Program-made: the position numbers and the translations under genes
Shown here: one piece after another, positions 1 to 64,000 of the stretch
Numbering within the stretch: position 1 is the first letter of the stretch
Layout of the letters: the number at the start of each line of letters is the position of its first letter
The notes under the pieces: generated by a model
Database searches by the model: none
Seen by the model: the letters and a program-made list of their open reading frames with translations, nothing else
What the model was told of the DNA's origin: nothing
From: Candidatus Heimdallarchaeota archaeon
GTDB taxonomy: Archaea > Asgardarchaeota > Heimdallarchaeia > JABLTI01
Assembly (NCBI GenBank): GCA_019058275.1
Contig: JAHLVW010000061.1
Span: 1-64,000 of the forward strand
Direction: 5' to 3'
DNA length: 64,000 nt

Positions 1-1035
1 ATTCTATATATTCCATTGAGTAAAATGAATGCTGGGCCATTGATAGCATTAGTAAGAACTACTAGTATTAGCTTCTTATCTTGAATGAGACCAGAACGTG
101 TTATAAAACCAGGATATCCCCCTCCATGTCCAACTAATGAATCAGCTGATAAGTTTACAACACCAAATCCTAAACCTCTATTGGCTGATTTTCCTTTATA
201 TTGTATTCTTTGCATTTCGCGCTTAATATAATCCGGAAAGAGAATATCATTTCTATAGAAATGTGCTTTATAAAATTTGATTAAATCCTCTACTGTACTA
301 CTCAATCCAGTTGCTGGATCCATAATTTTTGCTTGAACATGTTCCACTTTTTCTCGTTGTTTTCCAGGATATTTTATCTTATAACCTGTAGCGTGTTTGG
401 AGATATTTATCTCATTTACATCAGTATAGGTATTTTTCATTTCTAATGGATCTAGTATTTCTTTTTGTATATAATCATTATAGGATTTTCCAGAAACCAC
501 CTCAATTATCTGACCTAACAAAGTAAAACCGAAATTTGAGTATTTCAAAATTTCATTAGTTTCAAAGTAACTAATCCCTTCCATAACTTGATCCATTATT
601 TCTTTTATTTTAAGGGAATTTCTAAGTTGTCCAATGAGCTGTTTTCCCATCTCGAATTACACCACTCGAATGGGTTAGTAAATGACGAATGCGAACCTGT
701 TGTAGATTTTTATCATTTTCTGATCTAAACCATGGTAGATATTTTGAAATTCTATCATCTATTGATAATTTATCTTCATGATATAGTTTCATTATTGCTG
801 TTGCTGTGAATAATTTTGAATGGGAAGCTATACGAAATAAATGTTGATCAGTTAATTTTGTTTTATTTTCTAGTTCAGCATAACCATATTCTTTTTTGAA
901 AATAATCTCATCTTCTACGAAAATTCCGACAGCTATACCGGGAATTTCTTTAATATAAGTTTGAAAATCAAGCCAATTATCAATAAGATGAAGAGCTTAT
1001 TTGACTATATTCTTATCAAATATTTTCTCTTCCAT
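1..1035 (-). pseudogene. Serine hydrolase (class C beta-lactamase-like), disrupted; 3' end runs off the window
   Basis: Manual translation from ATG 1035: FRIASHSK (SxxK), HLLTHSSG, KYSNFG (YxN), HGGGYPGF. In-frame TAA at 999-997 and a frameshift near 610-625. Absent from the ORF track. Confidence 0.85.
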
Positions 1036-1213
1036 TATAAGCACAACTTTTGAAGAATTAATTATTTTTAAAATATATACTATAATAAATGATTTTCAAG
1101 TTCTTAAAAAAGGATTATTAATATTAACAAGCAATTATTCTGAAAAAAATAAAAAAAATTGTTGAATGTATTGGAAAGATTTTCAAGCTAATTGGCATAA
1201 AAATTCATGGTGA

Positions 1214-2221
1214 ATGGATTTGGTAATATTAGTAACAGGTGTTACAGGATTCCTTGGTGGCGTAATTGCTAAGCATTTAATTGATGAAGAAAACATTGCT
1301 CCTAAAAACATTCGATTCTTAGCGCGTAATAAAGAGAAATGTAAAGAATTCCTCAATCTTGGATTAGAACTTCACTATGGTGATTTAGCTATTCCTGATT
1401 CTTTAGAAGGAATCATGAAGGATGTAACCACTATTTATCATAATGCTGCTGTTGTCATCAATGAATCAGTCTCATATGATGTTATGATGAAAATAAACTA
1501 TCGAGGTACAGTAAAGTTAGTTGAAGAATTTCTTAAATCTGAATCTACTTCTAAGTTCAACTTTGCTAGTACTTTCGGTGTTTATGGTTTTAAATTTCCT
1601 AAATATTTTGTTAATGAGGATTTTCCATTATCACCTGCTAATGCTTATCAGGAATCAAAAGTAGAAGCTGAACAATTTCTAATCAAGAAAAATACTGAAC
1701 TAGGTTTAAATGCAACGATTTATCGTTACCCATTAATCCTAGGTCCTAGAGATACACTAACTTCATTGAGACTTTGTCAAGGTTTGAAAGCAAGGAAGAT
1801 TGTCTACATAGGAAAAGCAATGAATGAATTCTCTATGATTGATGCTCGAGATGGAGCTAGAGCAATGGTTACTGGAACAAATAATCCAAAATCAAAAGGT
1901 CAGATCTATAACATCAAAAGCTTTGATATTTCTCAACAAAATTATTTTGATTATTTTGCAGATGCTTTGGGAGTTTCTAGACCAAAGAAAAGATATCCAA
2001 AATGGTTACTAATGACTATCGCTTGGTTTTCAGAGATAGCAACTCCAAGAGGAAAAGAAGTACTCATTACAAGAACAAGGGTTGATCGGTATAGTGAAGT
2101 AAGATTATCTGATGATTCAAAGATTAGAAAGGAACTTGGTTTTAAACCAAAATATACTAATCCAAAAAAAGTAATTGCAGAATCTGTTAAATGGTTAATT
2201 AATAATAATTATTTGAATTGA
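1214..2221 (+). CDS. NAD-dependent epimerase/dehydratase (extended SDR, 3-beta-HSD-like)
   Basis: TGVTGFLG, HNAA, YQESK (YxxxK). Confidence 0.9.
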   Translation: MDLVILVTGVTGFLGGVIAKHLIDEENIAPKNIRFLARNKEKCKEFLNLGLELHYGDLAIPDSLEGIMKDVTTIYHNAAVVINESVSYDVMMKINYRGTVKLVEEFLKSESTSKFNFASTFGVYGFKFPKYFVNEDFPLSPANAYQESKVEAEQFLIKKNTELGLNATIYRYPLILGPRDTLTSLRLCQGLKARKIVYIGKAMNEFSMIDARDGARAMVTGTNNPKSKGQIYNIKSFDISQQNYFDYFADALGVSRPKKRYPKWLLMTIAWFSEIATPRGKEVLITRTRVDRYSEVRLSDDSKIRKELGFKPKYTNPKKVIAESVKWLINNNYLN

Positions 2222-2230
2222 GGATATATT

Positions 2231-3049
2231 ATGAATAAACAGAAAAAAAGCTTCTTTTCTTCTTGGAAAAATAAACAAAGTGCTTTGATAACAGGAGCTT
2301 CTAGTGGAATAGGAGCAGTTTTTGCTCAAGAACTTGCTAAAGAAGGTTTTAAAATTGTCTTAACAGCAAGAAGAAAGGATAGATTAGAGGAATTAGCTAA
2401 AAAAATTGAGAAAGAGACAAAAGCTATTACTGAAATAATTATAGCGGATTTAGCAAATGAAAAAGATCGACAAAAGATTGTGACAAGAATTAATGGGAAC
2501 AATGACATTGAAATTTTAATCAATAATGCAGGTTTTGGAGTTAGAGGAAGGTTTTACCTAAATAATATTGAGAAGTATCAAGAGATGATGTTAGTTCATA
2601 ACACTGCTCCAGTAGAATTTTGTAGAGCTGTATTACCTAGTATGATTAAGAGAAGTAGAGGTATAATAATTAATGTCTCTTCGATGGCATCTCTTTTGAA
2701 GAATCCTCGAGCGGGTATCTATAGTGGAAGTAAATCATTTTTGAATGTGTTCAGTGACGCTTTATCATCTGAATTAAAGGAATTTGGTATTAAAGTACAA
2801 TCGTTATGTCCAGGAATGACAGTATCTGAATTTCATTCTGTTAGAGATTATGTTGATTGGGACCATACTCGAATACCCAAGAGATTATGGATGTCCTCTG
2901 AAGAAGTAGTAGAAGAATCATTGATTGCTTTGTATGGTAAGAAAATAATTGTAATTCCTGGAAGAAAAAATAAAAGATATTTGTGGTTATGGAATAGACC
3001 TTTTCTGCGAAAATTAATTTTGTGGATGCTTGGAAGAAAAAACATATGA
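2231..3049 (+). CDS. Classical SDR oxidoreductase
   Basis: TGASSGIG, INNAGFG, YSGSK. Confidence 0.92.
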   Translation: MNKQKKSFFSSWKNKQSALITGASSGIGAVFAQELAKEGFKIVLTARRKDRLEELAKKIEKETKAITEIIIADLANEKDRQKIVTRINGNNDIEILINNAGFGVRGRFYLNNIEKYQEMMLVHNTAPVEFCRAVLPSMIKRSRGIIINVSSMASLLKNPRAGIYSGSKSFLNVFSDALSSELKEFGIKVQSLCPGMTVSEFHSVRDYVDWDHTRIPKRLWMSSEEVVEESLIALYGKKIIVIPGRKNKRYLWLWNRPFLRKLILWMLGRKNI

Positions 3050-3063
3050 GAAAATGGTAAAAA

Positions 3064-3086
3064 CTCTCTTTATTTAATAAAGAGAG
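3064..3086. terminator. Inverted repeat between convergent genes
   Basis: CTCTCTTTATT-T-AATAAAGAGAG. Confidence 0.45.
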
Positions 3087-3113
3087 GAAGAAATAGAGAT
3101 TTAGAATTCTCTA

Positions 3114-3692
3114 TTAAGCAAAACTTAATTCTACAACACTTTTAACGCATCTTTGACCATTAAATGGATAGTCTTCTGTTGAACCTACTATAAGATATAA
3201 GTAACCAATTCCATCTTCCAAATAACTAGTTAAATATTCGTAATTCTTTTCATAAGCTAGAATATAGGAATCATTTCCAAGAAGCTCTGAAATAGAAAAC
3301 TTCCAAGAATAGCCATCCCATGCGATAAAAGTAACATTTTCAGCTGTAGGATCAATGTCAATTACTTCTGTGAACAGATGAGTCAATTGTACACCTTTGT
3401 AAACATCAGTATTGTTAGTTTTTGATCTAATAGTATATTCTTGTTCTAGTGAAGGCATTTCAAATAATTCATCCAGTGTAATATTAAAATCATTACCAAC
3501 AATATTACCACTTATCTTGAAAGACCAACTTGGTTCTTGATGAGGTACTTCATTAAGATTTTTGACACCTAACCATATGCCTACACCTGTTCCCGTAAGT
3601 ATTAATGCACTCGCAACAGAAACGAAAATAATTGTTGTTAATTTAACAGTTTTTTCAGCCATCGTTCTCAACCAATAATTAATAAATCTCAA
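3114..3692 (-). CDS. Membrane-anchored protein with a molybdopterin-oxidoreductase-like domain
   Basis: N-terminal TM helix; ITLDELFEMP, YKGVQL, FIAWDGY, ILAYEKN, VKSVVEL pattern. Likely start is ATG 3663. Confidence 0.65.
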   Translation of the reverse strand: MRFINYWLRTMAEKTVKLTTIIFVSVASALILTGTGVGIWLGVKNLNEVPHQEPSWSFKISGNIVGNDFNITLDELFEMPSLEQEYTIRSKTNNTDVYKGVQLTHLFTEVIDIDPTAENVTFIAWDGYSWKFSISELLGNDSYILAYEKNYEYLTSYLEDGIGYLYLIVGSTEDYPFNGQRCVKSVVELSFA

Positions 3693-3768
3693 ATGTGGTT
3701 TACGTCATGTCCCAAGAAACATTTCGATAAAAACCTTTCTCTCACTATCAATTTAAGAGGTAGAAGAT

Positions 3769-5526
3769 GTGAGTTCACTAAAAAATTCGAAAAAAATAAC
3801 TACGTTTTTCTTATTTCAGATATTAATTGTAACTTTTATCTTTGTTAATTTTACAAATTCCAAGAAAATAGATATTTACAATTCCTTTGATAGAGAAAGA
3901 TACGAAGGGACATTTGTTTGGTCAACTGCACAGGTCATTTCGAATGAAAGTAGTTTAATGTCAATTAGACCTGTAATTACTACTGATCCTTTTGATAATG
4001 TTCATATCGTTTGGCAAGATATGACAGATTTAGGGGGAATAGGAACAGATGATGATATTTTTTACAAAATTTTGAATGCAACAACACATGCTTGGTCAAT
4101 TATTACTGTTCTATCGCCTTCAGGCATGGAACCATCTGTAGGGCCAGAAATTACTGCAGATGGACTAGGTAATGTGCATGTAATTTGGCGTGATAAAACA
4201 GATATATTAGGCGCTGGGAGTGATACTGATATATTTTACTATCATTGGAATAAAACAACAGATTCATAGAGCTCAATAGAATTAGTTTCCAATCAAAGTA
4301 CTGGTAATGTTTATTGGTCTAGTTTAGATGCAAAGGAAGGCATTGTTTATGTTGCTTGGCAGGATGCCACAAATTATCTCGGAAACGGTGCTGATGAAGA
4401 TGTTTTAGTTTCAAAACGAGATATTAGTGGAATATGGATTCCTGCAGAAACTGTTTCCACTGAAGGAAGTACTATATCTAGTTTTCTGGATATTAAAATT
4501 GATGATTATCATAATATTCATGTTTGTTGGGATGATGCTACAAACTTTGATAACTCAGGAATAGATCGAGATATATTCTATCGTTTTAAGAATGGAACAA
4601 CAGATATTTGGTCTCCAATTGAAGTTATCTCAAGCAGTAGTGATTTAGCATCTGATCGACCTGTAATAATCATTAGTTCAAATGGTGATCGATTCATCTC
4701 ATGGATGGATAGCTCAAATATTCTTGGTGCAGGAATAGATTCCGATATTTTCTATCGTAAATGGGATGCAACATCAAGAGATTGGTCAAATGTTGAACTT
4801 CTCTCTTCTAAAAGTTCTGGTGAATCAAATATTCCTTATCTAGTATTAGATTCATTCGAAAACATCCATGCATTTTGGTTTGATACTACTGATTTTGATA
4901 ATGCTGGAATTGACCAAGATATTTTCTACAGATATTGGTATAGCAGTGCAGATGTATGGAGTGAATATACAGTAATTTCTGATGATCAAACAAATGATTC
5001 TTGACGACCAGAAGTAGATATTGATTCACAGAATATAATTCATGTTGCTTGGCATGATCGAACTATAAATTATGGTGGTTCGGGAAGTGATGTGGATATT
5101 TTATATTCAAAAGGTCCAATTCCAAAAGCATCACCCTATCTTACAATAACAGATAGACCTTTAGATGAAGTTTTTATCTCTGGGTCTACAGGCAACTATT
5201 TGTCTTGAGCGGTTTCAGATAGAAACGTTTCATCAACAAGTTATGCAATTTATCAAGATAATATTATAAATGCAACAGGTTCTTGGATAACAGATATGCC
5301 AATCAATATTTCAATTAATAATTTAGAAGTTGGAAATTACACTTTTCTTTTTGAAGCTTCAGATGGTTGGGGAGAAGAAGTGATTGATGAAGTTTTAGTT
5401 GTTAGTCAAAAAACAAATCATTGGCTTGATAATCTGTTTAAAAGCCTATTGGGTTTAGGTATAGCTACAAGTGTAGTTCTTATTTCTGTAATAATTGTGT
5501 ATATAATAAAAAGGAAGAATAGGTAA
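3769..5526 (+). pseudogene. Surface protein: signal peptide, seven ~60-aa repeats (probable beta-propeller), Ig-like domain, C-terminal TM; three in-frame stops
   Basis: ORFs 3769, 4705 and 5296 share one frame. Repeat consensus P.I..D...N.H..W.D.....G.G.D.DIFY........WS. Stops: TAG 4267, TGA 5002, TGA 5206. Confidence 0.85.
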
Positions 5527-5591
5527 AAGTTAATTCCTATTCATTAGTCTTATGTGAACAAAAAAAAGAGGAAAATAAATTGAATAAATAT

Positions 5592-6089
5592 CTATTTTAG
5601 ATATTTATTCAATGATTCACCGAATTTCTTAGCTTGTTGAAGTTCTTCTTCATTCGGATGTCCTTTATCCATTGTACCGGGACCAAAACGGAAGAAACGA
5701 AATGTACCAGGGATGGCAAGTCTTTCTTTTGCTATTTTTGCTCCTTTATCTTCGAGTGCTTTTTGCATTAATTCAAAAACCAAATCTTTGATAATACCTG
5801 CTTCTGGTCCTTGACCTAATGGAGGATTATCAGGACCTCCTGCACAAATAAACATAACTGCATTCTTACCTTTCAATTGCTCAGGATCTAGCTTTGAAAT
5901 CTTTTTCTTCCAATGGGGACTTGGATTACCTGCAAGTACCCAGGTACCAAGAACAATTAGATCATAGTCTTTTAAATCAGGCATTTTTTTGTACTGCACT
6001 AATTCTGCACCCAAACCCTCAGCAATATTAATTGCAACTTTCTTGGTGTTTCCACCACGTGAATTATAAATAACAATTGATTTAGTCAT
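5592..6089 (-). CDS. Flavodoxin-like protein
   Basis: YNSRGGNTKKVA phosphate loop and C-terminal HPNEEEL..A..FG. ATG 6089 preferred as start. Confidence 0.88.
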   Translation of the reverse strand: MTKSIVIYNSRGGNTKKVAINIAEGLGAELVQYKKMPDLKDYDLIVLGTWVLAGNPSPHWKKKISKLDPEQLKGKNAVMFICAGGPDNPPLGQGPEAGIIKDLVFELMQKALEDKGAKIAKERLAIPGTFRFFRFGPGTMDKGHPNEEELQQAKKFGESLNKYLK

Positions 6090-6158
6090 AATAGACAACT
6101 CATTTGATTGTTGGTTATTTAGGTAATAAAAGGTTATCAATCTTTTAGAATGATTTAA

Positions 6159-7496
6159 TCAGGAACATATTCTCATATGTGCAATAAAAAATCCGTTAGA
6201 ATCATGTATATGGGGAAATAATCTTCTAACTTTATCAGAACACTTGAAATTCTGGTAACCTTTTTCCCCTATCTTTGGACCATCTAATAATTCTATTTTA
6301 TGACGTTCCATCATCGAATCAATTTGACTCTCACCTTCATGAGGAAGTATTGAACAAGTTGCATAAAGAATCTCTGTACCAGGTTTGTCTGCGTATCTAT
6401 AGATTATGCCATTTAAGATTTTGTTCTGAATGGTCATAATGGAAAAAAGCCATTTCTTATTTAATCGCCATTTATAAGAGGGATGACTTTGAAGAATACC
6501 AGTTGATGTGCATGGAGCATCTATTAGGATTTTTTCAGCTTTAATAACTGAAGTTCTCGAGGCATCAGTGTGAACCCAATCTATTTGATGATGTCCATAT
6601 TTTTGAAAACGTTGTTGAGCACCTCGCAATCGTTGATAGCTAATGTCACTTGCTACCAAACGCCCTTGACCTTTCATTAATTCCCAGATAAGATGTGTTT
6701 TCATACCTGGAGCTGCACAGGCATCCCAAATGTATTCACCAGGTTTAGGATCGAGTGTTGTTACAGCTAGAACACTTGATTTATCTTGAATAAATACATC
6801 TCCATTTTTGAAAGCATCAGTACCAACTAGCGTTTTCAAACCATCTACAACAAGATAAAGGAAAGGAAAATATTTGTCTTGCTTCAGAATTATGTCTTTG
6901 TCTTTTAATGAAGCTAAAATAGCATCTGGGTCAGAGATTAACTGGTTAACCCTCATATATGATGATGCAGGAGAATTATTTTTTTTCATAAGTGAAATTG
7001 TTTTTTGATAACCTAAATTTTCAGCTAGAGTTTTTATTAGAAAAGTTGGATGCGAATAAAGAATGCTGTTCTTTCCATCTTGATTCATAGACTTTATAAT
7101 GGTCTCAAGATTGATGTCAATTGCTCTTCTTAATATTTCCATGTTCTCTTTCGTTTTAACAAATGATTCTAGGTTTTGAATAGAAGTCTTATGCCATCGT
7201 CCCTCAAAAAGTGCTACTCGAAGACATTGCTTATCAATTTGCTCTTTATCCTTTATAGATCCATCAGAGATACTTCGACTTAAGAGAAAATCTATTGTGT
7301 TCTGATATCGAACAATACCTATCGCTAATGATTGGATTGCTGCAGCTATTTCATCAGTAAAAGATTGCTTATCAAAATGATGACGTAAAACATCACGTAA
7401 AGATTGTAAAGAAGTATCATACTGAATTAAAACTTTGATAACTTCTTTACGAGAAACTGATTTAATTTTGCTAGTTAAGTTCGTCACATCATTCAA
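6159..7496 (-). CDS. rsmB: RsmB/NOP2-family RNA m5C methyltransferase
   Basis: QDKSS, DACAAPGMKT, DAPCTSTG, YATCSI, FPH...GFF. Confidence 0.88.
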   Translation of the reverse strand: MNDVTNLTSKIKSVSRKEVIKVLIQYDTSLQSLRDVLRHHFDKQSFTDEIAAAIQSLAIGIVRYQNTIDFLLSRSISDGSIKDKEQIDKQCLRVALFEGRWHKTSIQNLESFVKTKENMEILRRAIDINLETIIKSMNQDGKNSILYSHPTFLIKTLAENLGYQKTISLMKKNNSPASSYMRVNQLISDPDAILASLKDKDIILKQDKYFPFLYLVVDGLKTLVGTDAFKNGDVFIQDKSSVLAVTTLDPKPGEYIWDACAAPGMKTHLIWELMKGQGRLVASDISYQRLRGAQQRFQKYGHHQIDWVHTDASRTSVIKAEKILIDAPCTSTGILQSHPSYKWRLNKKWLFSIMTIQNKILNGIIYRYADKPGTEILYATCSILPHEGESQIDSMMERHKIELLDGPKIGEKGYQNFKCSDKVRRLFPHIHDSNGFFIAHMRICS

Positions 7497-7584
7497 GCTC
7501 TATATTTGATCTGGTTTTAATTACTAATATCAAATTCATCTTAATTTCTAAAGATGTTTTGGAAAGAAAAAAACCAAAAAATAT

Positions 7585-7693
7585 CTATTATAGATATTTC
7601 TTCAAAGATTCACCAAATTTCTTGGCTTATTGAAGTTCTTCTTCAGTAGGATGACCTTTGTGTATTGAACCAGGACCCCAACGAATTAATTTA
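7585..7693 (-). pseudogene. Orphan 3' remnant of a flavodoxin gene; direct repeat of ~10702-10813
   Basis: Translates KLIRWGPGSIHKGHPTEEELQ*AKKFGESLKKYL*. Shares TGACCTTTGTGTATTGAACCAG and CTTCAAAGATTCACCAAATT with the other copy. Confidence 0.85.
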
Positions 7694-7833
7694 ATAACAC
7701 TATGTTCCAAATACAAAAAACATAGTTTTTTGAAGAGGTTAATTCTATTAAGAAAAATGTTCTTTTTTTATTATTTTTTAATGAATTTAATTAATAGCAA
7801 ATAATGAGAATCTATACTTAAAGAAGGAATTCT

Positions 7834-8085
7834 ATGTCAGTTGATTCAAAGAATGTAATTAAAGTTGATTGTCTTGGCGAAACCTGCCCAATGCCTTTAG
7901 TTGAAACTAGGAAAGCTATACGAAAAGCTTCACCTGGTGATATTATTGAGGTAATTGGTAATCATGAGTCTTCAAAAAAAGAGATACCTATGGCTGTTGA
8001 AGCACTTGGATTAGAACTTTTAGGTATTGAAGAAAAAAAGGGCAATTGGTTAATTCGAATTAAAATTCCTGAGGAGAAGAGCTAA
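7834..8085 (+). CDS. tusA: TusA/SirA-family sulfur carrier
   Basis: VDCLGETCPMP (CPxP motif), 83 aa. Confidence 0.92.
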   Translation: MSVDSKNVIKVDCLGETCPMPLVETRKAIRKASPGDIIEVIGNHESSKKEIPMAVEALGLELLGIEEKKGNWLIRIKIPEEKS

Positions 8086-8087
8086 TC

Positions 8088-8507
8088 ATGACAGAAAAAG
8101 CTACGATAATTGTTCACAGTGGTGATTTTGATAAAATATATAGTGCACTTATAATTGGAAATGGAGCTCTAGCAATGGGTATGGATGTCTCTTTATATTT
8201 CACTTTTTTTGGACTAGAGAGACTGAAAAAGGGTGCATTGAACAAAGGAAAACTCTCAAGGATGCATTTTCTTGGTTTAGGTAAGTGGATGATTAAACGA
8301 AAAATGAAGAAAGTTAATGTTCGCTCCTTAGAAGGCTTATTATCTGATTTTGTTGAATTGGGAGGAAAGATATTAGCATGTGATATGACCATGGAAATAA
8401 TGGGTATAAAGAAAGAAGACCTAAGAGATGAAGTCATTACTGATTATTGTTCTGTAGGAACTTATGTTAAAGAAGCAAAAGAATCAGATTTAACGCTGTT
8501 TATCTAA
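8088..8507 (+). CDS. DsrE/DrsE2-family sulfur carrier
   Basis: YFTFFGL, ACDMTMEIMG, C-terminal TLFI. Confidence 0.9.
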   Translation: MTEKATIIVHSGDFDKIYSALIIGNGALAMGMDVSLYFTFFGLERLKKGALNKGKLSRMHFLGLGKWMIKRKMKKVNVRSLEGLLSDFVELGGKILACDMTMEIMGIKKEDLRDEVITDYCSVGTYVKEAKESDLTLFI

Positions 8508-8519
8508 TGAGTTGATAAA

Positions 8520-9692
8520 ATGAATAAGAAATTAATTTATATGGATAATGCTGCAAGCTCTCGACTTGATGAGAGAGTTTTGGAAGCAATGAAACCCTAC
8601 TATTTTGATACTTATGCTGTTGCCACTTCTGAATTTGCTTATACTCTTGGTATTTTGTCTAGAGAAGGATTAGATGAAGCAAGAAAGAAGATTGCATTGA
8701 AACTAGGAGGAACAGAAGAAGAATTAATCTTTACATCAGGTAGCACAGAATCAAGTAATTTAGCAATAAAAGGAGTTGTGAAGGCAAAACAAAAAGAGGG
8801 AAACCATATAATCGTTTCAAAAATTGAAGATTTTCCAGTTTTGAATAGTACTAAAGCTTTGGAAAGAGAAGGATTAAAGGTTACATATTTGGATGTAGAT
8901 AAAGATGGAATAATTGATCTAGAACAATTAAAAGAATCCATAGATAAAAATACAATTCTAATCTCAATCCAGCATGCAAATCAAGAAATTGGAACAATTC
9001 AGGATATTAAAGCTATTTCAGAAATTAGTCAAGATAAAAACATTCTATTTCATACTGATGCTACTCATGTTTTCACAAGATTACCAATTAATGTGAGAAA
9101 AATACCAGTAGATCTAGTAACTATTTCAGCGCATACTCTAAATGGTCCAAGAGGAATTGGAGCATTATATATCAAAAAAGATACTCCAATTAAGAAACAT
9201 ATGGATGGAGGATTTCAAGAGAATAATATGCGAGCTGGTGTTGAAAATATTCCAGGAGCAGTTGGTTTCGCAAAAGCAGTTGAATTAGTTGTAAAAGAAG
9301 AAACTGATAAAATAAAAAATATAAGAGATAATCTAATAGATAAAATACTAAAAGAAGTACCTGATACTGACCTAAATGGTCATCGAATAAAGAGAATTCC
9401 ACAAAATGCAAATATTACATTTCATTATGTAGAAGGAGAGTCAATTACTTTACATCTTGATATGAATGGAATAGCTGTGAGTACAGGTTCTGCTTGTTTT
9501 AGTAGGTCTTTAGAAGCAAGTCATGTAATTTTAGGTATTGGAGGGGACCATGAACAAGCACATGGTTCAGTACGATTTACTTTTGGTCGATTTAATGATA
9601 TGAATGAAGTAAATACTGTTGTCAAGGTTATTTCTGATGTAGTGAAAAGATTAAGAGAAATTAGTCCTCTTTACAAGAAAAACAAGGAGTAA
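8520..9692 (+). CDS. iscS: IscS/NifS-like protein with degenerate PLP site (probably not a cysteine desulfurase)
   Basis: YMDNAA, FTSGSTESSN, ANQEIGTIQ and STGSAC are retained. SAHT replaces SxHK, EDF replaces EHx, DATH replaces DAxQ. Confidence 0.9.
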   Translation: MNKKLIYMDNAASSRLDERVLEAMKPYYFDTYAVATSEFAYTLGILSREGLDEARKKIALKLGGTEEELIFTSGSTESSNLAIKGVVKAKQKEGNHIIVSKIEDFPVLNSTKALEREGLKVTYLDVDKDGIIDLEQLKESIDKNTILISIQHANQEIGTIQDIKAISEISQDKNILFHTDATHVFTRLPINVRKIPVDLVTISAHTLNGPRGIGALYIKKDTPIKKHMDGGFQENNMRAGVENIPGAVGFAKAVELVVKEETDKIKNIRDNLIDKILKEVPDTDLNGHRIKRIPQNANITFHYVEGESITLHLDMNGIAVSTGSACFSRSLEASHVILGIGGDHEQAHGSVRFTFGRFNDMNEVNTVVKVISDVVKRLREISPLYKKNKE

Positions 9693-10345
9693 TGAAAAGA
9701 ATGAGATTACCATATAGTGAAAAAGTTTTAGATCATTTCAAGAATCCAAGAAACGTTGGTGAAATTGAAGATCCTGATGGAAAAGCAGTAGAAGGGAGTC
9801 CTGCATGTGGAGATATGGTTCAACTAACACTTAAAGTGGATGAAAAAACAAGGAAAATTACAGATATCAAATTTAAAAGCTATGGTTGTGCATCAAATAT
9901 AGCAACTGGGTCCATCATTACAGAAATTGCAAAAGGGAAAACAATTGATGAAGCTAAAAAGATATCATGGAAAACTGCTTCTGAGGAATTAGGTGGTTTA
10001 CCAGCAGTAAAAGCTCATTGCTCTGTACTTGCAGTTTCTTCTCTTCGAGAAGCTATTAGAAATTATGAAGAAAAACAGGGAATTGTAAAAGACCCTGAAC
10101 CTACAAATGAAAAAGTAGTAAAGCGTCGTTTAAGTCATGTTATGAACCCATTAACAGGATTAGATGTAATTCGAACAAATCTAATTACAGATATCAAAAT
10201 AACAAATGGTGAGAAGAAAACCATAGAAGTGTCAGTTGATTTAACAGAAGATCACCAATATGCTAATAATGTAAAAGAAGAAATAAAAGAAAAACTCGAA
10301 TATCGACATGATGTAGAAAAGGTAATTGTTAGATTTAAAGAATAA
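9692..10345 (+). CDS. iscU: IscU/NifU scaffold with C-terminal DUF59/MIP18-like domain
   Basis: YSEKVLDHFKNPRNVG, ACGD, YGCAS, LPAVKAHC, plus an ~80-aa extension. Confidence 0.92.
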   Translation: MKRMRLPYSEKVLDHFKNPRNVGEIEDPDGKAVEGSPACGDMVQLTLKVDEKTRKITDIKFKSYGCASNIATGSIITEIAKGKTIDEAKKISWKTASEELGGLPAVKAHCSVLAVSSLREAIRNYEEKQGIVKDPEPTNEKVVKRRLSHVMNPLTGLDVIRTNLITDIKITNGEKKTIEVSVDLTEDHQYANNVKEEIKEKLEYRHDVEKVIVRFKE

Positions 10346-10433
10346 TTTCTTTTTTGCTTTTAATTTTCTTACAATATATTTATCATTCAGAATATTGTTA
10401 AGCGAATAGGCTGTTCTTTGTGATGAATATAAT

Positions 10434-10664
10434 ATGACTAAATATTATATAATAATTGAAAGAAAAGAATGTATTCAATGTGGTAATTGCTATGGATTAG
10501 ATCCATATCATTTTGAACCTGATGAAGAATATACATCTATAGTTGTTAATGGTGTAACAAATTCAGAAATTTCTAAGGGAGCTTTTGATGATGATAAAAT
10601 CTCATTAGCAAAACAAGCAGTAGAAGAATGTCCAGTAGAAATAATTTCTGTGAAAGAGCTTTAA
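10434..10664 (+). CDS. Single-cluster ferredoxin
   Basis: CIQCGNC ... CPVEII, 76 aa. Confidence 0.9.
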   Translation: MTKYYIIIERKECIQCGNCYGLDPYHFEPDEEYTSIVVNGVTNSEISKGAFDDDKISLAKQAVEECPVEIISVKEL

Positions 10665-10701
10665 ACCAATTTATGTGCACTTTCTTTTTTCATGAATGAA
10701 A

Positions 10702-11197
10702 TCATTTTAGATATTTTTTCTTCAAAGATTCACCAAATTCTATGGATTTTTGTAGTTCTTCTTCAGAAGGGTGACCTTTGTGTATTGAACCAGAACCCCA
10801 GTGAATGAATTTATAAACACGAACTATCGCAGTCGTTCTTTGACGATCTTTGCCCCTTAGCTTCAAGAATCTCTTCCATTCGTGTAAAAGCTATGTCTTT
10901 TTGGAGGATTTCTGTAACTTTCTTTTTCATAGGAAGTTCAGGACCCCCAGCAGTGATAAACAAGGCAACATTTTTACCTTTAATTGCTGCTGAATCGAGT
11001 TTCTTCATGAATTTCTTCCCAGCAGGACTAATTGTACTCATAATAAGCCATGTTCCAAAAACCATCAAATCATATTTTTTTAGATCTGGTATTTCCTTAT
11101 AGCTTACTAGTTCTGCTCCTAATCCTTCTGCAATTTTAGTTGCTACTTTTTTTGTATTTCCGCTTCGAGTATTATAGATAACAATTGCTTTTCCCAT
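10702..11197 (-). pseudogene. Flavodoxin-like protein (paralog of 5592-6089), frameshifted
   Basis: YNTRSGNTKKVA. Two 1-nt deletions near 10830-10856; the conserved tail GSIHKGHPSEEEL...YLK* resumes to TGA 10702. Confidence 0.85.
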
Positions 11198-11329
11198 AAC
11201 AAACACCGATAATGAAAATATAATAATATGTAAAAAAGTTGAAATCAAAAGAACTATTCTTTAAAACATTTTAAATTATAGTGCAAAAAATTTAAGTTAT
11301 AATTGTGAAAAGGAGCTATATGGGGAAAT

Positions 11330-12460
11330 GTGTGTAGAAGCATGTCTGAGGAAGCTGGTAGATCTCTTAAACCAATTATATTTACAGTAAGTATTATAGT
11401 TATATTAGTTGGCGCAGGATTTACTTATTTTATGACTCCTCTAAATAACGAGGAAATCAAAATAAAAAGCAGCAGTTTCTTGGATAATGATAACAATTAC
11501 TTTGCAGATACAATTCTGCTAACAATAGAGAATCAAGGCTTTCTCAAAGCAACAATTAATGAACTTTCTCTTTACCGAAATAACCAGCAATTAGATTGGA
11601 ATGATAATTCTTCAACTGAGATTTTACCAGATGAACTATTAGTTATTATATGTGAAGCTAGTAATGAATCTGAAGAATTACAATAACAAGATTATATAGA
11701 AGTTAATATTCAATATAATAGGAAAAATATTTCACTTAGTGTTAGAATAAGTCCTGAATTTAGCAATTTACCAATAGTATTTGGTGAGAATTTTGAAAAT
11801 ACTACATATTCATATAATAATTGGATTCCTTTCTTGTTTCGTAATCTAAGTGGGTCACCAATTCATGGAGGAGAAGCAGGTATATATTCTTGGAAAAACA
11901 AAAGAGATAGGATTGAACGCGATAGATGTTTTAGATGTACAACAAACAATTGCCAATTTATTTTTTTGAATGAAAGTCAATTCAATGATACAAATGTTAA
12001 TATTTCAGTTGATATTCTGAACTATGATGATGATGGTGCAGGAGTAATTTTCAGATATGATACTTCAAGTAATTATCCTCGATTTTACATAGTATGGTAT
12101 ACAGAAGATCATCCTTATCACACATCTGATTCTACCAATGCTGAAGCTCATCTTTTTAATTGGACAACTGCAGATGATAAAATCAATTTATACCATATAA
12201 CTTTGCACTATGTTGAAGGTTATGATGTAGGGAATGGTAATATTGGATTTCTTTGGACGAAATTAAATAGCACTTCTTACTTTATTGATAGTTTTTGGTA
12301 TAACTGGAGAATAGAACTTGAAAATAAGAAAACTAGAATTTACATAAATAATGCTAAAATTTTAACGTATAATGACACAATACTAATGACTGGTTCTATA
12401 GGTTTAGCTTCATTTGCAAATTATAATAGTAATTTTGACAATATCTATCTGTGGAATTAA
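11330..12460 (+). pseudogene. Membrane-anchored secreted protein with C-terminal ConA-like beta-sandwich; one in-frame TAA
   Basis: ORFs 11330 and 11834 are in one frame, separated only by TAA 11684-11686. DDDGAGVIFRY ... GSIGL ... FDNI. Confidence 0.7.
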
Positions 12461-12715
12461 AAACATTAGACATTGAATTCCTTAATGTAGATACTTAAAT
12501 AAGTAAAATTCCTTTGCTAAATTATTATCAAATTAATTCAAGTAATAACAAATTCCAAGGTTGTAATCAGCAAATTGAAACAAAAATCTCAGACTAATCA
12601 GCAAAAGGAAATAAATAAGGTTTTAAAGAAAAGATTCAGAAAAATAGATGATCCAAATTACTCCTTTTTTTGATGAAGAATATAGACGTTATACTTTTAT
12701 GAAACGAATACTACT

Positions 12716-13435
12716 TTGGTTTCTGGTTTACCATTATTTGCAATTGGTCTTATTCTTCTTATTTTAGGAAATATCCTAGGTATTATCCCTATCACTTTTG
12801 GAGGATTAGGAATTATGATGCTGATGTACCTCCCTATCCACATAATTGATAGAAGAAAATTCAAAGCTACTCTTGAGCTAAAAGAAAACAAGCTATATGA
12901 CAAATTATTGGAATTATCAAGAAAATATAGTGTGTCTAATGGTTACTTAGATCAAGAAAAAGCAAGATTAGCAACATATATTTTAGTTGATGCCAAATAT
13001 GAAAATATAGCCATAGTTTTAAAGGAACGCTTATCTCAACGAAAACCTTACAGAGCACAAGAAGTATTAAGAGCTTTTTATCTTCTAGCAATTAAACTTG
13101 GATATAATGATCACATAGACTTGTATTATGAATTAGAAGAAAGTCAAGGAATAAAACGAAAGGAATCTATTAATCAAGAAATTCTTGAAATTGTTGTTCC
13201 TATTACAAAAATATACTACCTTGAAGAACTACCTCAAGATGAAAAATGTATGGTTTCTGGTTTAACCTTAGATTTCTTCACAGATACTATAGTTGTATGC
13301 CTTTACTGCTCTACATGGGCTAAAAAGGACTTACTTGATTCATGGTTAAGTGAAAATGATTTCTGTCCAGTTTGCCGCAGAGAGCTTAAAGTCGATGATT
13401 GTCCAATAGTAGAAGTTAAATCAGATCTTAAATGA
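12716..13435 (+). CDS. Two-TM protein with C-terminal degenerate RING (SP-RING/U-box-like)
   Basis: CMVS...CLYC...W......CPVC. The true start is probably upstream (~12576), across two apparent compensating frameshifts. Confidence 0.7.
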   Translation: MVSGLPLFAIGLILLILGNILGIIPITFGGLGIMMLMYLPIHIIDRRKFKATLELKENKLYDKLLELSRKYSVSNGYLDQEKARLATYILVDAKYENIAIVLKERLSQRKPYRAQEVLRAFYLLAIKLGYNDHIDLYYELEESQGIKRKESINQEILEIVVPITKIYYLEELPQDEKCMVSGLTLDFFTDTIVVCLYCSTWAKKDLLDSWLSENDFCPVCRRELKVDDCPIVEVKSDLK

Positions 13436-13534
13436 AGATCATGTAATCATAATAGTATAATCCATTAGCAGAATTTAATTAATTTTGTCGAAAAGGAAAA
13501 CATTTTTTTATCATTATTTATTGATATCGTTATT

Positions 13535-14989
13535 ATGGCTGAAAGAATAATCTCATTTGACATTTTACGAGGTTGGGCTATCCTTGGTAATCTTATGGTT
13601 CACACCTTTATGCTAGTAAGCCAAGTTGAAGGCGTTGCGGAAACAAATCCATCTGAATTAACTACATTTGGTTTTATACTTATGGGGGTTGTTGTCGTAT
13701 TTGGTCATTGGCGAGGATTATTCCTGATGATTAGTGCTGCTGTTCATATGTTTACTATGCAACGAAAGCTAAAACAAGGTATTTCACGAGGAGTTATTCT
13801 AGTTCAAGAAGTGATTAAAGGTATTCTCTTATGGCTTTGGGCAATGTTCTTCTATGTTTTCTTAGCTCAATGGAGCATATCCAAAGGTTGGGTGGAAACT
13901 GGATCAGTAGTAATTGAATGGCAGGATGTTTACCATGCAGATGCATTTGTTAACATTGCTTTTGCCATTATATTATCAGCTATAGTTTTCTATATTTTAA
14001 CATCAAATGAGAAATTGAAGAAACCAATTGTTGGAGCAATCGTTTTCGCTGTAATTGGATGTTTATTTATTTTTCCAGCACCAACAATTCACGAAGCAGC
14101 TATAAACTTCTGGGGAGTTGATTTGCATGACGAATTTGGACACCTATACAACATAGGTGATAAAGGATGGTGGGATTATATTCTAAGATATATTGGAAAT
14201 CAATCTGTAGGACGGGAATCACCATTATTTCCTCACTATGCTTATAGTGCAGTAGGTTCAATACTGGGTATTTTCATTTCACAAGAAAAACCAAACAAAA
14301 AGAAATTCTTGTCATGGGGATATGGATTAGCTGGATTCTGTATGGTTTTCTCAGCATTCTGGTTATTTATTGTAGAAAAAATCCCAGAAGATCCATTTAG
14401 TTTAGTGGATTTCCATATACATCCAACTTGGTTTGTATTTGTAACAATAGGAATGTTACTAATACTCATTCTAAGTTTTATGGCAGGACTTGAGTTCAAA
14501 AACAAAATTAACTGGGACCGTCGTTTACGATTATCTAAATTCAGTCGCAGAGCAGGTTTCCTTTCGCTTTCAGTTTATTCCTTTGCTTCAATTCAAGCAC
14601 TCTTAAGGGTAGCATTGTGGGGTATAACACAACTTTTCGGTTGGTCTGATCCAGGTTTTCGAACTTCCTTTGGATTGTCTGTTGGATGGACATTCTTACT
14701 TATACTCCTTGAAATGGGATTATGGTTCTTCATTTTATGGATCTGGGAAAAAGTTTACTATGTTGGTTCATTAGAATGGCTGTTTGCTTTGGTTTTAAAA
14801 GCCCCATTTCAGAGAAAACAAGAAGTTAAGAAATCGATTTTTGGTGATTTCCTTAATGTAAGGGGTAGATTAATTGAACCAACACCTATACATTGGATTA
14901 CTCCTGAAACCACACTTGAAACAACATTAATGGATGACGAGATTGATACTCAATTCATTCAAGAAGAGAAAGCTCTACTAATTAATTGA
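13535..14989 (+). CDS. Polytopic membrane protein, DUF418/HGSNAT-like acyltransferase superfamily
   Basis: RIISFDILRG at the N-terminus, ~11 TM helices, GSLEW near the C-terminus. Confidence 0.7.
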   Translation: MAERIISFDILRGWAILGNLMVHTFMLVSQVEGVAETNPSELTTFGFILMGVVVVFGHWRGLFLMISAAVHMFTMQRKLKQGISRGVILVQEVIKGILLWLWAMFFYVFLAQWSISKGWVETGSVVIEWQDVYHADAFVNIAFAIILSAIVFYILTSNEKLKKPIVGAIVFAVIGCLFIFPAPTIHEAAINFWGVDLHDEFGHLYNIGDKGWWDYILRYIGNQSVGRESPLFPHYAYSAVGSILGIFISQEKPNKKKFLSWGYGLAGFCMVFSAFWLFIVEKIPEDPFSLVDFHIHPTWFVFVTIGMLLILILSFMAGLEFKNKINWDRRLRLSKFSRRAGFLSLSVYSFASIQALLRVALWGITQLFGWSDPGFRTSFGLSVGWTFLLILLEMGLWFFILWIWEKVYYVGSLEWLFALVLKAPFQRKQEVKKSIFGDFLNVRGRLIEPTPIHWITPETTLETTLMDDEIDTQFIQEEKALLIN

Positions 14990-15244
14990 TTATCAATTCA
15001 TTCTAGTCTCTTTTATTTGATGAAAGATAAAACTTCATTATTTTCTTATTTCCAGCATCATACTCATGAAATCGATTGAACACATCTGTGAAAATTAATT
15101 TTAATGTTTTTCACTTTAGAGCCAGTTAATAATAATTTTGCACATGTTGCCAGTTACAAATACTCGATTTAAAAGCAAGCTATAACTAAAATAAGTAATA
15201 CCTTTTCTTTGAAATTGATCATCTAATTTTAAAGGTGTGAGAAA

Positions 15245-15748
15245 ATGGATCTACTTAAATTAGCAAAATACAATAAATGGGCTGGGGATAAAACTAGAGA
15301 TGTTTTGAAGAATGTTTCAAATGAAGAATATTTACAAGAGTTAGGAGAACCATTCACTAAAGATCTTAATACTTTGCAAAAAATTATCGAACATTCCATT
15401 CGAAGACTTGAGTTTGTTCTAAATCAAATTTCAGTTGAATCAGATGAAAAACTCGAAGAAAATACTCCTAAAATGGAAAATCTTACTTTAGAGAAATCAA
15501 TTGAAAGATGGAAAAAAATTGATGAGGAATTAGCAACTTTTCTTAAGAATGAAGTAACTGGTACAGCTGAATTTCCAATATCAGGTAGAGAAGGGGTTGC
15601 TGTTGCTAAAGAGGATTTATTATTTATGTTCTTTAATCACACTACTTATCACCGAGGACAACTTATGTTAGCATTAAGTAAACTGGGAAAAGAAACTACA
15701 GGTACAGATTATATAAGATATATTTTTGCTGAAATGTTCAAGAAATAA
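15245..15748 (+). CDS. DinB-family protein
   Basis: YNKWA, NHTTYHRGQ. Confidence 0.88.
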   Translation: MDLLKLAKYNKWAGDKTRDVLKNVSNEEYLQELGEPFTKDLNTLQKIIEHSIRRLEFVLNQISVESDEKLEENTPKMENLTLEKSIERWKKIDEELATFLKNEVTGTAEFPISGREGVAVAKEDLLFMFFNHTTYHRGQLMLALSKLGKETTGTDYIRYIFAEMFKK

Positions 15749-15837
15749 TATAAAATCATTCTTTAATATCAACTAAGCAAATTACAAAAAATTTTACACT
15801 TATTTTTATATGGTTAACCAAAATTTAGAAAAGATTT

Positions 15838-16662
15838 TTGATATTCAGTGAAAAGAATTTCACGATTAAGTTGTTTGTAAAAGTTTCCCCAGAAAATCAA
15901 TGCAATTATAAGTTTCTTTTTGATGATTGGAAATATTTTTCTTTGACAGTCTATTATGTTTTGAAAAATAAATTAGGAGAATTAGTGGTTGATAATTTGA
16001 ATAATCCTACATATGCTAAACTCTCTCATTCCAGAACTTCTTTTATTGCTGGACTATATGACAAGAATATAGCAAATCAAATTCTAGAATCTCTCCCTCA
16101 AAAAACAGCAATAATATTTAGTGATAATAATTGGTATACACATGTTGAGGATTTTTTCAGTAAAAAACCTGATATCAAATTCGCATTTAAAGAGAGAACA
16201 ACTTTTTCAAGCGATTCACTATCTATCAAACATCTGAATTCATTGAAGAAATCCTTGCTTGAAGGATTTGTGTTGGATAAAGTTGATGCAAATGCAATTG
16301 AAAATTTGCCAAAAGAACTAACAGAGAACTATTCTGCATATTTTGGTTCAGCTGAAAAGTTCATGAAACAAGGATTAGGTTTCTATGTAAGATATGGAAA
16401 AGATATTGTTTGTTTAGCTTCAGCAGCACTTCCAATTATTGATAATTCATTGGAAATAGATATAATAACAATTGATGATCCACAATATCGGAGAAAGGGA
16501 TTAGCTACAGCAGCATGCATAGCACTTATAGAATTTTGTCTTAAAGAGAGTATAACACCTCATTGGGACGCTCAAGATGAACGTTCAGCAATTTTTGCTA
16601 AGAAACTTGGTTTTACTAAGCCTGTAAAATGGAAGCTATATTATTGGTATAAAAAACCCTAA
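15838..16662 (+). CDS. GNAT-family acetyltransferase
   Basis: YRRKGLA, PHWDA...S...A.KLGF. Confidence 0.85.
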   Translation: MIFSEKNFTIKLFVKVSPENQCNYKFLFDDWKYFSLTVYYVLKNKLGELVVDNLNNPTYAKLSHSRTSFIAGLYDKNIANQILESLPQKTAIIFSDNNWYTHVEDFFSKKPDIKFAFKERTTFSSDSLSIKHLNSLKKSLLEGFVLDKVDANAIENLPKELTENYSAYFGSAEKFMKQGLGFYVRYGKDIVCLASAALPIIDNSLEIDIITIDDPQYRRKGLATAACIALIEFCLKESITPHWDAQDERSAIFAKKLGFTKPVKWKLYYWYKKP

Positions 16663-16769
16663 TTATCTTAGAAAAATAGAGATATCAATAAAAGAAATTT
16701 TACAAATAATCCTATTTTTTCTTTGTAATACTAAAGATTTATTATTCTCAAGTTTCCAGTAGAATAATT

Positions 16770-18692
16770 ATGAAATCTGTTGAGACTATCTGTGAAAAAT
16801 ACGCAGTTCAAAATGCACTAGAACATGGTGAAGCACAGGTTGGTTCAGTAATGAAGATTATCATGAAAAATAATCCAGAATTACGAAAAGAAGCCAACAA
16901 AGTGAAAGAAATACTTGAGAGGAAAGTAGAATTTGTAAATACATTAGAACAATCAGAAATACAACAAATAGCTCAACAAAAATATCCTGAAATTTTAGTA
17001 GAGGAAATCACTGCTGAAGAAGATGATGTAGATTTCATTAGAAAGATTATCAATAAAGATAATAAAACAGGTAAATTTGGCGGTCGTGTCCGCACACGGT
17101 TTCCTCCCGAACCAAATGGTTACTTACACATAGGTCATGCAAAATCAATAAATCTGAACTATGGAATTGCAGAAGAATATGGTGGAAAATTCAACCTACG
17201 TTTTGATGATACTAATCCATTAACAGAGGAAATTGAGTATGTTAAGGGGATAATAGAAGATGTTAAGTGGTTGGGAGGAGATTTCGAAGACCGATTATTG
17301 TATGCATCAGATTATTTTGACCAATTTTATGAGTATGCCATTCAGTTTGTTAAAAAGGGAAAGGCTTACGTTGATGATCTAACAGTAGAAGAAATTCGTA
17401 AACAAAGAGGTTCCTTAACAGAAACAGGAAAAGAAAGTCCTTATAGAAATAGATCCATTGTAGAAAATCTAGATTTGTTTATTAGGATGAAGAATGGAGA
17501 ATTTCCAGATGGGGCTAGAGTTTTACGAGCAATAATAGATATGAAGCATCCAAATCTATTGATGCGAGACCCAGTTATCTATAGAATACTTCATGCAAAA
17601 CACCACAACACTGGTGATAAGTGGTGTATCTATCCAATGTATGATTGGGCCCATGGACTCGAAGATTCAATAGAAGGAATTACCCATTCAATTTGTACCA
17701 TGGAATTTGAAGTTCATAGAGAATTATATGATTGGTATCTTGACCAATTAGAGGATGAAAATGGTAAACCAATCTATCACCCACAGCAAATTGAATTCGC
17801 TAGATTGAATGTTTCTAATACTGTTCTAAGTAAGCGAAAGATGCTGAAATTGGTTAAAGAAGGATATGTAGATGGATGGGATGATCCTCGAATGTTAACA
17901 ATCGTTGGTTTAAAACGAAGAGGAATAACATCTGAAGCAATCTGTAATTTCTGCAAAGCAATTGGTGTAACTAAAAGAAAAACAGTCATTGATATCTCTA
18001 TGCTAAATAAGTTTGTTAGAGATGATCTTGACAAAAGTTGCACTAGAGTAATGAGTGTTTTAAAGCCATTGAAAGTCACAATCACCAACTATCCTGAAGA
18101 TAAAGGAGAGGAAATTAATGTGCCAAATCATCCTAAAGATAAGAAAATGGGAACAAGAAAAGTGAAATTTGCAAAAACGCTCTACATCGAACAAGATGAT
18201 TTCATGGAAGATCCACCAAAAGATTATCGAAGATTATCACCAAACAAAGAAGTGCGTTTGAAATATGCTTACTATCTTAAATGCGAAAAAGTGATCAAAG
18301 ATAAGAAAACGGGAGTAGTTAAAGAAATTCAATGCACTATTGATCCAAAAACCAAAGGTGGAATCTCTCCTGATGGAAGAGAAGTTGAAGGAACAATTCA
18401 TTGGATTTCAGCAAAACATGCAGTAAAGGCAGAATTCCGGTTATACAATGATCTTTTCACCAAAGTAAATCCTCTTGAGACAGAGGAAGGAAAAGACTTC
18501 ACGGATTATATAAATCCTAATTCTCTTGAAATTCTTCATGGATATGTTGAACCACAATTACAAAAAACGAATATCGGTGATAGATTTCAATTTGAACGAA
18601 ATGGTTTCTTTAACATCGATTATGAGTCCAAGAAAGAAGCTCTAATATTCAATAGAATTATCCCTTTGAGAGATTCATGGACAAAGAAGTAA
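16770..18692 (+). CDS. glnS: Glutaminyl-tRNA synthetase (bacterial-type core) with archaeal GluRS-like N-terminal domain
   Basis: [56 protein letters not shown]...LRDSW. Confidence 0.93.
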
Positions 18693-18696
18693 ATGA

Positions 18697-19611
18697 GTGA
18701 TTTCTTTGAACGATGATAAATCAAAAGATGCAGAAGAGAAAGTTCAGGAGCTGTATTCTCAAGCACTTGATCATTACGAATTATATGAGTACGATAAAGC
18801 TCTTGACCTTTTACTCGAAGCTGAAATGAGTGATCAAAATAATATAGATATTCTAAGAGGAATTGCACAGATCTACTTAATGCTTAAAGGATTTAAAGAA
18901 ACCATAAACTATTGCGAGAAAACTTTAAAGATAAATCCAGAAGATGATGTAACACTAATTGTCTATGGAAGTGCTTATTTGCAACAAGGAGATTTCGAAA
19001 CTGCAAAGGAGTATTTCCAAAAAGCTGAAAAAATCAATCCAGAATCATTTGATGTTAATTTTAATTTGGGTGTTCTTCATATGAATCTCCGAAAATTCCA
19101 GAAAGCATTAGATTTCTTTCATAAAGCAGAATCTATAGATTCAAATGATGTATTCACAAAATTCTCCATCGCTGAAACATATGAAGATTTAGATAAAATA
19201 GATGATGCGATAAAATACTACTCGAAGGTTTTAGAATTAAGTTCTGATGCTTATCCAATAATTATGCGTTTAGCAGAGCTACATTATGATAGAAAGGAAT
19301 ATGAGAAGTCATTAGAATACCAAAAGGAATTTCTAAAAATATTCCCAGATGACCATCTTATAATAAATAATATTGGGTACACATATCTAAAAATGGGTGA
19401 ATTGGAAAAAGCACTAGAATTTATCAAGAAATCTATTGAAATAAACTCAGAATTTGCAGATGCATGGAATAGTCTAGGAGAATATTACGAAATAAAAGAG
19501 GATTACAAGAAAGCATTAGAACACTATCAAAAAGCTCACAGCTTGGATAAAGAGAATCCTGAACATAAAGAAGCAATCGAGAGAATAAGGAAAAAATTAA
19601 AGAAAAAATAA
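18697..19611 (+). CDS. TPR-repeat protein
   Basis: About eight consecutive 34-aa TPR units; starts 4 nt after glnS. Confidence 0.9.
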   Translation: MISLNDDKSKDAEEKVQELYSQALDHYELYEYDKALDLLLEAEMSDQNNIDILRGIAQIYLMLKGFKETINYCEKTLKINPEDDVTLIVYGSAYLQQGDFETAKEYFQKAEKINPESFDVNFNLGVLHMNLRKFQKALDFFHKAESIDSNDVFTKFSIAETYEDLDKIDDAIKYYSKVLELSSDAYPIIMRLAELHYDRKEYEKSLEYQKEFLKIFPDDHLIINNIGYTYLKMGELEKALEFIKKSIEINSEFADAWNSLGEYYEIKEDYKKALEHYQKAHSLDKENPEHKEAIERIRKKLKKK

Positions 19612-19652
19612 TCACATACTAACATGGGATTAACTAGATATTAATAATAATC

Positions 19653-20063
19653 ATGATAGGTGATTTTATGGCTCTATTTGTTTTAGTTTACGTTTGCAGT
19701 TTTTTTATGATAGGAAGGAATTTTATTTCTTTGCTTCTCAAAGTAATTGATCTGTTAAGTAATAAGAAAAGAAAGGAGATAAAAGAGTCAAAATCTACCG
19801 CTTTCAAATACATTGCTTTGATTTTTACAGCTGTATTAGGTATTATCTGTGGAATTGGGATGCTGTTTCCCTATCAAATCTTTGGATACTATCTATATTT
19901 CATCGTTTCAGGAATGATGATTTACTCTTATATTAGCTATGCTGGAATTACCTTTGAAAACAAACAATGGATTATGTTTATTGTTTCAATTTGTGTTACT
20001 CTTCTGATTATTGTATTGGCTTCACTACTAGCATTTTACATGGCTACAGGAATTATAGATTAA
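19653..20063 (+). CDS. Hypothetical 4-TM membrane protein
   Basis: Four hydrophobic segments. Confidence 0.7.
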   Translation: MIGDFMALFVLVYVCSFFMIGRNFISLLLKVIDLLSNKKRKEIKESKSTAFKYIALIFTAVLGIICGIGMLFPYQIFGYYLYFIVSGMMIYSYISYAGITFENKQWIMFIVSICVTLLIIVLASLLAFYMATGIID

Positions 20064-20081
20064 GGAACTAGATAGACATCA

Positions 20082-20561
20082 TTACTTTACTAACGATTTT
20101 TGTATGAAGATTATTTGCCCTAGGTGATAAGAATTATGTTGAAGAAGAATTTGTAAAATCTTGTATTTCTGAACATTTTTCCAATTAGGTGTTGGTTGAA
20201 ATAAATCAATATTATCGATTATCTTCTCAACATATGCTAATCCATCAAGAAACCGATTCCTATAATCTTCAAATTCGTTTTGATTACACTCATCTTTAGG
20301 AAATGATTTCAGTTTAATATTTTCTTTAAATGTTGAATCATCATCTTCTAGTAGTGCAATTATTAGCATTTGCCAAAAATACATATGGAAAAATATTTCC
20401 CAAATTGTAGATACTGTTGGAGCAATTCTATTATTTGCTATGTCAAATGGTAGTTTTTGAATTACTTCATTTGTATAAAGGTGAGTGTCTCCACCGATAA
20501 GACCATCTTTCAAGTGAAACCTAAATTCTTCGATTTGCTTTTCCAAAGTTGTTTTCCTCAA
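20082..20561 (-). CDS. DinB-family protein
   Basis: TIWEIFFHMYFWQ, HNSYHLGQI. Confidence 0.88.
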   Translation of the reverse strand: MRKTTLEKQIEEFRFHLKDGLIGGDTHLYTNEVIQKLPFDIANNRIAPTVSTIWEIFFHMYFWQMLIIALLEDDDSTFKENIKLKSFPKDECNQNEFEDYRNRFLDGLAYVEKIIDNIDLFQPTPNWKNVQKYKILQILLQHNSYHLGQIIFIQKSLVK

Positions 20562-20668
20562 ATTAATGTTACAATATTTACAAATAAATCATTTTAATAT
20601 TAAAACCAAGAATAACAAATAGAATTTTAACCATATATCGCATTGTGTCAATATAAGGGTGATTTGTT

Positions 20669-21658
20669 TTGAAGAAAGAGAAATTTATCTCAGTAATTTT
20701 TGTTTTAATCATAAGTTTTGGAATAAATATTCATTTATGTAATTCAGATAATAATTCCATTCAGGAATATAGAGTTGTTAAATTAAATATTAGTAAAACA
20801 ATCCTAGGTCTTGAAGAACATAATCCAATACTAATAGATTCAAATGATGATTTTGAGACACTTAATTTTACTGGAGAAAGAACTGAACTCGAACCATACA
20901 TTATAGCTAATTTGTATATTAATGCATCTGGAACAACTAATGGAATAGAAATACATAATACAGGCGTGCATTTTGAAATTAGGAATTGTACGATTGAAAC
21001 AGATTACATAGGTATTCTATTAAGTGCTGTAGCAGCGAGCACATCAAAAATTATTGATAATTTTTGCGTATCAAAATCGGGAGATGGAGGAGGTATTGGA
21101 TTATCAGGAACATATGGATGCAATATAACTGATAATGAATGTGCCTATTTTATGCAAGGAATTCATCTAAATAATGCTCATAATAATATCATAACAAACA
21201 ATATCATCCCAGTTAGCAATTATCAAGGTATTAACATTCGATATTCAAATTACAATGAAATAACATACAATAGAATTCAGTATTCACAACAACATGGACT
21301 TGCATTTGTAGGAACAGCACATGATAACATTATTCATCATAATACATTTATCAATAATTCATTAGTTGATGAGTATTTGATTGATGGTGAAAGATCTGGA
21401 GCAATAGGCAGTCAAGGATACGATGAAGGATCAAATAATATCTGGTATGATGAAGATGGAAAGTATGGAAATAGTTGGTCAGATTACAATGGAAGAGGAT
21501 CTTATTCAATAGACGGACCTGCAGATGCTAAAGACAGTTATCCTTTAGAATTGACTTACACTGAAGGTTCTCCAATATCAATAGTAACAATACTAACTTC
21601 TATAGTAGCAATTAGTATCTACTATCTAATACATAGGGAAAAAAAATCTAAATACTAG
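20669..21658 (+). CDS. Surface beta-helix (NosD/CASH-like) protein with C-terminal TM
   Basis: Signal peptide, GI.L...N.I..N repeats, GNSWSDY...D.YPL, TM plus REKKSK tail. Confidence 0.82.
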   Translation: MKKEKFISVIFVLIISFGINIHLCNSDNNSIQEYRVVKLNISKTILGLEEHNPILIDSNDDFETLNFTGERTELEPYIIANLYINASGTTNGIEIHNTGVHFEIRNCTIETDYIGILLSAVAASTSKIIDNFCVSKSGDGGGIGLSGTYGCNITDNECAYFMQGIHLNNAHNNIITNNIIPVSNYQGINIRYSNYNEITYNRIQYSQQHGLAFVGTAHDNIIHHNTFINNSLVDEYLIDGERSGAIGSQGYDEGSNNIWYDEDGKYGNSWSDYNGRGSYSIDGPADAKDSYPLELTYTEGSPISIVTILTSIVAISIYYLIHREKKSKY

Positions 21659-21695
21659 CCTATTTTCGGCTAGTGACTTTCTCTTTATTCTAATG

Positions 21696-21842
21696 TTAAT
21701 TTAAAAATCCTATATCCACATGATTAATGATAGCTAATGTTAAAGCAGTTAAAGCTACAAGTAGTGCAGCAAATGCTACCCATTTAACTAGTTTCATATC
21801 CTTATTTACATCAGAAGTTTGTTCCTCATTCAAATTAGACAC
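21696..21842 (-). CDS. Small single-TM protein (48 aa), below ORF-track cutoff
   Basis: GTG start after GGAG; MSNLNEEQTSDVNKDMKLVKWVAFAALLVALTALTLAIINHVDIGFLN. Confidence 0.6.
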   Translation of the reverse strand: MSNLNEEQTSDVNKDMKLVKWVAFAALLVALTALTLAIINHVDIGFLN

Positions 21843-22105
21843 CTAAACTCCAATTCCTTGGATAATAATAATTCTATTTTCTTAAATTTAAATATACTTT
21901 AATGATTGAATGTATTTGCTTACAAGTTTTTTATTAAGTGTAAGATTGAAATTTAGTATTTACTAACTAGTTCTTTTAGAGAATAGGTTAGTAATAAAAA
22001 GAAGAAGCTATTGATATTTGTTATAGTTCTTTTTTACTAGACCAACTAATTAGCTTTTAAAGAAATTTATTAATTCAAAAGACTAGTACAAATAAATAGA
22101 GTACT

Positions 22106-22591
22106 TTGAAAGTAGTTGTAATTTATTATTCAAAAACTGGAAATACTAAGAGTATAGCAGAAGTAATTGCTAAAAGAAGTAAAGCAAAAATCCAACCAAT
22201 TAACTTAGTTGAGAAAAAAGGGAGAGGAACAGAAGAGGAGAGACAAAAAGAAGTAGAACTTTTCGAATTAGCTCTAAACGAAGGCAAATATGCTGATCTT
22301 TTGTTTATTGGAACATCTACAAGTTTCAAAAAAGCGCAGTCCAAAATCCGTCGATTTGTAAAATTGGTTGAAACGAAAAGAATAGCATTGTTTTGCACTT
22401 ATACGAAAGATTTAGGAATTACATTAACAGAATTAGAAGATATTTTGATTGAAAGAAATATAGAAGTTATCGGGAAACAGGAATTTGGAGGACTAAAAAC
22501 AGGACAATATAAGGAATTAATTAATGAGGAAAAAGAGAAGTACATTGAAAAAGCAGAAAGATTTGCTGAATTTTGTCTTAAGAAAATATAG
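22106..22591 (+). CDS. Flavodoxin-like protein
   Basis: YYSKTGNTKSIA, IALFCT. Confidence 0.85.
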   Translation: MKVVVIYYSKTGNTKSIAEVIAKRSKAKIQPINLVEKKGRGTEEERQKEVELFELALNEGKYADLLFIGTSTSFKKAQSKIRRFVKLVETKRIALFCTYTKDLGITLTELEDILIERNIEVIGKQEFGGLKTGQYKELINEEKEKYIEKAERFAEFCLKKI

Positions 22592-22661
22592 AAAGTAAAT
22601 AAAACTTGATTTTTAATCTGAGTTTTGATTTTATAAAATCTAAGTAATCCATATTAGATTC

Positions 22662-22679
22662 AAAAGAAAAATTTAAAAT
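22662..22679 (+). promoter_or_regulatory. Probable BRE/TATA promoter of tRNA-Gln
   Basis: Purine run followed by TTTAAAAT ~30 nt upstream of the mature tRNA. Confidence 0.4.
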
Positions 22680-22707
22680 CAAGGTATAAACAATAAAACT
22701 AAAACAT

Positions 22708-22817
22708 AGACCCGTAGTCTAGCGGCCCAGGATAGGGGACTTTGAAAGAAGTCCCGATGCCTTGTTGGGGTTTCCAATAATCCCTTGACCAGAGTTCAAA
22801 TCTCTGCGGGTCTACCA
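22708..22817 (+). tRNA. tRNA-Gln(UUG) with 34-nt intron at 37/38 (22746-22779); CCA encoded
   Basis: Acceptor AGACCCG/CGGGTCT+A+CCA; D arm GTCT/GGAT; anticodon stem GGGGA/TCCCT with CT-TTG-A; T arm CAGAG-TTCAAAT-CTCTG. Confidence 0.9.
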
Positions 22818-22902
22818 TTTTATTCCATTTTTCTGTTATAATTGGGAATGCTAAAGCAAGTCTTTGTAATAATTCCGAGCTTCTAACGAAATCTTTGGAT
22901 TT

Positions 22903-24966
22903 TCAGCTAATTATTGCTGTTACAGGCATATGATCAGATGAATGTGCATCTCTTACTACTCTACAATCGATTAATGCAATATCAGATGAAACAAAGATTA
23001 AATCAATTCGATTAGTTGGATTTTGCCAATTGTTTGTATAACCATTGTAACCTTGATCATCAATTCCTGTTGGCCAAACAGCAAACCAAGCATCATACAA
23101 AACAGTAGTAGTTAAATTGTATTGTTCTGTCCAAGGTATAAAATTAAAATCTCCTAGTAGAATAGTATTGTTTTTGTCTGTTGTTAATTCAACAATTTTT
23201 TCTGCTTGCTTTAATTTATCATTTTCATCTTCACCAAAATGTGTAACAAAAACATTGTAAGTTATTGTTTCTATTGTTATTTGAGCTTCTATTGTTGCTG
23301 TTTGTTCTCCATCGCTAAACATATAATGTGTCACAGCATTTTCGATTGGATATTTTGATAACAAAGCAATTCCAAAAGTTCCCGTTACTGTTTTTGGTCC
23401 GAAATATGAATATAAATGTAATTTGTTTGCTAGAAATCTGACTATATCTCCATTTCCACTCGAGATTCTGCATGTGTCTGATTCCTGTAATCCAATTATA
23501 TCAGCATCAATTCCTCTCAAATCAGCCAAAATTCCATCGAAGTTTAAGGTTCCATAAATGTCAAAACCTTGTTGTATATTGAAAGTTACAACTTTTAATG
23601 AAGTTGGTATTCCCTGTGGTTCTTGTGGGAATGGCAAAGTAGCAATTGTACTAACAATTGTTCCAATGAAAATAATGCTAACAATTGAAACTAAGATCTT
23701 TTTCCTTATTTTTGATGGAGAAAATGAAACAGTAAAACTGATCGATTCTTTCTTTACAATTAAAACAGGTAACACTGCTGCCAATGCAACTATCATCATA
23801 ACAAACCAATGTTTATCTCTGAAGAATGGTCCAACAATTGGGATGTAATCATAAGCTATTGTGAAGATATAACTGAAGATTGTTATTATGAAGAAGAATA
23901 CACCTATTGAGAAACTCCCACCAATTTTTCTTATTGTTGGTTTACTCTTAATTAATTCTCGAGTAAGTAGAGTGAAATCAATCAGAATAATAGGTGAAAG
24001 AATAATCATTACATATAGGAGCATTTGCTTAATGACAGTAAATTGTGGTTGATAAACTACAAACATTATTGTATAGGTAATTACAAATAATCCATTCCAT
24101 AACCATAGAATCCAAGGTTTTAAACTACCAATCAATTGTGGTTTAACTATTGCTAAAATTGTAAAAGTAGAAAACATTATGATTAGCAAAGTAACTATTG
24201 CGATATAATTCCCTTCAACTGATCTTGAAATAATAGATGGACTACTAAATGTAAAATAAAGCAATACTAGAATACAGATTATCCCAAATGATAATCCAAG
24301 AATTTTACCAAATCCTCCATTTTTATTCTTAGTTTCAATTACCTCATTTGTAGATTTACTTTCATTCAAATTACTTTCTTCCGAAACTGCATCAGAAACT
24401 ACTAACTCAGATTTAGCAGTAAAAAGAAATCCAATAAGCATAAATGTAGCAATTATTCCAAATATCCAACCAAAAATTTGAAACCACCTATAAGTGGTTA
24501 TATCTAAGGTTGAACCAATAGCTCTAAAGAGAATTGATAAGATTAAACCAATAGCTGATCCGATTCCAAGGTTCAGAGCTTTCCTCTCAAGTTTATTTTC
24601 TTCAGAGTTATTTCCCTTAACTAAATAGGATGGAAGTAGTATCAAAAAAGATCCAACACCAATACCAGCTATTATTGCTTTTAATGCAGCGATATTAATG
24701 AATACCTCAATCAATCTACAGATGATCATTAATTCTGCAAAAACTACCCATATAAGATTGGAGAAGTTCTTGAAAAACAAAAGAACAATTGGTGTAAGTA
24801 AAAATAAAATAATCAATACATAAGCATTTAACGACACTGTTAATAAGTTCAAAGCAAAAATAGAACCAACTAAATCAGTGATCAACTCAAAAAAGAATAG
24901 AAATATTATGCTCAGCAAAATAACTTCTGAGTAATTCTTCTTAAAAGAAGATTTTAAAGCAATCAT
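22903..24966 (-). CDS. Polytopic membrane protein with C-terminal endonuclease/exonuclease/phosphatase domain (CWH43/PGAP2IP-like)
   Basis: ~13 TM helices, then TFNI, GLQESD, ALLSKYPI, GDFN, RIDLIF, SDH. Confidence 0.85.
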   Translation of the reverse strand: MIALKSSFKKNYSEVILLSIIFLFFFELITDLVGSIFALNLLTVSLNAYVLIILFLLTPIVLLFFKNFSNLIWVVFAELMIICRLIEVFINIAALKAIIAGIGVGSFLILLPSYLVKGNNSEENKLERKALNLGIGSAIGLILSILFRAIGSTLDITTYRWFQIFGWIFGIIATFMLIGFLFTAKSELVVSDAVSEESNLNESKSTNEVIETKNKNGGFGKILGLSFGIICILVLLYFTFSSPSIISRSVEGNYIAIVTLLIIMFSTFTILAIVKPQLIGSLKPWILWLWNGLFVITYTIMFVVYQPQFTVIKQMLLYVMIILSPIILIDFTLLTRELIKSKPTIRKIGGSFSIGVFFFIITIFSYIFTIAYDYIPIVGPFFRDKHWFVMMIVALAAVLPVLIVKKESISFTVSFSPSKIRKKILVSIVSIIFIGTIVSTIATLPFPQEPQGIPTSLKVVTFNIQQGFDIYGTLNFDGILADLRGIDADIIGLQESDTCRISSGNGDIVRFLANKLHLYSYFGPKTVTGTFGIALLSKYPIENAVTHYMFSDGEQTATIEAQITIETITYNVFVTHFGEDENDKLKQAEKIVELTTDKNNTILLGDFNFIPWTEQYNLTTTVLYDAWFAVWPTGIDDQGYNGYTNNWQNPTNRIDLIFVSSDIALIDCRVVRDAHSSDHMPVTAIIS

Positions 24967-25104
24967 TTCAATCTCCTGTTTATATCAATTTTATAATCTT
25001 CTTCTATAAAATTAGTTTTTTGCTATTAAAATAGCTTTTAGAGCAACATTATATTTCTTGTAAAAGCAATTTATAAAGAAAGATTTGAATTTAAAATAAA
25101 AATC

Positions 25105-25126
25105 AATGCAGGATTGCTCCTGCATT
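25105..25126. terminator. Stem-loop downstream of 25155-25547
   Basis: AATGCAGGA-TTGC-TCCTGCATT. Confidence 0.55.
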
Positions 25127-25154
25127 TAGCTTCTAATTAATACTCCAAAACAAA

Positions 25155-25547
25155 TTACTTCTCTTTATACTTAGCAGCTTCATTTTTAAACCATTTAACA
25201 ACTGAATCAGGTATTTTGAAATCCACTTCTTCTTTCTTTTCTTCTTCTTTTTGAAACCATTTAATTATAGTGTCGGGCATTTTGAACTCTTTCTTTTCTT
25301 CCTCTTCTTTCTCTTTCTTAGAGACTTGACTAAGACTAATTAGAACCAAAATCCCAAGTATAATATTAAAGACTAATAGTGTGGGAGTTGCTAGAAGAAT
25401 TATTGTTGTCTTATCACTGACTAATGACGCAGCATCACCCCAGGTTACTAGACCCCAGATGACAAAAGTGTCATATGCACCTTGAATTGCAAAAAGAAAT
25501 AGAAAACCAATAAATTTAGATAATCTGTTCATTGTAAAACCAACCAT
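25155..25547 (-). CDS. Two-TM protein with duplicated C-terminal motif
   Basis: FKMPDTIIKWFQKE / FKIPDSVVKWFKNE. Confidence 0.75.
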   Translation of the reverse strand: MVGFTMNRLSKFIGFLFLFAIQGAYDTFVIWGLVTWGDAASLVSDKTTIILLATPTLLVFNIILGILVLISLSQVSKKEKEEEEKKEFKMPDTIIKWFQKEEEKKEEVDFKIPDSVVKWFKNEAAKYKEK

Positions 25548-25837
25548 ATATAAGTTAATTATGATTTTCTCTTTGAATTATATAGGATTTTCTCTTTACT
25601 TTATTTAGGTTTCACAAAATACTTTGCTAATTCTTTTCCTTTTTACTAGTCATTGTTTTGAAAGAAAGATTTTTCATATAAAAACTTGCATCTATTTTTG
25701 AAGAGTGTTATTTTGTCTTTCGATTATAAGAAGCATCTTGATAAAGTTAATCAACACATTATCCATTGAAATTTCAAAGAAGTTTTAAACGTAATTGAAA
25801 AGAATATCGAGAAATAAAATATTAATAGTGGACAACA

Positions 25838-26374
25838 ATGAGTCAAGAAAAGTGTGAATTTTGTAATAGTGAATTAGTTACTGTAAAAGGTGAATTAATT
25901 TGCACTACTTGTGGGCTTGTTAATAAACAGGCTATTGATAATAAGGAGAAATTTATTTCACCAAGCTTTTTTCAAGAAAGAAAACTAAAACAAGAAAGAG
26001 TTAATGATCAACGAAAGTTTACAATCAATCACATGCGTAAAGAAATGGCTTATATAGCCAACTATCTTGATTTATCAAATGCTGTACAAAATCAAGCCTA
26101 TTTGATAATTCTTGATATTCTAAAGAGAGAACGAAAAATAGCTCCCAATTTCCCTTGGCATATAAACACTCAAAATTCAGATTTTAATTGTCTTATAGCT
26201 CTAAGTATTCTAGTAGCAATAAAAAAAGTTGTAGGTGAATTTAAGCAAATAGCTGGTATATTGGAATTTTATAGAACTAGAGGGGAAGAATTGTCATTAA
26301 ATGATATAAAGACCTTTTCTAATAATTTGTTTTCTAAATATGATTATCTAGATGGTTTATTGAGCTTAGAATAA
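25838..26374 (+). CDS. Truncated TFB/TFIIB-like protein (Zn ribbon plus one cyclin-like repeat)
   Basis: CEFC...GELICTTCGLV; IANYLDLSNAVQNQAYLI resembles TFB core repeat 1. Confidence 0.65.
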   Translation: MSQEKCEFCNSELVTVKGELICTTCGLVNKQAIDNKEKFISPSFFQERKLKQERVNDQRKFTINHMRKEMAYIANYLDLSNAVQNQAYLIILDILKRERKIAPNFPWHINTQNSDFNCLIALSILVAIKKVVGEFKQIAGILEFYRTRGEELSLNDIKTFSNNLFSKYDYLDGLLSLE

Positions 26375-26467
26375 TCCAAACCATTAATCTATAATTCACC
26401 ATCCAACAAATATTTTAGGAAAACACATTAGATTGTTATTTAGATATTTTAGCAATTAGCTTTAGAA

Positions 26468-27184
26468 TTATTCTGTTGTTAATTTTGCTAATTGTTCTTT
26501 CACTATATCTTCAATCTTCTCAATTGGAGCCATAACAAAGAGACATTCTTTATCACCTTTTGCTCTACATGTTATCTCCCTTGCATTTAATTCAATGCCA
26601 AAACTTTCGCTACACCAGCCAGATGAGTATCCAGCATTCATTATACAGACAGGAATACTCGAGATATTTCCCCTTGATAGAATATATGAGTCAGCTTCAA
26701 AAGATTGAGGATGAGTTTACATTAGGAAATAATTCACATCTGGAGTTGGATTAGATTCAGGTTTTATATCTACGTTTGCCCAACCAGTATAAGCAAAATG
26801 AATTGGTCCTGCAGATAGCTTATTAATTGGATCATCAAAACCCATTGAAAGATGGAATTTTTTAGCATCTGATTTTCCTAATGATTTTGCCATTTGATAG
26901 ATAAGCTTAACAGCTAATGGATTATTTATTCCACCATCTAAATCTAGCTGAGAAACTAATGATTCAGGAAATCCAAACCTCATTGAAGAAGCTCGCACCA
27001 GAATATATCTTTCTCCTCCAATCAGAATTCTACCAGTTTTTGGATCCCATTCAAGTGTATCAAAAAACTTTGCTACTTTTTTTTCAGCTTCAATGAATTG
27101 TTCCTTGAATTCATCTGGAACTTTAACTGTTTCTAATTCCTTGAATTTTTTGATTTTCTTTTTCTTATTAGAAATTCTCTTCAA
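26468..27184 (-). pseudogene. XylR_N/V4R-domain protein with one in-frame TAA
   Basis: Reading through TAA 26719-26717 gives THPQSFE...VCIMNAGYSSGWCSESFG...EITCRAKGDKECLF, ending at TAA 26468. Confidence 0.85.
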
Positions 27185-27897
27185 TTCTCTGAAACCTCAA
27201 AAAAATCATTATATGGTGTTTTTAAAGAGCCTAGTTTTTCTTTTAATGTACTTAAATTGACTTCAGGTTCTTTATAACCTAATGTATTTAATTTAAAATC
27301 CAAATAAACTGTGAATTGATGTGGACAAACATCACCCTTGAAAATCTTATGTTCAATAATATTCAATTTAGAGTATTTCTCATTTATTGATATCAGGTTT
27401 TTATTAGAGCAAATTGGACAAGTAATAGTTGCTTTGTTTTTTAAGTGAGGGCTTTCAATAAGACCTAATCTTATTGATTCTTTTACTAATTGATCTAATT
27501 TTTCTAGAAATTCAGGAGTGAATTCATCTGATATATAATGCATTTTAACAATATCACTTAGATTTCTCAAAGTTTCTGATAGATATGAAGCATTATCATA
27601 AATCCACTTTCGTTTTTCTCTTTCGAATATTGTTGATATTGTAAATCGCTTTTCTTTACCTCGAACATCTTCTTTGGGTATTTTAAAAAATAGTGTAAAA
27701 GTAATGAGATTTTCTTCTTGGAGTGGTATAATTGATTCATCTGTTGATTCATATGTTATTTCTGAATCTATATAAGATAATGAACCAACCATTACTTTCA
27801 TAACAACTCTACTAGCTAGTTTAGGATCGATTCCTTTTTGATAAATTACTTTTGGACCTATTTTATCATCAAAAGTTCCTAAACAAATTCCGATAAT
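27181..27897 (-). CDS. Longin/uDENN-like domain protein with C-terminal Zn finger
   Basis: Frame is open upstream of ATG 27801: IIGICLGTFDDKIGPKVIYQ (FDxxxGP). C-terminal CPIC...CPH. Start codon uncertain. Confidence 0.6.
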   Translation of the reverse strand: MIGICLGTFDDKIGPKVIYQKGIDPKLASRVVMKVMVGSLSYIDSEITYESTDESIIPLQEENLITFTLFFKIPKEDVRGKEKRFTISTIFEREKRKWIYDNASYLSETLRNLSDIVKMHYISDEFTPEFLEKLDQLVKESIRLGLIESPHLKNKATITCPICSNKNLISINEKYSKLNIIEHKIFKGDVCPHQFTVYLDFKLNTLGYKEPEVNLSTLKEKLGSLKTPYNDFFEVSEN

Positions 27898-28020
27898 TTC
27901 TATTTCCTCCTAAATTTACTGATGTGTGTTACTCGTTAATTAATGTAAAGTATTAAGGCAAACTATTTCTGCATGCAATAATCGCTAGTATAAAAGTGCA
28001 ACTATCAGTAAGAAGTTTCA

Positions 28021-28713
28021 CTATCCACGTTTTTTTATTCTAATGGAAGTTAATTCCTTAACTATGAAGTCAGGTTTTGCAGCTATTATTTTATCTAATT
28101 TACTTGTTCCTGTAAGTACTGCTATAGTTGTTGCTCCTGCAGTATTTCCAGCTTCTACATCACTAATACTATCACCAACATAAATACATTCAGAAGGTAA
28201 AATTTGTAACAGCTCAGCAGATTTGTAAATTATATCTGGAGCAGGTTTATGATTATCCACTTCATAACCTGATACAATTACATCAAAAAATTTGGTTATT
28301 TCAAAATGATCAGTTACTTCGATTATGAATCTTTTAAATTTCGTTGAAGCAATACCAATTTTCAAACCAGTTGCTTTTATTGACTCAAGAAGCTCTGTGA
28401 CTTTTGGGAATAATTCAGTAATTTGCAAGTGATTTTTAGCATAGATTTTTCTTATTTCTTTTACGTATTCCCAAATCTCCTCATTTGATTTCTCTATAAG
28501 CACTTCTCTGAAAAGCTCCTCTATTGGTTTACCAAATAAACTTTCTAGACTTTTTTTACTAAAATTATAACCTTTTGAATCTAGAAAATCCTTTACGATT
28601 GTAATTATGCCTTCTTGTGAATCTATTAATGTGCCATCAAGATCAAAAAGAAATGCTTTAGTAGATTTATTTTTGCAGAGTATATCTTCTAGAGTAACTG
28701 TATCATCAATCAT
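28021..28713 (-). CDS. HAD-superfamily hydrolase (phosphoglycolate phosphatase-like)
   Basis: FDLDGTLIDS, KPAP, YVGDSISD. Confidence 0.9.
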   Translation of the reverse strand: MIDDTVTLEDILCKNKSTKAFLFDLDGTLIDSQEGIITIVKDFLDSKGYNFSKKSLESLFGKPIEELFREVLIEKSNEEIWEYVKEIRKIYAKNHLQITELFPKVTELLESIKATGLKIGIASTKFKRFIIEVTDHFEITKFFDVIVSGYEVDNHKPAPDIIYKSAELLQILPSECIYVGDSISDVEAGNTAGATTIAVLTGTSKLDKIIAAKPDFIVKELTSIRIKKRG

Positions 28714-28907
28714 AAATTATCAGATATCTTTTATCCCTTAAAGGTTTAATGAAGAAAAAGGGATATTCGCTAGATTGGAAATTAATACTAAAAATAAAAC
28801 AATTTAATCTTTGAAATGAATTTTCTCGTTTTTGCAAGAGAGATTTTCTAGATTTTTATTGCAAGATTATATTTTTAAGCATTATATCATTATTAGTATG
28901 ATTTCTG

Positions 28908-29360
28908 ATGGATATTGGTATAATTTATTTTTCAGCAACAGGAAATACTGCAAAATTGGTCATGCAATATCCTATAAACTAAAAGATATGGGAATGAGTG
29001 TTTGCTTAATTGATATTACTCCTTTTAGAAACAGAAAAGAGAAAATCAATAATGAAAAATATGATGCTTTAATATTTGGATTTCCAGTTTGGGGTTCAAT
29101 AATCCAGCAATTTGTAGAGATTGGATAAAAACATTGGAAGGTAAAAACAAGCTGTGTAGCATGTACTTCACTTATGGCGGACCAACAATGGGTATTGCTC
29201 ATATCTAACAAAAAAGCTTCTAAATGAACAAGGATTTAGAGTTATTGCTACAGCAGAATTTCCTGGTAAACATTCCTATAATGTTACTAAGGGATTCAAT
29301 TTCTTAGAAGATCGTTCCCAACATAGAGGATCTTAAGTTTGCAGAAGAGTATGCAGTAAA
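28908..29360 (+). pseudogene. EFR1-type flavodoxin domain, multiply frameshifted and 3'-truncated
   Basis: MDIGIIYFSATGNTAK / LIFGFPVWG / YFTYGG / AEFPGKHSYN / P..EDLKFAEEYA spread across about four frameshifts. Confidence 0.82.
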
Positions 29361-31253
29361 GCCAATAGCTCTTGAACAACAAGAAAGTACTGTGAGTTAT
29401 TTCATTGGAAACAATGGTGCGCATAGCAATATCATAAAGTGTGAAAAAATTGCTTATTACAACTTATGGTCAGGAATTGATCTCTTTTACGAAATCACTA
29501 ATGATGGGATCAAATATGAATACCATGTTAACGTTGGAGCAAACGTTCAAGATATTAGAACTAGATTTGAAGGGTTAGACGACCAACCATCTATAAAATC
29601 TGACAAACTAGTGTTATCTATTGACGAACATCAAATTATCGATGATGGACTTCGGGTCTTCCAAGAAAACGATTTAGATATAGATGCTGAATTCATTTCT
29701 GATGATAGAATACATATGGTTTTGATGTTAGCACCTATGATATAACTCGTAAACTCATAATTGATCCCCTAATCTATTCAACATTTATCGGGGGAAGCGG
29801 TTATGAGATAACTAGAAATATTGTTCTTGACAATTTAGGAAACGCCTACATTGTAGGAAGTACTTCTTCAGTAGATTTCCCAACCAGTGCTACAGCTTAC
29901 AACGATACCCTTTCTGCTGTTGGAGATGATGTCATTGTTTTGAAATTATCTGCAGATGGATCTACTTTACTCTATTCAACATTCATCGGTGGAAATGGAA
30001 CCGATTATGGATATGATATAGAAATTGATAATACTGGTTGCGCTTTTATCACAGGTTGTACGGATTCTATCAATTTCCCAACAGTTAACGCATACGATGA
30101 AACATATAATGGTAAAAATGCAGAGAATGGCGATTGCTTTATATTAAAACTCTCTTCAGATGGATCGTCATTAATCTATTCTACCTACTTTGGTGGAAGT
30201 GGTGACGATATTGCACTAGGAATAGCACTAGATACCACTAATAACATAATTTTCACAGGAGAAACAACATCTACAGATTTTCCACTATATAATACAATTG
30301 ACAGTAAATATGACGGATTAGTAGAATGCTTCTTTGCGAAAATAGCTGCAAATGGTTCTTCAATAATTTTCTCAACCTATTTTGGTGAAACAGAACAGGA
30401 GTTTGTAGAAAGAGCATGTGCTATTGATGTAGGAAACAATGGAGACATTTATTTCATAGGCACGGCTTTAACCGACAATATTACAATGACTGATGAAACA
30501 ACGTTTGGTTCATACCATGGAGATTTTGATATTTTTCTTGTTAAACTATCTGAGGATGGGTCATTGCTATATTCAACATATATAGGAGGAGATGGAATGG
30601 ATAGTGCAAGGGCAATAGAAGTTGACAGTGCAAATAATCTTTACTTACTAGGGGAAACTACAAGCTTAGACATCCCCATCGTCAATGCAAACGACGATGA
30701 GTACAATTACATGTTTGATGTATATCTCATGAAACTTACAATGAATGGATCAACACCTGAAATCCTTTTCTCTACCTATTTAGGAGGAGATTATATGGAC
30801 TATCCACAAGATCTTTGTTTAGACAGTGAAGGCAATGTGTTTATAACAGGACAGACTTATTCAGAAGATTTCCCCATAACAAAAAATGCTTATGATAATG
30901 AACTATCAGGTTCAGCGGATTCGTTCTTATCTGTATTTTCACCAGATGGTAGTGAATTATTATACTCAACCTTCATAGGTGGAAATTCTTCTGATTATTC
31001 TTATAGTATAGGTTTGAGCAATAATTTAGAGGTTGTTTTAGCTGGAACTACCAAATCAGTTGATTTTCCAAGAGAAGCAGCAGCATACGATGACACTTAT
31101 TTTGGTGGTACTGATATCTTTGTCCTTAAAATAGAAATTGATCTTGAACAAGATGGTGCATCTTGGTCATTCTACTGGTCAATTTCAACTATCTTCACAA
31201 TTGGTGCAATTATTGTTTTAATATCAAAAAAGAAAAATAAAGTCGCGGGATAA
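29361..31253 (+). pseudogene. SBBP-repeat (beta-propeller) surface protein, 5'-truncated, frameshift near 29708
   Basis: SYFIGN...Y.NLW.GIDL...KYEY, then LIIDPLIYSTFIGGSG and YSTYxGG...G.T.S.DFP repeats; C-terminal TM plus KKKNK. ORF 29940-31253 is intact. Confidence 0.82.
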
Positions 31254-31265
31254 AGTAAGAGATTT

Positions 31266-31286
31266 AGTCGAAGTTTACCTTCGACT
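31266..31286 (+). terminator. Hairpin followed by T-tract
   Basis: AGTCGAAG-TTTAC-CTTCGACT then CATTTTCTTTTTTT. Confidence 0.6.
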
Positions 31287-31357
31287 CATTTTCTTTTTTT
31301 GAAGTATCTATGAAATGCATTTTGTACAATAAAAATTTTAAGTGATTTTGATAACTA

Positions 31358-32047
31358 ATGACTATGCCATTTGTTGTTAATGATGAAATTCGGATAAATT
31401 ATAAGATTATCAATGAGTGTAATGGAGAATATTTACTTCTTCACACAGGATTGAATTCCACAAAAGAAGCTTGGATAGAGTTAAGTTATACTGAGGAATT
31501 AAAGAAACATTTCAAACTTATTCTGATTGATCCCCGAGGACAAGGTGAAAGTGATAAACCAAGAGATTTGAAAAAATACTCGTTCAAATTAATGGCTGAT
31601 GATGTTATTGCTGTTCTAAATCATTTAGATATTGATAAATTACATTTCTTTGGTTATTCACTGGGAGGTCTTGTAGGATGGCAAGTTGTCAAATATTATC
31701 CTGAAAGACTACTCTCCTTTGTTGCTGGGGGAAGTCGTGTAAAATACCCACCAAACAATCCAAACGTATTCCTTAGACTTGCATTTATGAAAGAAGGACC
31801 TATTGAAAATGCACCTCTAGATCCTTACGATGTTGAAGAATTACTTCCGAAACTAAAATTACCAATTCTAACATTTGTTGGTGAAAAGGATAAATCATGC
31901 TATCCAGCAGTAGTTGAATATTCAAAGCTCATTCCCAATTGTACTACTTTTGTTCTTCCTGGATTAAATCATCCAGAAGCTATGATGAAAAAAGAGCTTG
32001 TATTACCAAAAATTTTGGACTTCCTAAAATCTAATACAAGTTCATGA
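31358..32047 (+). CDS. Alpha/beta hydrolase
   Basis: DPRGQGES, GYSLGG, GEKD, NH. Confidence 0.9.
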   Translation: MTMPFVVNDEIRINYKIINECNGEYLLLHTGLNSTKEAWIELSYTEELKKHFKLILIDPRGQGESDKPRDLKKYSFKLMADDVIAVLNHLDIDKLHFFGYSLGGLVGWQVVKYYPERLLSFVAGGSRVKYPPNNPNVFLRLAFMKEGPIENAPLDPYDVEELLPKLKLPILTFVGEKDKSCYPAVVEYSKLIPNCTTFVLPGLNHPEAMMKKELVLPKILDFLKSNTSS

Positions 32048-32157
32048 CTTTCTTCATTTTTCTTTGGGTTGCGTTTAAATAGTAAGAGGAACCATTGCTA
32101 TTTACTACTAAAGTGGTAACTACCAATGTGTTACTGTTTAAGCTGGGTGACGAAATA

Positions 32158-32931
32158 ATGAGTGAAATATTTTGTATAGAGTGTGGGAATAAATTAGAAA
32201 TTGAAGATGTTTTTTGCAGTCAATGTGGATCAACTGTTATGAGAAAGAGAAGTAATGGCACCACAGAACAAGTAAGAGTGGCAATTCAAGAACACCTATT
32301 ACTAAATGTAGGCTTTTTTGGAGTATATACTCAAGGAAGAACATATCTGAATATACTATATTTGATATTATTACTTCCATTAGGAATATTCTACTTTACA
32401 TATGCAGTAACATGTTTCTCAACATTTGCAGGATTAATACCTATTTTCATTGGATTTATTCTTTTATTCTTCTTCTTACTTAGTTTACCATATTTACTAG
32501 AAATTCAAACATGGCTTTCATCATTTCTAACAGGCGTAAAAATAAAACCTGATAGAATAAAATTCAAAAAAGAAGGAACATTGACACAGAAGGTATTTAG
32601 TTCTTTAAAGAACAAATCGATCTACAAATCATTCTTCTATTATCTGATATTTGCAATGCCCATTGGTATTATTACTTTTACATTTGCAGTTACACTAATA
32701 TCAACTTCTGTTGGTTTAATGTTCTCTTGGGTTGAGCTTATTGTTGAATATGCTATTTTTGGCGAAGTCTTTAGAGATGCTTGGTATGCAATATTGCCAA
32801 CAGGATTTTGGATTTTCTTACATGTTATTACTCCAATCATTGGTTTCCTTTTACTAACATTTTCGCTTCATATATTGAACAGAATGGCAATATATCATAG
32901 TCGCTTTATTCAATTCATTGCTAAAAACTAG
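32158..32931 (+). CDS. Zinc-ribbon plus membrane 'sensor' domain protein
   Basis: FCIECG...FCSQCG; duplicated Y...LPLGI..FT TM unit. ATG 32158 preferred. Confidence 0.75.
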   Translation: MSEIFCIECGNKLEIEDVFCSQCGSTVMRKRSNGTTEQVRVAIQEHLLLNVGFFGVYTQGRTYLNILYLILLLPLGIFYFTYAVTCFSTFAGLIPIFIGFILLFFFLLSLPYLLEIQTWLSSFLTGVKIKPDRIKFKKEGTLTQKVFSSLKNKSIYKSFFYYLIFAMPIGIITFTFAVTLISTSVGLMFSWVELIVEYAIFGEVFRDAWYAILPTGFWIFLHVITPIIGFLLLTFSLHILNRMAIYHSRFIQFIAKN

Positions 32932-32981
32932 TTAGGGGCAAATTAATGTTTGACTCCTATTTTCTTTCTTTATTTTATTTA

Positions 32982-33539
32982 TTATACAAGCTTTCTCGAG
33001 TTTAATTGACTTACTTTTGTCTTTAGGAATTGCCTTTTTTCTCCTCTTGTCTTTAGTTTTTCTAATTCTTCTTTATGCTGTTCGAGAACAATCTCGCTCT
33101 GTAGGAAAGCATAGATTGCATCATAAAATGGGAATTCCATTTCTAAAGCTTCATGGTCTGAATCTACTAAAAGTGGTGCACCACTTGCTATTGCTTCTAA
33201 TCCCCATGCAAGAGGCTCATCATCTAATTTTCCAGTATCAGATGCTCGGACTATCTTTCTTAGTCTTTGCAAAGCTTCATCATCTTCCAATTGATATCTT
33301 TTGATAATAGCATCAAATGAACAATATTTTACTCCATTTTCCTCATAATGGTCTAGATCAGCATCTGAAATTTTTGCATCAAAAGGAATTGCTCCTGTTT
33401 GCTTTACAAAATCAGCTATCTTTTCTTTTGGTAGAAAAACAAACTGAGCATGTAAATCAATAAATCGTTTAATTAGCCAAGGACATACAACTCGATCTAC
33501 ATGAACATAATTTCTACTAACCCATATCATTCTAATCAA
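32982..33539 (-). CDS. ChrB C-terminal-domain (chromate resistance) family protein
   Basis: WVSR..VHVDRVVCPWLIKRFID..AQFVF, PFD, CSFDAII. Confidence 0.85.
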   Translation of the reverse strand: MIRMIWVSRNYVHVDRVVCPWLIKRFIDLHAQFVFLPKEKIADFVKQTGAIPFDAKISDADLDHYEENGVKYCSFDAIIKRYQLEDDEALQRLRKIVRASDTGKLDDEPLAWGLEAIASGAPLLVDSDHEALEMEFPFYDAIYAFLQSEIVLEQHKEELEKLKTRGEKRQFLKTKVSQLNSRKLV

Positions 33540-33629
33540 ATAACAGAATATCTTTTATTGTTAATAAACTTTAATTCAACGAAATTTTCTTAATTGTGAA
33601 TTGCTATTGAATTACTTGAGTGATTCTAA

Positions 33630-34166
33630 ATGTCCAATACTGATTTAGATAGTGAAGAAGCTATAAAGAGAATGAGAGAAGAACCTGATTATGATAGAAT
33701 AAAAAGCGAAGTTCTAACACTTTTAGCAGATAATAGAGACATAGTTCTTGCCACCTCATCTAAAAATAGAGTTACTGCTCGAACTGTTTCATTTACTAGC
33801 AAGGATTTAGATATCTATTTCTTATCTTGGGAACACAATAAAAAAATTGAACAAATAAAAGAAAATCCAAATGTTGCTTTAACTCTGAGGAATGTTCAAA
33901 TAGAAGGAATAGCAGAAGTTTTGGGTTGGGCTTTCAATAAAGAACACAAAGAAATTGGTGATTTATTTAGAGCAAAGTTTTCTCCTAAATGGTTTGATAC
34001 TTTTTCTGAAATTAAAGAAATGGTACTTGTAAAAATCACACCAGAAAAAATAGTGAAATTTGAAAATATCTATAAGCGTTTTCAATTCCAGAATTTTGAT
34101 TTGAAGAACAAGAAAGTCTATCAGATGAGAATTGAAGACAAGGATAATCCCAATTTCCCCTATTAA
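33630..34166 (+). CDS. Pyridoxamine 5'-phosphate oxidase-family protein
   Basis: VLATS...TART, KIEQIKENPNVAL, VQIEG.A. Confidence 0.85.
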   Translation: MSNTDLDSEEAIKRMREEPDYDRIKSEVLTLLADNRDIVLATSSKNRVTARTVSFTSKDLDIYFLSWEHNKKIEQIKENPNVALTLRNVQIEGIAEVLGWAFNKEHKEIGDLFRAKFSPKWFDTFSEIKEMVLVKITPEKIVKFENIYKRFQFQNFDLKNKKVYQMRIEDKDNPNFPY

Positions 34167-34266
34167 TTTTGGGCAGTTTTTATTTTTTTTTTTCAATTAA
34201 GAAATCAAAGGCTACACAATAAATTTTAATGAAAATAAAATATTATTAATATGGGGGATATAATAA

Positions 34267-35540
34267 ATGAGGAATGCATACTATTTTAGAAAACGCTGTT
34301 TGAGTTTTTTATTATTAATTATCTTAATTGCTGTTCCAATTTTTAAGACTAATGGAGCAGCAAATGGTCCTAAGAATGTTTTACAAGTAAAAAAAGTGTC
34401 ATCAGTACTACTGAATAACATGGAAATTGAAAATGATAGATTATACACCAACATTGTAAATGGTGATGATATCTACATTTTGATATTAATGATGAAGATA
34501 ATCCTAAGCGAATTGGGAAGTATAAAACAGGCAAAAGCGTTCAAAAAATCTTTAGTTACGAAAATTGGTTATTTGTTTACTTGACTTGGAATGATATTAA
34601 TACTTATGAACGATTCTTTGAATTAGAAATTCTTGATGCAAGTAAGACCTTTTGGATAAAATCAAAAGCAAAAATTGAACTTCGTGAATTTGATGGCTTT
34701 TTTACAGATTATGGAATTTATATAGAAAATGGTATTATTACACTTTTTCACATGGATAGAAACAGTACTTCTTTAGAACTAATTAAATTTAATCAAACTA
34801 ATTTGGAAACTGAATGTGAAATTATTCAAGCAAAAGATTTGTTCAATAATAGTGTTAATTTAAGAAATTTAGTAATTAAAGAGAATATTATGTTCATAGT
34901 TTTTTGTGATGAAAATCAAACATTAGGTTTGGGAACGTTTAAGCTGTCGAATATGCAACACCCTCAGGAGCAATTTATAATTAAAGGTTCAAATGAACTT
35001 GCTATTGATAGTAAAGTATTCATTGAAAATAAAAAACTGTATATAGCCCATCAAACAGGACCTGAGTTCCCTGGCAGATATCCATTAATAGAAACCTATG
35101 ACTTTTCCAATATTTCTTCTATTCATAAGATTGGAACTTTAATTGAAAACTACATGGCATTCTATATCTCAATCTTTGATGAGAGTCTTTATTTATTGGA
35201 TTATAATAATTTTAAGATTTTTGAGATTGTCGAAGGAGTAAATTTAACTCAATTAGGATCTTATCAAAATGGACCTCTCTTATGGAATATGGTTTTTAAT
35301 GAGCATAGAGCTTATATTAATCAAGATAGACCCAATACCAAAGAATCAATGATTATTATTGATTGTGAAAATCAGACAGATTTGAAATATATTGATACAT
35401 TTAGTAGAAAGAAACTCACTTCTGATTAGATATTAAAGATAAAAAATTCCTTTATAGGAATAGGAATAGCATATTTAATCACTGGTGTTGTTGCTATTTC
35501 AACAGCGATTTATAAGAAATACAAAAAAAATAATTGCTAA
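34267..35540 (+). pseudogene. LVIVD-like repeat surface protein; frameshift near 34478 and in-frame TAG 35427
   Basis: Signal peptide. Restoring one T gives IYIFDINDEDNPKRIG joined to ORF 34581. Readthrough of the TAG adds a TM plus KKYKK tail to TAA 35540. Confidence 0.72.
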
Positions 35541-35628
35541 ATTTTGTTACACCTTTTTAATTTTTCATAAGCATTAGAGAGAAAGATTTTTCCATTATTA
35601 GATGTTTAAAATATTAGGAGAATAAAAA

Positions 35629-37314
35629 TTGTTTACTCTCATTCGAAAACAACTCGAAGAAGTTGATAATCTCATTATTGTTAGTGCGTTTTCCAAAGCT
35701 TTGGAAATAATAGAAGAAGTAATAAAAAGTAAAGAGATAAGACACGAAGAGAAAATCGTTTGTAATATATATAAAAGTGATTTATTAAACAAGATGGGAA
35801 ACAATCAAGAAGCTTTTGATCTTATTGATAAAATTCTAAAACAATTTAATACTCAAGAAATATCCACTCTAAAAATTAATGCTATGATACAGAAAGGTGA
35901 AGCATTATTCTTTTTGGATAATAAAGAGGGAGTTAAAGAAATAATAAATAGAATAGAAGATGAATTATTAAAATTAAAGGATATCTCAAAGAAAGAAATA
36001 ACAAAAATAGAAGCTTCAATCTTAAAACTAAAGCTATATATCACTTCATCAAGGATTGAACCAAAAAAATATCTAAAATTTGCACAAAAATGTAACAAAT
36101 TAGCTGAAAAGAACGAAGATAAATTATTAACTATTTTTAGTTTGAAGGAAATTGCCCTGGCTTATTATCGACTTAATGAAAGAAATAAATGCCAAGAAAA
36201 TATTAAGGAAGCATACAAATTAGCTATTTCTGTTGGAAGTAAACAAGAACAAGAAAACTGTCTATGGAAATTATCTGCCTATGAACCAAACCGAGAGAAG
36301 ATCTTAGAGTATTCAGAAAAAGCTATTTCTATTCATGAAGAAAACGATTTCAAACTTTATTCTTATAGTAAATATGTCTACTTAGGTTGTATTTATGTTA
36401 GAAATTGTGAATTTGAAAAAGCATTAACGTCACTTCATAAAGCAGAAAAATATTTAGAAAAGGACTCTAAAGAAAGCTCTAACATCTATTTTATTTACTC
36501 AAGATTATTCAATTTAAAGGGTGAATTAAATCTAGCATATGAAAATACCAAAAGAGCTTTAGAAATAGCATTAACATTTGATAATAAAGAAATAGTTGCT
36601 CAAAGCTATTATGATATGACTTTGTTAGCAATTGAACTTGAAAACTTGAATCTAGCTGAAGAACATCTAAAAGAGTTACGTCAATTAAAAAATGATTTAG
36701 ATAAGGAAGAAATAAATCAAATGTATTTGTTAGCATCAGCATTAATATTAAAAGCAAACAAAGGAATTCGTGATTGGTCTAAAGCTATTGAATTACTGGA
36801 ACAAATTATTGAGGATGAAGCTTTAAGCTCAACAATGCTGATAAATGCTACTCTTAATCTATGTGAATTATTAATTAAAGAAATAGAATTGTTTGGTGAA
36901 GATAGGATATTAGATAGTATAAAATCTCATCTAATATTATTGTATGACATTGCTGAAAAACAAAGCATTTATTGGTTAATTATTGAAATTTTAAGATTGG
37001 AATCACAACTAGCATTATTGGCTTTTGACACTGCAAAAGCAAAAGAGTTATTGGAAGAAGCTCTAAAAATAGCTCAAGAAAAAGGAATTCATAAACTCGC
37101 TATTGAAATCACAAATGAACAACTGGAAATAGATGAAAAAATTACTATTTTAGAGAAATTACAAGAATTAGATGCACCTTTGATTGAAACTATAAAACAT
37201 GTTCATTTACTAAATAACATTAAAGAGATAAATGAAGAAATAACTACAGTTAAATCTTGTAGTGGAAGCAAAAACACTATCGAATATCGGAAATTATTTG
37301 CTTTGAAAATTTAG
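35629..37314 (+). CDS. Large TPR-like helical repeat protein
   Basis: All-helical A/L/E/K periodic repeats. Confidence 0.8.
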   Translation: MFTLIRKQLEEVDNLIIVSAFSKALEIIEEVIKSKEIRHEEKIVCNIYKSDLLNKMGNNQEAFDLIDKILKQFNTQEISTLKINAMIQKGEALFFLDNKEGVKEIINRIEDELLKLKDISKKEITKIEASILKLKLYITSSRIEPKKYLKFAQKCNKLAEKNEDKLLTIFSLKEIALAYYRLNERNKCQENIKEAYKLAISVGSKQEQENCLWKLSAYEPNREKILEYSEKAISIHEENDFKLYSYSKYVYLGCIYVRNCEFEKALTSLHKAEKYLEKDSKESSNIYFIYSRLFNLKGELNLAYENTKRALEIALTFDNKEIVAQSYYDMTLLAIELENLNLAEEHLKELRQLKNDLDKEEINQMYLLASALILKANKGIRDWSKAIELLEQIIEDEALSSTMLINATLNLCELLIKEIELFGEDRILDSIKSHLILLYDIAEKQSIYWLIIEILRLESQLALLAFDTAKAKELLEEALKIAQEKGIHKLAIEITNEQLEIDEKITILEKLQELDAPLIETIKHVHLLNNIKEINEEITTVKSCSGSKNTIEYRKLFALKI

Positions 37315-37319
37315 AATTA

Positions 37320-37757
37320 TTATTTTTTATTATTTAAATCTAATTTAAGTTTTTTAGCTGTTTTTCGAATTCTTCTTTGAGTTAAACCCCAGAATGTCAT
37401 TTCCCACATACAATAAGCAACAATATCAACTGGGAGATAATCTTGTATAGTTTCAGGTTGAATTTCTAACCCTAACCATTCTTCCCATTCATTGAATGAT
37501 AAACCAAATAATAGTGGTTCCTTTTCATTATAACCAGAAACATCATGCCAATTTTCACATTCCTTCTCTACAACATAATTTATCACTAGTTGCATTTCTT
37601 GTTTGGATTTTTTTGGCTTGAGATTTTTTAGTCTATCAAGGACCTTTTTGTATCGTCTATGTTTTTTAGCTTGACTTGGATATAGCTCAGCTAATCTAGG
37701 TTTCACTTCCCCCCAATCAACTATATCTACTACTTCTTTAAACAGCATTGTATTCAA
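37320..37757 (-). CDS. Conserved hypothetical protein (DUF6557-like)
   Basis: WEEWLG.EI...IVAYCMWEMTFWG. Confidence 0.65.
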   Translation of the reverse strand: MNTMLFKEVVDIVDWGEVKPRLAELYPSQAKKHRRYKKVLDRLKNLKPKKSKQEMQLVINYVVEKECENWHDVSGYNEKEPLLFGLSFNEWEEWLGLEIQPETIQDYLPVDIVAYCMWEMTFWGLTQRRIRKTAKKLKLDLNNKK

Positions 37758-37879
37758 TCCTCTATCTAGTTATTCATTTTAGTTTTTCTACAATAAATTT
37801 TCTTGATTTGAGTAGCTTTTTATAAAAGAATAGTTACATAAATCAAAGTGTCTATTGTAGTTATTATGGGTACAAAATT

Positions 37880-38428
37880 ATGAAGATTATTACAATTTAT
37901 TTTAGTCAAACAGGAAATACTGAGAAAATCGCAAAAGCAATAAATCAATCTTTTGAGAAAGATCATGAAGCTGATTTAAGAGAATTAAAAGACATTAAGA
38001 ATAATATGCTAAATGATTATGATTTGGTTTTTATTGGTTCTCCATGTCATAGTGCAGATTTAGTAAAGCCAATAAAATCTCTTCTTGAAGGAATACCAAA
38101 TAATCCAAAATACAATCTAGCGGGATTTTTCACTCATGCTTGTTTTCCTCCAGAATTAAAAGAGAACAAAGAACTCTATGAAAAATGGGTAGGCAAATGT
38201 CGAAAGACCTTTGAAAAAATCAGCTCTGAGAAAGATATCAAGTTTCATGGTTGCTTTAGATGTTTAGGAGCTCCTTCAGCACCTAAAGAACAATTTATTC
38301 ACAAGGAAATCGTTACTGATGAGAAAGAATTCAAAGAATATGTAGCATATGTTAAACCTCATCCAGATGAAAAGGACATTCAAGATGCTCAAAAATTCGC
38401 TTTAGATGTAATTCAGAAAGTTGCTTAA
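37880..38428 (+). CDS. Flavodoxin-like protein
   Basis: YFSQTGNTEKIA, FIGSP, HPDEKD..DA.KFA. Confidence 0.88.
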   Translation: MKIITIYFSQTGNTEKIAKAINQSFEKDHEADLRELKDIKNNMLNDYDLVFIGSPCHSADLVKPIKSLLEGIPNNPKYNLAGFFTHACFPPELKENKELYEKWVGKCRKTFEKISSEKDIKFHGCFRCLGAPSAPKEQFIHKEIVTDEKEFKEYVAYVKPHPDEKDIQDAQKFALDVIQKVA

Positions 38429-38561
38429 TATAACTCATGATGTTAGTTATTCATTTTGTGAAATTTCTTCTAGTGAGAAACACAAACAATCAAATTAACT
38501 AAAGTTTACTATAGACAACTTTATTTTCTTATTCAACAATACTTCATACAAGGAGTTGGAT

Positions 38562-39229
38562 ATGTCAAAAAGCTCTTCCTTGAACCACATTATGGCGATA
38601 TAGCTTGGTCATGTGGTGGTTTAGTAGCTCAAAATAAAGAAAATTCAATTATTTTGACAATTTTTCCAGATCGAAGAAAATTCTATCGAATTAAACGAAA
38701 AGGTTCCATTTATAGGAGAAAGAAACGAGAAGAAATAGATTATGGGAAGTTATCTGGAGTAGAGATTATTTTTCTTAAATTCAAATCAGCACTCCTTAGA
38801 GGAAGAACTTTTGAGAGTCTCATTGACAAGAACTTAAATGAAATTGAAGAAAAACAAGTCATAGAGCTACGGGATGTAATTTCAGATTTAGTTTTGAAAG
38901 AAAACATCTCAGAAATTTACTGTTCAAGAGCGCGTCGTAATCAAGTTGATCATATTATTGTTAAGAAAGCAGTAGCTGGTTTGAGTGTAGCAGGATACGA
39001 TATATTTTATTATGAAGATTTTCCAACTTTTCTACCTGATTCAAAAAATCTCAAAACAGATACAGGATATTCAAGAATTGAAATTGATATATCAAATGTA
39101 ATTGAAGAAAAAATTCAAGGAATATTGTTATATGAATCCTTAATTGATGTCTATTTTAAGTCAAAGGAGCTTTTAGTAGAAAAGATTAGAGTAACAACTT
39201 TTGAAGTATTTTGGAAAGATATTAGTTAA
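38562..39229 (+). CDS. PIG-L/LmbE deacetylase-like protein; 5' homopolymer frameshift
   Basis: ATG 38562 after GGAG. One extra A gives LFLEPHYGDIAWSCGG in frame with ORF 38654; R..E, DH, YEDFP follow. Confidence 0.72.
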
Positions 39230-39273
39230 AAATTAATATAGATCCAAACACATTTTGAATCGTGGAGAAATGA

Positions 39274-39972
39274 ATGAAGAAACTAACAGGTATAAAGGTT
39301 ATTTCTTTCGATGCAGATGGTACATTATGGGATTTTGTTAAGGTAATGAGACATTCATTAAAATTCGTTTTAGAAGCCATTAATGAATTAGATTCTCAAG
39401 CTGGTTCGAAACTTGATATCGATTTAATGATTAAAATAAGAAATAAAGTTGCTAATGAATTGAAAGGTATTGTAACCAATTTAGAGGATATTAGATTACA
39501 TGCTTTTCGTGAAACTTTAAAAGCTGTAAAAAGACCAAACGAAGAATTGGCTAATTACTTGAACCAGATTTACCTTAAACATCGTTTTGAAGATATTGAA
39601 CTCTATAATGATGTTCTCCCAACACTTAGAGCTCTAAAAAAGGAATATACAATAGGGATACTATCAAATGGTAATTCTTACCCAGAACATTGTGGATTAG
39701 AAGAGATGTTTGATTTTGTAGTTTTTTCACAAGATTTTGGCATAGAGAAACCGGATAAAGAGATTTTCAATATAACGCTTGAAAAGGTTAAATGTAAGAA
39801 GAATGAGATTGTACATATTGGTGATTCTCTCGAGACTGATATACAAGGAGCTATTAATGCAGAAATAAACTATATCTGGCTTAATCGAAATAAAATACCA
39901 AATCCGTACAATTTTGAAGTAGAATACGAAATAACATCATTAATAGAACTAATAGATATTATTATACTTTAA
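39274..39972 (+). CDS. HAD-superfamily hydrolase
   Basis: FDADGTL, LSNGN, KPD..IF, HIGDSLETD. Confidence 0.9.
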   Translation: MKKLTGIKVISFDADGTLWDFVKVMRHSLKFVLEAINELDSQAGSKLDIDLMIKIRNKVANELKGIVTNLEDIRLHAFRETLKAVKRPNEELANYLNQIYLKHRFEDIELYNDVLPTLRALKKEYTIGILSNGNSYPEHCGLEEMFDFVVFSQDFGIEKPDKEIFNITLEKVKCKKNEIVHIGDSLETDIQGAINAEINYIWLNRNKIPNPYNFEVEYEITSLIELIDIIIL

Positions 39973-39985
39973 GAAAAAAAGGGAA

Positions 39986-41263
39986 TTATGGTGAAAAATA
40001 GGTAATAACACCTTTTTCAACCATTACTTTTCCATCTTTAATTACATGTGAAAAATTCTTAGGATTTTCGATTATTGTTATGTCTTCTAGTGGATTCTTA
40101 TTGCAAATGACAATGTCAGCAATTTTTCCTTTTTCAATAACACCAATCTTATCATCCAGATGAACACATTTCGCACCAACAATTGTAGCAGCTTGTAGAG
40201 CTTGACTTGGAGTCATTCCTACGTTTTCCACCATGTATTTTACTTCTGATCCTGTTCTTCCATGATAATTACCAGGTGTCCCAGCATCTGTTCCTACAGT
40301 AACTTGTACTCCCCTTTCAAAAGCTATTTTGTGGCTATTCATTTGTGATTTTGAAGTCTCTTTTGTTTTAACTTGTACTTCAGGTGGCATTTGTTCCAAA
40401 ATACCTGATTCTAGCAAATGTATAAGTGCTGCTTGAGTTGGAACAAGAAATGATCCTTTCTTTTTCATTAAATCAGCTGTTTCTTCATCTAGAAAACTTC
40501 CATGTTCAATGGTATCAATTCCAGCCTTCACAGCTCGATATATACCTTCTAAACCATGTGCATGGCTAGCAACATGCATACCAATTCTGTGCGCTTCTTC
40601 TACCATTCCTTCAAGTTCTTCATCAGTGAAAAGGCTGGTTCCAAGTTTAGATTCCATACCATGCAGTACTCCACCAGTTGTGAGAGTCTTTATGAAATCT
40701 GCACCTGCACGTTTTCTATCACGAACAGCATGCTTTACACCAACTACTCCAGCTTTTACTTCACCAATTTGTCTATAGTAAGCAAGCATAAAATCTGGTG
40801 CTATTGCTTCTTGGTTCCCCCATTGAGCTACCCCATTATCAGCAACAACTAATCTTGGTCCTGCAAGAAGACCCATTTCTAGAATTCTTCTCAAAGAAGC
40901 AATCCAACCAGGTGATGAACCGCAATCTCGTACACATGTAAAACCACTAGCAAGCTGTTTCTGAGCATTATTCAAAGCAATAAAACACCACATACTTGTT
41001 TTTGTTCTCATGTACTCTCTTTCATATTGTGGATCACCTGTTGCTTCTAAATGAACATGGCTTTCAACCATTCCAGGAAGAATTGTCTTCCCAGCTGCTT
41101 TTATTATTTGATCATTTTTCTCTTTTTCAAATGACCCATCATCTCCAACCCATACAATTTTCTTCCCTTCAATAACAATAGTCTTATTTTCAGCTATTGT
41201 TCCTTTCAGAGAATCAAAAACATTACCAGATTGTATTATTAATCTCCCGTTTTTAGGTGCCAA
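39986..41263 (-). CDS. Metal-dependent amidohydrolase
   Basis: PGMVESHVH, SGFT.VRD, IK, HAHG, IEHG, GTDAG. Confidence 0.92.
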   Translation of the reverse strand: MAPKNGRLIIQSGNVFDSLKGTIAENKTIVIEGKKIVWVGDDGSFEKEKNDQIIKAAGKTILPGMVESHVHLEATGDPQYEREYMRTKTSMWCFIALNNAQKQLASGFTCVRDCGSSPGWIASLRRILEMGLLAGPRLVVADNGVAQWGNQEAIAPDFMLAYYRQIGEVKAGVVGVKHAVRDRKRAGADFIKTLTTGGVLHGMESKLGTSLFTDEELEGMVEEAHRIGMHVASHAHGLEGIYRAVKAGIDTIEHGSFLDEETADLMKKKGSFLVPTQAALIHLLESGILEQMPPEVQVKTKETSKSQMNSHKIAFERGVQVTVGTDAGTPGNYHGRTGSEVKYMVENVGMTPSQALQAATIVGAKCVHLDDKIGVIEKGKIADIVICNKNPLEDITIIENPKNFSHVIKDGKVMVEKGVITYFSP

Positions 41264-41514
41264 AATATCATTCTTCCCAAATTTTGTCCAGAGTAAGATT
41301 ATCGATATTTTTTAAAAACCTTGTTGCAAATGAGAGAGTTGCTTTTTGTTTCTATAATTTACAATAGGTATTAGATAAAGGAACATTTTTGCTCCAAGTT
41401 TTGTTTAAAACATAAATAGAATCAAACTTATTTATATGAAAGATTTACAAGTCTAGAATTGAATTTATTTTTCGATTCTCAGGTGATAGGACTTGTTAAC
41501 ATTCATAATCTAAA

Positions 41515-42225
41515 TTAGTATGTCAAAGATTGAATTACTTGCTTGGGTTCAATATTATTGATCATTAAAAGCAGTTCAGTGCATACTGCTAATAATACAG
41601 CAACAACTGCAAGATTTACTGCATCACTGAAGATTGACCAGAAAATATCTGTATTAAATAGAACGATAATATTTACTACTATATCAATTAGAACAAACAG
41701 ACCTAACACAAATGGTGCAATTGCCAAACGACTATTCATTCCTTGATATACTTTCATTTTGTCTAATGTAAAACCAATAATGAGAAAAATCGCAGCAAGA
41801 ATCAATGATAATATAATTAAAACTCCTAGTGAAATATAAATCATATATCCTGCAGATGGTCTAATTGTTCCTATGACTATTATGAGGATAACATCAATTA
41901 CTAAAATGATTATGTAAGTAAATGCTAATTGTTGGATAATGTTCCTTCCAGTTACTGATTTAAATTTAAAAAATGAACTAAATTTGGAAACACCTATTGA
42001 TAGGAGAATTAAAGCTGTCAATATTATTGCTAGTGAAACCCAATAGAAGATTGTAAACATATAAGGAATTCCTGACAAATCAGCAAGGCTGAAAGCATAA
42101 TAAACACTTGTAATAGCTGCATATACCATAAAAATAATTAGGCTAATTCTTAGCTGGCTTAAACTCCTTTGAAAAGCTGGTTCGACTACTGTTCGTATAA
42201 TTACTTCTTGTTCTTCTACTGACAG
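41515..42225 (-). CDS. Hypothetical 6-TM membrane protein; probable CTG start
   Basis: Frame is open 96 nt upstream of ATG 42129, to a CTG 7 nt after GGAGG. Confidence 0.7.
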   Translation of the reverse strand: MSVEEQEVIIRTVVEPAFQRSLSQLRISLIIFMVYAAITSVYYAFSLADLSGIPYMFTIFYWVSLAIILTALILLSIGVSKFSSFFKFKSVTGRNIIQQLAFTYIIILVIDVILIIVIGTIRPSAGYMIYISLGVLIILSLILAAIFLIIGFTLDKMKVYQGMNSRLAIAPFVLGLFVLIDIVVNIIVLFNTDIFWSIFSDAVNLAVVAVLLAVCTELLLMINNIEPKQVIQSLTY

Positions 42226-42447
42226 AGTTTACCCTCCACAATTAATTATTTTTAGGAATTTATAAACTTAATCAGTGCAAGTTTTCAGCCATTAATTGTC
42301 AATTGATAAATTGATTATTGTTACAATTCACAATTACATACTTTGAATAATAATAGTAACGTTTCAAAAATAAAAAACTAAAAATAATACTTTTTAATAA
42401 GAAAAATTCAAATCTTAATTAGCTATTTATTTTATGAGTGGTTCTCT

Positions 42448-42774
42448 TTGGTTAAACATCCCAAGTATCAAGCAATGGATGATGCACGTCAAGATGTAAT
42501 ACCAATAGCTTTCAAAGAATTTTGTAGAGATGATTTTAAACTGAATAGGAATGATCCCTACATTTCTAAAAACTCAGAAGATAAACCTATCGGTCCACGC
42601 CCAAGACCTACATTTGAGGTTGTAAACAAAGAAAATAAGAGTGTTGCCATTTTTTATCCTAATGGTTATTCAGAATGTTTTGATAAATTCTTTAGAGAAA
42701 TTTTTGATAAAATAGTTCAAAGGATAGAGGAAGCAGCAAATTTAGCACTAAAAGAATATGAAGGTTTGAGATAG
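42448..42774 (+). CDS. Hypothetical protein
   Basis: 108-aa ORF. A paralogous C-terminus at 44682-44753 supports coding status. Confidence 0.7.
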   Translation: MVKHPKYQAMDDARQDVIPIAFKEFCRDDFKLNRNDPYISKNSEDKPIGPRPRPTFEVVNKENKSVAIFYPNGYSECFDKFFREIFDKIVQRIEEAANLALKEYEGLR

Positions 42775-42908
42775 TTCTTTTTCGACGAAATTATTCAGAT
42801 TTTTAATGGAAAAGACAAGAATTTAGAGATAATTAGGTAAAACGAATCTTTAAAAACTATGCTGAGATTAAATTTTTAATTGAAGTAGTTTTCCTAAGTG
42901 GTGATAAA

Positions 42909-44054
42909 ATGTCTAAGTTCAAGAAAGGTTTAGAGGGAATAATTGCACTTGAAACAGAAATTTCGTATATCGATGGAGAAAAAGGCATATTAGAGTACCG
43001 TGGACATAGAATTGAAAAATTAGCTGAGTTGTCTTATGAAGAAGTAGTTCATTTATTACTCTATGATAAACTACCAAACACTGAAGAGCTAAATGAGTTT
43101 TTTAATAAGACAAAAGTGATAAGAGAATTAGATGTTCGTACTAAGGAAGTCATTCATTATCATAATTTCAATATTGAAGCAATGGATGCACTGATGACAG
43201 CATTGGCTCATATATCTCAAGGAGATCCTGATTTAAATGTTAATACTCCAGAAGCAAATATTAGAAAAGCTCTTAGATTAATCGCAAAAGCTCCTACTAT
43301 TGTTGCTTATTATCAAAGAATACATGAGGGTAAGGAAATTGTTAAACCAAACGAGCTTTTACCTCACTGTTCAAACTTTTTATACATGCTTCGAGGGGAG
43401 GTACCAACAAAACTTGAATCAAAAATACTGGATCTAGATTTTATTCTAAGTACTGAGCATGAATTGAATGCTTCTACTTTTGCAGTCAGAGTAACTGCAT
43501 CAACATTATCAGATATTCATTCAGCTGTCATCTCAGGAATTGGAACATTAAAAGGTGTCCTACATGGTGGCGCACGTTTAGCGGTTATGAATATGCTCGA
43601 TGAAATTGGTTCACCAAAGAAGACTGAAGAATATATTATGAACATGATAAATACCAAACAAAGAATAATGGGTTTTGGTCATAGAGTTTATAGAGTGGTT
43701 GATCCAAGAGCAAATATCTTTAGAGATCTAGCTAAGAAAATAGCAGAAGAGAAAAAAGACATGAAATGGTATGATATGGCAACAAAAATTGAAGAAGTTG
43801 TCACAAGAGAACTTGTAGAAAAACAAGGAAAACCAATCTACATGAATGTTGATTTCTATTCAGGGGTAATTTACAAATATCTTGAAATTCCACCAAAACT
43901 AGCAACAGCAATTTTTGCATTAGGACGTATAACAGGGTGGTTGGCTCACGCAATGGAACAATACTCAGATAATCGATTAATCAGACCTAGAGCTAAATAC
44001 ATTGGAGAACACCATTCACAAGATAAAGAAATTTCCAAATTGACTAAAGATTGA
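42909..44054 (+). CDS. gltA: Citrate synthase (type I / 2-methylcitrate synthase family)
   Basis: KGLEG, EHELNAST, LHGGA, MGFGHRVY, NVDFYSG, LIRP. Confidence 0.95.
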   Translation: MSKFKKGLEGIIALETEISYIDGEKGILEYRGHRIEKLAELSYEEVVHLLLYDKLPNTEELNEFFNKTKVIRELDVRTKEVIHYHNFNIEAMDALMTALAHISQGDPDLNVNTPEANIRKALRLIAKAPTIVAYYQRIHEGKEIVKPNELLPHCSNFLYMLRGEVPTKLESKILDLDFILSTEHELNASTFAVRVTASTLSDIHSAVISGIGTLKGVLHGGARLAVMNMLDEIGSPKKTEEYIMNMINTKQRIMGFGHRVYRVVDPRANIFRDLAKKIAEEKKDMKWYDMATKIEEVVTRELVEKQGKPIYMNVDFYSGVIYKYLEIPPKLATAIFALGRITGWLAHAMEQYSDNRLIRPRAKYIGEHHSQDKEISKLTKD

Positions 44055-44100
44055 AAGGAATTTAGTACCAACAATCAAAATCATTATGGGAAATATGCTA

Positions 44101-44587
44101 TTAAAGATCCTCTTTACAAACCGGACAAAGAGGATTTTTTCTCAACCATTCTAAAATATGATCATTGATGAAATAATGAAGCACATCTTGGACATTCAAT
44201 GACTATATGACCTTCTTTTATAGGTTTTCTACAGATTTCACATGTATGTTTTTCACGATCTCCAAGAAAAACTTTAGGTTCTATTACTAACTTGAAAATT
44301 TCTTCTGGTTTCTCACTTTCTACAACATCTTGTATCAAATCATCATATTCAGTTTGATAATATCTTTCCTCTCTTCTTTTCTTGATTCTTTGAACAATTA
44401 TTGCGAATAATCCACTTAGAGCTACAAAAGCAAAAGGACCAATTATTCTTAACGATAAAATCAATGGAACAGAATTAACCCGATCAGTACTAAATGTAAT
44501 GATAAGTAGGGTTATAAAAGCAATTATGCTTATACACATCAGTATTACTAAAACAATAGCAATGCTTCTAGACTTTCTATCACCCAT
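44101..44587 (-). pseudogene. Two-TM protein with C-terminal RING finger; frameshift near 44163
   Basis: CEIC..CPRC...FHQ; removing one base gives DHILEWLRKNPLCPVCKEDL*. Confidence 0.8.
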
Positions 44588-44681
44588 TTCCTAACCCTAG
44601 CATTTCTTATGTAATATGCTATTTAAAACTATAGAAAAACAACTAGCTTTCAGTTTAATAATAACTTTCCTCTTTTAGCTA

Positions 44682-44753
44682 TACTTTGAAAGAATGGTTA
44701 AAGAAATAGAGAATGCAGCTCAAGAAGCATTAACAGAATATAAGGGACATTAG
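44682..44753 (+). pseudogene. Orphan 3' remnant paralogous to 42448-42774
   Basis: YFERMVKEIENAAQEALTEYKGH* versus IFDKIVQRIEEAANLALKEYEGLR*. Confidence 0.65.
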
Positions 44754-44929
44754 ATAAAGGGAATGGTCATTTTTCTAAATCTACTGTAGTTTTTAACCTT
44801 TTTTTCTCATGATTTGAATCTTTTGATTTAATATTTTTTTCATCATCGTTTAGTTTTAAAACGAAATGTTATTGTTTAGAAAAATAGAGAAAATTGTGAA
44901 GAAATGAATCTTCACTAACTGTATCAATA

Positions 44930-45793
44930 TTATTTAATTAGGTCTTCCCAACCAGTAAGGTTGAGTTGTAAGCCAAGTGTTTCTTTATCCATTCCTAAAG
45001 CAAGACCAACATATTGAGAAAGATACATTGCTGGTAGTTTAACATCTTTACCAATTACTTTCCCTGCAACATCTTGGGAAGCTCCGAGTTGTTTATGACA
45101 GAATGGACAAATATTGCAGATACTGTTATAACCTCGTTGTTTCATAATGTGAATTTTTCCACCAGATTCAGACAAGGCTGTTTCAGCTTCAATACCAATA
45201 ATCGTTGCTGCGCAACAATCAAGAAGTTCCGGATAATTTGGTGATTTAGCTCCAAGTGTTTCAAGAATTTCTTGCATTTTAGTTGGTTTCTCAGCATCAG
45301 CTGGACGAGGAATCAAAGGTGGACGAATTATATGACATCCATAATGAGTAGCTGTTATTAGACCTTTAAGTTTCTTCTTAACACTTTTCTTGAGCTTCTC
45401 CAATCCAATATCATCGTATAAAATTGTTAGAATATTACGAACTGGTAGTGCTGATTCAAATTGCAATCCTTCTTTTGCTAAAGCTTTGTTTACTTTCTCT
45501 TTTAAATCAGCATGATGTTCAAGTTCATGTGCTAATTCACTTAGAGAAAGATCACATCCATTACAAATTGTTGCTATTGCATCGTATCCTTGAGCTTTTG
45601 CTAATACATGAATTCTTGCTGCTAAGAATGCCCACATTTCGTGTTTTGTTGATTTTATTGGTGTTCCACAGCAATTCTGATCTTCTATATCTTGAAAATC
45701 AATCTCAAAATGCTTCATAACTGCTCGAGCACTAATCTCATTTTCATAGCTGTCAGATTGTGAGGTACATCCGATATAGAAACCATACTTCAT
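44930..45793 (-). CDS. hdrB: Heterodisulfide reductase subunit B
   Basis: Two CCG domains with all ten Cys (GC, NCCG, CNGC; HYGC, DCCA, CPFC). Confidence 0.92.
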   Translation of the reverse strand: MKYGFYIGCTSQSDSYENEISARAVMKHFEIDFQDIEDQNCCGTPIKSTKHEMWAFLAARIHVLAKAQGYDAIATICNGCDLSLSELAHELEHHADLKEKVNKALAKEGLQFESALPVRNILTILYDDIGLEKLKKSVKKKLKGLITATHYGCHIIRPPLIPRPADAEKPTKMQEILETLGAKSPNYPELLDCCAATIIGIEAETALSESGGKIHIMKQRGYNSICNICPFCHKQLGASQDVAGKVIGKDVKLPAMYLSQYVGLALGMDKETLGLQLNLTGWEDLIK

Positions 45794-46329
45794 TTTTCTT
45801 CCTCCGATGCTTTTATCTCGAGCACTTGGTCAGCACCTACTATTTTAAGTGCTTCTTGGAATTTAGCTATATCTTTGATTCCTTTTGGAGGTAAATCAAG
45901 ATCATCTCTTGAAACGAAGTCAAAATCAGTCGTAGTTACTTCTCGTGGTTCTTGTATAGCTCCATAATTCTTTATTGCTTGTATCATTGCAGTCATTGCT
46001 TTTGGTGGAGCAATTCCTCTATTTACTGCGATATTTGTCAGAGAAGCAATTGTAAAAGCCGGAGCAGTATCCATAGGACATCTTGCTCCACAAGTAAAGC
46101 AGTTATAACATTTCCAAAGTATTCCAGATTCAATTATATCATCAATTAATCCCATGGTTGCAGCTATTTGGAATTTATGAGGAGCGAATTCTGAAAAAAC
46201 CTTGTTTGCTGGGCAACCATTTGTACATTTAACACAAGTATAGCAATCTTCTGGTTTTGCATCACTAGAGATTGCTTTAATTTTATTGACTAGCTCTTTA
46301 TCTCTAGAGCTATATTCTATAATATCCAT
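45790..46329 (-). CDS. hdrC: Heterodisulfide reductase subunit C
   Basis: CYTCVKCTNGCP, CYNCFTCGARCP; overlaps hdrB by 4 nt. Confidence 0.92.
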   Translation of the reverse strand: MDIIEYSSRDKELVNKIKAISSDAKPEDCYTCVKCTNGCPANKVFSEFAPHKFQIAATMGLIDDIIESGILWKCYNCFTCGARCPMDTAPAFTIASLTNIAVNRGIAPPKAMTAMIQAIKNYGAIQEPREVTTTDFDFVSRDDLDLPPKGIKDIAKFQEALKIVGADQVLEIKASEEEK

Positions 46330-46343
46330 AAAGTTGCCTCCAG

Positions 46344-46793
46344 TTATTTCTTATTTAGAGGAGCAGGTCCAAGCTCTTTCAATTTCAAGACCATTTCTGT
46401 TATGGTGTTAGCAAATTTATTGCCTTCTCCTGCGGAGATAAACTCCAATCGAAGTCGATCTTTTTCTATACCAAAAGAGTCCATCAATTTATGTAACAAA
46501 TTAACTCTTTTGAATGTCTTATAATTTTGAGCGATGTAGTGACAATCACCTAAATGACAGGCAGCTATTAACACTCCATCAGCACCGTTTTCAAAAGCAT
46601 CGATAACAAACTGGGGGTCAACCCGACCTGAACACATAGTGCGAATAATTCTGACATTGGCAGGATATTTTAACCTTGAGAGTCCTGCCAAATCTGCACC
46701 TGCGTAGCTACACCAATTGCAGCAAAATGCTAGCAAATTGGGTTCAAATGTTTTATCCTTATTTTTTACAACGGTTGTAGTTTTAGAGTTCAT
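46344..46793 (-). CDS. mvhD: MvhD [2Fe-2S] adaptor
   Basis: FCCNWCSYAGAD, MCSGRVDP, ACHLGDCHY. Confidence 0.95.
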   Translation of the reverse strand: MNSKTTTVVKNKDKTFEPNLLAFCCNWCSYAGADLAGLSRLKYPANVRIIRTMCSGRVDPQFVIDAFENGADGVLIAACHLGDCHYIAQNYKTFKRVNLLHKLMDSFGIEKDRLRLEFISAGEGNKFANTITEMVLKLKELGPAPLNKK

Positions 46794-46809
46794 TTAAGGT
46801 CCTCCAAAT

Positions 46810-49800
46810 TTAAGGTGCTGGTGTACTTGATTCTTTAAACGCGTTTTCAATCATAGCTTCGATTTGCTCGTCTGTATAGTGGTTCATTGTTATAGCTCTT
46901 GCAGGGCAAGTAACAGCACATACACCACATCCTTCGCAAAGAATTTCGTTTATATGCGATTTTGTATGACCATCCTCAGTTACAATCAAAGATAAGGCAT
47001 TAAATGCACAGGTTGATATGCATGATCCACATCCTACACAGACGTCTTGATCAATACTAGCTACTATTGATTCTTTTTCTATCGATTTGCTTTTAATAAG
47101 TTTCGCTGATAATGTAGCCGCAGCATATCCTTGTGAAACACTATCAGTAATGTCAATAGGTCCTCTACAAGCTCCGGCAATGAATTTACCAGAAGAAGCT
47201 GTTTCTACTGGAGCAAGTTTGATATGTCTTTCAATAAAGAATCCATCCTTATCCACTGAACAATTTAATAGCTCACCAATTTTTTTGGCATCTTCGTTTG
47301 GTTCCATAGCAGTTTGAAGTATGATTAAATCTGGTTTATATCTGATTGTTTTTCCTAAATCAGCATTATAGATGTCGAAAAACATTTTTCCATCGATATC
47401 TTTTCTGATATCGCTTGGTACGCCTCTTATGAAATTGGCTCCCATTGTTCGAGTCTTATTATATAATTCTTCATAGCCTTTGCCAAATGTTCGTATGTCT
47501 TTATAGAATAACAAAGTATCTACTTCTGAACCAAACTTGTTTTTCATTAAGTATGCGTGCTTAATTGATGCTGTACAACAGTATCTTGAACAGTATTCAT
47601 GATAGTTTTTATCTCTGCTTCCAACACAATTTATGAATGCAATTGTTTTTGGTTTTTTACCAGTTGATGGAACAGATATTATCCCATCTGTAGGACCAGC
47701 TGCATTTGTTAATCGTTCAAATTCCATGCCCGTTAAAATGTCTGGATATTCAGGATCCTTGTAATGGTATTCAAGGATAACGCTTGGGTCGAAAGGCTTG
47801 TAACCTGTTGCAACTATTATTGCTCCAACTTTTTCACGTATTTTCTGAGGTAGTTCATCATGATCAATAGCTTGAGCTTCACAGATATGTAAACATTCAT
47901 TGCAAACACCACAATTAGCACAATACAAACATCGAGTAGCTTCTTCCTTAGCATCTTTCTCAGTGTATGGTTTTACAACTTCTATGTTACAATCTGCTAA
48001 CCTCTGTTCTACTGAAGCTTTTGGTAAAGGTTTTCGTTTAATTTTATTGGCTCTTTCAATAGGTATATCAGTGACTACTTCACCAATACGAACTCTTCCT
48101 TTGTAAATTTGGGAATGCGTATCTGGTACATCTGGTCTCCCAACATACAAATTTTCACCTCGGATATATCTATGTACAGATTCAGCAGCCCATTTTCCAG
48201 AAGCAACTGCTTCAATAACTGATTCTGGGCTATAGTAAAATTCACCACAGCAGAAGATGTGGGGATGAGTATGTGATTGCAAGGTTTTTGTATCAACAAT
48301 CAGTTTACCTTTACTATCAACCATATCTTCAGGGATAATAGTCCTATCAAAATACTGTCCAATAGCAATGAAAACATGATCGAAGTTCTCTTCATATTCT
48401 GAACCTTCAATATAGCTTGCTTTTCTTCTTCCATCTGCACCAGGTTGACCTAATTTTGTTTTTAGTAACTCAGCACCCACTAATTTACCATTTTTGCCAA
48501 TGAATTTTCCAACTTGTACTTGTGGATCTAGAAGAATACCTTCTTCTATTGCATCATCAATTTCCTCTTGATATGATGGCATCTCAGATCTACCACGACG
48601 ATAAAGTAGTTTTACTTCAGAAGCACCAAGACGCTTTGCGACTCTTGCAACATCAATTGCAGTATTTCCTCCTCCAACTATACCAACTTTTCCAGTTAGT
48701 TTTCGGATTTTCTTGTCACAAACATCCTTAAGGAAATTTAAGCCTGGAACTACACCTTTTAGGTCTTCTCCATCAACATGGAGTTCGTAATTTCCTATTG
48801 CACCAGAGGCAACAATTACTGCATCATAGCCTCGTCTTCGCAATAAACCTTTCTTCTTAAGATCGTCGAAAGTTAATTCTTCTTCTTGACCTACTCTAAA
48901 ACCAGTTTTTAGTTCAACTCCTAAATCTAAAATTCTTTGAATCTCATAGTCAAGAACATCTTTTGGTAATCGATAATCGGGAATTGCGTACTGTAATAAT
49001 CCACCTGCTTTTTCTTTCATTTCATAGATAGTAACTTTGTAACCTTTCTTTGCCAACCACCAAGCTGATGCTAAACCTGAAGGACCACCACCTACAATGG
49101 CTACTTTTTCTTTGTATTTCTTTTCAAGTGGTTTTACTTTGGCTTCTTCTAGCATATGTTCTCTTTCATATTCGCAAATGAAATTTTTCAAGGCTCTAAT
49201 TGCTATGGGATCATCAACTTCTCCTCTACCACAAAATTCTTCGCAATGTCCTACACAGATCTTTCCACAGACAGATGGAAATGGATTTTCTTCTCTGATT
49301 AGTTCAAGTGCTTCTTTGTACTTGCCCAATGCTATTAGATTCACATAACCTTGAACATGAATATCAGCTGGACAACCATCTCTACATGGGGGTATGCCTT
49401 TTTTATCTATGATATAACATTGCGGTACAGCTTGTGGGAATGGTATATAGGTTGCTTTATGAGTTGTTATGCCTACATCAAATGTACTAATAATATTCGT
49501 TGGACAATTTTCAGTACATTCACCACATCCAGTACACTTTTCTGGATCAATATATCTTGGCATTTGTAAGATATCTACATCAAAGTTACCTACATATCCT
49601 GAAATATTAATTACTTCAGCATTAGTCATCAATGTAATTCTTGGATGTTCAGCAACTTCAGCCATTTTTGGGGTTAAAATACAAGCAGAGCAATCTTGTG
49701 TTGGAAATGTTTTGTCAAGTTGAGCCATTCTACCACCAATGGTGGGTTCTTTTTCAACTAAGATAGTATCAATTTCGAGATTTGCTAACGCTAGAGCAGA

Positions 49801-50271
49801 TGAAATCCCTGTGATACCTCCACCAATAACTAAAGCTTTTGGAACCCCTGATACAATATTTGGTTCCAAAGGTTGTAAAAGTGCAGCTCTACTAACAGCC
49901 ATCCTCACTAGATCTTTTGCTTTTTGTGTAGCTTTCTCATGATCGTCTGTAACCCAACTTACGTGCTCACGTATATTTGACATCTCAAAAAGATACTTAT
50001 TTAATCCTGCAGCTTGCACAGTTTTTCTAAAAGTTTCTTCGTGCATTCTTGGACTACAAGATGAGACTACAATTCGATTTAAATTATGTTCTTTAATATC
50101 CTCTTGTATCTTTCTTTGACTCGGTTTTGAGCAACTATACTTGAATGTATGGGATTGGACGACATGTGGAAGCTTCTTCGAATATTCTGTTACTTCTACA
50201 CAATTGATTGTTGAGGCTATATTTGAACCACATTTGCAAACATAGACTCCGATTCTTATTTCCTCGCTCAT
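46810..50271 (-). CDS. hdrA: Large HdrA with inserted GltD/NfnB-like NAD(P)H module (HdrL-type)
   Basis: YVCKCG, CSP..HE, QLDKTFPT.DC, CVGSRD..CSRYCC; insert PCRDGCP...CGKIC..CE..C, GGGPSG, GGGNTA. Confidence 0.93.
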   Translation of the reverse strand: MSEEIRIGVYVCKCGSNIASTINCVEVTEYSKKLPHVVQSHTFKYSCSKPSQRKIQEDIKEHNLNRIVVSSCSPRMHEETFRKTVQAAGLNKYLFEMSNIREHVSWVTDDHEKATQKAKDLVRMAVSRAALLQPLEPNIVSGVPKALVIGGGITGISSALALANLEIDTILVEKEPTIGGRMAQLDKTFPTQDCSACILTPKMAEVAEHPRITLMTNAEVINISGYVGNFDVDILQMPRYIDPEKCTGCGECTENCPTNIISTFDVGITTHKATYIPFPQAVPQCYIIDKKGIPPCRDGCPADIHVQGYVNLIALGKYKEALELIREENPFPSVCGKICVGHCEEFCGRGEVDDPIAIRALKNFICEYEREHMLEEAKVKPLEKKYKEKVAIVGGGPSGLASAWWLAKKGYKVTIYEMKEKAGGLLQYAIPDYRLPKDVLDYEIQRILDLGVELKTGFRVGQEEELTFDDLKKKGLLRRRGYDAVIVASGAIGNYELHVDGEDLKGVVPGLNFLKDVCDKKIRKLTGKVGIVGGGNTAIDVARVAKRLGASEVKLLYRRGRSEMPSYQEEIDDAIEEGILLDPQVQVGKFIGKNGKLVGAELLKTKLGQPGADGRRKASYIEGSEYEENFDHVFIAIGQYFDRTIIPEDMVDSKGKLIVDTKTLQSHTHPHIFCCGEFYYSPESVIEAVASGKWAAESVHRYIRGENLYVGRPDVPDTHSQIYKGRVRIGEVVTDIPIERANKIKRKPLPKASVEQRLADCNIEVVKPYTEKDAKEEATRCLYCANCGVCNECLHICEAQAIDHDELPQKIREKVGAIIVATGYKPFDPSVILEYHYKDPEYPDILTGMEFERLTNAAGPTDGIISVPSTGKKPKTIAFINCVGSRDKNYHEYCSRYCCTASIKHAYLMKNKFGSEVDTLLFYKDIRTFGKGYEELYNKTRTMGANFIRGVPSDIRKDIDGKMFFDIYNADLGKTIRYKPDLIILQTAMEPNEDAKKIGELLNCSVDKDGFFIERHIKLAPVETASSGKFIAGACRGPIDITDSVSQGYAAATLSAKLIKSKSIEKESIVASIDQDVCVGCGSCISTCAFNALSLIVTEDGHTKSHINEILCEGCGVCAVTCPARAITMNHYTDEQIEAMIENAFKESSTPAP

Positions 50272-50535
50272 TCAATAAAATCTCCGAAGATTGAAAGTAT
50301 TTAATTAGTCGGCAATATAGTGTAAATAACTTATTAAAATGGTTAACGGTTGATTCGATACAAATTCAGTTTCTATTAATTTTCGAATTTTTATTCAAAA
50401 AATCAAACATTTTTAGAAGTATCATATTTTTTTAAAGACGCAAGATTATTATTAAAGTAAAAGAATGTTTTTCAGATTTTAGACAAGACTTTATCTCATA
50501 ATTTACAAGTCATTATAACTATTACAACTACAGGA

Positions 50536-51522
50536 TTGTTTGATATGAAGATATTAGTATCTGGTGCTTTTGGAAATGTAGGAGAAAGTACTGTAGATTC
50601 ATTACTTAACACAGATCATGAAATTACTTGTTTTGATAAGAGAACTTTTGATACTGTAAAAACTGCTCGACGATTTAAGAAAAAGGTTAGCATCATTTGG
50701 GGAGATATCAGAAATAAAAAGAAAGTTAATCATGCTGTTGAAGGGCAAGATTTAGTTATGCATATTGCAGCTGTGATTCCACCTAAAGCAAATAAAAATC
50801 ACAGATATACTGAACAAGTAAACTTTGGTGGAACTGTGAATATTGTTAATGCTATGTTAAATCAACCTCAAAAACCAAAACTCATTTACACTTCTTCTGT
50901 TGCAGTTTATGGCGATGTTCGAGATAAAGAAACTCCTTTTGTTACTGAAGAAACTCCTTTTAATCCAAGTCCAGGGGATTTTTATGCAGTAACTAAGATT
51001 AACTCTGAGAAATATATCACAAAATCCGGTTTGGAATATTCCATTTTTAGATTAAGCTACATTCCTAATTCCAAAAGAATCAAGCTGACACCTTTAATGT
51101 TTGATATGCCTTTAGATACACCAATTGAATTTACTCATACAAAGGATTGTGGTGTTGCTCTAGCAAATGCTGTTGGTAAAAAAGGAATTTGGGGTAAAGT
51201 ATTCAACCTTGGTGGAGGAGAAAAATGTAGGTTCTATTATAAGGATTACATTAATAAGATGCTACCAATGATGGGTGTAGAAATTTTACCAGAGGAAGCA
51301 TTTGGTAACGAACTATTTCATTGTTGCTTTTACGATACTAAAGAACTTGAGAAATTATTGCATTTCCAGATGCATGATTTTGATGATCTTCTAAATGAAA
51401 TGGTTCGTAATGCTCGAGGTAAACGAATTCTAGCTAAAATGTTTAAACCACTTGTTAAACCAGCGTTACTTATGCTTTCACCTTATTATAAAAAGAATAA
51501 AAAGAAGAAAGATAATGGATAG
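50536..51522 (+). CDS. NAD-dependent epimerase/dehydratase
   Basis: SGAFGNVG, HIAA, SSVAVYG, YAVTK. Confidence 0.9.
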   Translation: MFDMKILVSGAFGNVGESTVDSLLNTDHEITCFDKRTFDTVKTARRFKKKVSIIWGDIRNKKKVNHAVEGQDLVMHIAAVIPPKANKNHRYTEQVNFGGTVNIVNAMLNQPQKPKLIYTSSVAVYGDVRDKETPFVTEETPFNPSPGDFYAVTKINSEKYITKSGLEYSIFRLSYIPNSKRIKLTPLMFDMPLDTPIEFTHTKDCGVALANAVGKKGIWGKVFNLGGGEKCRFYYKDYINKMLPMMGVEILPEEAFGNELFHCCFYDTKELEKLLHFQMHDFDDLLNEMVRNARGKRILAKMFKPLVKPALLMLSPYYKKNKKKKDNG

Positions 51523-51525
51523 ATT

Positions 51526-52495
51526 ATGAAGATACTGATTACTGGTGCATTTGGTAGCTTGGGATTAAATGTTCTAGACTATATTTTGAAATCAGATCAC
51601 AATATTACTTGTTTTGTACGAGATACTAGAAAATCCAAACGATTAGCTAAGAAATTCAAAGATGATATTAATGTTGTTTACTGTGATATTAGAAACTATA
51701 ATGAAATCAGTGAAGCTGTAAAAAATCAAGATATAGTTTTACATTTCGCAGCTATTGTTCCACCCAGATTTAATTATGAAACATTGGATTATTCTCGAGG
51801 TGTTAATGTTGTTGGTACAAGTAATGTTGTTAAAGCAATTGAGAAACAATCAAATTCCACAGCTCTTGTTTTTCCTTCCTCTGTAGCAGTTTTTGGTGAT
51901 GTTCGAGATCGAGGAGTATGTGTATTAGCTACTGATGAACCAACAATTCCTAATGAAGATGATATTTATGCTCAACAAAAGGTTGAAGCTGAATTGCTAG
52001 TTAAAAACTCTGACTTGAAGTGGTCTATATTTCGATTTGGTTTCATGCCAAATGTTAGCAGCTTAAAGTTCGATCCTATGATGTTTGATGTTCCCCTTGA
52101 TACCAATATGGAGATTATTCATATTAGAGATGCAGCATTAGCAATTGTCAATGCTTTAGAAAAAACTGAAATTTGGGGAAAAATTCTTCATATTGCTGGT
52201 GGTATTAATTGTCGCTTAACTTACTAAGAATTTATAGGGGGAATGCTAGAAGCGATGGGTATTGGTTCATTACCAGACCAAGCTTTTGGAGATAATGATT
52301 TTCATTGTGCATTTTTTTGATACAGATTTTAGTCAACAACTATTGAACTATCAAACAAATTCATATGATGACCTTATTGATGAAATGAAAAAAAATGCTG
52401 GTATAATTAGATACTTGGCAAAAGCATTTCGATCAATTGTAAAATTGTATTTATTATCAAAATCACCTTATTATAGGAGAAAAAGAAAAAAGTAA
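51526..52495 (+). pseudogene. Tandem paralog of the epimerase/dehydratase; in-frame TAA 52225 and poly-T frameshift near 52315
   Basis: After the TAA: EFIGGMLEAMG..LPDQAFG...FHCAF, then DTDFSQQLL...SPYY, colinear with 50536-51522. Confidence 0.85.
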
Positions 52496-52505
52496 GAAGC
52501 AGAGA

Positions 52506-53738
52506 TTACTTCTTTGATTTTCTAGCTTTTATTCGTTGAATTATGACACATGTAGCTAAAAAGCTAATTATGTAAACATAGGATGGTAATGGAATTTTAT
52601 CTGCTACTCCTTCGGGATAGATTTTGATTATACTTGTTACATCTGAGACATCAAACACAAATAATGTTCTTTCTTCTTGTTCTGAAGCTCTCAAGATGTA
52701 AAGTAAATCTTTGCTGTATAATCCTACAAGAAAATACCCATAACCTTCATCTAGGCATTCAAATGCACTAATACTTTGATTGCTTGTTAAATTATTGATA
52801 TCATAAACGAAAATGAAATCACTTGCTATACCAGCAAAATAATGATTCCAAAAAACTAAATCATGGAAACGATCATACTCATTTGTGAATCTGCTATAAC
52901 TATTTATTAGAACTGGAGAAAGCGGATCAATAATATAATACATTCTTATATAGAAATCTGAATATATGAACATATAATCTTTATAGAATTCTATTCCATA
53001 GCAACTCTCATTAGTAATCCATGTTTTGATTTTTTTTGGATTCGATTTGTCAGTTATGTTCACGATATCTATTTTTTGCTTATCCCCGGATAAAACATAT
53101 AAAAATTCATTTTTCACTGCAAAATCATTAATACTATAAAATTCAAGTGCATATCTTGCAGATTCAATGAGATTTTCTAGATCTGAACAATCAATAATTC
53201 GTATTGTATCATTATTAATACGATATTCTCCATTAGCCAATAAGTAACAGAAATCGTTCTGTTTTTGCACTTCATATCTACTTGCTTCATGCAGACCCAT
53301 ATATTCATGGATTGATGAAGTTAATGCAATATAATGACCTAAATATGTAGGATAGAGAATATTAGTAATGTTTACAAATTCTAAACCTATTTCTTCATTC
53401 AAAACTGTTGTCATAATAAGTAAATTATCTTCAACATACAAATTTATTATTCTAGAACTTTGATGTGTTGGATAATAAGCAACAGTTGTTATGTTCGATG
53501 GATTATCAAACTCAGCTATTTGTAGTATATTATTATATTGACCTGGATACAAATAATAGTCATCCTTTAAGGCAAAAACTGAAGGTAATTCAGCAACTAC
53601 TGGATTGTTCACATTTATTTCATCATTTTTGTTTACTATTTTACCTTCACTTAGGCCACAAGATGAAGCAATAATCAATGTTGATATAACTATCACTAAT
53701 AGTGAATTTTTCATATTATTCCTCTTCATTTTTCCCAT
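52506..53738 (-). CDS. LVIVD-repeat surface protein with C-terminal TM
   Basis: LEFVNITN..P, IRIIDCSD, IDIVNITDKSNP, LFVFDVSD; TM plus KARKSKK. Confidence 0.78.
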   Translation of the reverse strand: MGKMKRNNMKNSLLVIVISTLIIASSCGLSEGKIVNKNDEINVNNPVVAELPSVFALKDDYYLYPGQYNNILQIAEFDNPSNITTVAYYPTHQSSRIINLYVEDNLLIMTTVLNEEIGLEFVNITNILYPTYLGHYIALTSSIHEYMGLHEASRYEVQKQNDFCYLLANGEYRINNDTIRIIDCSDLENLIESARYALEFYSINDFAVKNEFLYVLSGDKQKIDIVNITDKSNPKKIKTWITNESCYGIEFYKDYMFIYSDFYIRMYYIIDPLSPVLINSYSRFTNEYDRFHDLVFWNHYFAGIASDFIFVYDINNLTSNQSISAFECLDEGYGYFLVGLYSKDLLYILRASEQEERTLFVFDVSDVTSIIKIYPEGVADKIPLPSYVYIISFLATCVIIQRIKARKSKK

Positions 53739-53939
53739 AATAATGCCCTTATTTAATAGATTATACTATATTCAAACTCGATAATAAATGTATGCAAATT
53801 TATCACAGCTTATCTCTTGGATATTGTTATCTAATTTGTCAATATCAAAATCATTTTAATTGAATTTTGAAGCGTTTTAGTTAGATGTTTGATTAAGATT
53901 CATTCTTGCTAGAAAACACAATCACGATATTTTCTCAGA

Positions 53940-54987
53940 TTGAATCTTAGAATTGGAGATGGAAAATTTATATCAAAAAGAAGTAAATTCATTAAATATT
54001 TTCCAATAATAGCTATTATCATTGTTTCTGGGTGTGCTTTCATTCCTGGAGCAATGGGGAATACTATCAGCGATGATCTCGAGATAGAAAAAGATGCTCT
54101 TGAAGATTGGCGATTAACTTATGAATGGGCTTCTAATGAAGCTCGGTACATTTTCGACCATGATTCTGATTTATTTAGATTAGCATGGCAAGAATTAGAA
54201 GCAGCTAGGTTGCTAGATGTTGAATTTAATATTCTTGCATTTGCAGAGAATGAAACAAATACTGTTGTTAATGAAACATATATGCACCTGATTATGAATC
54301 ATGTAAATGCTGCTTATATCATATCTGACCAATCTTATTCATTTGCGATTCATACGTTTTTCACTGATAATCCTGATGAAAGTTCCTTCATTCTTGGTGA
54401 AACACCATCTGGGATTCCTTATACAATTAGCAGATTTAACTGGGAAAGTAAACCAATTTATTATTACTCTACAGTTGAAGTATTTTTAACAATTATACTA
54501 AGTGATTGGTTCAATACACCTGATTATAGCTACTTCTTGGAACAAACAATGATACAATTAAGAACTAATTATTCTTCATTTTTAAGTCAGAATTTGAGGT
54601 TCATGTATGCACCTGATACTATTTATACATTAGATGGTAGAACAAACCTTTACAACTTAACACAAGAACCTCTCTTGTATTTCCAAGACCAAATGAGAGA
54701 AGCTTATGAAAATATCTGGGAAGGAGAAAGAGCGGTTAGTAGATTACAATCTATTGTTTCAATTATGACAATTTGCTACACTTCTTGCAGCTACTATTTC
54801 TGGTCGAATAGGTGAACGTAAGAGTATTCATCATGTATCAACAATAAGATCTGATATCAAAGATGATGAATCGTACATAGTACGTGAAGTTGATATCTTC
54901 AGCTTAGTTCTTCTGATTTTAGCAGTTTTAATTGCAATTGGAGCAATTATCTATACATTTTTACCTCCTGATTTATTTGTAAACTAG
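53940..54987 (+). pseudogene. Hypothetical membrane protein; homopolymer frameshift near 54773
   Basis: Removing one T continues IATLLAATISGRIGERK...LVLLILAVLIAIGAII to TAG 54987. Confidence 0.65.
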
Positions 54988-55003
54988 TCACTTTAAAGTG
55001 ACT
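54986..55003 (+). terminator. 18-bp perfect palindrome plus T-tract
   Basis: AGTCACTTTAAAGTGACT then TTTTTTC. Confidence 0.55.
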
Positions 55004-55120
55004 TTTTTTCTTATTTTTTTGAAACGAATTTAGAACCTTAAGACTACTTTTTCGAAACCATTGTCAGACTTTACTTAATATAAACTATGTTCTATTGATA
55101 TTCCAAAACCCTTTAACACC

Positions 55121-56020
55121 TTGAGGTGGGTGGCTATGAACAAAAAAACGTTATATATAACAGGTTTAACTTTAATTTTCGCTTTATCAATATTGAGTGG
55201 AGCTATTACTATTGCGACAGTTCATCGAAGTGTTGACATAGAAGTTACTACAATGAATGATTCTACAGGTATTGTTTTACCAAGTCCAACGACAACAGGA
55301 GATAGTATAGTAAACAAATATGCTCTTGTCATTGGCATTTCCGATTATAAAGTAATAAGTGATTTAAATTACTGTGATGAAGATGCCACAGATTGGTATA
55401 ATTACTTAGATTCCTTAGGCTATCAAATTACTCTTTTAGGAGACAGTCATCCAGAAAACTTCCCACAATGGGATGGTTACGCAACAGAATACAATACTCG
55501 AGTTGCTTTGGTAAATATCTTCTCAATTGCTGATGAAGATGATATAGTTGCCATTACCAGTTCTGGTCACGGCGGTAGATCAAGATCAAAAGATCTCAAA
55601 GCATTTGTTTATTTCCTATGTATGTGGGATACGAATGATGGTGAGGAAGGTTACAATGGTTTAATTGATAACTATGAATTACTTGAGATTTTAGAACCTT
55701 CAGTTTCAAAGACATTTATCTTTCTTGATCATTGTAACAGTGGTGGATTTGAATACGTATTCCAAAATCCAAACTCAGAGAACTATTACATGGCTACTAC
55801 ATGCACAGAAAATGGATTTGGATGGGATGATCCAGTTCATTTGAACGGTAAGTGGACTTACTTCTTCCTAGAATACGCCTTAATTGGCATACTAGGAGGA
55901 ACTGCTTCAATGGAAGAAGCTTTTGCTGTTGCTTATCCTGCATATCTTGAAGAAATCCATCGTCCAGGTGATGTTCTTGAGGAATTTGATGGTTCTTCTG
56001 ATACGCTCTTTTATCTCTAA
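55121..56020 (+). CDS. Caspase-family (peptidase C14) protein with N-terminal signal/TM
   Basis: KYALVIGISDY, DA, SSGHG (His), LDHCNSGG (Cys), G..T. Confidence 0.88.
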   Translation: MRWVAMNKKTLYITGLTLIFALSILSGAITIATVHRSVDIEVTTMNDSTGIVLPSPTTTGDSIVNKYALVIGISDYKVISDLNYCDEDATDWYNYLDSLGYQITLLGDSHPENFPQWDGYATEYNTRVALVNIFSIADEDDIVAITSSGHGGRSRSKDLKAFVYFLCMWDTNDGEEGYNGLIDNYELLEILEPSVSKTFIFLDHCNSGGFEYVFQNPNSENYYMATTCTENGFGWDDPVHLNGKWTYFFLEYALIGILGGTASMEEAFAVAYPAYLEEIHRPGDVLEEFDGSSDTLFYL

Positions 56021-56036
56021 GAATTTGATACAACCC

Positions 56037-56078
56037 GAACCAACCTTTGGGAGGGAGACGTTCTACAAAGGTTGGTTC
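56037..56078. terminator. Strong 13-bp stem-loop between convergent genes
   Basis: GAACCAACCTTTG ... CAAAGGTTGGTTC. Confidence 0.6.
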
Positions 56079-56154
56079 ATTTCATTTATTCTAAAGTGAA
56101 CAAATTAGGAGTTTGGAGGACCTCCTCCACGATAATTTTTCAGAATTGTTAAAT

Positions 56155-56454
56155 CTATACATTTTTATAGTAAATTGGAAGTTGAACCTTTGGCATATTA
56201 CGAATTTTTATTAAAAATTCTTTCTTGGTTATATCTAGTAATACATAATTGCCATCAATATGTGAAATCATTTTAGCATCAATTTCGATTCCTATTTCAT
56301 CTCTTAATGGTCTTTCAACTCTAACAGTTATCTTCGAATTTTTTTCTGTGTCATCTAGTTGGTTTATAAATATTTTTTTTACCTTGACAATTTGGCCACA
56401 TTTGCGACCATTCTTACCTAATAGAATTTTACCTTCAAATGAAGCTACATTCAT
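56155..56454 (-). CDS. Small PRC-barrel-like protein
   Basis: FEGK.LLGKNGRKCGQIVKV...I..IDGNYVLL. Confidence 0.6.
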   Translation of the reverse strand: MNVASFEGKILLGKNGRKCGQIVKVKKIFINQLDDTEKNSKITVRVERPLRDEIGIEIDAKMISHIDGNYVLLDITKKEFLIKIRNMPKVQLPIYYKNV

Positions 56455-56575
56455 ACTAATTACCTACTAATAAACTAATTATGAAATGATTTAAATATAT
56501 TTCTTAAATTTCGAAATTTAAAGAAATAACTTTCGCTATCATTTATAACTAACAGATACATTATACTAATTGTGA

Positions 56576-57661
56576 GTGAAGAAATATATGAATGTAGAAA
56601 CAAACCATCATAAAAAACAACGAAAACTTATTACTGGTAATTTAAAAAAACTTGAACAAAAAGTAATAGATTTCTACTTGGAATTTGGTCGAAAATCGAG
56701 TCTAAATTTGAAATTGATAGAAATCTATGCTTATTTTCGAATATATGATACATTAACTCAAAAGCAATTAAAACAATTAACTGGTTTTTCTGCTAGTACA
56801 ATTTCTGCAGCATTACAATCATTCCTACAATCTGGCATGCTAACCAGAGATTTTTTACCGAACACTCATACGAATATCTATACATTATTGAAAATGGAGT
56901 ACATTTATGCTTATTCAGCAAATTCTAATTTTTATAGGAAATTAGAACAGAGCGATCTATTTATTCATGACCTGCAAGAAAGATCTAAAGACTTGTTAAA
57001 TAAATATCCATCCTTAATCAAAATATTTCATAAAAGATTGAATGGGTTTCGAAATTACATTGAGGTGCAAAGACGAGTTTTTACAGGTAAAAGTAAAAAT
57101 CAGTTCTTTAGTGAAGATGTTTCTGAATTAATTTCAACCGATGAATATACACACTATCCTTCAGAACTAAGAAAATATGAAGATGAATTTGTGAATTATT
57201 TTGTCAGGAATGAGATGTTTATAGTAAATGATCCAATAATTAACAAAATTCTTTCCTATTTAACTACAAGAGCAAGGATCAATCAAGAAATTCTACTTAA
57301 TCTTACAGGTTTTTCAAGAAGCTCAATATCACGAAATTTGGTAGGATATGGAACTAGAGGATATGTTAGCATTTCAAAGAAGGAATACATGAAACCTAGA
57401 GTATATACAATTCCTATTATATCACTTTATTTACTAGATGTGGTTATAAGATACAATAAAAGAATCTTTGATTGGATTCCGATATTTGAGGAATCTTTAG
57501 TAGATTTAACTACTTTGAATTTTAAAGATCAAGATTCTAAGTTTTTGCTAACTAAAACAATAAAGCGAATTTTAGAAGAGATTCAATTTTTGAAGAAAAA
57601 TTATCTGTTGTTGACAGAAATACAGATGGAGCTTCAAAACTTCCAAACTAAAAATGGATAA
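56576..57661 (+). CDS. Duplicated winged-helix (GbsR/MarR-like) regulator
   Basis: LTQKQLKQLTGFSASTISAAL and INQEILLNLTGFSRSSISRNL. Confidence 0.8.
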   Translation: MKKYMNVETNHHKKQRKLITGNLKKLEQKVIDFYLEFGRKSSLNLKLIEIYAYFRIYDTLTQKQLKQLTGFSASTISAALQSFLQSGMLTRDFLPNTHTNIYTLLKMEYIYAYSANSNFYRKLEQSDLFIHDLQERSKDLLNKYPSLIKIFHKRLNGFRNYIEVQRRVFTGKSKNQFFSEDVSELISTDEYTHYPSELRKYEDEFVNYFVRNEMFIVNDPIINKILSYLTTRARINQEILLNLTGFSRSSISRNLVGYGTRGYVSISKKEYMKPRVYTIPIISLYLLDVVIRYNKRIFDWIPIFEESLVDLTTLNFKDQDSKFLLTKTIKRILEEIQFLKKNYLLLTEIQMELQNFQTKNG

Positions 57662-57669
57662 TTTTCAAG

Positions 57670-58245
57670 TTATTTCTTTAGAAGTCTTTCAGCTTCTTTA
57701 AACCATTTATCTAAAATTGATTCATAGATAATTTGACCAAATTTCATTGTTAAGTAATAGTATTTGTGATCCTCTTCCTTTTCTAAGTTCCTTAGTAAAT
57801 TCTGTTCATAACCTTTGAATAAATCTGATGTATGAGTCAGCCATTTCTCAAGAAGCATTATATTGTATTGTGTTTTTTCTTTATGGATAGAACCACCGAA
57901 ATAGAGCTTTAGCAGAAATTCTTGAAATAAAGTAAAACTATAATTTGTTTTTTCAAATTTCAATGGTTCACCCATCCAGATTTCGAGCTTTTCTTTTCCT
58001 TTTCTAGTTATTTTATGGATTTTCTTACTTGGTCTATTACCTACTTTTACTTCCTTCATTGTCACTAGCTCTTCTTTTTCGAGTTTCTTTAATGTTGAAT
58101 ATATTTGGGTAAAACTTGTTTTCTTCCAGAAGAAGCTTATTTGTCTTTCAATTAGCTGTTTAATATCATATCCTGATAATTTTTCATGATTAAGCAATCC
58201 TAGTATGATATACTCGAGATTGCTTTCCTTTGGAACCCTTGGCAT
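57670..58245 (-). CDS. PadR-family regulator with C-terminal Vir_act domain
   Basis: ILGLL...SGYDIK...FW...QIY..L..LE, IT.KG, FLLKLYFG. Confidence 0.92.
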   Translation of the reverse strand: MPRVPKESNLEYIILGLLNHEKLSGYDIKQLIERQISFFWKKTSFTQIYSTLKKLEKEELVTMKEVKVGNRPSKKIHKITRKGKEKLEIWMGEPLKFEKTNYSFTLFQEFLLKLYFGGSIHKEKTQYNIMLLEKWLTHTSDLFKGYEQNLLRNLEKEEDHKYYYLTMKFGQIIYESILDKWFKEAERLLKK

Positions 58246-58379
58246 TTTTAATCCTCACTCTATTTATTTGTTTAACTAATATATATATTTTATTTTAAAA
58301 TATTTTAAATAAGAATATTTTTATATAAAATAGATACAAGCAAAGCTAAATAGAACACAAGATTTGGTTTGTATGAAAA

Positions 58380-59216
58380 ATGACAATGATTGAAGAAGTA
58401 AAAACCAGTCGATTGAAAACAAAGGTTAAACACCCCAAAAGGCAGATGGCAAGGAAGATTCTAATCTTTGTTTCATTTATGCTTTTCCCAGTTACTATAT
58501 TTTATTTATCCCCTTATTTGAGCTTTGCAGGTCCAATGCAGGGATACATTTCAGCGTGTTTATTTGTTTTTGGATCATTATTTATCCTATCATTATTTGT
58601 TGGTCGATTGTTTTGTAGCTATGTTTGTCCGATGGCAGGTATGCAAGAAGCTATAAGTAAAATACAAGCTAGAAGAATTAATAGGAAATCATTCTTTGTT
58701 AAATGATTAATATTTATTCCATGGATTATAGTGATAATATTATTACCAATTTTATTTGCTAAAGGATTTAATGGTGTAAAAATCTTCTTTGGTATGGAAA
58801 ATGAAGAACTTGGTCTTCCGGGCATATCCATATTATCTTTACAAGACATAATAATCTATTACATAGTTAATTCAGTCATACTCCTAATGGGATTCATTAT
58901 TGGTAAGAGATCCTTCTGCCAACATATGTGTTGGATTGGTCCATTTATGATCATTGGTCGAAAGATTAGCAATTGGCTACGAATTCCTTCATTGAGATTA
59001 AAACCTGAGAATAAGAAATGTATTGATTGTAAGCGTTGTAATCTCACTTGTATTATGAATTTAGATGTAAGCAATCTTGTTCAACATGGTAACATGGAAG
59101 ATAGCAATTGCATTCTCTGTGGCGAGTGTATTGATGAATGTCCGAAAAACGTTATTCATTATACTTTTTGTTCGCAAAAGAAAGCTCAAGTCCCAGAAGT
59201 AGCTATTGAAAAATAG
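58380..59216 (+). pseudogene. Membrane polyferredoxin (NapH/MauN-like 4Fe-4S protein) with one in-frame TGA
   Basis: GRLFCSYVCP, RSFCQHMCW, CIDCKRCNLTC, CILCGECIDECP. ORFs 58380 and 58731 are in frame across TGA 58704. Divergent from the PadR gene. Confidence 0.85.
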
Positions 59217-59247
59217 TATTGGAATCACTAGCATGTGATTACCAATA
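59217..59247. terminator. Hairpin plus T-tract between convergent genes
   Basis: TATTGG-AATCAC-TAGCAT-GTGATT-A-CCAATA. Confidence 0.55.
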
Positions 59248-59258
59248 ATTTTCTTTTT

Positions 59259-59897
59259 TTATCTTTGATTATAATCACTTATTACTTTACTACCATTTGC
59301 TTCTAAATTAGACAAAATCCCTTTTACCTTCTTATGTATAGTAGTTCGAAAATCAAGATGTATCTCTTCTAGCAATTTTAGCTCTATCAAATCATATGGC
59401 AGAGTATGGATTTGGTTATTATGAAGATAAATCCTCCTTAACAAAGTGCATTTACTTAATGAGCTTGGTATAGAATATAATTGATTGTTATTTAGATGCA
59501 ATTCTCTGAGAAGTGGTAATTCACCAATCCAATTTGGCAATCGGGAAAGATTATTCCTACTAACATTTAATATCGATATTTTCTTCAAGCTCAGAAGTAA
59601 CTCTGGCATATCAATCAATTCGTTCCCTGAGATATTTAGAGAAATGATTTCTTTTAGTTGACTAATAATTTCTGGAATGTTTTTTAAGTTCAAATTTGCT
59701 AAACTTAATGCTATTATGTCAGTTTCTCCTTGAGTGTAATAGAGATTCTTCTTTTTTATTATATCAGATTCTTCTTCGATTTCTAGCTTTATTATCTTCT
59801 CGATTTTATGAAGAATAGCTCTTTGATCAGAATCAAGAATATTTGATTTCTGATTATCTCTTCCTTCCATTTTATCACCATGATTCATTTTGCCCAA
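59259..59897 (-). CDS. Leucine-rich repeat protein
   Basis: About five 23-aa LxxLxLxxNxLxxLP units. Confidence 0.88.
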   Translation of the reverse strand: MGKMNHGDKMEGRDNQKSNILDSDQRAILHKIEKIIKLEIEEESDIIKKKNLYYTQGETDIIALSLANLNLKNIPEIISQLKEIISLNISGNELIDMPELLLSLKKISILNVSRNNLSRLPNWIGELPLLRELHLNNNQLYSIPSSLSKCTLLRRIYLHNNQIHTLPYDLIELKLLEEIHLDFRTTIHKKVKGILSNLEANGSKVISDYNQR

Positions 59898-61075
59898 TTT
59901 AAATAAAATGAGATGTAAAATTCAGTTGCTTTTAGTAGGTGTTCAATTGGTACCTGTTCCTCAATAGTATGAGCAAATCGTTCATCTCCTGGACCAAAAC
60001 CTACTGTTGGTATATCATGCAATCCTTTTGTTGCCACACCATTTGTTGAAAATCGCCAATAATTGATTGATGGTTCTTCATCAAATTGTTCTTTAAAACA
60101 GTTGCAAGCTTTTTGAATCAATGGATCTGATTCATCCATCTTCCAACTTGGGTAATAGCTATTGATATTGTATTCATAACCCTTATAGCTTTTAGCTGAA
60201 AATTCTGGAACAATTACTTTTGCTTCTGCTTCCAAAACAGGTTTTTGATTTTTAAGTTCTTGAAGTACACTTTCCTTTGTATCATTGATTCCTAAACGTC
60301 TATCTACATGAATGGTACAGCTGTCTGCAACAGCATTTAATGATACAGAAGATGATTCTATTTCAGTTACTGTTATTGATCCCTTTCCAAATAATGGATC
60401 CTTAGGAAGTTTATTATGTAATTTTTCAATTTCAGAAAGTATTGGATTCATCAGATAAATTGCATTTATACCTAAATCTGGTTCAGCTCCATGACTCGAG
60501 AGCCCTTTAACTTCTATTTTTATATCCATTCTTCCACGATGACCGATAATTATTTGTAAATTGGAAGGTTCTGTTAATAAAACAGCATCAGTTTTAATTT
60601 TTTCTTTTTCAATAATATGTTGCCAATTCATTCCTTCATATGTCTCTTCATGAACACTTGCAACAAAGTACAATTTTAGATCTTTAGGAAATCCTATTTC
60701 TTTTAATATTTTTACAGCTAGTAGAGATGTTGCTAATCCCCCCTTTTGATCACATGACCCCCGTCCATAGATATTTCCATCATGTATGGATCCTCCCAAA
60801 GGATCAAACTTCCAATTTCCTTCTTTCCCAATTTCAACTGTATCAACATGTCCATCGATTGCTAACACTCTTTTTCCATTGCCAATTTTACCAATTAAGT
60901 TTCCCATTTCATCAATTTTTACTTCATCAAAACCATAATTCTTCATTTCTTCAGCAACTACTTTAATCATATCCCCTTCATTCCCAGTTATTGATTTAAT
61001 TCCAATTAGCTTTTGAACTAGCTTGATAATAGTCTCCTTATTTGCTTCAACTAATTTTTTGATTTCTTTCTTCAT
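59885..61075 (-). CDS. M20 metallopeptidase, YgeY-like
   Basis: DGHVDTV, GRGSCDQKGG, HEE..EG, TEPS, GHRGR, FSTNGV, AH. Confidence 0.88.
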   Translation of the reverse strand: MKKEIKKLVEANKETIIKLVQKLIGIKSITGNEGDMIKVVAEEMKNYGFDEVKIDEMGNLIGKIGNGKRVLAIDGHVDTVEIGKEGNWKFDPLGGSIHDGNIYGRGSCDQKGGLATSLLAVKILKEIGFPKDLKLYFVASVHEETYEGMNWQHIIEKEKIKTDAVLLTEPSNLQIIIGHRGRMDIKIEVKGLSSHGAEPDLGINAIYLMNPILSEIEKLHNKLPKDPLFGKGSITVTEIESSSVSLNAVADSCTIHVDRRLGINDTKESVLQELKNQKPVLEAEAKVIVPEFSAKSYKGYEYNINSYYPSWKMDESDPLIQKACNCFKEQFDEEPSINYWRFSTNGVATKGLHDIPTVGFGPGDERFAHTIEEQVPIEHLLKATEFYISFYLNWAK

Positions 61076-61257
61076 TTTAAATCACTAATCCATTAGAATC
61101 TAAATTTCATTCAAGAATTTTTTCCATGTATGATAAAACTACACTATCTATTTTCAAGAGTGGTAAAAAGGTGTTCATATGAGCTCACTTTCTTAATATT
61201 ATGTGTTCACTATAAAGGAAATTAAATCAAACTAATAAGGACCAAAGTGGGATTAAT

Positions 61258-62256
61258 ATGTCAAATATAGAAAACGCAAGTGATTCAGAAGTTTTTATTT
61301 TGAAGAAAGATGAAAATGATGATTTTGTTGACCTTATGATAACTTGTTTTAGTGAAGGTTTAGAACGCGAACGTGTAAACGTTAATGAAATTGCTAAAAT
61401 TATGAAGAAAATCAACAAACCGATTTTTCGTCTTATAATGAAGATTATGAAAGTGAAAATGTTCAACTATGGAATAAAAATTGAGAATAAACTAGTAAGT
61501 GCTCTCACACTATCCATTGAAAAGAAAACAGCTACAATTGGTAATGTAATGACACATCCAGATTATCGAAGAAGAGGATTTGCTCGTAAACTGTTCCAAA
61601 GAGCTATGAATGATGCTGAAGGATTTGATTTAGAAAAGGTTACATTGGATGTTCATGCTCAAAATCACGGAGCTATAAAATTATATGAAAGTGAAGGTTT
61701 TAAGAAATATTATCATGTTGGAAAAGCTGAATTCAATCTTTCAGAAAAAGAACTACATTCAGATGATAATTCTGTTGATTTAAAAGAAATAAGTAAAATT
61801 GATAAAGATTATTTTGATGAATTATTAGATTATTGTTACACTCAAGAAATGTTAAAAGAACGAAACAGGAAAAAAATGGCTAAGGATTATATTCCTTCGA
61901 GATTCATTAAATTTCTAGCTGGTAAAGTTGGAGGACAAAAATTATTCTTTTATGGATTATATTCCAATAAAGAAAATCAATTAAAAGGATATATGAATGC
62001 AAATACTTCAAAAATTGAAGAAGGAATTAATCTTTCATCTCCTTTAGTAAAAACTCATGATATTGATTTTATTTTTTCTGCTTTACCAAAAATAGCTGAA
62101 TTAGTTGACAAAGAATCTAAATATCTAAGGATCAAATTTTCAATGCATAGGAAAGGATTACAAGACAACCTTTTAAAAGTTGGATTTGAAATGAAAGATG
62201 AATCTCTCTACATGCGTAGGAAATTAAAGTTACAGGATAAGGATAAAAATGAATGA
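61258..62256 (+). CDS. GNAT-family acetyltransferase
   Basis: NVMTHPDYRRRGFA, N.GAIKLYESEGF. Confidence 0.88.
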   Translation: MSNIENASDSEVFILKKDENDDFVDLMITCFSEGLERERVNVNEIAKIMKKINKPIFRLIMKIMKVKMFNYGIKIENKLVSALTLSIEKKTATIGNVMTHPDYRRRGFARKLFQRAMNDAEGFDLEKVTLDVHAQNHGAIKLYESEGFKKYYHVGKAEFNLSEKELHSDDNSVDLKEISKIDKDYFDELLDYCYTQEMLKERNRKKMAKDYIPSRFIKFLAGKVGGQKLFFYGLYSNKENQLKGYMNANTSKIEEGINLSSPLVKTHDIDFIFSALPKIAELVDKESKYLRIKFSMHRKGLQDNLLKVGFEMKDESLYMRRKLKLQDKDKNE

Positions 62257-62833
62257 TCATAAACAACCAAAAGAAGATGAAATGAATATTATCGAAATGC
62301 AATATCCCAATCTTGACGATTTTAAAGCAGAAGGATTGATTTTGGATATTGGCGGTGGAGGGGAAGGCATTATTGGACAAATGAAGGGCAAACTAGTTAT
62401 TGCTATTGATAAGTCAAAAAGAGAATTAGAAGAAGCACCAAGTGACAATTTGAAAATTGTAATGGATGCAACAGATTTACAGTTTTTGGACAACTCATTT
62501 GAGACAGTAACAGCATTCTTTACACTTATGTATATGCTTGAAGAGACAAGAGAGAAAACCTTCAAAGAAGTTTTTCGCGTCTTGAAACCTGGTGGAAGAT
62601 TCCTTATATGGGATGTAATTATTCCAGAAATGGATGAAGAAGAGAAAAAGAAATCCTATGTTGTTCCTATTGAAGTAAAACTTCAAGATAAAACCATAAA
62701 AACTGGGTATGGTGTTAGAAGACCAGCTCAAGATAAGGAATACTACAAGAAATTAGCAAAGAAGACTGATTTCAATTTACTAGTAGAGTCGGAAAAAGAT
62801 CTAATATATTATCTTGAATTTCAGAAAAAGTAG
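62249..62833 (+). CDS. Class I SAM-dependent methyltransferase
   Basis: ILDIGGGGEG, DATDLQF.DNSF, RVLKPGG. Confidence 0.9.
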   Translation: MNDHKQPKEDEMNIIEMQYPNLDDFKAEGLILDIGGGGEGIIGQMKGKLVIAIDKSKRELEEAPSDNLKIVMDATDLQFLDNSFETVTAFFTLMYMLEETREKTFKEVFRVLKPGGRFLIWDVIIPEMDEEEKKKSYVVPIEVKLQDKTIKTGYGVRRPAQDKEYYKKLAKKTDFNLLVESEKDLIYYLEFQKK

Positions 62834-62866
62834 ATTAAAGAAATTATCCAAGTGAATAATTTTCTT

Positions 62867-63619
62867 TTATTTCTTTATTTTCTTACCAAGTGAAGCTAAG
62901 TAAATTACAAATTGTTCTTCGCCATCTAACGCTAAAACTTCATTCATTTTTTCATCTAAATATGCAGCAATAGCACAAACACCTGAATCAACGTTTTCAG
63001 CTGCTAAGTAAAGATTTTGACATACATGACCCACATCTAAGTGTAGGTATCTGTAAGCACGCACTTGATATCTCCAGGTAATTCTATAAGGAACAGCAAC
63101 CCAAATGAAAGTTGCAGCACAATGCTTAACCATGCTTTGGCCATAAGCACCTTCAACAATCCTATCAGCAATATTTTCATCCAAATTATGTTCAATTAGC
63201 TTATGATCTAGTGCAAGATAACGATAAACACCAGGTTTTAATCCTTCTACTCTATTTGCAAGAATGTAAGTTTCAAATGCATGTCTTGAACCAGCAGATG
63301 GAACTGTTCTTTTGGTCCAAACACCGCCAACTTCTTTTACTCCTTGTGTGCTCCATAGTAACCATGCTAATTCTTCAAGAGTTAAGGAATCATCACGGTA
63401 TTTCCTAACGCTTTCTCTTTTTTCAATCGCTTCTCTTAAGTCAACTTTAGGAACATTGATTTTATCTGGTTTTGGCAAATCTATTAGTGGTTTAGATTTA
63501 TCATAATCAAGCTGTAGTAGAGGTTTCTCTAATTTCTTTTTTTGATCAGATTCTCCTAAGTATTTGTATTTTGTTTTTTCCATGAATTCTTTTCCAATAT
63601 TATCCTTCATCGCTTTCAC
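62867..63619 (-). CDS. SagB/ThcOx-type nitroreductase-family protein
   Basis: RESVRKY, RTVPSAG, RAYRY..LD.GH..QN.YL. Confidence 0.9.
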   Translation of the reverse strand: MKAMKDNIGKEFMEKTKYKYLGESDQKKKLEKPLLQLDYDKSKPLIDLPKPDKINVPKVDLREAIEKRESVRKYRDDSLTLEELAWLLWSTQGVKEVGGVWTKRTVPSAGSRHAFETYILANRVEGLKPGVYRYLALDHKLIEHNLDENIADRIVEGAYGQSMVKHCAATFIWVAVPYRITWRYQVRAYRYLHLDVGHVCQNLYLAAENVDSGVCAIAAYLDEKMNEVLALDGEEQFVIYLASLGKKIKK

Positions 63620-63741
63620 CTTAAAATAGAAATATCACTTATTAATCTCATAGATAACCATATGTAAGTAAAGAAAGTTTTGGGTGCTCGAAAAAGAAAA
63701 ATACTTAATCAAGCATCATAATTTCTAAGGTTTTGATGTTT

Positions 63742-64000
63742 ATGGAAGAGCCAGTAATTATCTGTGAATATAGTTCAGAATGGATTAATCTTTTTGAAAA
63801 AGAGAAAAAATCAATACTAAATACTGTGGGAGAATATACTAACACAATAGAACATATTGGCAGCACAGCAATAGAAGGTTTAGCAGCAAAACCAATAATT
63901 GATATCCTAGTTGGTTTGAATTCTTTAGAGGATGCGAAAGATTGTATACCAAAACTTGAAGAATTAAATTATGAATATGTCCAAGAAGTTGAATTAATAC
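63742..64000 (+). CDS. GrpB/UPF0157-family protein (partial)
   Basis: Y...W...FE.E, IEHIGSTAIEGLAAKPIIDI. Confidence 0.9.
   Translation, partial: MEEPVIICEYSSEWINLFEKEKKSILNTVGEYTNTIEHIGSTAIEGLAAKPIIDILVGLNSLEDAKDCIPKLEELNYEYVQEVELI

Follow-up and report, generated by a model that had tools for sequence, protein, structure and literature searches.

A lysine-less IscS in a conserved tusA-dsrE-iscS-iscU::DUF59 cassette of anaerobes, with candidate sulfur carriers for iron-sulfur cluster assembly

Introduction

IscS proteins that lack the PLP lysine have been on record since the structures from Archaeoglobus, and free environmental sulfide has been the usual answer to the question of where their IscU partner obtains its sulfur. 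In Escherichia coli, IscS passes sulfur to TusA and to the TusBCD proteins of the DsrE family. Both there and in sulfur oxidisers with DsrE/TusA relays, TusA receives its sulfur from an active IscS or from a rhodanese, and the direction of transfer is away from IscS.

One lysine-less protein is that of Archaeoglobus fulgidus, whose IscS2-IscU pair has been crystallised (4EB5, 4EB7, 4HVK; D199K variant 4R5F). As summarised by Deere et al., the A. fulgidus IscS lacks this lysine, shows no desulfurase activity and uses its loop cysteine to ligate the [2Fe-2S] cluster of IscU (cited in PMC7585200). A related system is MIS (MisS/MisU), an IscS-like and IscU-like core of archaea and anaerobic bacteria that works with neither chaperones nor A-type carriers (PMC13066941). 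In Methanosarcina acetivorans, a cluster named isc1 has been drawn once, in a supplementary figure, where MA0811 (HIT), MA0810 (SirA-like), MA0809 (DrsE superfamily), MA0808 (IscS1) and MA0807 (IscU1) are depicted and no role is proposed for MA0809 or MA0810; IscS1 formed inclusion bodies on expression (Deere et al., 2020, Fig. S1, PMC7585200).

The DNA considered here, the window, is a stretch of 64,000 nucleotides from a Candidatus Heimdallarchaeota archaeon (contig JAHLVW010000061.1), in which a lysine-less iscS is preceded by genes for two sulfur carriers and followed by a fused scaffold gene. Judged from its sequences, this four-gene cassette is the orthologue of the uncharacterised isc1 cluster (MA0810-MA0807). 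The gene order is the same, in IscS1, too, the lysine and further PLP residues are missing and the same STGSACFS loop is present, the 24 kDa of IscU1 would suit an IscU that is extended, for instance by DUF59, and the IscS of the window shares 68-69% identity with its Methanosarcina orthologues. The window differs in that it has no HIT gene upstream, a ferredoxin gene downstream and an Asgard host. With MIS it shares the two-component IscS-like and IscU-like core; MIS, however, is defined with a working cysteine desulfurase, whereas the cassette has lost the residues of desulfurase chemistry and gained two sulfur carriers and a DUF59 domain. In the literature searched, mostly outside subscription journals, no paper was found that ties TusA or DsrE to a lysine-less IscS.

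Genes of the operon

Five genes on the forward strand make up the locus:

7834-8085, + strand: tusA, 83 aa, TusA/SirA-family sulfur carrier with the CPxP cysteine at Cys18 (PF01206)
8088-8507, + strand: dsrE, 139 aa, soluble DsrE2B-like protein (PF13686) with conserved Cys98
8520-9692, + strand: iscS, 390 aa, class-I IscS/NifS homologue without the PLP lysine, SAHT type (PF00266)
9692-10345, + strand: iscU::DUF59, 217 aa scaffold (PF01592 and PF01883)
10434-10664, + strand: ferredoxin, 76 aa, single-cluster 4Fe-4S type (PF13459)

The spacing is tight, with 2 nt between tusA and dsrE, 12 nt between dsrE and iscS, and a 1-nt overlap (TAATG) between iscS and iscU::DUF59, and a single operon of all five genes appears to be the best explanation of the arrangement. 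The gene content, coordinates and close coupling given in an earlier note on this DNA are borne out by the open reading frames and Pfam matches.

TusA matches PF01206 with 77 bits (Pfam cut-off 28.6), and its Cys18 is found in 99% of 75 homologues from cassettes; its best NCBIfam matches are the YedF models of selenium metabolism, at scores far under their cut-offs. DsrE matches DrsE_2 (PF13686) with 122 bits and keeps Cys98 in 97% of 77 homologues. Its nearest solved structures, 3PNX and 2QS7, are of the DsrE2B type, and its 67 bits against the NCBIfam DsrE2 equivalog, under the cut-off of 210, place it outside that family.

The ferredoxin matches Fer4_15 (PF13459) with 51 bits. It stands 3' of the cassette in 4 of 80 related loci (L010, L011, L052, L069), or in 3 of 66 evaluable loci by a stricter count, and is a lineage-specific add-on to the operon, outside the conserved four-gene core; the earlier note had counted it as a member of the system. 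Ferredoxin and flavodoxins were both considered as core components and rejected, as neither is conserved beside the cassettes.

An IscS homologue without its PLP-binding residues

The IscS of the window has the fold-type I, class V aminotransferase fold, with a full-length Aminotran_5 match (PF00266) of 238 bits, and scores under every NCBIfam desulfurase cut-off. In class I desulfurases, PLP is held by a lysine (K206 of E. coli, in SxHK), His104 and Gln183, and a loop cysteine lies in SSGSAC. Only the last of these is present, as Cys326 of STGSAC, and the codons at the four positions are as follows:

8829-8831, + strand: Asp104 codon GAT, at the position of the PLP-stacking His, in the context I-E-D-F-P-V
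9066-9068, + strand: His183 codon, at the position of Gln183 (PLP O3' contact), invariant in alignment A1
9135-9137, + strand: Thr206 codon ACT, at the position of the Schiff-base Lys, in the context T-I-S-A-H-T-L-N-G-P
9495-9497, + strand: Cys326 codon, in the mobile loop STGSAC

When aligned with the genome's own canonical IscS and with solved structures, the protein also has RAGVEN where RSGTEN stands. Codon reading and alignment thus agree with every IscS residue that had been pointed out earlier (Thr206, Asp104, His183, RAGV, Cys326). With Lys206, His104 and Gln183 all replaced, the protein is predicted to be without PLP chemistry, which would make its own extraction of sulfur from cysteine impossible.

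These replacements recur throughout the family. The motifs [IL][ED]DF[PS], DA[TS]H and [SN]TGSACFS occur in 120 of the 120 best database homologues (68-100% identity), not one of which has the Schiff-base Lys, Thr standing there in the commonest variants, and Cys326 is kept in all of 83 homologues (100%). Two further assemblies from sediment, both independent (X3, with a depth of 120, and X5), also span the region; each differs from it at 8 places, none of them in the motif codons. The absence of the PLP residues is fixed in the family, and a sequencing error or a pseudogene, of which the earlier note had thought the former unlikely, is ruled out by the family-wide conservation together with the independent assemblies; Lys206 and His104, whose appearance in close homologues or other assemblies would have counted against the reading, were searched for, and the result was no Lys in the 120 homologues and unchanged codons in both assemblies.

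In the PDB, the protein is closest to A. fulgidus IscS2 (4EB5). As in that non-catalytic type, the lysine is replaced, the loop cysteine is kept and iscU is adjacent. A. fulgidus IscS2 nevertheless belongs to a different clade, in which Lys is replaced by Asp (SSND) and the stacking His104 is kept, as opposed to Thr in the window.

The former PLP pocket has not decayed but is invariant in alignment A1 (E103-D104-F105-P106, H178/D180/H183 and H205-T206). This would suit a protein that is still an enzyme, binding PLP non-covalently or another ligand, taking cysteine, selenocysteine or some other sulfur or selenium compound as substrate and using the weakly YedF-like TusA, whose best NCBIfam matches were given above, as its carrier. 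Such an activity is highly improbable, however, given that three PLP contacts are altered together, that selenium genes are absent from the cassette and that the inactivity of the A. fulgidus protein has been ascribed to the lysine substitution by Deere et al. (PMC7585200).

The IscU::DUF59 scaffold

The IscU part of the fusion (residues 1-135) has the three cysteines (Cys39, Cys66, Cys110), the aspartate (Asp41) and the LPPVK-like motif (LPAVK) of a scaffold, and matches NifU_N (PF01592) with 155 bits. Cys39, Cys66 and Cys110 are conserved at 96-99% among cassette homologues, and of the PDB chains A. fulgidus NifU-1, in 4EB5, matches best. The structure that best matches IscS thus also holds the best match of the IscU domain; the A. 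fulgidus system, in contrast, has a plain IscU without DUF59, and TusA and DsrE of other subtypes.

The second part, at about residues 142-203, is a DUF59 domain (FeS_assembly_P, PF01883; 30.8 bits, cut-off 23.5) that contains no cysteine. DUF59 proteins of the SufT/CIA2 type have a conserved reactive cysteine, and among 75 fused DUF59 domains no column of the alignment holds a conserved cysteine.

Conservation and spread of the cassette

Of 66 evaluable loci, drawn from more than 10 phyla of anaerobes, 59 have the order tusA-dsrE-iscS-iscU::DUF59 in full and colinear. Archaeal bearers are found among the Asgard, Bathyarchaeia, Hadarchaeota, Thermoplasmata, Methanosarcinales and Methanomassiliicoccales, and further bearers among the Dehalococcoidia, Anaerolineae, Syntrophales, Clostridia, WOR-3, Atribacterota and Nitrospirota. 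The co-occurrence that had been proposed as a check, of an IscS with SAHT/EDF motifs with tusA and dsrE upstream and iscU::DUF59 downstream, is thereby found in these 59 of 66 loci. Among Asgard genomes the SAHT type is rare (1 of 151 sampled).

The thiols on which a relay would depend (TusA C18, DsrE C98, IscS C326 and IscU C39/C66/C110) are conserved at 96-100%. The four-gene core is a conserved cassette, presumably for iron-sulfur cluster assembly, and has probably spread laterally. Among other recurring neighbours, no further family was found in more than 15 of 80 loci, except antisense shadow ORFs. A glutaredoxin stands beside the cassette in 8 loci, and one Asp-type IscU has a weak Pyr_redox-like tail; together with the ferredoxin of the window, these recurring redox neighbours fit a persulfide in need of reduction.

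Lysine-less and lysine-bearing lineages

On the tree, the IscS of the window lies inside the SAHT clade (support 100%) and has its EDF, DATH, SAHT and STGSACFS motifs. This clade and the Archaeoglobus-type clade, where Lys is changed to Asp, fall on opposite sides of a split with 98% support, and each has Lys-bearing relatives. The carriers accompany both. Among the first 75 IscS matches in 150 Asgard genomes, tusA lies upstream of 33 of 41 Asp/Glu types versus 1 of 28 Lys types, counts on which a Fisher test overstates the association of tusA with the lysine state, because only two independent changes are sampled on the tree (2 phylogenetic contrasts, which allow no corrected power). In the Methanosarcina phylum, tusA and/or dsrE are upstream of 22 of 24 Asp types versus none of 6 Lys types. 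Among the Asp types with tusA-dsrE directly upstream is an Archaeoglobus relative whose IscS is about 90% identical to A. fulgidus IscS2. The partners themselves are barely alike between the two clades, the DsrE proteins being 22% identical and BLAST giving no alignment between the TusA proteins. The linkage of lysine-less IscS to tusA and dsrE thus holds for the SAHT and Lys-to-Asp lineages but not for a third lysine-less clade (Arg, Val, His or Leu for Lys), where IscU is present and tusA absent.

Two separate lysine-less lineages, the crystallised type included, with tusA and dsrE directly upstream in archaea and in anaerobic bacteria offer concrete candidate sulfur donors, and four small proteins would be enough to put the question of the sulfur source to the test.

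The nearest Lys-bearing relatives of the SAHT clade (L107, L220, L221, L222) have the order iscS-iscU-tusA(-dsrE), with the carriers downstream, and the DsrE of L107 is of the same DsrE2B-like subtype (228 bits with the DsrE HMM). The natural reading there is an outflow of sulfur from an active IscS, and TusA is a described acceptor of IscS sulfur (PMC13066941). Extended to the lysine-less cassettes, this would mean that the IscS-IscU pair receives sulfide or a cluster and that Cys326 hands sulfur to TusA and DsrE for thio-cofactor synthesis or tRNA thiolation, in the same direction as in E. coli, with which the cassette shares the families (IscS, TusA, DsrE-fold) and the carrier cysteines. 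We consider this unlikely. In E. coli and sulfur oxidisers the donor is active, as opposed to the IscS of the window, which is predicted to make no persulfide and, having no PLP chemistry, has no known route to one; IscU is kept in nearly all cassettes, fused to a domain tied to Fe-S maturation; and in lysine-less cassettes the carriers stand upstream of the scaffold pair, not downstream. Were sulfur to flow outwards after all, the cassette would represent a new, PLP-free way to protein persulfides.

An inward persulfide relay

A persulfide relay that feeds a non-catalytic IscS/IscU scaffold is the explanation that we prefer, with about an even chance of being right. By analogy with Archaeoglobus IscS2, the lysine-less IscS would most likely be a dimeric platform for IscU, with Cys326 as a persulfide acceptor and/or the fourth ligand of the cluster. 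TusA, DsrE, IscS and IscU::DUF59 would bind one another, and sulfane sulfur would enter through cysteines on TusA and on the DsrE2B-like protein, carriers that might be loaded by polysulfide, by another sulfane source or by the canonical IscS/SufS of the host. From there it would pass to Cys326 or straight to IscU, and its reduction to sulfide would follow on the scaffold, possibly with the adjacent ferredoxin as reductant, and the fused DUF59 domain would help to pass the cluster onward. A complex prediction for IscS (alignment A1) with TusA (alignment A3) gave scores of 0.03 and 0.01, which are no verdict either way.

The earlier note had proposed much the same flow. Its interpretation gains from the co-occurrence, from the conserved thiols and from the linkage in a second lineage, whereas its cysteine independence finds no support in this organism and the ferredoxin falls outside the conserved unit.

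Free sulfide could also serve as the sulfur source, as proposed earlier for A. fulgidus and methanogens, with TusA and DsrE as accessories that buffer, sense or detoxify reactive sulfur or shield the thiols of the scaffold. Methanogens and the SMS system can draw on sulfide for Fe-S assembly (PMC12192291; PMC13066941), and the lysine-less clade that has IscU without tusA shows that such a pair exists apart from the carrier. The nearest characterised DsrE2B protein, moreover, bound no sulfur compound in vitro, having reacted with none of 6, and took no thiosulfate from TusA or DsrE3A (PMC4175335). Against this, synteny and carrier cysteines are kept over vast distances and in two separate lysine-less clades, which argues for an obligate partnership, and the reductant genes that recur at the cassettes fit the reduction of a persulfide. 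Sulfide as the source, with the carriers in an accessory role, is on balance quite improbable.

If the relay does feed the scaffold, it would be a further entry route for sulfur into Fe-S biogenesis. It would also bear on the debate over ancestral cysteine-independent cluster assembly that surrounds MIS and SMS, and on how clusters are built in methanogens, Asgard archaea and organohalide respirers.

Sulfur source in the host genome and in other bearers

Elsewhere, the host genome has an IscS-IscU pair of the canonical kind, with the Lys, and a gene for a SufS-like protein. Either could load TusA, so cysteine may still be the ultimate source of sulfur, and the label cysteine-independent that the locus had been given is not supported for this organism.

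In 2 of the 5 cassette-bearing genomes searched, no Lys-bearing desulfurase was found, which speaks for the relay. A bolder idea, which we regard as rather doubtful, is that the SAHT-type IscS is a re-tooled protein rather than a dead enzyme. The pocket described above is invariant across two domains of life, and with the new residues Asp104 and His183 next to the older Asp180 and His205 it could hold a metal (e.g. iron for delivery) or a sulfane substrate. The protein would then form with TusA, DsrE and IscU::DUF59 a self-contained cysteine-independent Fe-S synthase, which in some anaerobes, those of the WOR-3 and Hadarchaeota assemblies searched, would be the sole IscS-type system.

Surroundings of the cassette

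Between the window and the closest cassette bearers (L009-L011), nothing was found in common beyond the cassette genes. In a search for an empty site, a genome of the same genus (G123) had RsmB alone in common with the window and no synteny. A short, low-depth contig from a cold seep (X6) joins position 7693 to position 10860 and skips the cassette, and may represent another flavodoxin paralogue.

Residues and integrity of the cassette

In the window, tusA, dsrE, a gene for an IscS-like protein without the PLP lysine (IscS*) and a fused iscU::DUF59 gene are followed by a ferredoxin gene, and the spacing along these five co-directional genes is 2 nt, 12 nt, a 1-nt overlap (TAATG) and 88 nt.

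Genes of the window operon (ORF list, with Pfam family)
7834-8085, + strand, tusA (TusA)
8088-8507, + strand, dsrE (DrsE_2)
8520-9692, + strand, iscS* (Aminotran_5)
9692-10345, + strand, iscU::DUF59 (NifU_N and FeS_assembly_P)
10434-10664, + strand, ferredoxin (Fer4_15)

Direct reading translates 9120-9149 as T-I-S-A-H-T-L-N-G-P, with ACT at 9135-9137, and 8823-8840 as I-E-D-F-P-V. When aligned with solved structures and the canonical IscS of the same genome (G000), IscS* has Thr206 for the Schiff-base Lys, Asp104 for the stacking His, His183 for Gln (E. coli numbering) and RAGVEN for RSGTEN, and it retains the STGSAC loop; ORFs, Pfam, codons and alignment together confirm all the genes, spacing and residue changes, RAGV included, that an earlier note had described. 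In the alignment the former PLP pocket of the family is invariant, not decayed (E103-D104-F105-P106, H178/D180/H183, H205-T206), and IscS* falls under the cut-off of each NCBIfam desulfurase model; that it is a still-active, remodelled enzyme is considered very improbable. A second Cys, in the motif I-C-x-E-K, occupies IscS* residue 170 in 92% of SAHT-type IscS (the window's type, commonly with Thr at Lys206) and is Ser in the window (about 9027-9029).

Sequencing error as the source of these motifs, already held unlikely in the earlier note, is rejected. The EDF, DATH, SAHT-type (Thr in the commonest variants, never Lys) and STGSACFS motifs are common to all of the best 120 matches (68-100% identity) from a collection of 5.8 billion proteins, labelled Asgard, Methanosarcina, Thermoplasmatota, Bathyarchaeia, Methanofastidiosia and Dehalococcoidales, and two independent sediment assemblies cover the whole stretch with 8 differences each, none in the critical codons.

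A conserved cassette in anaerobes

The same cassette has been drawn in Methanosarcina acetivorans, where the cluster members are listed in the Fig. S1 legend of Deere et al. (PMC7585200). In that cluster, neither the lysine nor other PLP residues are kept in IscS1 (MA0808, loop STGSACFS), IscU1 (MA0807) is a 24 kDa protein, and the cassette was left uncharacterised because IscS1 went into inclusion bodies (PMC7585200). The window holds a new member of this uncharacterised but already drawn cassette, which belongs with the ISC/MIS systems as a variant rather than forming a kind of its own. No paper tying TusA or DsrE to a lysine-less IscS was found in the literature searched (most subscription journals lie outside its coverage), and the general link is, as far as that literature shows, undescribed.

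A scan covering a single genome for each prokaryotic species gave at least 283 confirmed relatives, the best 80 of which come from at least 7 archaeal and at least 8 bacterial groups, all lineages known as anaerobes. Among the 66 of these loci with sufficient flank on both sides, iscS* is preceded by tusA and dsrE and followed by iscU::DUF59 in 59, all on one strand, so that the co-occurrence proposed in the earlier note for SAHT/EDF IscS was found; a ferredoxin lies downstream in only 3. Clustering of all flanking ORFs gave, besides antisense shadow ORFs, no other family present at over 15 of the 80 loci, with a HIT gene upstream in 15 (family typed on one Methanosarcina locus) and a glutaredoxin downstream in 8. 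TusA Cys18, DsrE Cys98, IscS Cys326 and IscU Cys39, Cys66 and Cys110 are 96-100% conserved among cassette homologues, and the DUF59 domain fused to IscU is devoid of cysteine. In two Dehalococcoidia loci (L080, L082) the SAHT cassette is followed, 1-2 kb downstream, by a convergently oriented iscS-iscU pair of the canonical Lys-bearing type, making the two systems physical neighbours in those genomes.

A second lysine-less lineage

In A. fulgidus IscS2, as summarised in PMC7585200, Asp replaces the lysine, and the protein shows no activity and contributes its own Cys to the [2Fe-2S] cluster on IscU. None of 150 additional genomes from the phylum of the window gave a match over 50% identity, which makes the SAHT cassette a rarity in that phylum, and many IscS matches at 40-49% adjoin DrsE_2 matches. 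The first 75 IscS matches from these genomes were taken irrespective of neighbours, with tusA scored within 2 kb on the same strand.

IscS loci by residue at the lysine position
Asp or Glu (motif SSND, as in A. fulgidus): 41 loci; tusA in 33, upstream every time
Lys: 28 loci; tusA in 1, downstream
Arg, Val, His or Leu: 6 loci; tusA in 0, IscU in 5

The small proteins encoded upstream of SSND iscS genuinely belong to the TusA and DsrE families. In the Methanosarcina phylum, the top 30 matches found with an SSND query are 24 SSND genes, 22 of them with tusA and/or dsrE upstream, and 6 Lys types, none of them with either gene there; one SSND protein (L180) is ~90% identical to crystallised A. fulgidus IscS2, with dsrE ending 4 nt before iscS. 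In the SSND-type cassette of L098 (2001-2804, - strand), IscU is extended at its C-terminus by ~130 aa that match Pyr_redox weakly (E 0.002, under the cut-off) and may be a built-in reductase remnant.

A rapidly built maximum-likelihood tree for 109 IscS sequences places the SAHT clade (100% support) together with Lys-bearing L107 and the Arg/Val/His/Leu clade (97%), and the SSND clade (99%) on the opposite side of a 98% split. Lys-bearing relatives stand on both sides, indicating that the lysine was lost at least twice; since the TusA and DsrE partners are barely alike between the two clades, the partnership is either very old or was assembled twice. The association of lysine state with tusA in the 75 loci (Fisher p = 6e-11) is overstated because the tree holds only two independent contrasts, with which an independent-pairs test has no power. 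The Arg/Val/His/Leu clade (L109, L113, L114, L115, L120 and L129; Asgard) has the motif DAH[R/V/H/L]IHG and Thr or Val for the stacking His, with IscU adjoining in 5 of 6 loci and tusA/dsrE nearby in none.

Direction of sulfur flow

An inward relay, in which TusA and a DsrE2B-like protein feed sulfane sulfur to IscS*/IscU, has the best support among the readings and is given about an even chance. By analogy with Archaeoglobus, IscS* would lack catalysis and serve IscU as a platform and as the donor of a Cys; sulfane sulfur would reach it by way of TusA and the DsrE2B-like protein, and a neighbouring redox protein, in the window the ferredoxin, would carry out the reduction. Different reductant genes recur beside cassettes, which fits persulfide and not free sulfide; sulfide as the source, with TusA and DsrE as accessory carriers, is quite unlikely. 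Against the inward relay stand the results on the closest characterised DsrE2B, which failed to bind any of six sulfur compounds and accepted no thiosulfate from TusA or DsrE3A (PMC4175335); the lysine-less clade without tusA also counts against it.

So do Lys-bearing clusters. L107 and relatives encode a canonical Lys/His/Gln IscS in the order iscS-iscU-tusA-dsrE, with a DsrE of the window's subtype, and a 58%-identical Hodarchaeota protein has the order iscS-iscU-tusA. The obvious reading of such clusters is sulfur outflow from an active enzyme; outflow from IscS*-IscU to the carriers is, for its part, unlikely. The carriers are not exclusive to lysine-less IscS. The interpretation in the earlier note is supported in part, the linkage of SAHT IscS to tusA, dsrE and iscU::DUF59 being the part that stands. 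L107, L220, L221 and L222 are Heimdall/Hodarchaeota contigs with the order iscS-iscU-tusA-dsrE2B-like (L222 without dsrE), and L220-L222 have a conserved 126-136-aa gene without a Pfam match immediately upstream of iscS.

Cysteine independence is not shown for the host, as G000 (4.1 Mb, 93% complete) has, besides the cassette, genes for a SufS-like protein on contig 2 and, on contig 5, for a plain IscU together with a canonical IscS (SSHK, His104, Gln183). The SufB/SufD core domain (PF01458), present in 14 of 14 control genomes, was not found in this 93%-complete assembly, and the host may rely solely on IscS/IscU-type systems. Contig 89 (82726-85935) holds a further, separate sulfur-relay locus, in which a DsrE2-like gene, its product 39% identical to the window's DsrE, and tusA share one strand, divergent from two DsrE/DsrF-like genes. 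No Lys-bearing desulfurase was found in two of five other cassette-bearing genomes searched (metagenome assemblies of a WOR-3 bacterium and a Hadarchaeote), where other PF00266 matches are transaminases only.

Flanks and origin

A 117-nt flavodoxin 3'-end sequence occurs in three window copies, the second and third 82% and 62% identical to the first and flanking the cassette on either side.

Copies of the 117-nt sequence
5574-5690, end of an intact flavodoxin gene
7567-7683, orphan fragment immediately upstream of tusA
10687-10803, end of a second, frameshifted flavodoxin gene

Two overlapping ORFs in different frames, 10811-11248 and 10702-10866, make up the second flavodoxin gene (10702-11248, - strand). 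In X5, an independent sediment assembly, one base is inserted after 10830, another after 10852, and 7 nt after 10691, so the frameshift may be limited to one strain or reflect misassembly. No empty site was found in a same-genus genome, which had only RsmB in common and no synteny. The copies may be the trace of an insertion into a flavodoxin gene array. The closest cassette bearers have only the five cassette genes in common with the window and no flanks, and this, with the bracketing copies and the rarity in the phylum, suggests that the cassette was acquired as a unit.

Follow-up and report, generated by a model that had tools for sequence, protein, structure and literature searches.

A predicted bacterial-type glutaminyl-tRNA synthetase with an archaeal glutamyl-tRNA synthetase N-terminal domain in a Heimdallarchaeial genome

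A Heimdallarchaeial genome (Asgard archaea) carries what is, judged by its sequence, an intact glutaminyl-tRNA synthetase (GlnRS) of the bacterial type, joined to a small N-terminal domain (N-domain) of archaeal glutamyl-tRNA synthetase (GluRS). The gene was studied in a stretch of 64,000 nucleotides of one contig, in the following called the window. Reviews up to 2022 report no archaeon with a GlnRS and attribute this absence to the archaeal tRNA-Gln (A1:U72, A73), which is incompatible with both bacterial and eukaryotic GlnRS (PMC9499178, PMC8762117, PMC2978374). Within the class of archaea nearest to eukaryotes this barrier appears to have been crossed, and apparently in two ways: by grafting the GluRS N-domain on the enzyme while the A73 tRNAs were kept, or by combining the bare enzyme with a duplicate G73 tRNA-Gln set. 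The chimera would be one way of fitting a bacterial-type GlnRS to archaeal glutamine tRNAs.

The following course of events, taken as a whole, is in our view probable. Most likely, bacteria supplied the core to an ancestor shared by two, possibly three, Heimdallarchaeial families. In the ancestor of two of these, a duplicate of the N-terminal helical domain (~80 residues) of a Heimdallarchaeial GluRS would have been joined to it. The core would activate glutamine and charge tRNA-Gln directly; the N-domain, attached by an acidic linker, would help this foreign core to bind the archaeal-type tRNA-Gln (A1:U72, A73), which lacks G73, a determinant of bacterial GlnRS. The enzyme would act beside, and not in place of, the non-discriminating GluRS and GatDE.

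Domain layout and identity of the core

Table 1. Features of the glnS locus. Positions refer to the window.
Feature	Position	Strand	Remarks
glnS-like ORF, chimeric GlnRS	16770..18692	+	open frame, 640 aa + stop
N-terminal domain, residues 1-84	16770..17021	+	five-helix module, homologous to archaeal GluRS N-terminal domain
acidic junction/linker, residues ~76-87	16995..17030	+	between N-domain and core; sequence read directly
predicted bacterial-type GlnRS core, residues 88-640	17031..18689	+	matches to bacterial GlnRS structures
class I catalytic domain PF00749, residues 107-421	17088..18032	+	Pfam; contains HIGH, LSK, the glutamine pocket and the unpairing loop with L216; residues mapped to E. 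coli GlnRS numbering
Cys309 codon	17694..17696	+	corresponds by alignment to Cys229 of E. coli; the aligned GluRS have Arg
two beta-barrel anticodon-binding domains	18039..18620	+	PF03950, residues 424-525; PF20974, residues 542-617; contain the G36 loop with R488
tRNA-Gln(UUG) gene	22708..22817	+	Rfam RF00005, 48.7 bits; ARAGORN with introns

The whole protein scored 675.3 bits on the HMM TIGR00440 (cut-off 425.8), with a match that covers model positions 1-524. As the first-pass annotation had stated, similarity to GlnRS starts at D88 (DFIRKII); the Pfam domains PF00749, PF03950 and PF20974 all match. Against the PDB, bacterial GlnRS structures scored 620-661 bits and were matched over residues 82/88-639; the scores were about 415 bits for eukaryotic GlnRS and 217 bits for archaeal GluRS. 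Identity values of the core give the same order: 57-65% with bacterial GlnRS of many phyla, 43-47% with eukaryotic GlnRS, and 27-37% with archaeal GluRS.

The class I signatures are found at residues 120-123 (HIGH) and 353-355 (LSK, of the KMSKS-type loop), and the glutamine pocket is complete: the residues R30, Y211, H215, S227, C229, F233 and Q255 of E. coli GlnS correspond to R110, Y291, H295, S307, C309, F313 and Q340. The criteria for this pocket were taken from PMC2978374 (Nureki et al. 2010), according to which all GlnRS possess a Cys at the position of C309 and GluRS a conserved Arg. The four archaeal GluRS aligned for comparison have R, V/G, Y, V/A and I/Y/L at the sites of C309, H295, Y291, S307 and Q340, respectively. 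The first-pass annotation, which had pointed to the motifs PMYD and SICTMEF (present as YPMYD and HSICTMEF) and to a Cys replacing the Arg of GluRS, was right in both respects. According to the alignment, a 4-residue insertion for unpairing of the acceptor end (L216, the equivalent of Leu136), Q340 and R488 are common to bacterial, but not to eukaryotic GlnRS. An 8-residue loop for the recognition of G36, here with R488 (E. coli R402), occurs in all GlnRS and in none of the GluRS aligned; the U35 readers R341 and Q517 are matched as well. By these signatures, the core is a GlnRS of bacterial type and not a GluRS.

With bacterial GlnRS (E. coli GlnS, PDB 1GTR, 1QTQ, 1O0B; P. aeruginosa, 5BNZ; TIGR00440), the enzyme shares 53-65% identity over residues 88-640, the three Pfam domains and the motifs HIGH and (M/L)SK. 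It differs from those compared by the additional N-terminal region of 87 residues, by a 5-residue insertion after LDQL, and by Val315, which replaces the acceptor-stem reader Asp235 of E. coli. Moreover, the tRNA-Gln of the host has A1:U72 and A73, in contrast to U1:A72 and G73 of the bacterial system.

The N-terminal domain

When the N-domain was searched alone with phmmer, residues 3-70 aligned with residues 3-71 of M. thermautotrophicus GluRS (PDB 3AII) at E = 8.8e-10. A profile of 94 such N-domains, which were extracted by alignment for comparison, matched residues 4-82 of 3AII at E = 8.2e-24 and no other PDB entry. The assignment of the N-terminal ~80 residues to the N-domain of archaeal GluRS, already made in the first-pass annotation, is thereby confirmed. 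In archaeal non-discriminating GluRS (3AII, residues 1-85; TIGR00463) the domain has the same N-terminal position; the rest of the Heimdallarchaeial protein, by contrast, is GlnRS. An exhaustive search of residues 1-86 against 1.84 billion representatives found 33 proteins, in all of which (33/33) the match is N-terminal. The full-length proteins among them comprise 541-608 residues, which is the length of archaeal GluRS, and five (P0128, P0130, P0136, P0144, P0153) align with GluRS along their length. Across the 94 GluRS and GlnRS N-domains, N15, A16, G20, A22, N57 and P73 are conserved.

The AF2 model of the N-domain has a mean pLDDT of 88.9 and consists of helices 4-19, 24-34, 36-58, 61-71 and 73-81; in the linker, residues 81-84 have pLDDT values under 50. 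With a net charge of -3, equal to the median of the GlnRS N-domains, the domain is not basic. No Pfam or NCBIfam family matched it, residues 1-105 are without a Pfam match at E-values up to 10, and a PDB search with Foldseek gave nothing. VIA-align gave matches only at Z 5-6, all to helical proteins. In the crystal of GluRS the N-domain was disordered (PMC2978374).

The GlnRS-YqeY of D. radiodurans (PDB 2HZ7; Deniziak et al. 2007, PMC1865053) is likewise a bacterial-type core with a small helical appendage of the indirect pathway on a flexible linker. Its YqeY domain lowers the KM for tRNA-Gln 24- to 100-fold, in cis only (PMC1865053); by analogy, we infer a role in tRNA binding for the Heimdallarchaeial N-domain. 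The appendages themselves are different: that of D. radiodurans is C-terminal and has ~215 residues, whereas the Heimdallarchaeial one is N-terminal, has ~80 residues and apparently stems from GluRS and not from YqeY/GatB, with no signal for PF02637 or PF09424. The model NF011291 (GlnRS/YqeY fusion), after which PGAP names these proteins, is matched at positions 12-558 of 769, without the C-terminal YqeY (~560-769); the Heimdallarchaeial protein ends at the GlnRS core. A kinship of the N-domain with the tails of YqeY and GatB, which goes back to a label in Nureki et al. 2010, was not reproduced by Pfam or hhalign and only weakly by fold. For the 94 N-domains, neither PF09424 nor PF02637 was among the 25 most-matched Pfam families (E-values up to 1), and in 31 Heimdallarchaeial genomes PF02637 matches only GatE tails. 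Comparing the profiles of N-domain and GatE tail with hhalign gave a probability of 1.4% over 17 columns; the fold match with YqeY (8XJG; Z 5.0, RMSD 1.7 Å over 46 residues) lies amid many unrelated helical matches at Z 5-6.

Eukaryotic GlnRS (PF04558/PF04557; human 4YE6, yeast 4H3S) likewise has a helical domain added at its N-terminus, and the first-pass annotation had seen in the chimera a convergence on this architecture. This can be upheld at most as a positional analogy: the two N-domain profiles gave an hhalign probability of 0.6% over 5 columns, PF04558 and PF04557 did not match, and the fold match is weak (Z 5.0, RMSD 4.5 Å). In addition, the eukaryotic core lacks the bacterial-type unpairing insertion present in the Heimdallarchaeial enzyme.

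Occurrence of the fusion

A glnS gene was detected in 43 of 301 Asgard genomes (40 above the cut-off), which belong to four families of one class; the weak match in the fourth one, f7, turned out to be a GluRS once the sequence had been fetched. Searches in the two largest other Asgard families found glnS in 0/76 and 0/68 genomes. This patchy distribution fits an import. The N-domain is present in all 14 GlnRS genes fetched from families f1 and f2 and in none of the six from f4: the fusion is conserved in two Heimdallarchaeial families, and a third one has GlnRS without the N-domain. Among full-length relatives in Heimdallarchaeial metagenome-assembled genomes, one protein is 100% identical and the others are 62-90% identical. 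Among public runs, no RNA run is listed as containing the gene.

Glutamine tRNAs and the indirect route

A tRNA at 22708, which the first-pass annotation had mentioned, is real. It is a tRNA-Gln(UUG) gene located 4 kb downstream of glnS, with a 34-nt intron, an encoded CCA and the archaeal identity pattern A1:U72, A73. ARAGORN in default mode reported no tRNA in the window, whereas Rfam and ARAGORN with introns detected the gene. Two further tRNA-Gln genes of this genome lie on contigs C101 (UUG) and C77 (CUG). In the genomes G123 and G238 of the same genus, the orthologous tRNA gene follows glnS at a distance of ~100 nt, and tRNA-Gln genes adjoin glnS in many genomes. In the lineages with N-domain, tRNA-Gln carries A73 almost throughout; exceptions are the CUG tRNA of G196 (G73) and the UUG tRNA of G238 (U73). 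In contrast, family f4 possesses an additional tRNA-Gln pair whose discriminator is the bacterial G73; it is mostly found next to glnS. This difference, which is new here, is in effect a single phylogenetic contrast. In genome G223, a tRNA with UUA anticodon lies beside glnS; a recoding of stop codons was considered and is not supported, because TAA still ends four of six long frames at the loci of that genome.

A search for the indirect route, which the first-pass annotation had proposed as a check, found gltX and two gatD/gatE pairs in this genome; the second GatDE pair occurs in five of five genomes of the genus. Within the class, 47 of 51 genomes have GluRS and 46 of 51 GatD, and the closed GlnRS-bearing ones are among them. 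Since GluRS and GatDE are still present, the direct route stands beside the indirect one; as far as gene content tells, GlnRS has not replaced the indirect route.

Origin of the enzyme and alternative explanations

Quick tree searches were unstable, as a constrained tree was better than the free quick tree by 37 lnL; for this reason, a careful search was run. With PMSF C20, the tree separates eukaryotic GlnRS and giant viruses from bacteria and Heimdallarchaeia (support 97 for each group, both starred). In the careful ML tree both Heimdallarchaeial clades are situated inside the bacterial radiation: f4 is placed deep among bacteria, together with a sequence of Myxococcota (84/86), and around the f1/f2 clade the backbone has supports of 15-18%. 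None of 200 bootstrap trees showed bacteria as one clade. AU tests rejected neither a single clade of bacteria (delta lnL 10.8, p 0.396) nor a single clade of all Heimdallarchaeial GlnRS (delta lnL 1.36, p 0.48). The horizontal acquisition of glnS, as assumed in the first-pass annotation, agrees with the nesting among bacteria; import of the core from bacteria is favoured, though its direction is not enforced by the AU result for bacteria.

The N-domain groups with Heimdallarchaeial GluRS N-domains (SH-aLRT 85-87, in a tree of 83 columns with no starred support), and appears to nest, weakly, within those of crown Heimdallarchaeia. The host origin proposed for it earlier is in line with this grouping; yet the N-domain is just 31.7% identical to that of its own genome's GluRS, and no closer to it than core is to core (33%). 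Identity to any GluRS N-domain is 30-35%, which indicates that the fusion is old. For the same reason no donor was identified, and identity alone does not separate a graft from old co-inheritance. Judged from these values, the graft is neither recent nor derived from the present host GluRS gene.

A course opposite to import would be ancestral retention. In this view, an archaeal-type GluRS gave rise to GlnRS in the stem of Heimdallarchaeia and eukaryotes, and the new enzyme kept the GluRS N-domain, which f4 and bacteria lost. The Heimdallarchaeial enzyme would then be a relic of the birth of GlnRS, namely a GluRS duplicate that became specific for glutamine in the archaeal line from which eukaryotes came, and the source of bacterial-type GlnRS would be a Heimdallarchaeial donor and not eukaryotes. 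The similar divergence of N-domain (~32%) and core (~33%) from their GluRS counterparts is compatible with this course, as are both AU tests; a group of bacteria and Heimdallarchaeia as sister to eukaryotic GlnRS is also what retention predicts. With LG+G4 and archaeal GluRS as sole outgroup, f1/f2 even formed a basal grade. This grade, however, vanished when eukaryotic GlnRS and a site-heterogeneous (PMSF) model were used, and therefore looks like long-branch attraction. Further points against retention are the bootstrap trees, the deep position of f4 among bacteria, the restriction of glnS to f1, f2 and f4, which would require many losses, and the weak nesting of the N-domain within crown GluRS N-domains. 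We consider retention quite unlikely, and give the relic reading just as little weight. The enzyme is a new data point on the origin of GlnRS.

The bacterial import with subsequent fusion also has to be weighed against explanations that concern the gene itself or its function. The bin has an estimated contamination of 6.8% and the core is 57-65% identical to bacterial GlnRS, which might suggest bacterial contamination or an assembly chimera of the 5' end of an archaeal GluRS gene and a bacterial glnS. This is already refuted: GatE, GatD and the intron-bearing archaeal tRNA-Gln are located on the same 102-kb contig, GC content is even across the region (~0.30-0.33), and 14 fetched genomes share the fused gene, among them the closed chromosomes G026 and G074 of f2. 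Moreover, a 17.5-kb contig of a second strain (98.4% identical, from other samples, 121x depth) spans positions 16726-19000 and crosses the junction unbroken. The host is an archaeon, as the first-pass annotation had assumed, and belongs to the Heimdallarchaeia; the contig is not bacterial, nor does it have a chimeric joint at ~17020. When all ORFs on contig C54 with 150 aa or more were compared with the remainder of the bin, no syntenic duplicate region emerged. It is very improbable that the protein is another GluRS, or that it charges Glu as a misacylating enzyme and merely resembles GlnRS. The protein does reach 395 bits on the archaeal GluRS model, just below the cut-off of 402, partly because of the N-domain; Cys309 at the site of the GluRS Arg, His295, Ser307, Gln340 and the G36 loop, which are absent from GluRS, the score on the GlnRS model, and a distinct bona fide GluRS on contig C11 (454 bits) argue against it. 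A specialised second pathway, in which GlnRS charges only a dedicated glnS-linked tRNA-Gln or acts under particular conditions while GluRS and GatDE produce most Gln-tRNA, is a further alternative. Nearly all genomes with GlnRS keep GluRS and GatDE, genus g1 possesses an additional intron-bearing tRNA-Gln(UUG) that is linked to glnS beside an unlinked UUG gene, a full set each of G73 and A73 tRNA-Gln is present in f4, and in two Heimdallarchaeial lineages glnS is found beside cox genes (preprint, 10.1101/2024.07.04.601786). Nevertheless, we regard it as unlikely, as the closed genomes of f2 contain a single A73 tRNA-Gln pair, to be shared by both routes, and no cox genes are next to glnS in this window.

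Two sets of glutamine tRNAs in family f4

The two apparent ways of crossing the barrier make an old idea directly testable, namely that tRNA identity, and not the availability of genes, bars the transfer of synthetases. Tentatively, this family may run two parallel Gln-tRNA systems, in which G73 tRNAs serve GlnRS and A73 tRNAs serve GluRS and GatDE; this would be a natural pair of possibly orthogonal glutamine systems. We judge it somewhat doubtful, yet likelier than the reading of the chimera as a relic, and of lesser novelty. The extra G73 pair was found in six of six GlnRS-bearing genomes of f4, as opposed to one of five in which GlnRS was not found.

A two-part glutaminyl-tRNA synthetase

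The product of the glnS-like frame (see Table) comprises an N-domain (residues 1-84), an acidic junction (approximately 76-87) and a core (88-640). According to the first-pass annotation, the N-domain of an archaeal GluRS is grafted here on a bacterial-type GlnRS. This two-part make-up is real, as follows from comparisons with solved structures: residues 1-105, submitted alone, had as their sole match residues 3-71 of 3AII, the archaeal GluRS of M. thermautotrophicus (E 8.8e-10), and bacterial GlnRS structures matched with 620-661 bits over residues 82/88-639. Scores for the other structures were about 415 bits (eukaryotic GlnRS), about 280 (eukaryotic GluRS) and 217 (3AII, whose alignment with the full protein begins at residue 3). 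In NCBIfam, 675 bits were reached with the GlnRS equivalog TIGR00440, whose cut-off is 426; with the model for archaeal GluRS, aligned from residue 5, the score stayed slightly below the cut-off (about 396 versus 402 bits).

The residues of the core were mapped onto E. coli GlnRS numbering (in brackets) by alignment. The glutamine pocket is complete: R110 (R30), Y291 (Y211), H295 (H215), S307 (S227), C309 (C229), F313 (F233) and Q340 (Q255). Arginine occupies the cysteine position, and the histidine is lacking, in the four aligned archaeal GluRS, among them that of the source genome; both positions distinguish GlnRS from GluRS according to Nureki et al. (PMC2978374). An eight-residue loop for G36 recognition, with R488 (R402), is present in the core and missing in GluRS. 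A four-residue insertion for acceptor unpairing, with L216 (L136), is common to the core and bacterial GlnRS, and neither eukaryotic GlnRS nor GluRS has it; at Q340 and R488, likewise, the bacterial and not the eukaryotic state is found. In contrast to E. coli GlnRS, where Asp235 reads the acceptor stem, the chimeric enzyme has Val315. Core identity was 57-65% with GlnRS of many bacterial phyla, 43-47% with eukaryotic GlnRS and 27-37% with archaeal GluRS. The protein is very probably a working GlnRS.

Features of the window and tRNA-Gln loci of related genomes
Feature	Location	Strand	Description
glnS-like ORF, chimeric GlnRS	16770-18692	+	open frame, 640 residues
Class I Glu/Gln catalytic domain	residues 107-421		Pfam
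Two beta-barrel anticodon-binding domains	residues 424-525 and 542-617		Pfam
TPR-repeat protein gene	18697-19611	+	304 aa
tRNA-Gln(UUG)	22708-22817		34-nt intron after position 37/38, encoded CCA
Paralogous ORF	46810-50271	-	1153 aa
f4 tRNA-Gln, L106	G259:C1:2446082-2446271
f4 tRNA-Gln, L335	G259:C1:2761946-2762018
f4 tRNA-Gln, L341, L325, L336, L340
Unlinked tRNA-Gln(UUG), L369	G238:C41:228195-228267		U73
tRNA beside glnS, L102	G223:C187, L102:2229-2302		anticodon UUA

Integrity of gene and contig

The gene is real and intact. The window covers bases 1-64000 of the 102-kb contig C54, which belongs to a 4.1-Mb bin (92.8% complete, 6.8% contamination); its GC content is about 30% throughout. 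Near relatives of the GlnRS protein are labelled Heimdallarchaeota, Heimdallarchaeaceae or Asgard, and gatE, gatD and a tRNA-Gln gene that contains an intron and encodes its CCA lie on the same contig, the gat genes just beyond the window. The stretch is present as a whole in public assemblies of the source sediment samples. From other samples of that study, a strain with 98.4% identity contributes a 17.5-kb contig that spans 16726-19000 at a depth of 121, unbroken over the junction, and the fused gene is also found in the closed Heimdallarchaeial chromosomes G026 and G074. Contamination or an assembly chimera near position 17020 is thus ruled out by the archaeal contig genes, the spanning contig and the closed chromosomes.

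When all C54 ORFs of 150 aa or longer were compared with the rest of the bin, paralogues were scattered and no duplicated genome segment appeared; by far the closest duplicate was the 1153-aa ORF, with a full-length, 64.5% identical paralogue on C33. In the second strain (runs X4 and X5), one base is missing at 18674-18675, shifting the last six or so glnS codons. The TPR-repeat gene starts 4 nt past the glnS stop on the same strand, and because of this arrangement the two are probably co-transcribed; same-genus genomes have a tRNA-Gln gene shortly after glnS at this place.

Distribution and origin of the core

According to reviews (PMC9499178, PMC8762117, PMC2978374), archaea have no GlnRS, and a tRNA barrier to the enzyme is invoked there; its transfer to archaea is mentioned in passing in one paper (PMC8879553), and a 2024 preprint (10.1101/2024.07.04.601786) describes glnS as a neighbour of cox genes in two lineages of Heimdallarchaeia. 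We found glnS in 43 of 301 sampled Asgard genomes, all of a single class: 8/10 in family f1, 21/29 in f2, 12/21 in f4 and one weak match in f7, which turned out to be a GluRS. It was not found in the two largest other Asgard families (0/76 and 0/68 genomes). The N-domain, with a conserved start, is present in all 14 fetched f1/f2 genes and absent from all six of f4. A 4.9-kb contig labelled Thermoplasmata archaeon (L024, JAGGSL010000109.1) encodes a bacterial-type GlnRS without N-domain that falls among bacteria in the tree; it represents either a further acquisition by archaea or bacterial DNA that was binned wrongly.

With archaeal GluRS as the sole outgroup and LG+G4, f1/f2 formed a basal grade, which was lost once eukaryotic GlnRS, obtained via a giant-virus homologue, and the PMSF C20 model were used. 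In the latter tree, archaeal GluRS is followed by a split between eukaryotes plus giant viruses (support 97) and bacteria plus Heimdallarchaeia (97), with f1/f2 (100) and f4 (100) inside an unresolved bacterial radiation. In a careful search under LG+G4 with eukaryotes as the root, f1/f2 branched close to the base (support 15-18%), and f4 grouped with a sequence from Myxococcota (84/86). In none of the 200 bootstrap trees of this search did bacteria form one clade, which speaks for the proposed horizontal acquisition; the AU test, however, did not reject such a clade (delta lnL 10.8, p 0.396), and the direction of transfer claimed at first goes beyond the evidence. Import from bacteria is the reading favoured by these trees, and a Heimdallarchaeial origin of the bacterial-type GlnRS is a much less likely alternative. 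A single clade of all Heimdallarchaeial GlnRS was not rejected either (delta lnL 1.36, p 0.48), and one acquisition or two are equally possible.

Origin and role of the N-domain

Among 1.84 billion representatives, the N-domain occurred only at N-termini, in fragments and in full-length proteins that, at 541-608 aa, are as long as archaeal GluRS. Compared with 111 aligned archaeal GluRS N-domains, its best identities were 30-35%; with that of the source genome's own GluRS it shares 31.7%, about as much as core with core. Identity among GlnRS N-domains has a median of 49%. In an 83-column tree they group with Heimdallarchaeial GluRS N-domains (an f4 subset, then f2 and f6) at an SH-aLRT of 85-87, which is not strong; the donor was therefore probably a Heimdallarchaeial GluRS. 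The fusion is old and precedes the f1/f2 split.

AlphaFold2 predicted a confident five-helix bundle (pLDDT 88.9) followed by a disordered acidic link. The equivalent GluRS region has been described as a disordered 'YQEY domain' (PMC2978374), and NCBI names relatives of the chimeric enzyme 'glutamine--tRNA ligase/YqeY domain fusion protein', a model whose match stops before the YqeY part. A YqeY relationship was not reproduced: the N-domain had no Pfam match, the PF02637 profile, run on 31 Heimdallarchaeial genomes, hit nothing but GatE tails, hhalign gave a probability of 1.4% against these tails, and Foldseek against the PDB returned no match. VIA-align reached Z 5.0 with a YqeY protein and with residues 119-182 of human GlnRS, among unrelated helical matches scoring equally. 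As the N-domain is also slightly acidic, its putative role as a tRNA-binding helper rests on analogy with Deinococcus GlnRS, whose YqeY domain in cis lowers KM for tRNA-Gln 24- to 100-fold (PMC1865053), and on the discriminator pattern described below. Of the tRNA-binding domain assumed at the outset, the homology to archaeal GluRS stands and the function exceeds the evidence; so does convergence on the eukaryotic architecture, given an hhalign probability of 0.6% against the eukaryotic GlnRS N-domain.

Indirect route and tRNA-Gln genes

The source genome encodes an archaeal GluRS on C11 (454 bits). Its GatE/GatD genes form two pairs, of which the canonical one is located on C5 and the other, diverged, at C54:67228-70682 (loci L004, L005, L007, L323). 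The latter, 32% and 46% identical to the former, lies about 50 kb from glnS. Each of the five genomes of the genus encodes GatD twice at full length, and in G238 a distance of 22 kb separates glnS from the second pair. Among 51 genomes of the class at least 85% complete, closed GlnRS-bearing ones included, 47 have GluRS and 46 GatD. This gene content indicates that the direct route is added to the indirect one and does not replace it.

A default ARAGORN run missed the tRNA-Gln(UUG) of the window; in the source genome, C101 adds an intronless UUG gene and C77 a CUG gene. In many genomes with either GlnRS form, tRNA-Gln genes adjoin glnS. In G123 and G238, of the same genus, the intron-bearing UUG gene follows after about 100 nt, whereas 4 kb of other genes intervene in the source genome. 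A custom tRNA-Gln covariance model was used to search closed and near-complete genomes. In f1/f2, A1:U72 and A73 occur almost throughout: all three genes of the source genome and one pair each in G026, G074, G133 and G003 have A73, the exceptions being a CUG gene of G196 (G73) and a UUG gene of G238 (U73). The latter is unlinked, and U73 is the eukaryotic discriminator.

In the f4 genomes, without N-domain, a CUG and a UUG gene with G73, the bacterial discriminator, form a tandem pair, which adjoins glnS in five cases and is separated from it by 117 kb in G244. The second set of these genomes has A73 and is mostly intron-bearing; among the introns, one lies in the T-arm and another in the D-loop. 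Both sets have the same acceptor stem, AGCCCCG/CGGGGCU, and the G73 set therefore seems to have arisen by duplication within the lineage and not by import from bacteria. The G73 type was found in 6/6 f4 genomes with GlnRS versus 1/5 in which GlnRS was not found, counts that are indicative only, the genomes being incomplete and related. The pattern, essentially one phylogenetic contrast, suggests two ways past the tRNA barrier: changing the enzyme by adding the N-domain, or the tRNA by G73 copies. A literature search found neither the GluRS-derived N-domain of GlnRS nor the G73/A73 sets described. In G223, the tRNA beside glnS with anticodon UUA may represent an ochre suppressor or a tRNA-Gln copy in decay; four of six long frames in the loci of that genome still terminate at TAA.
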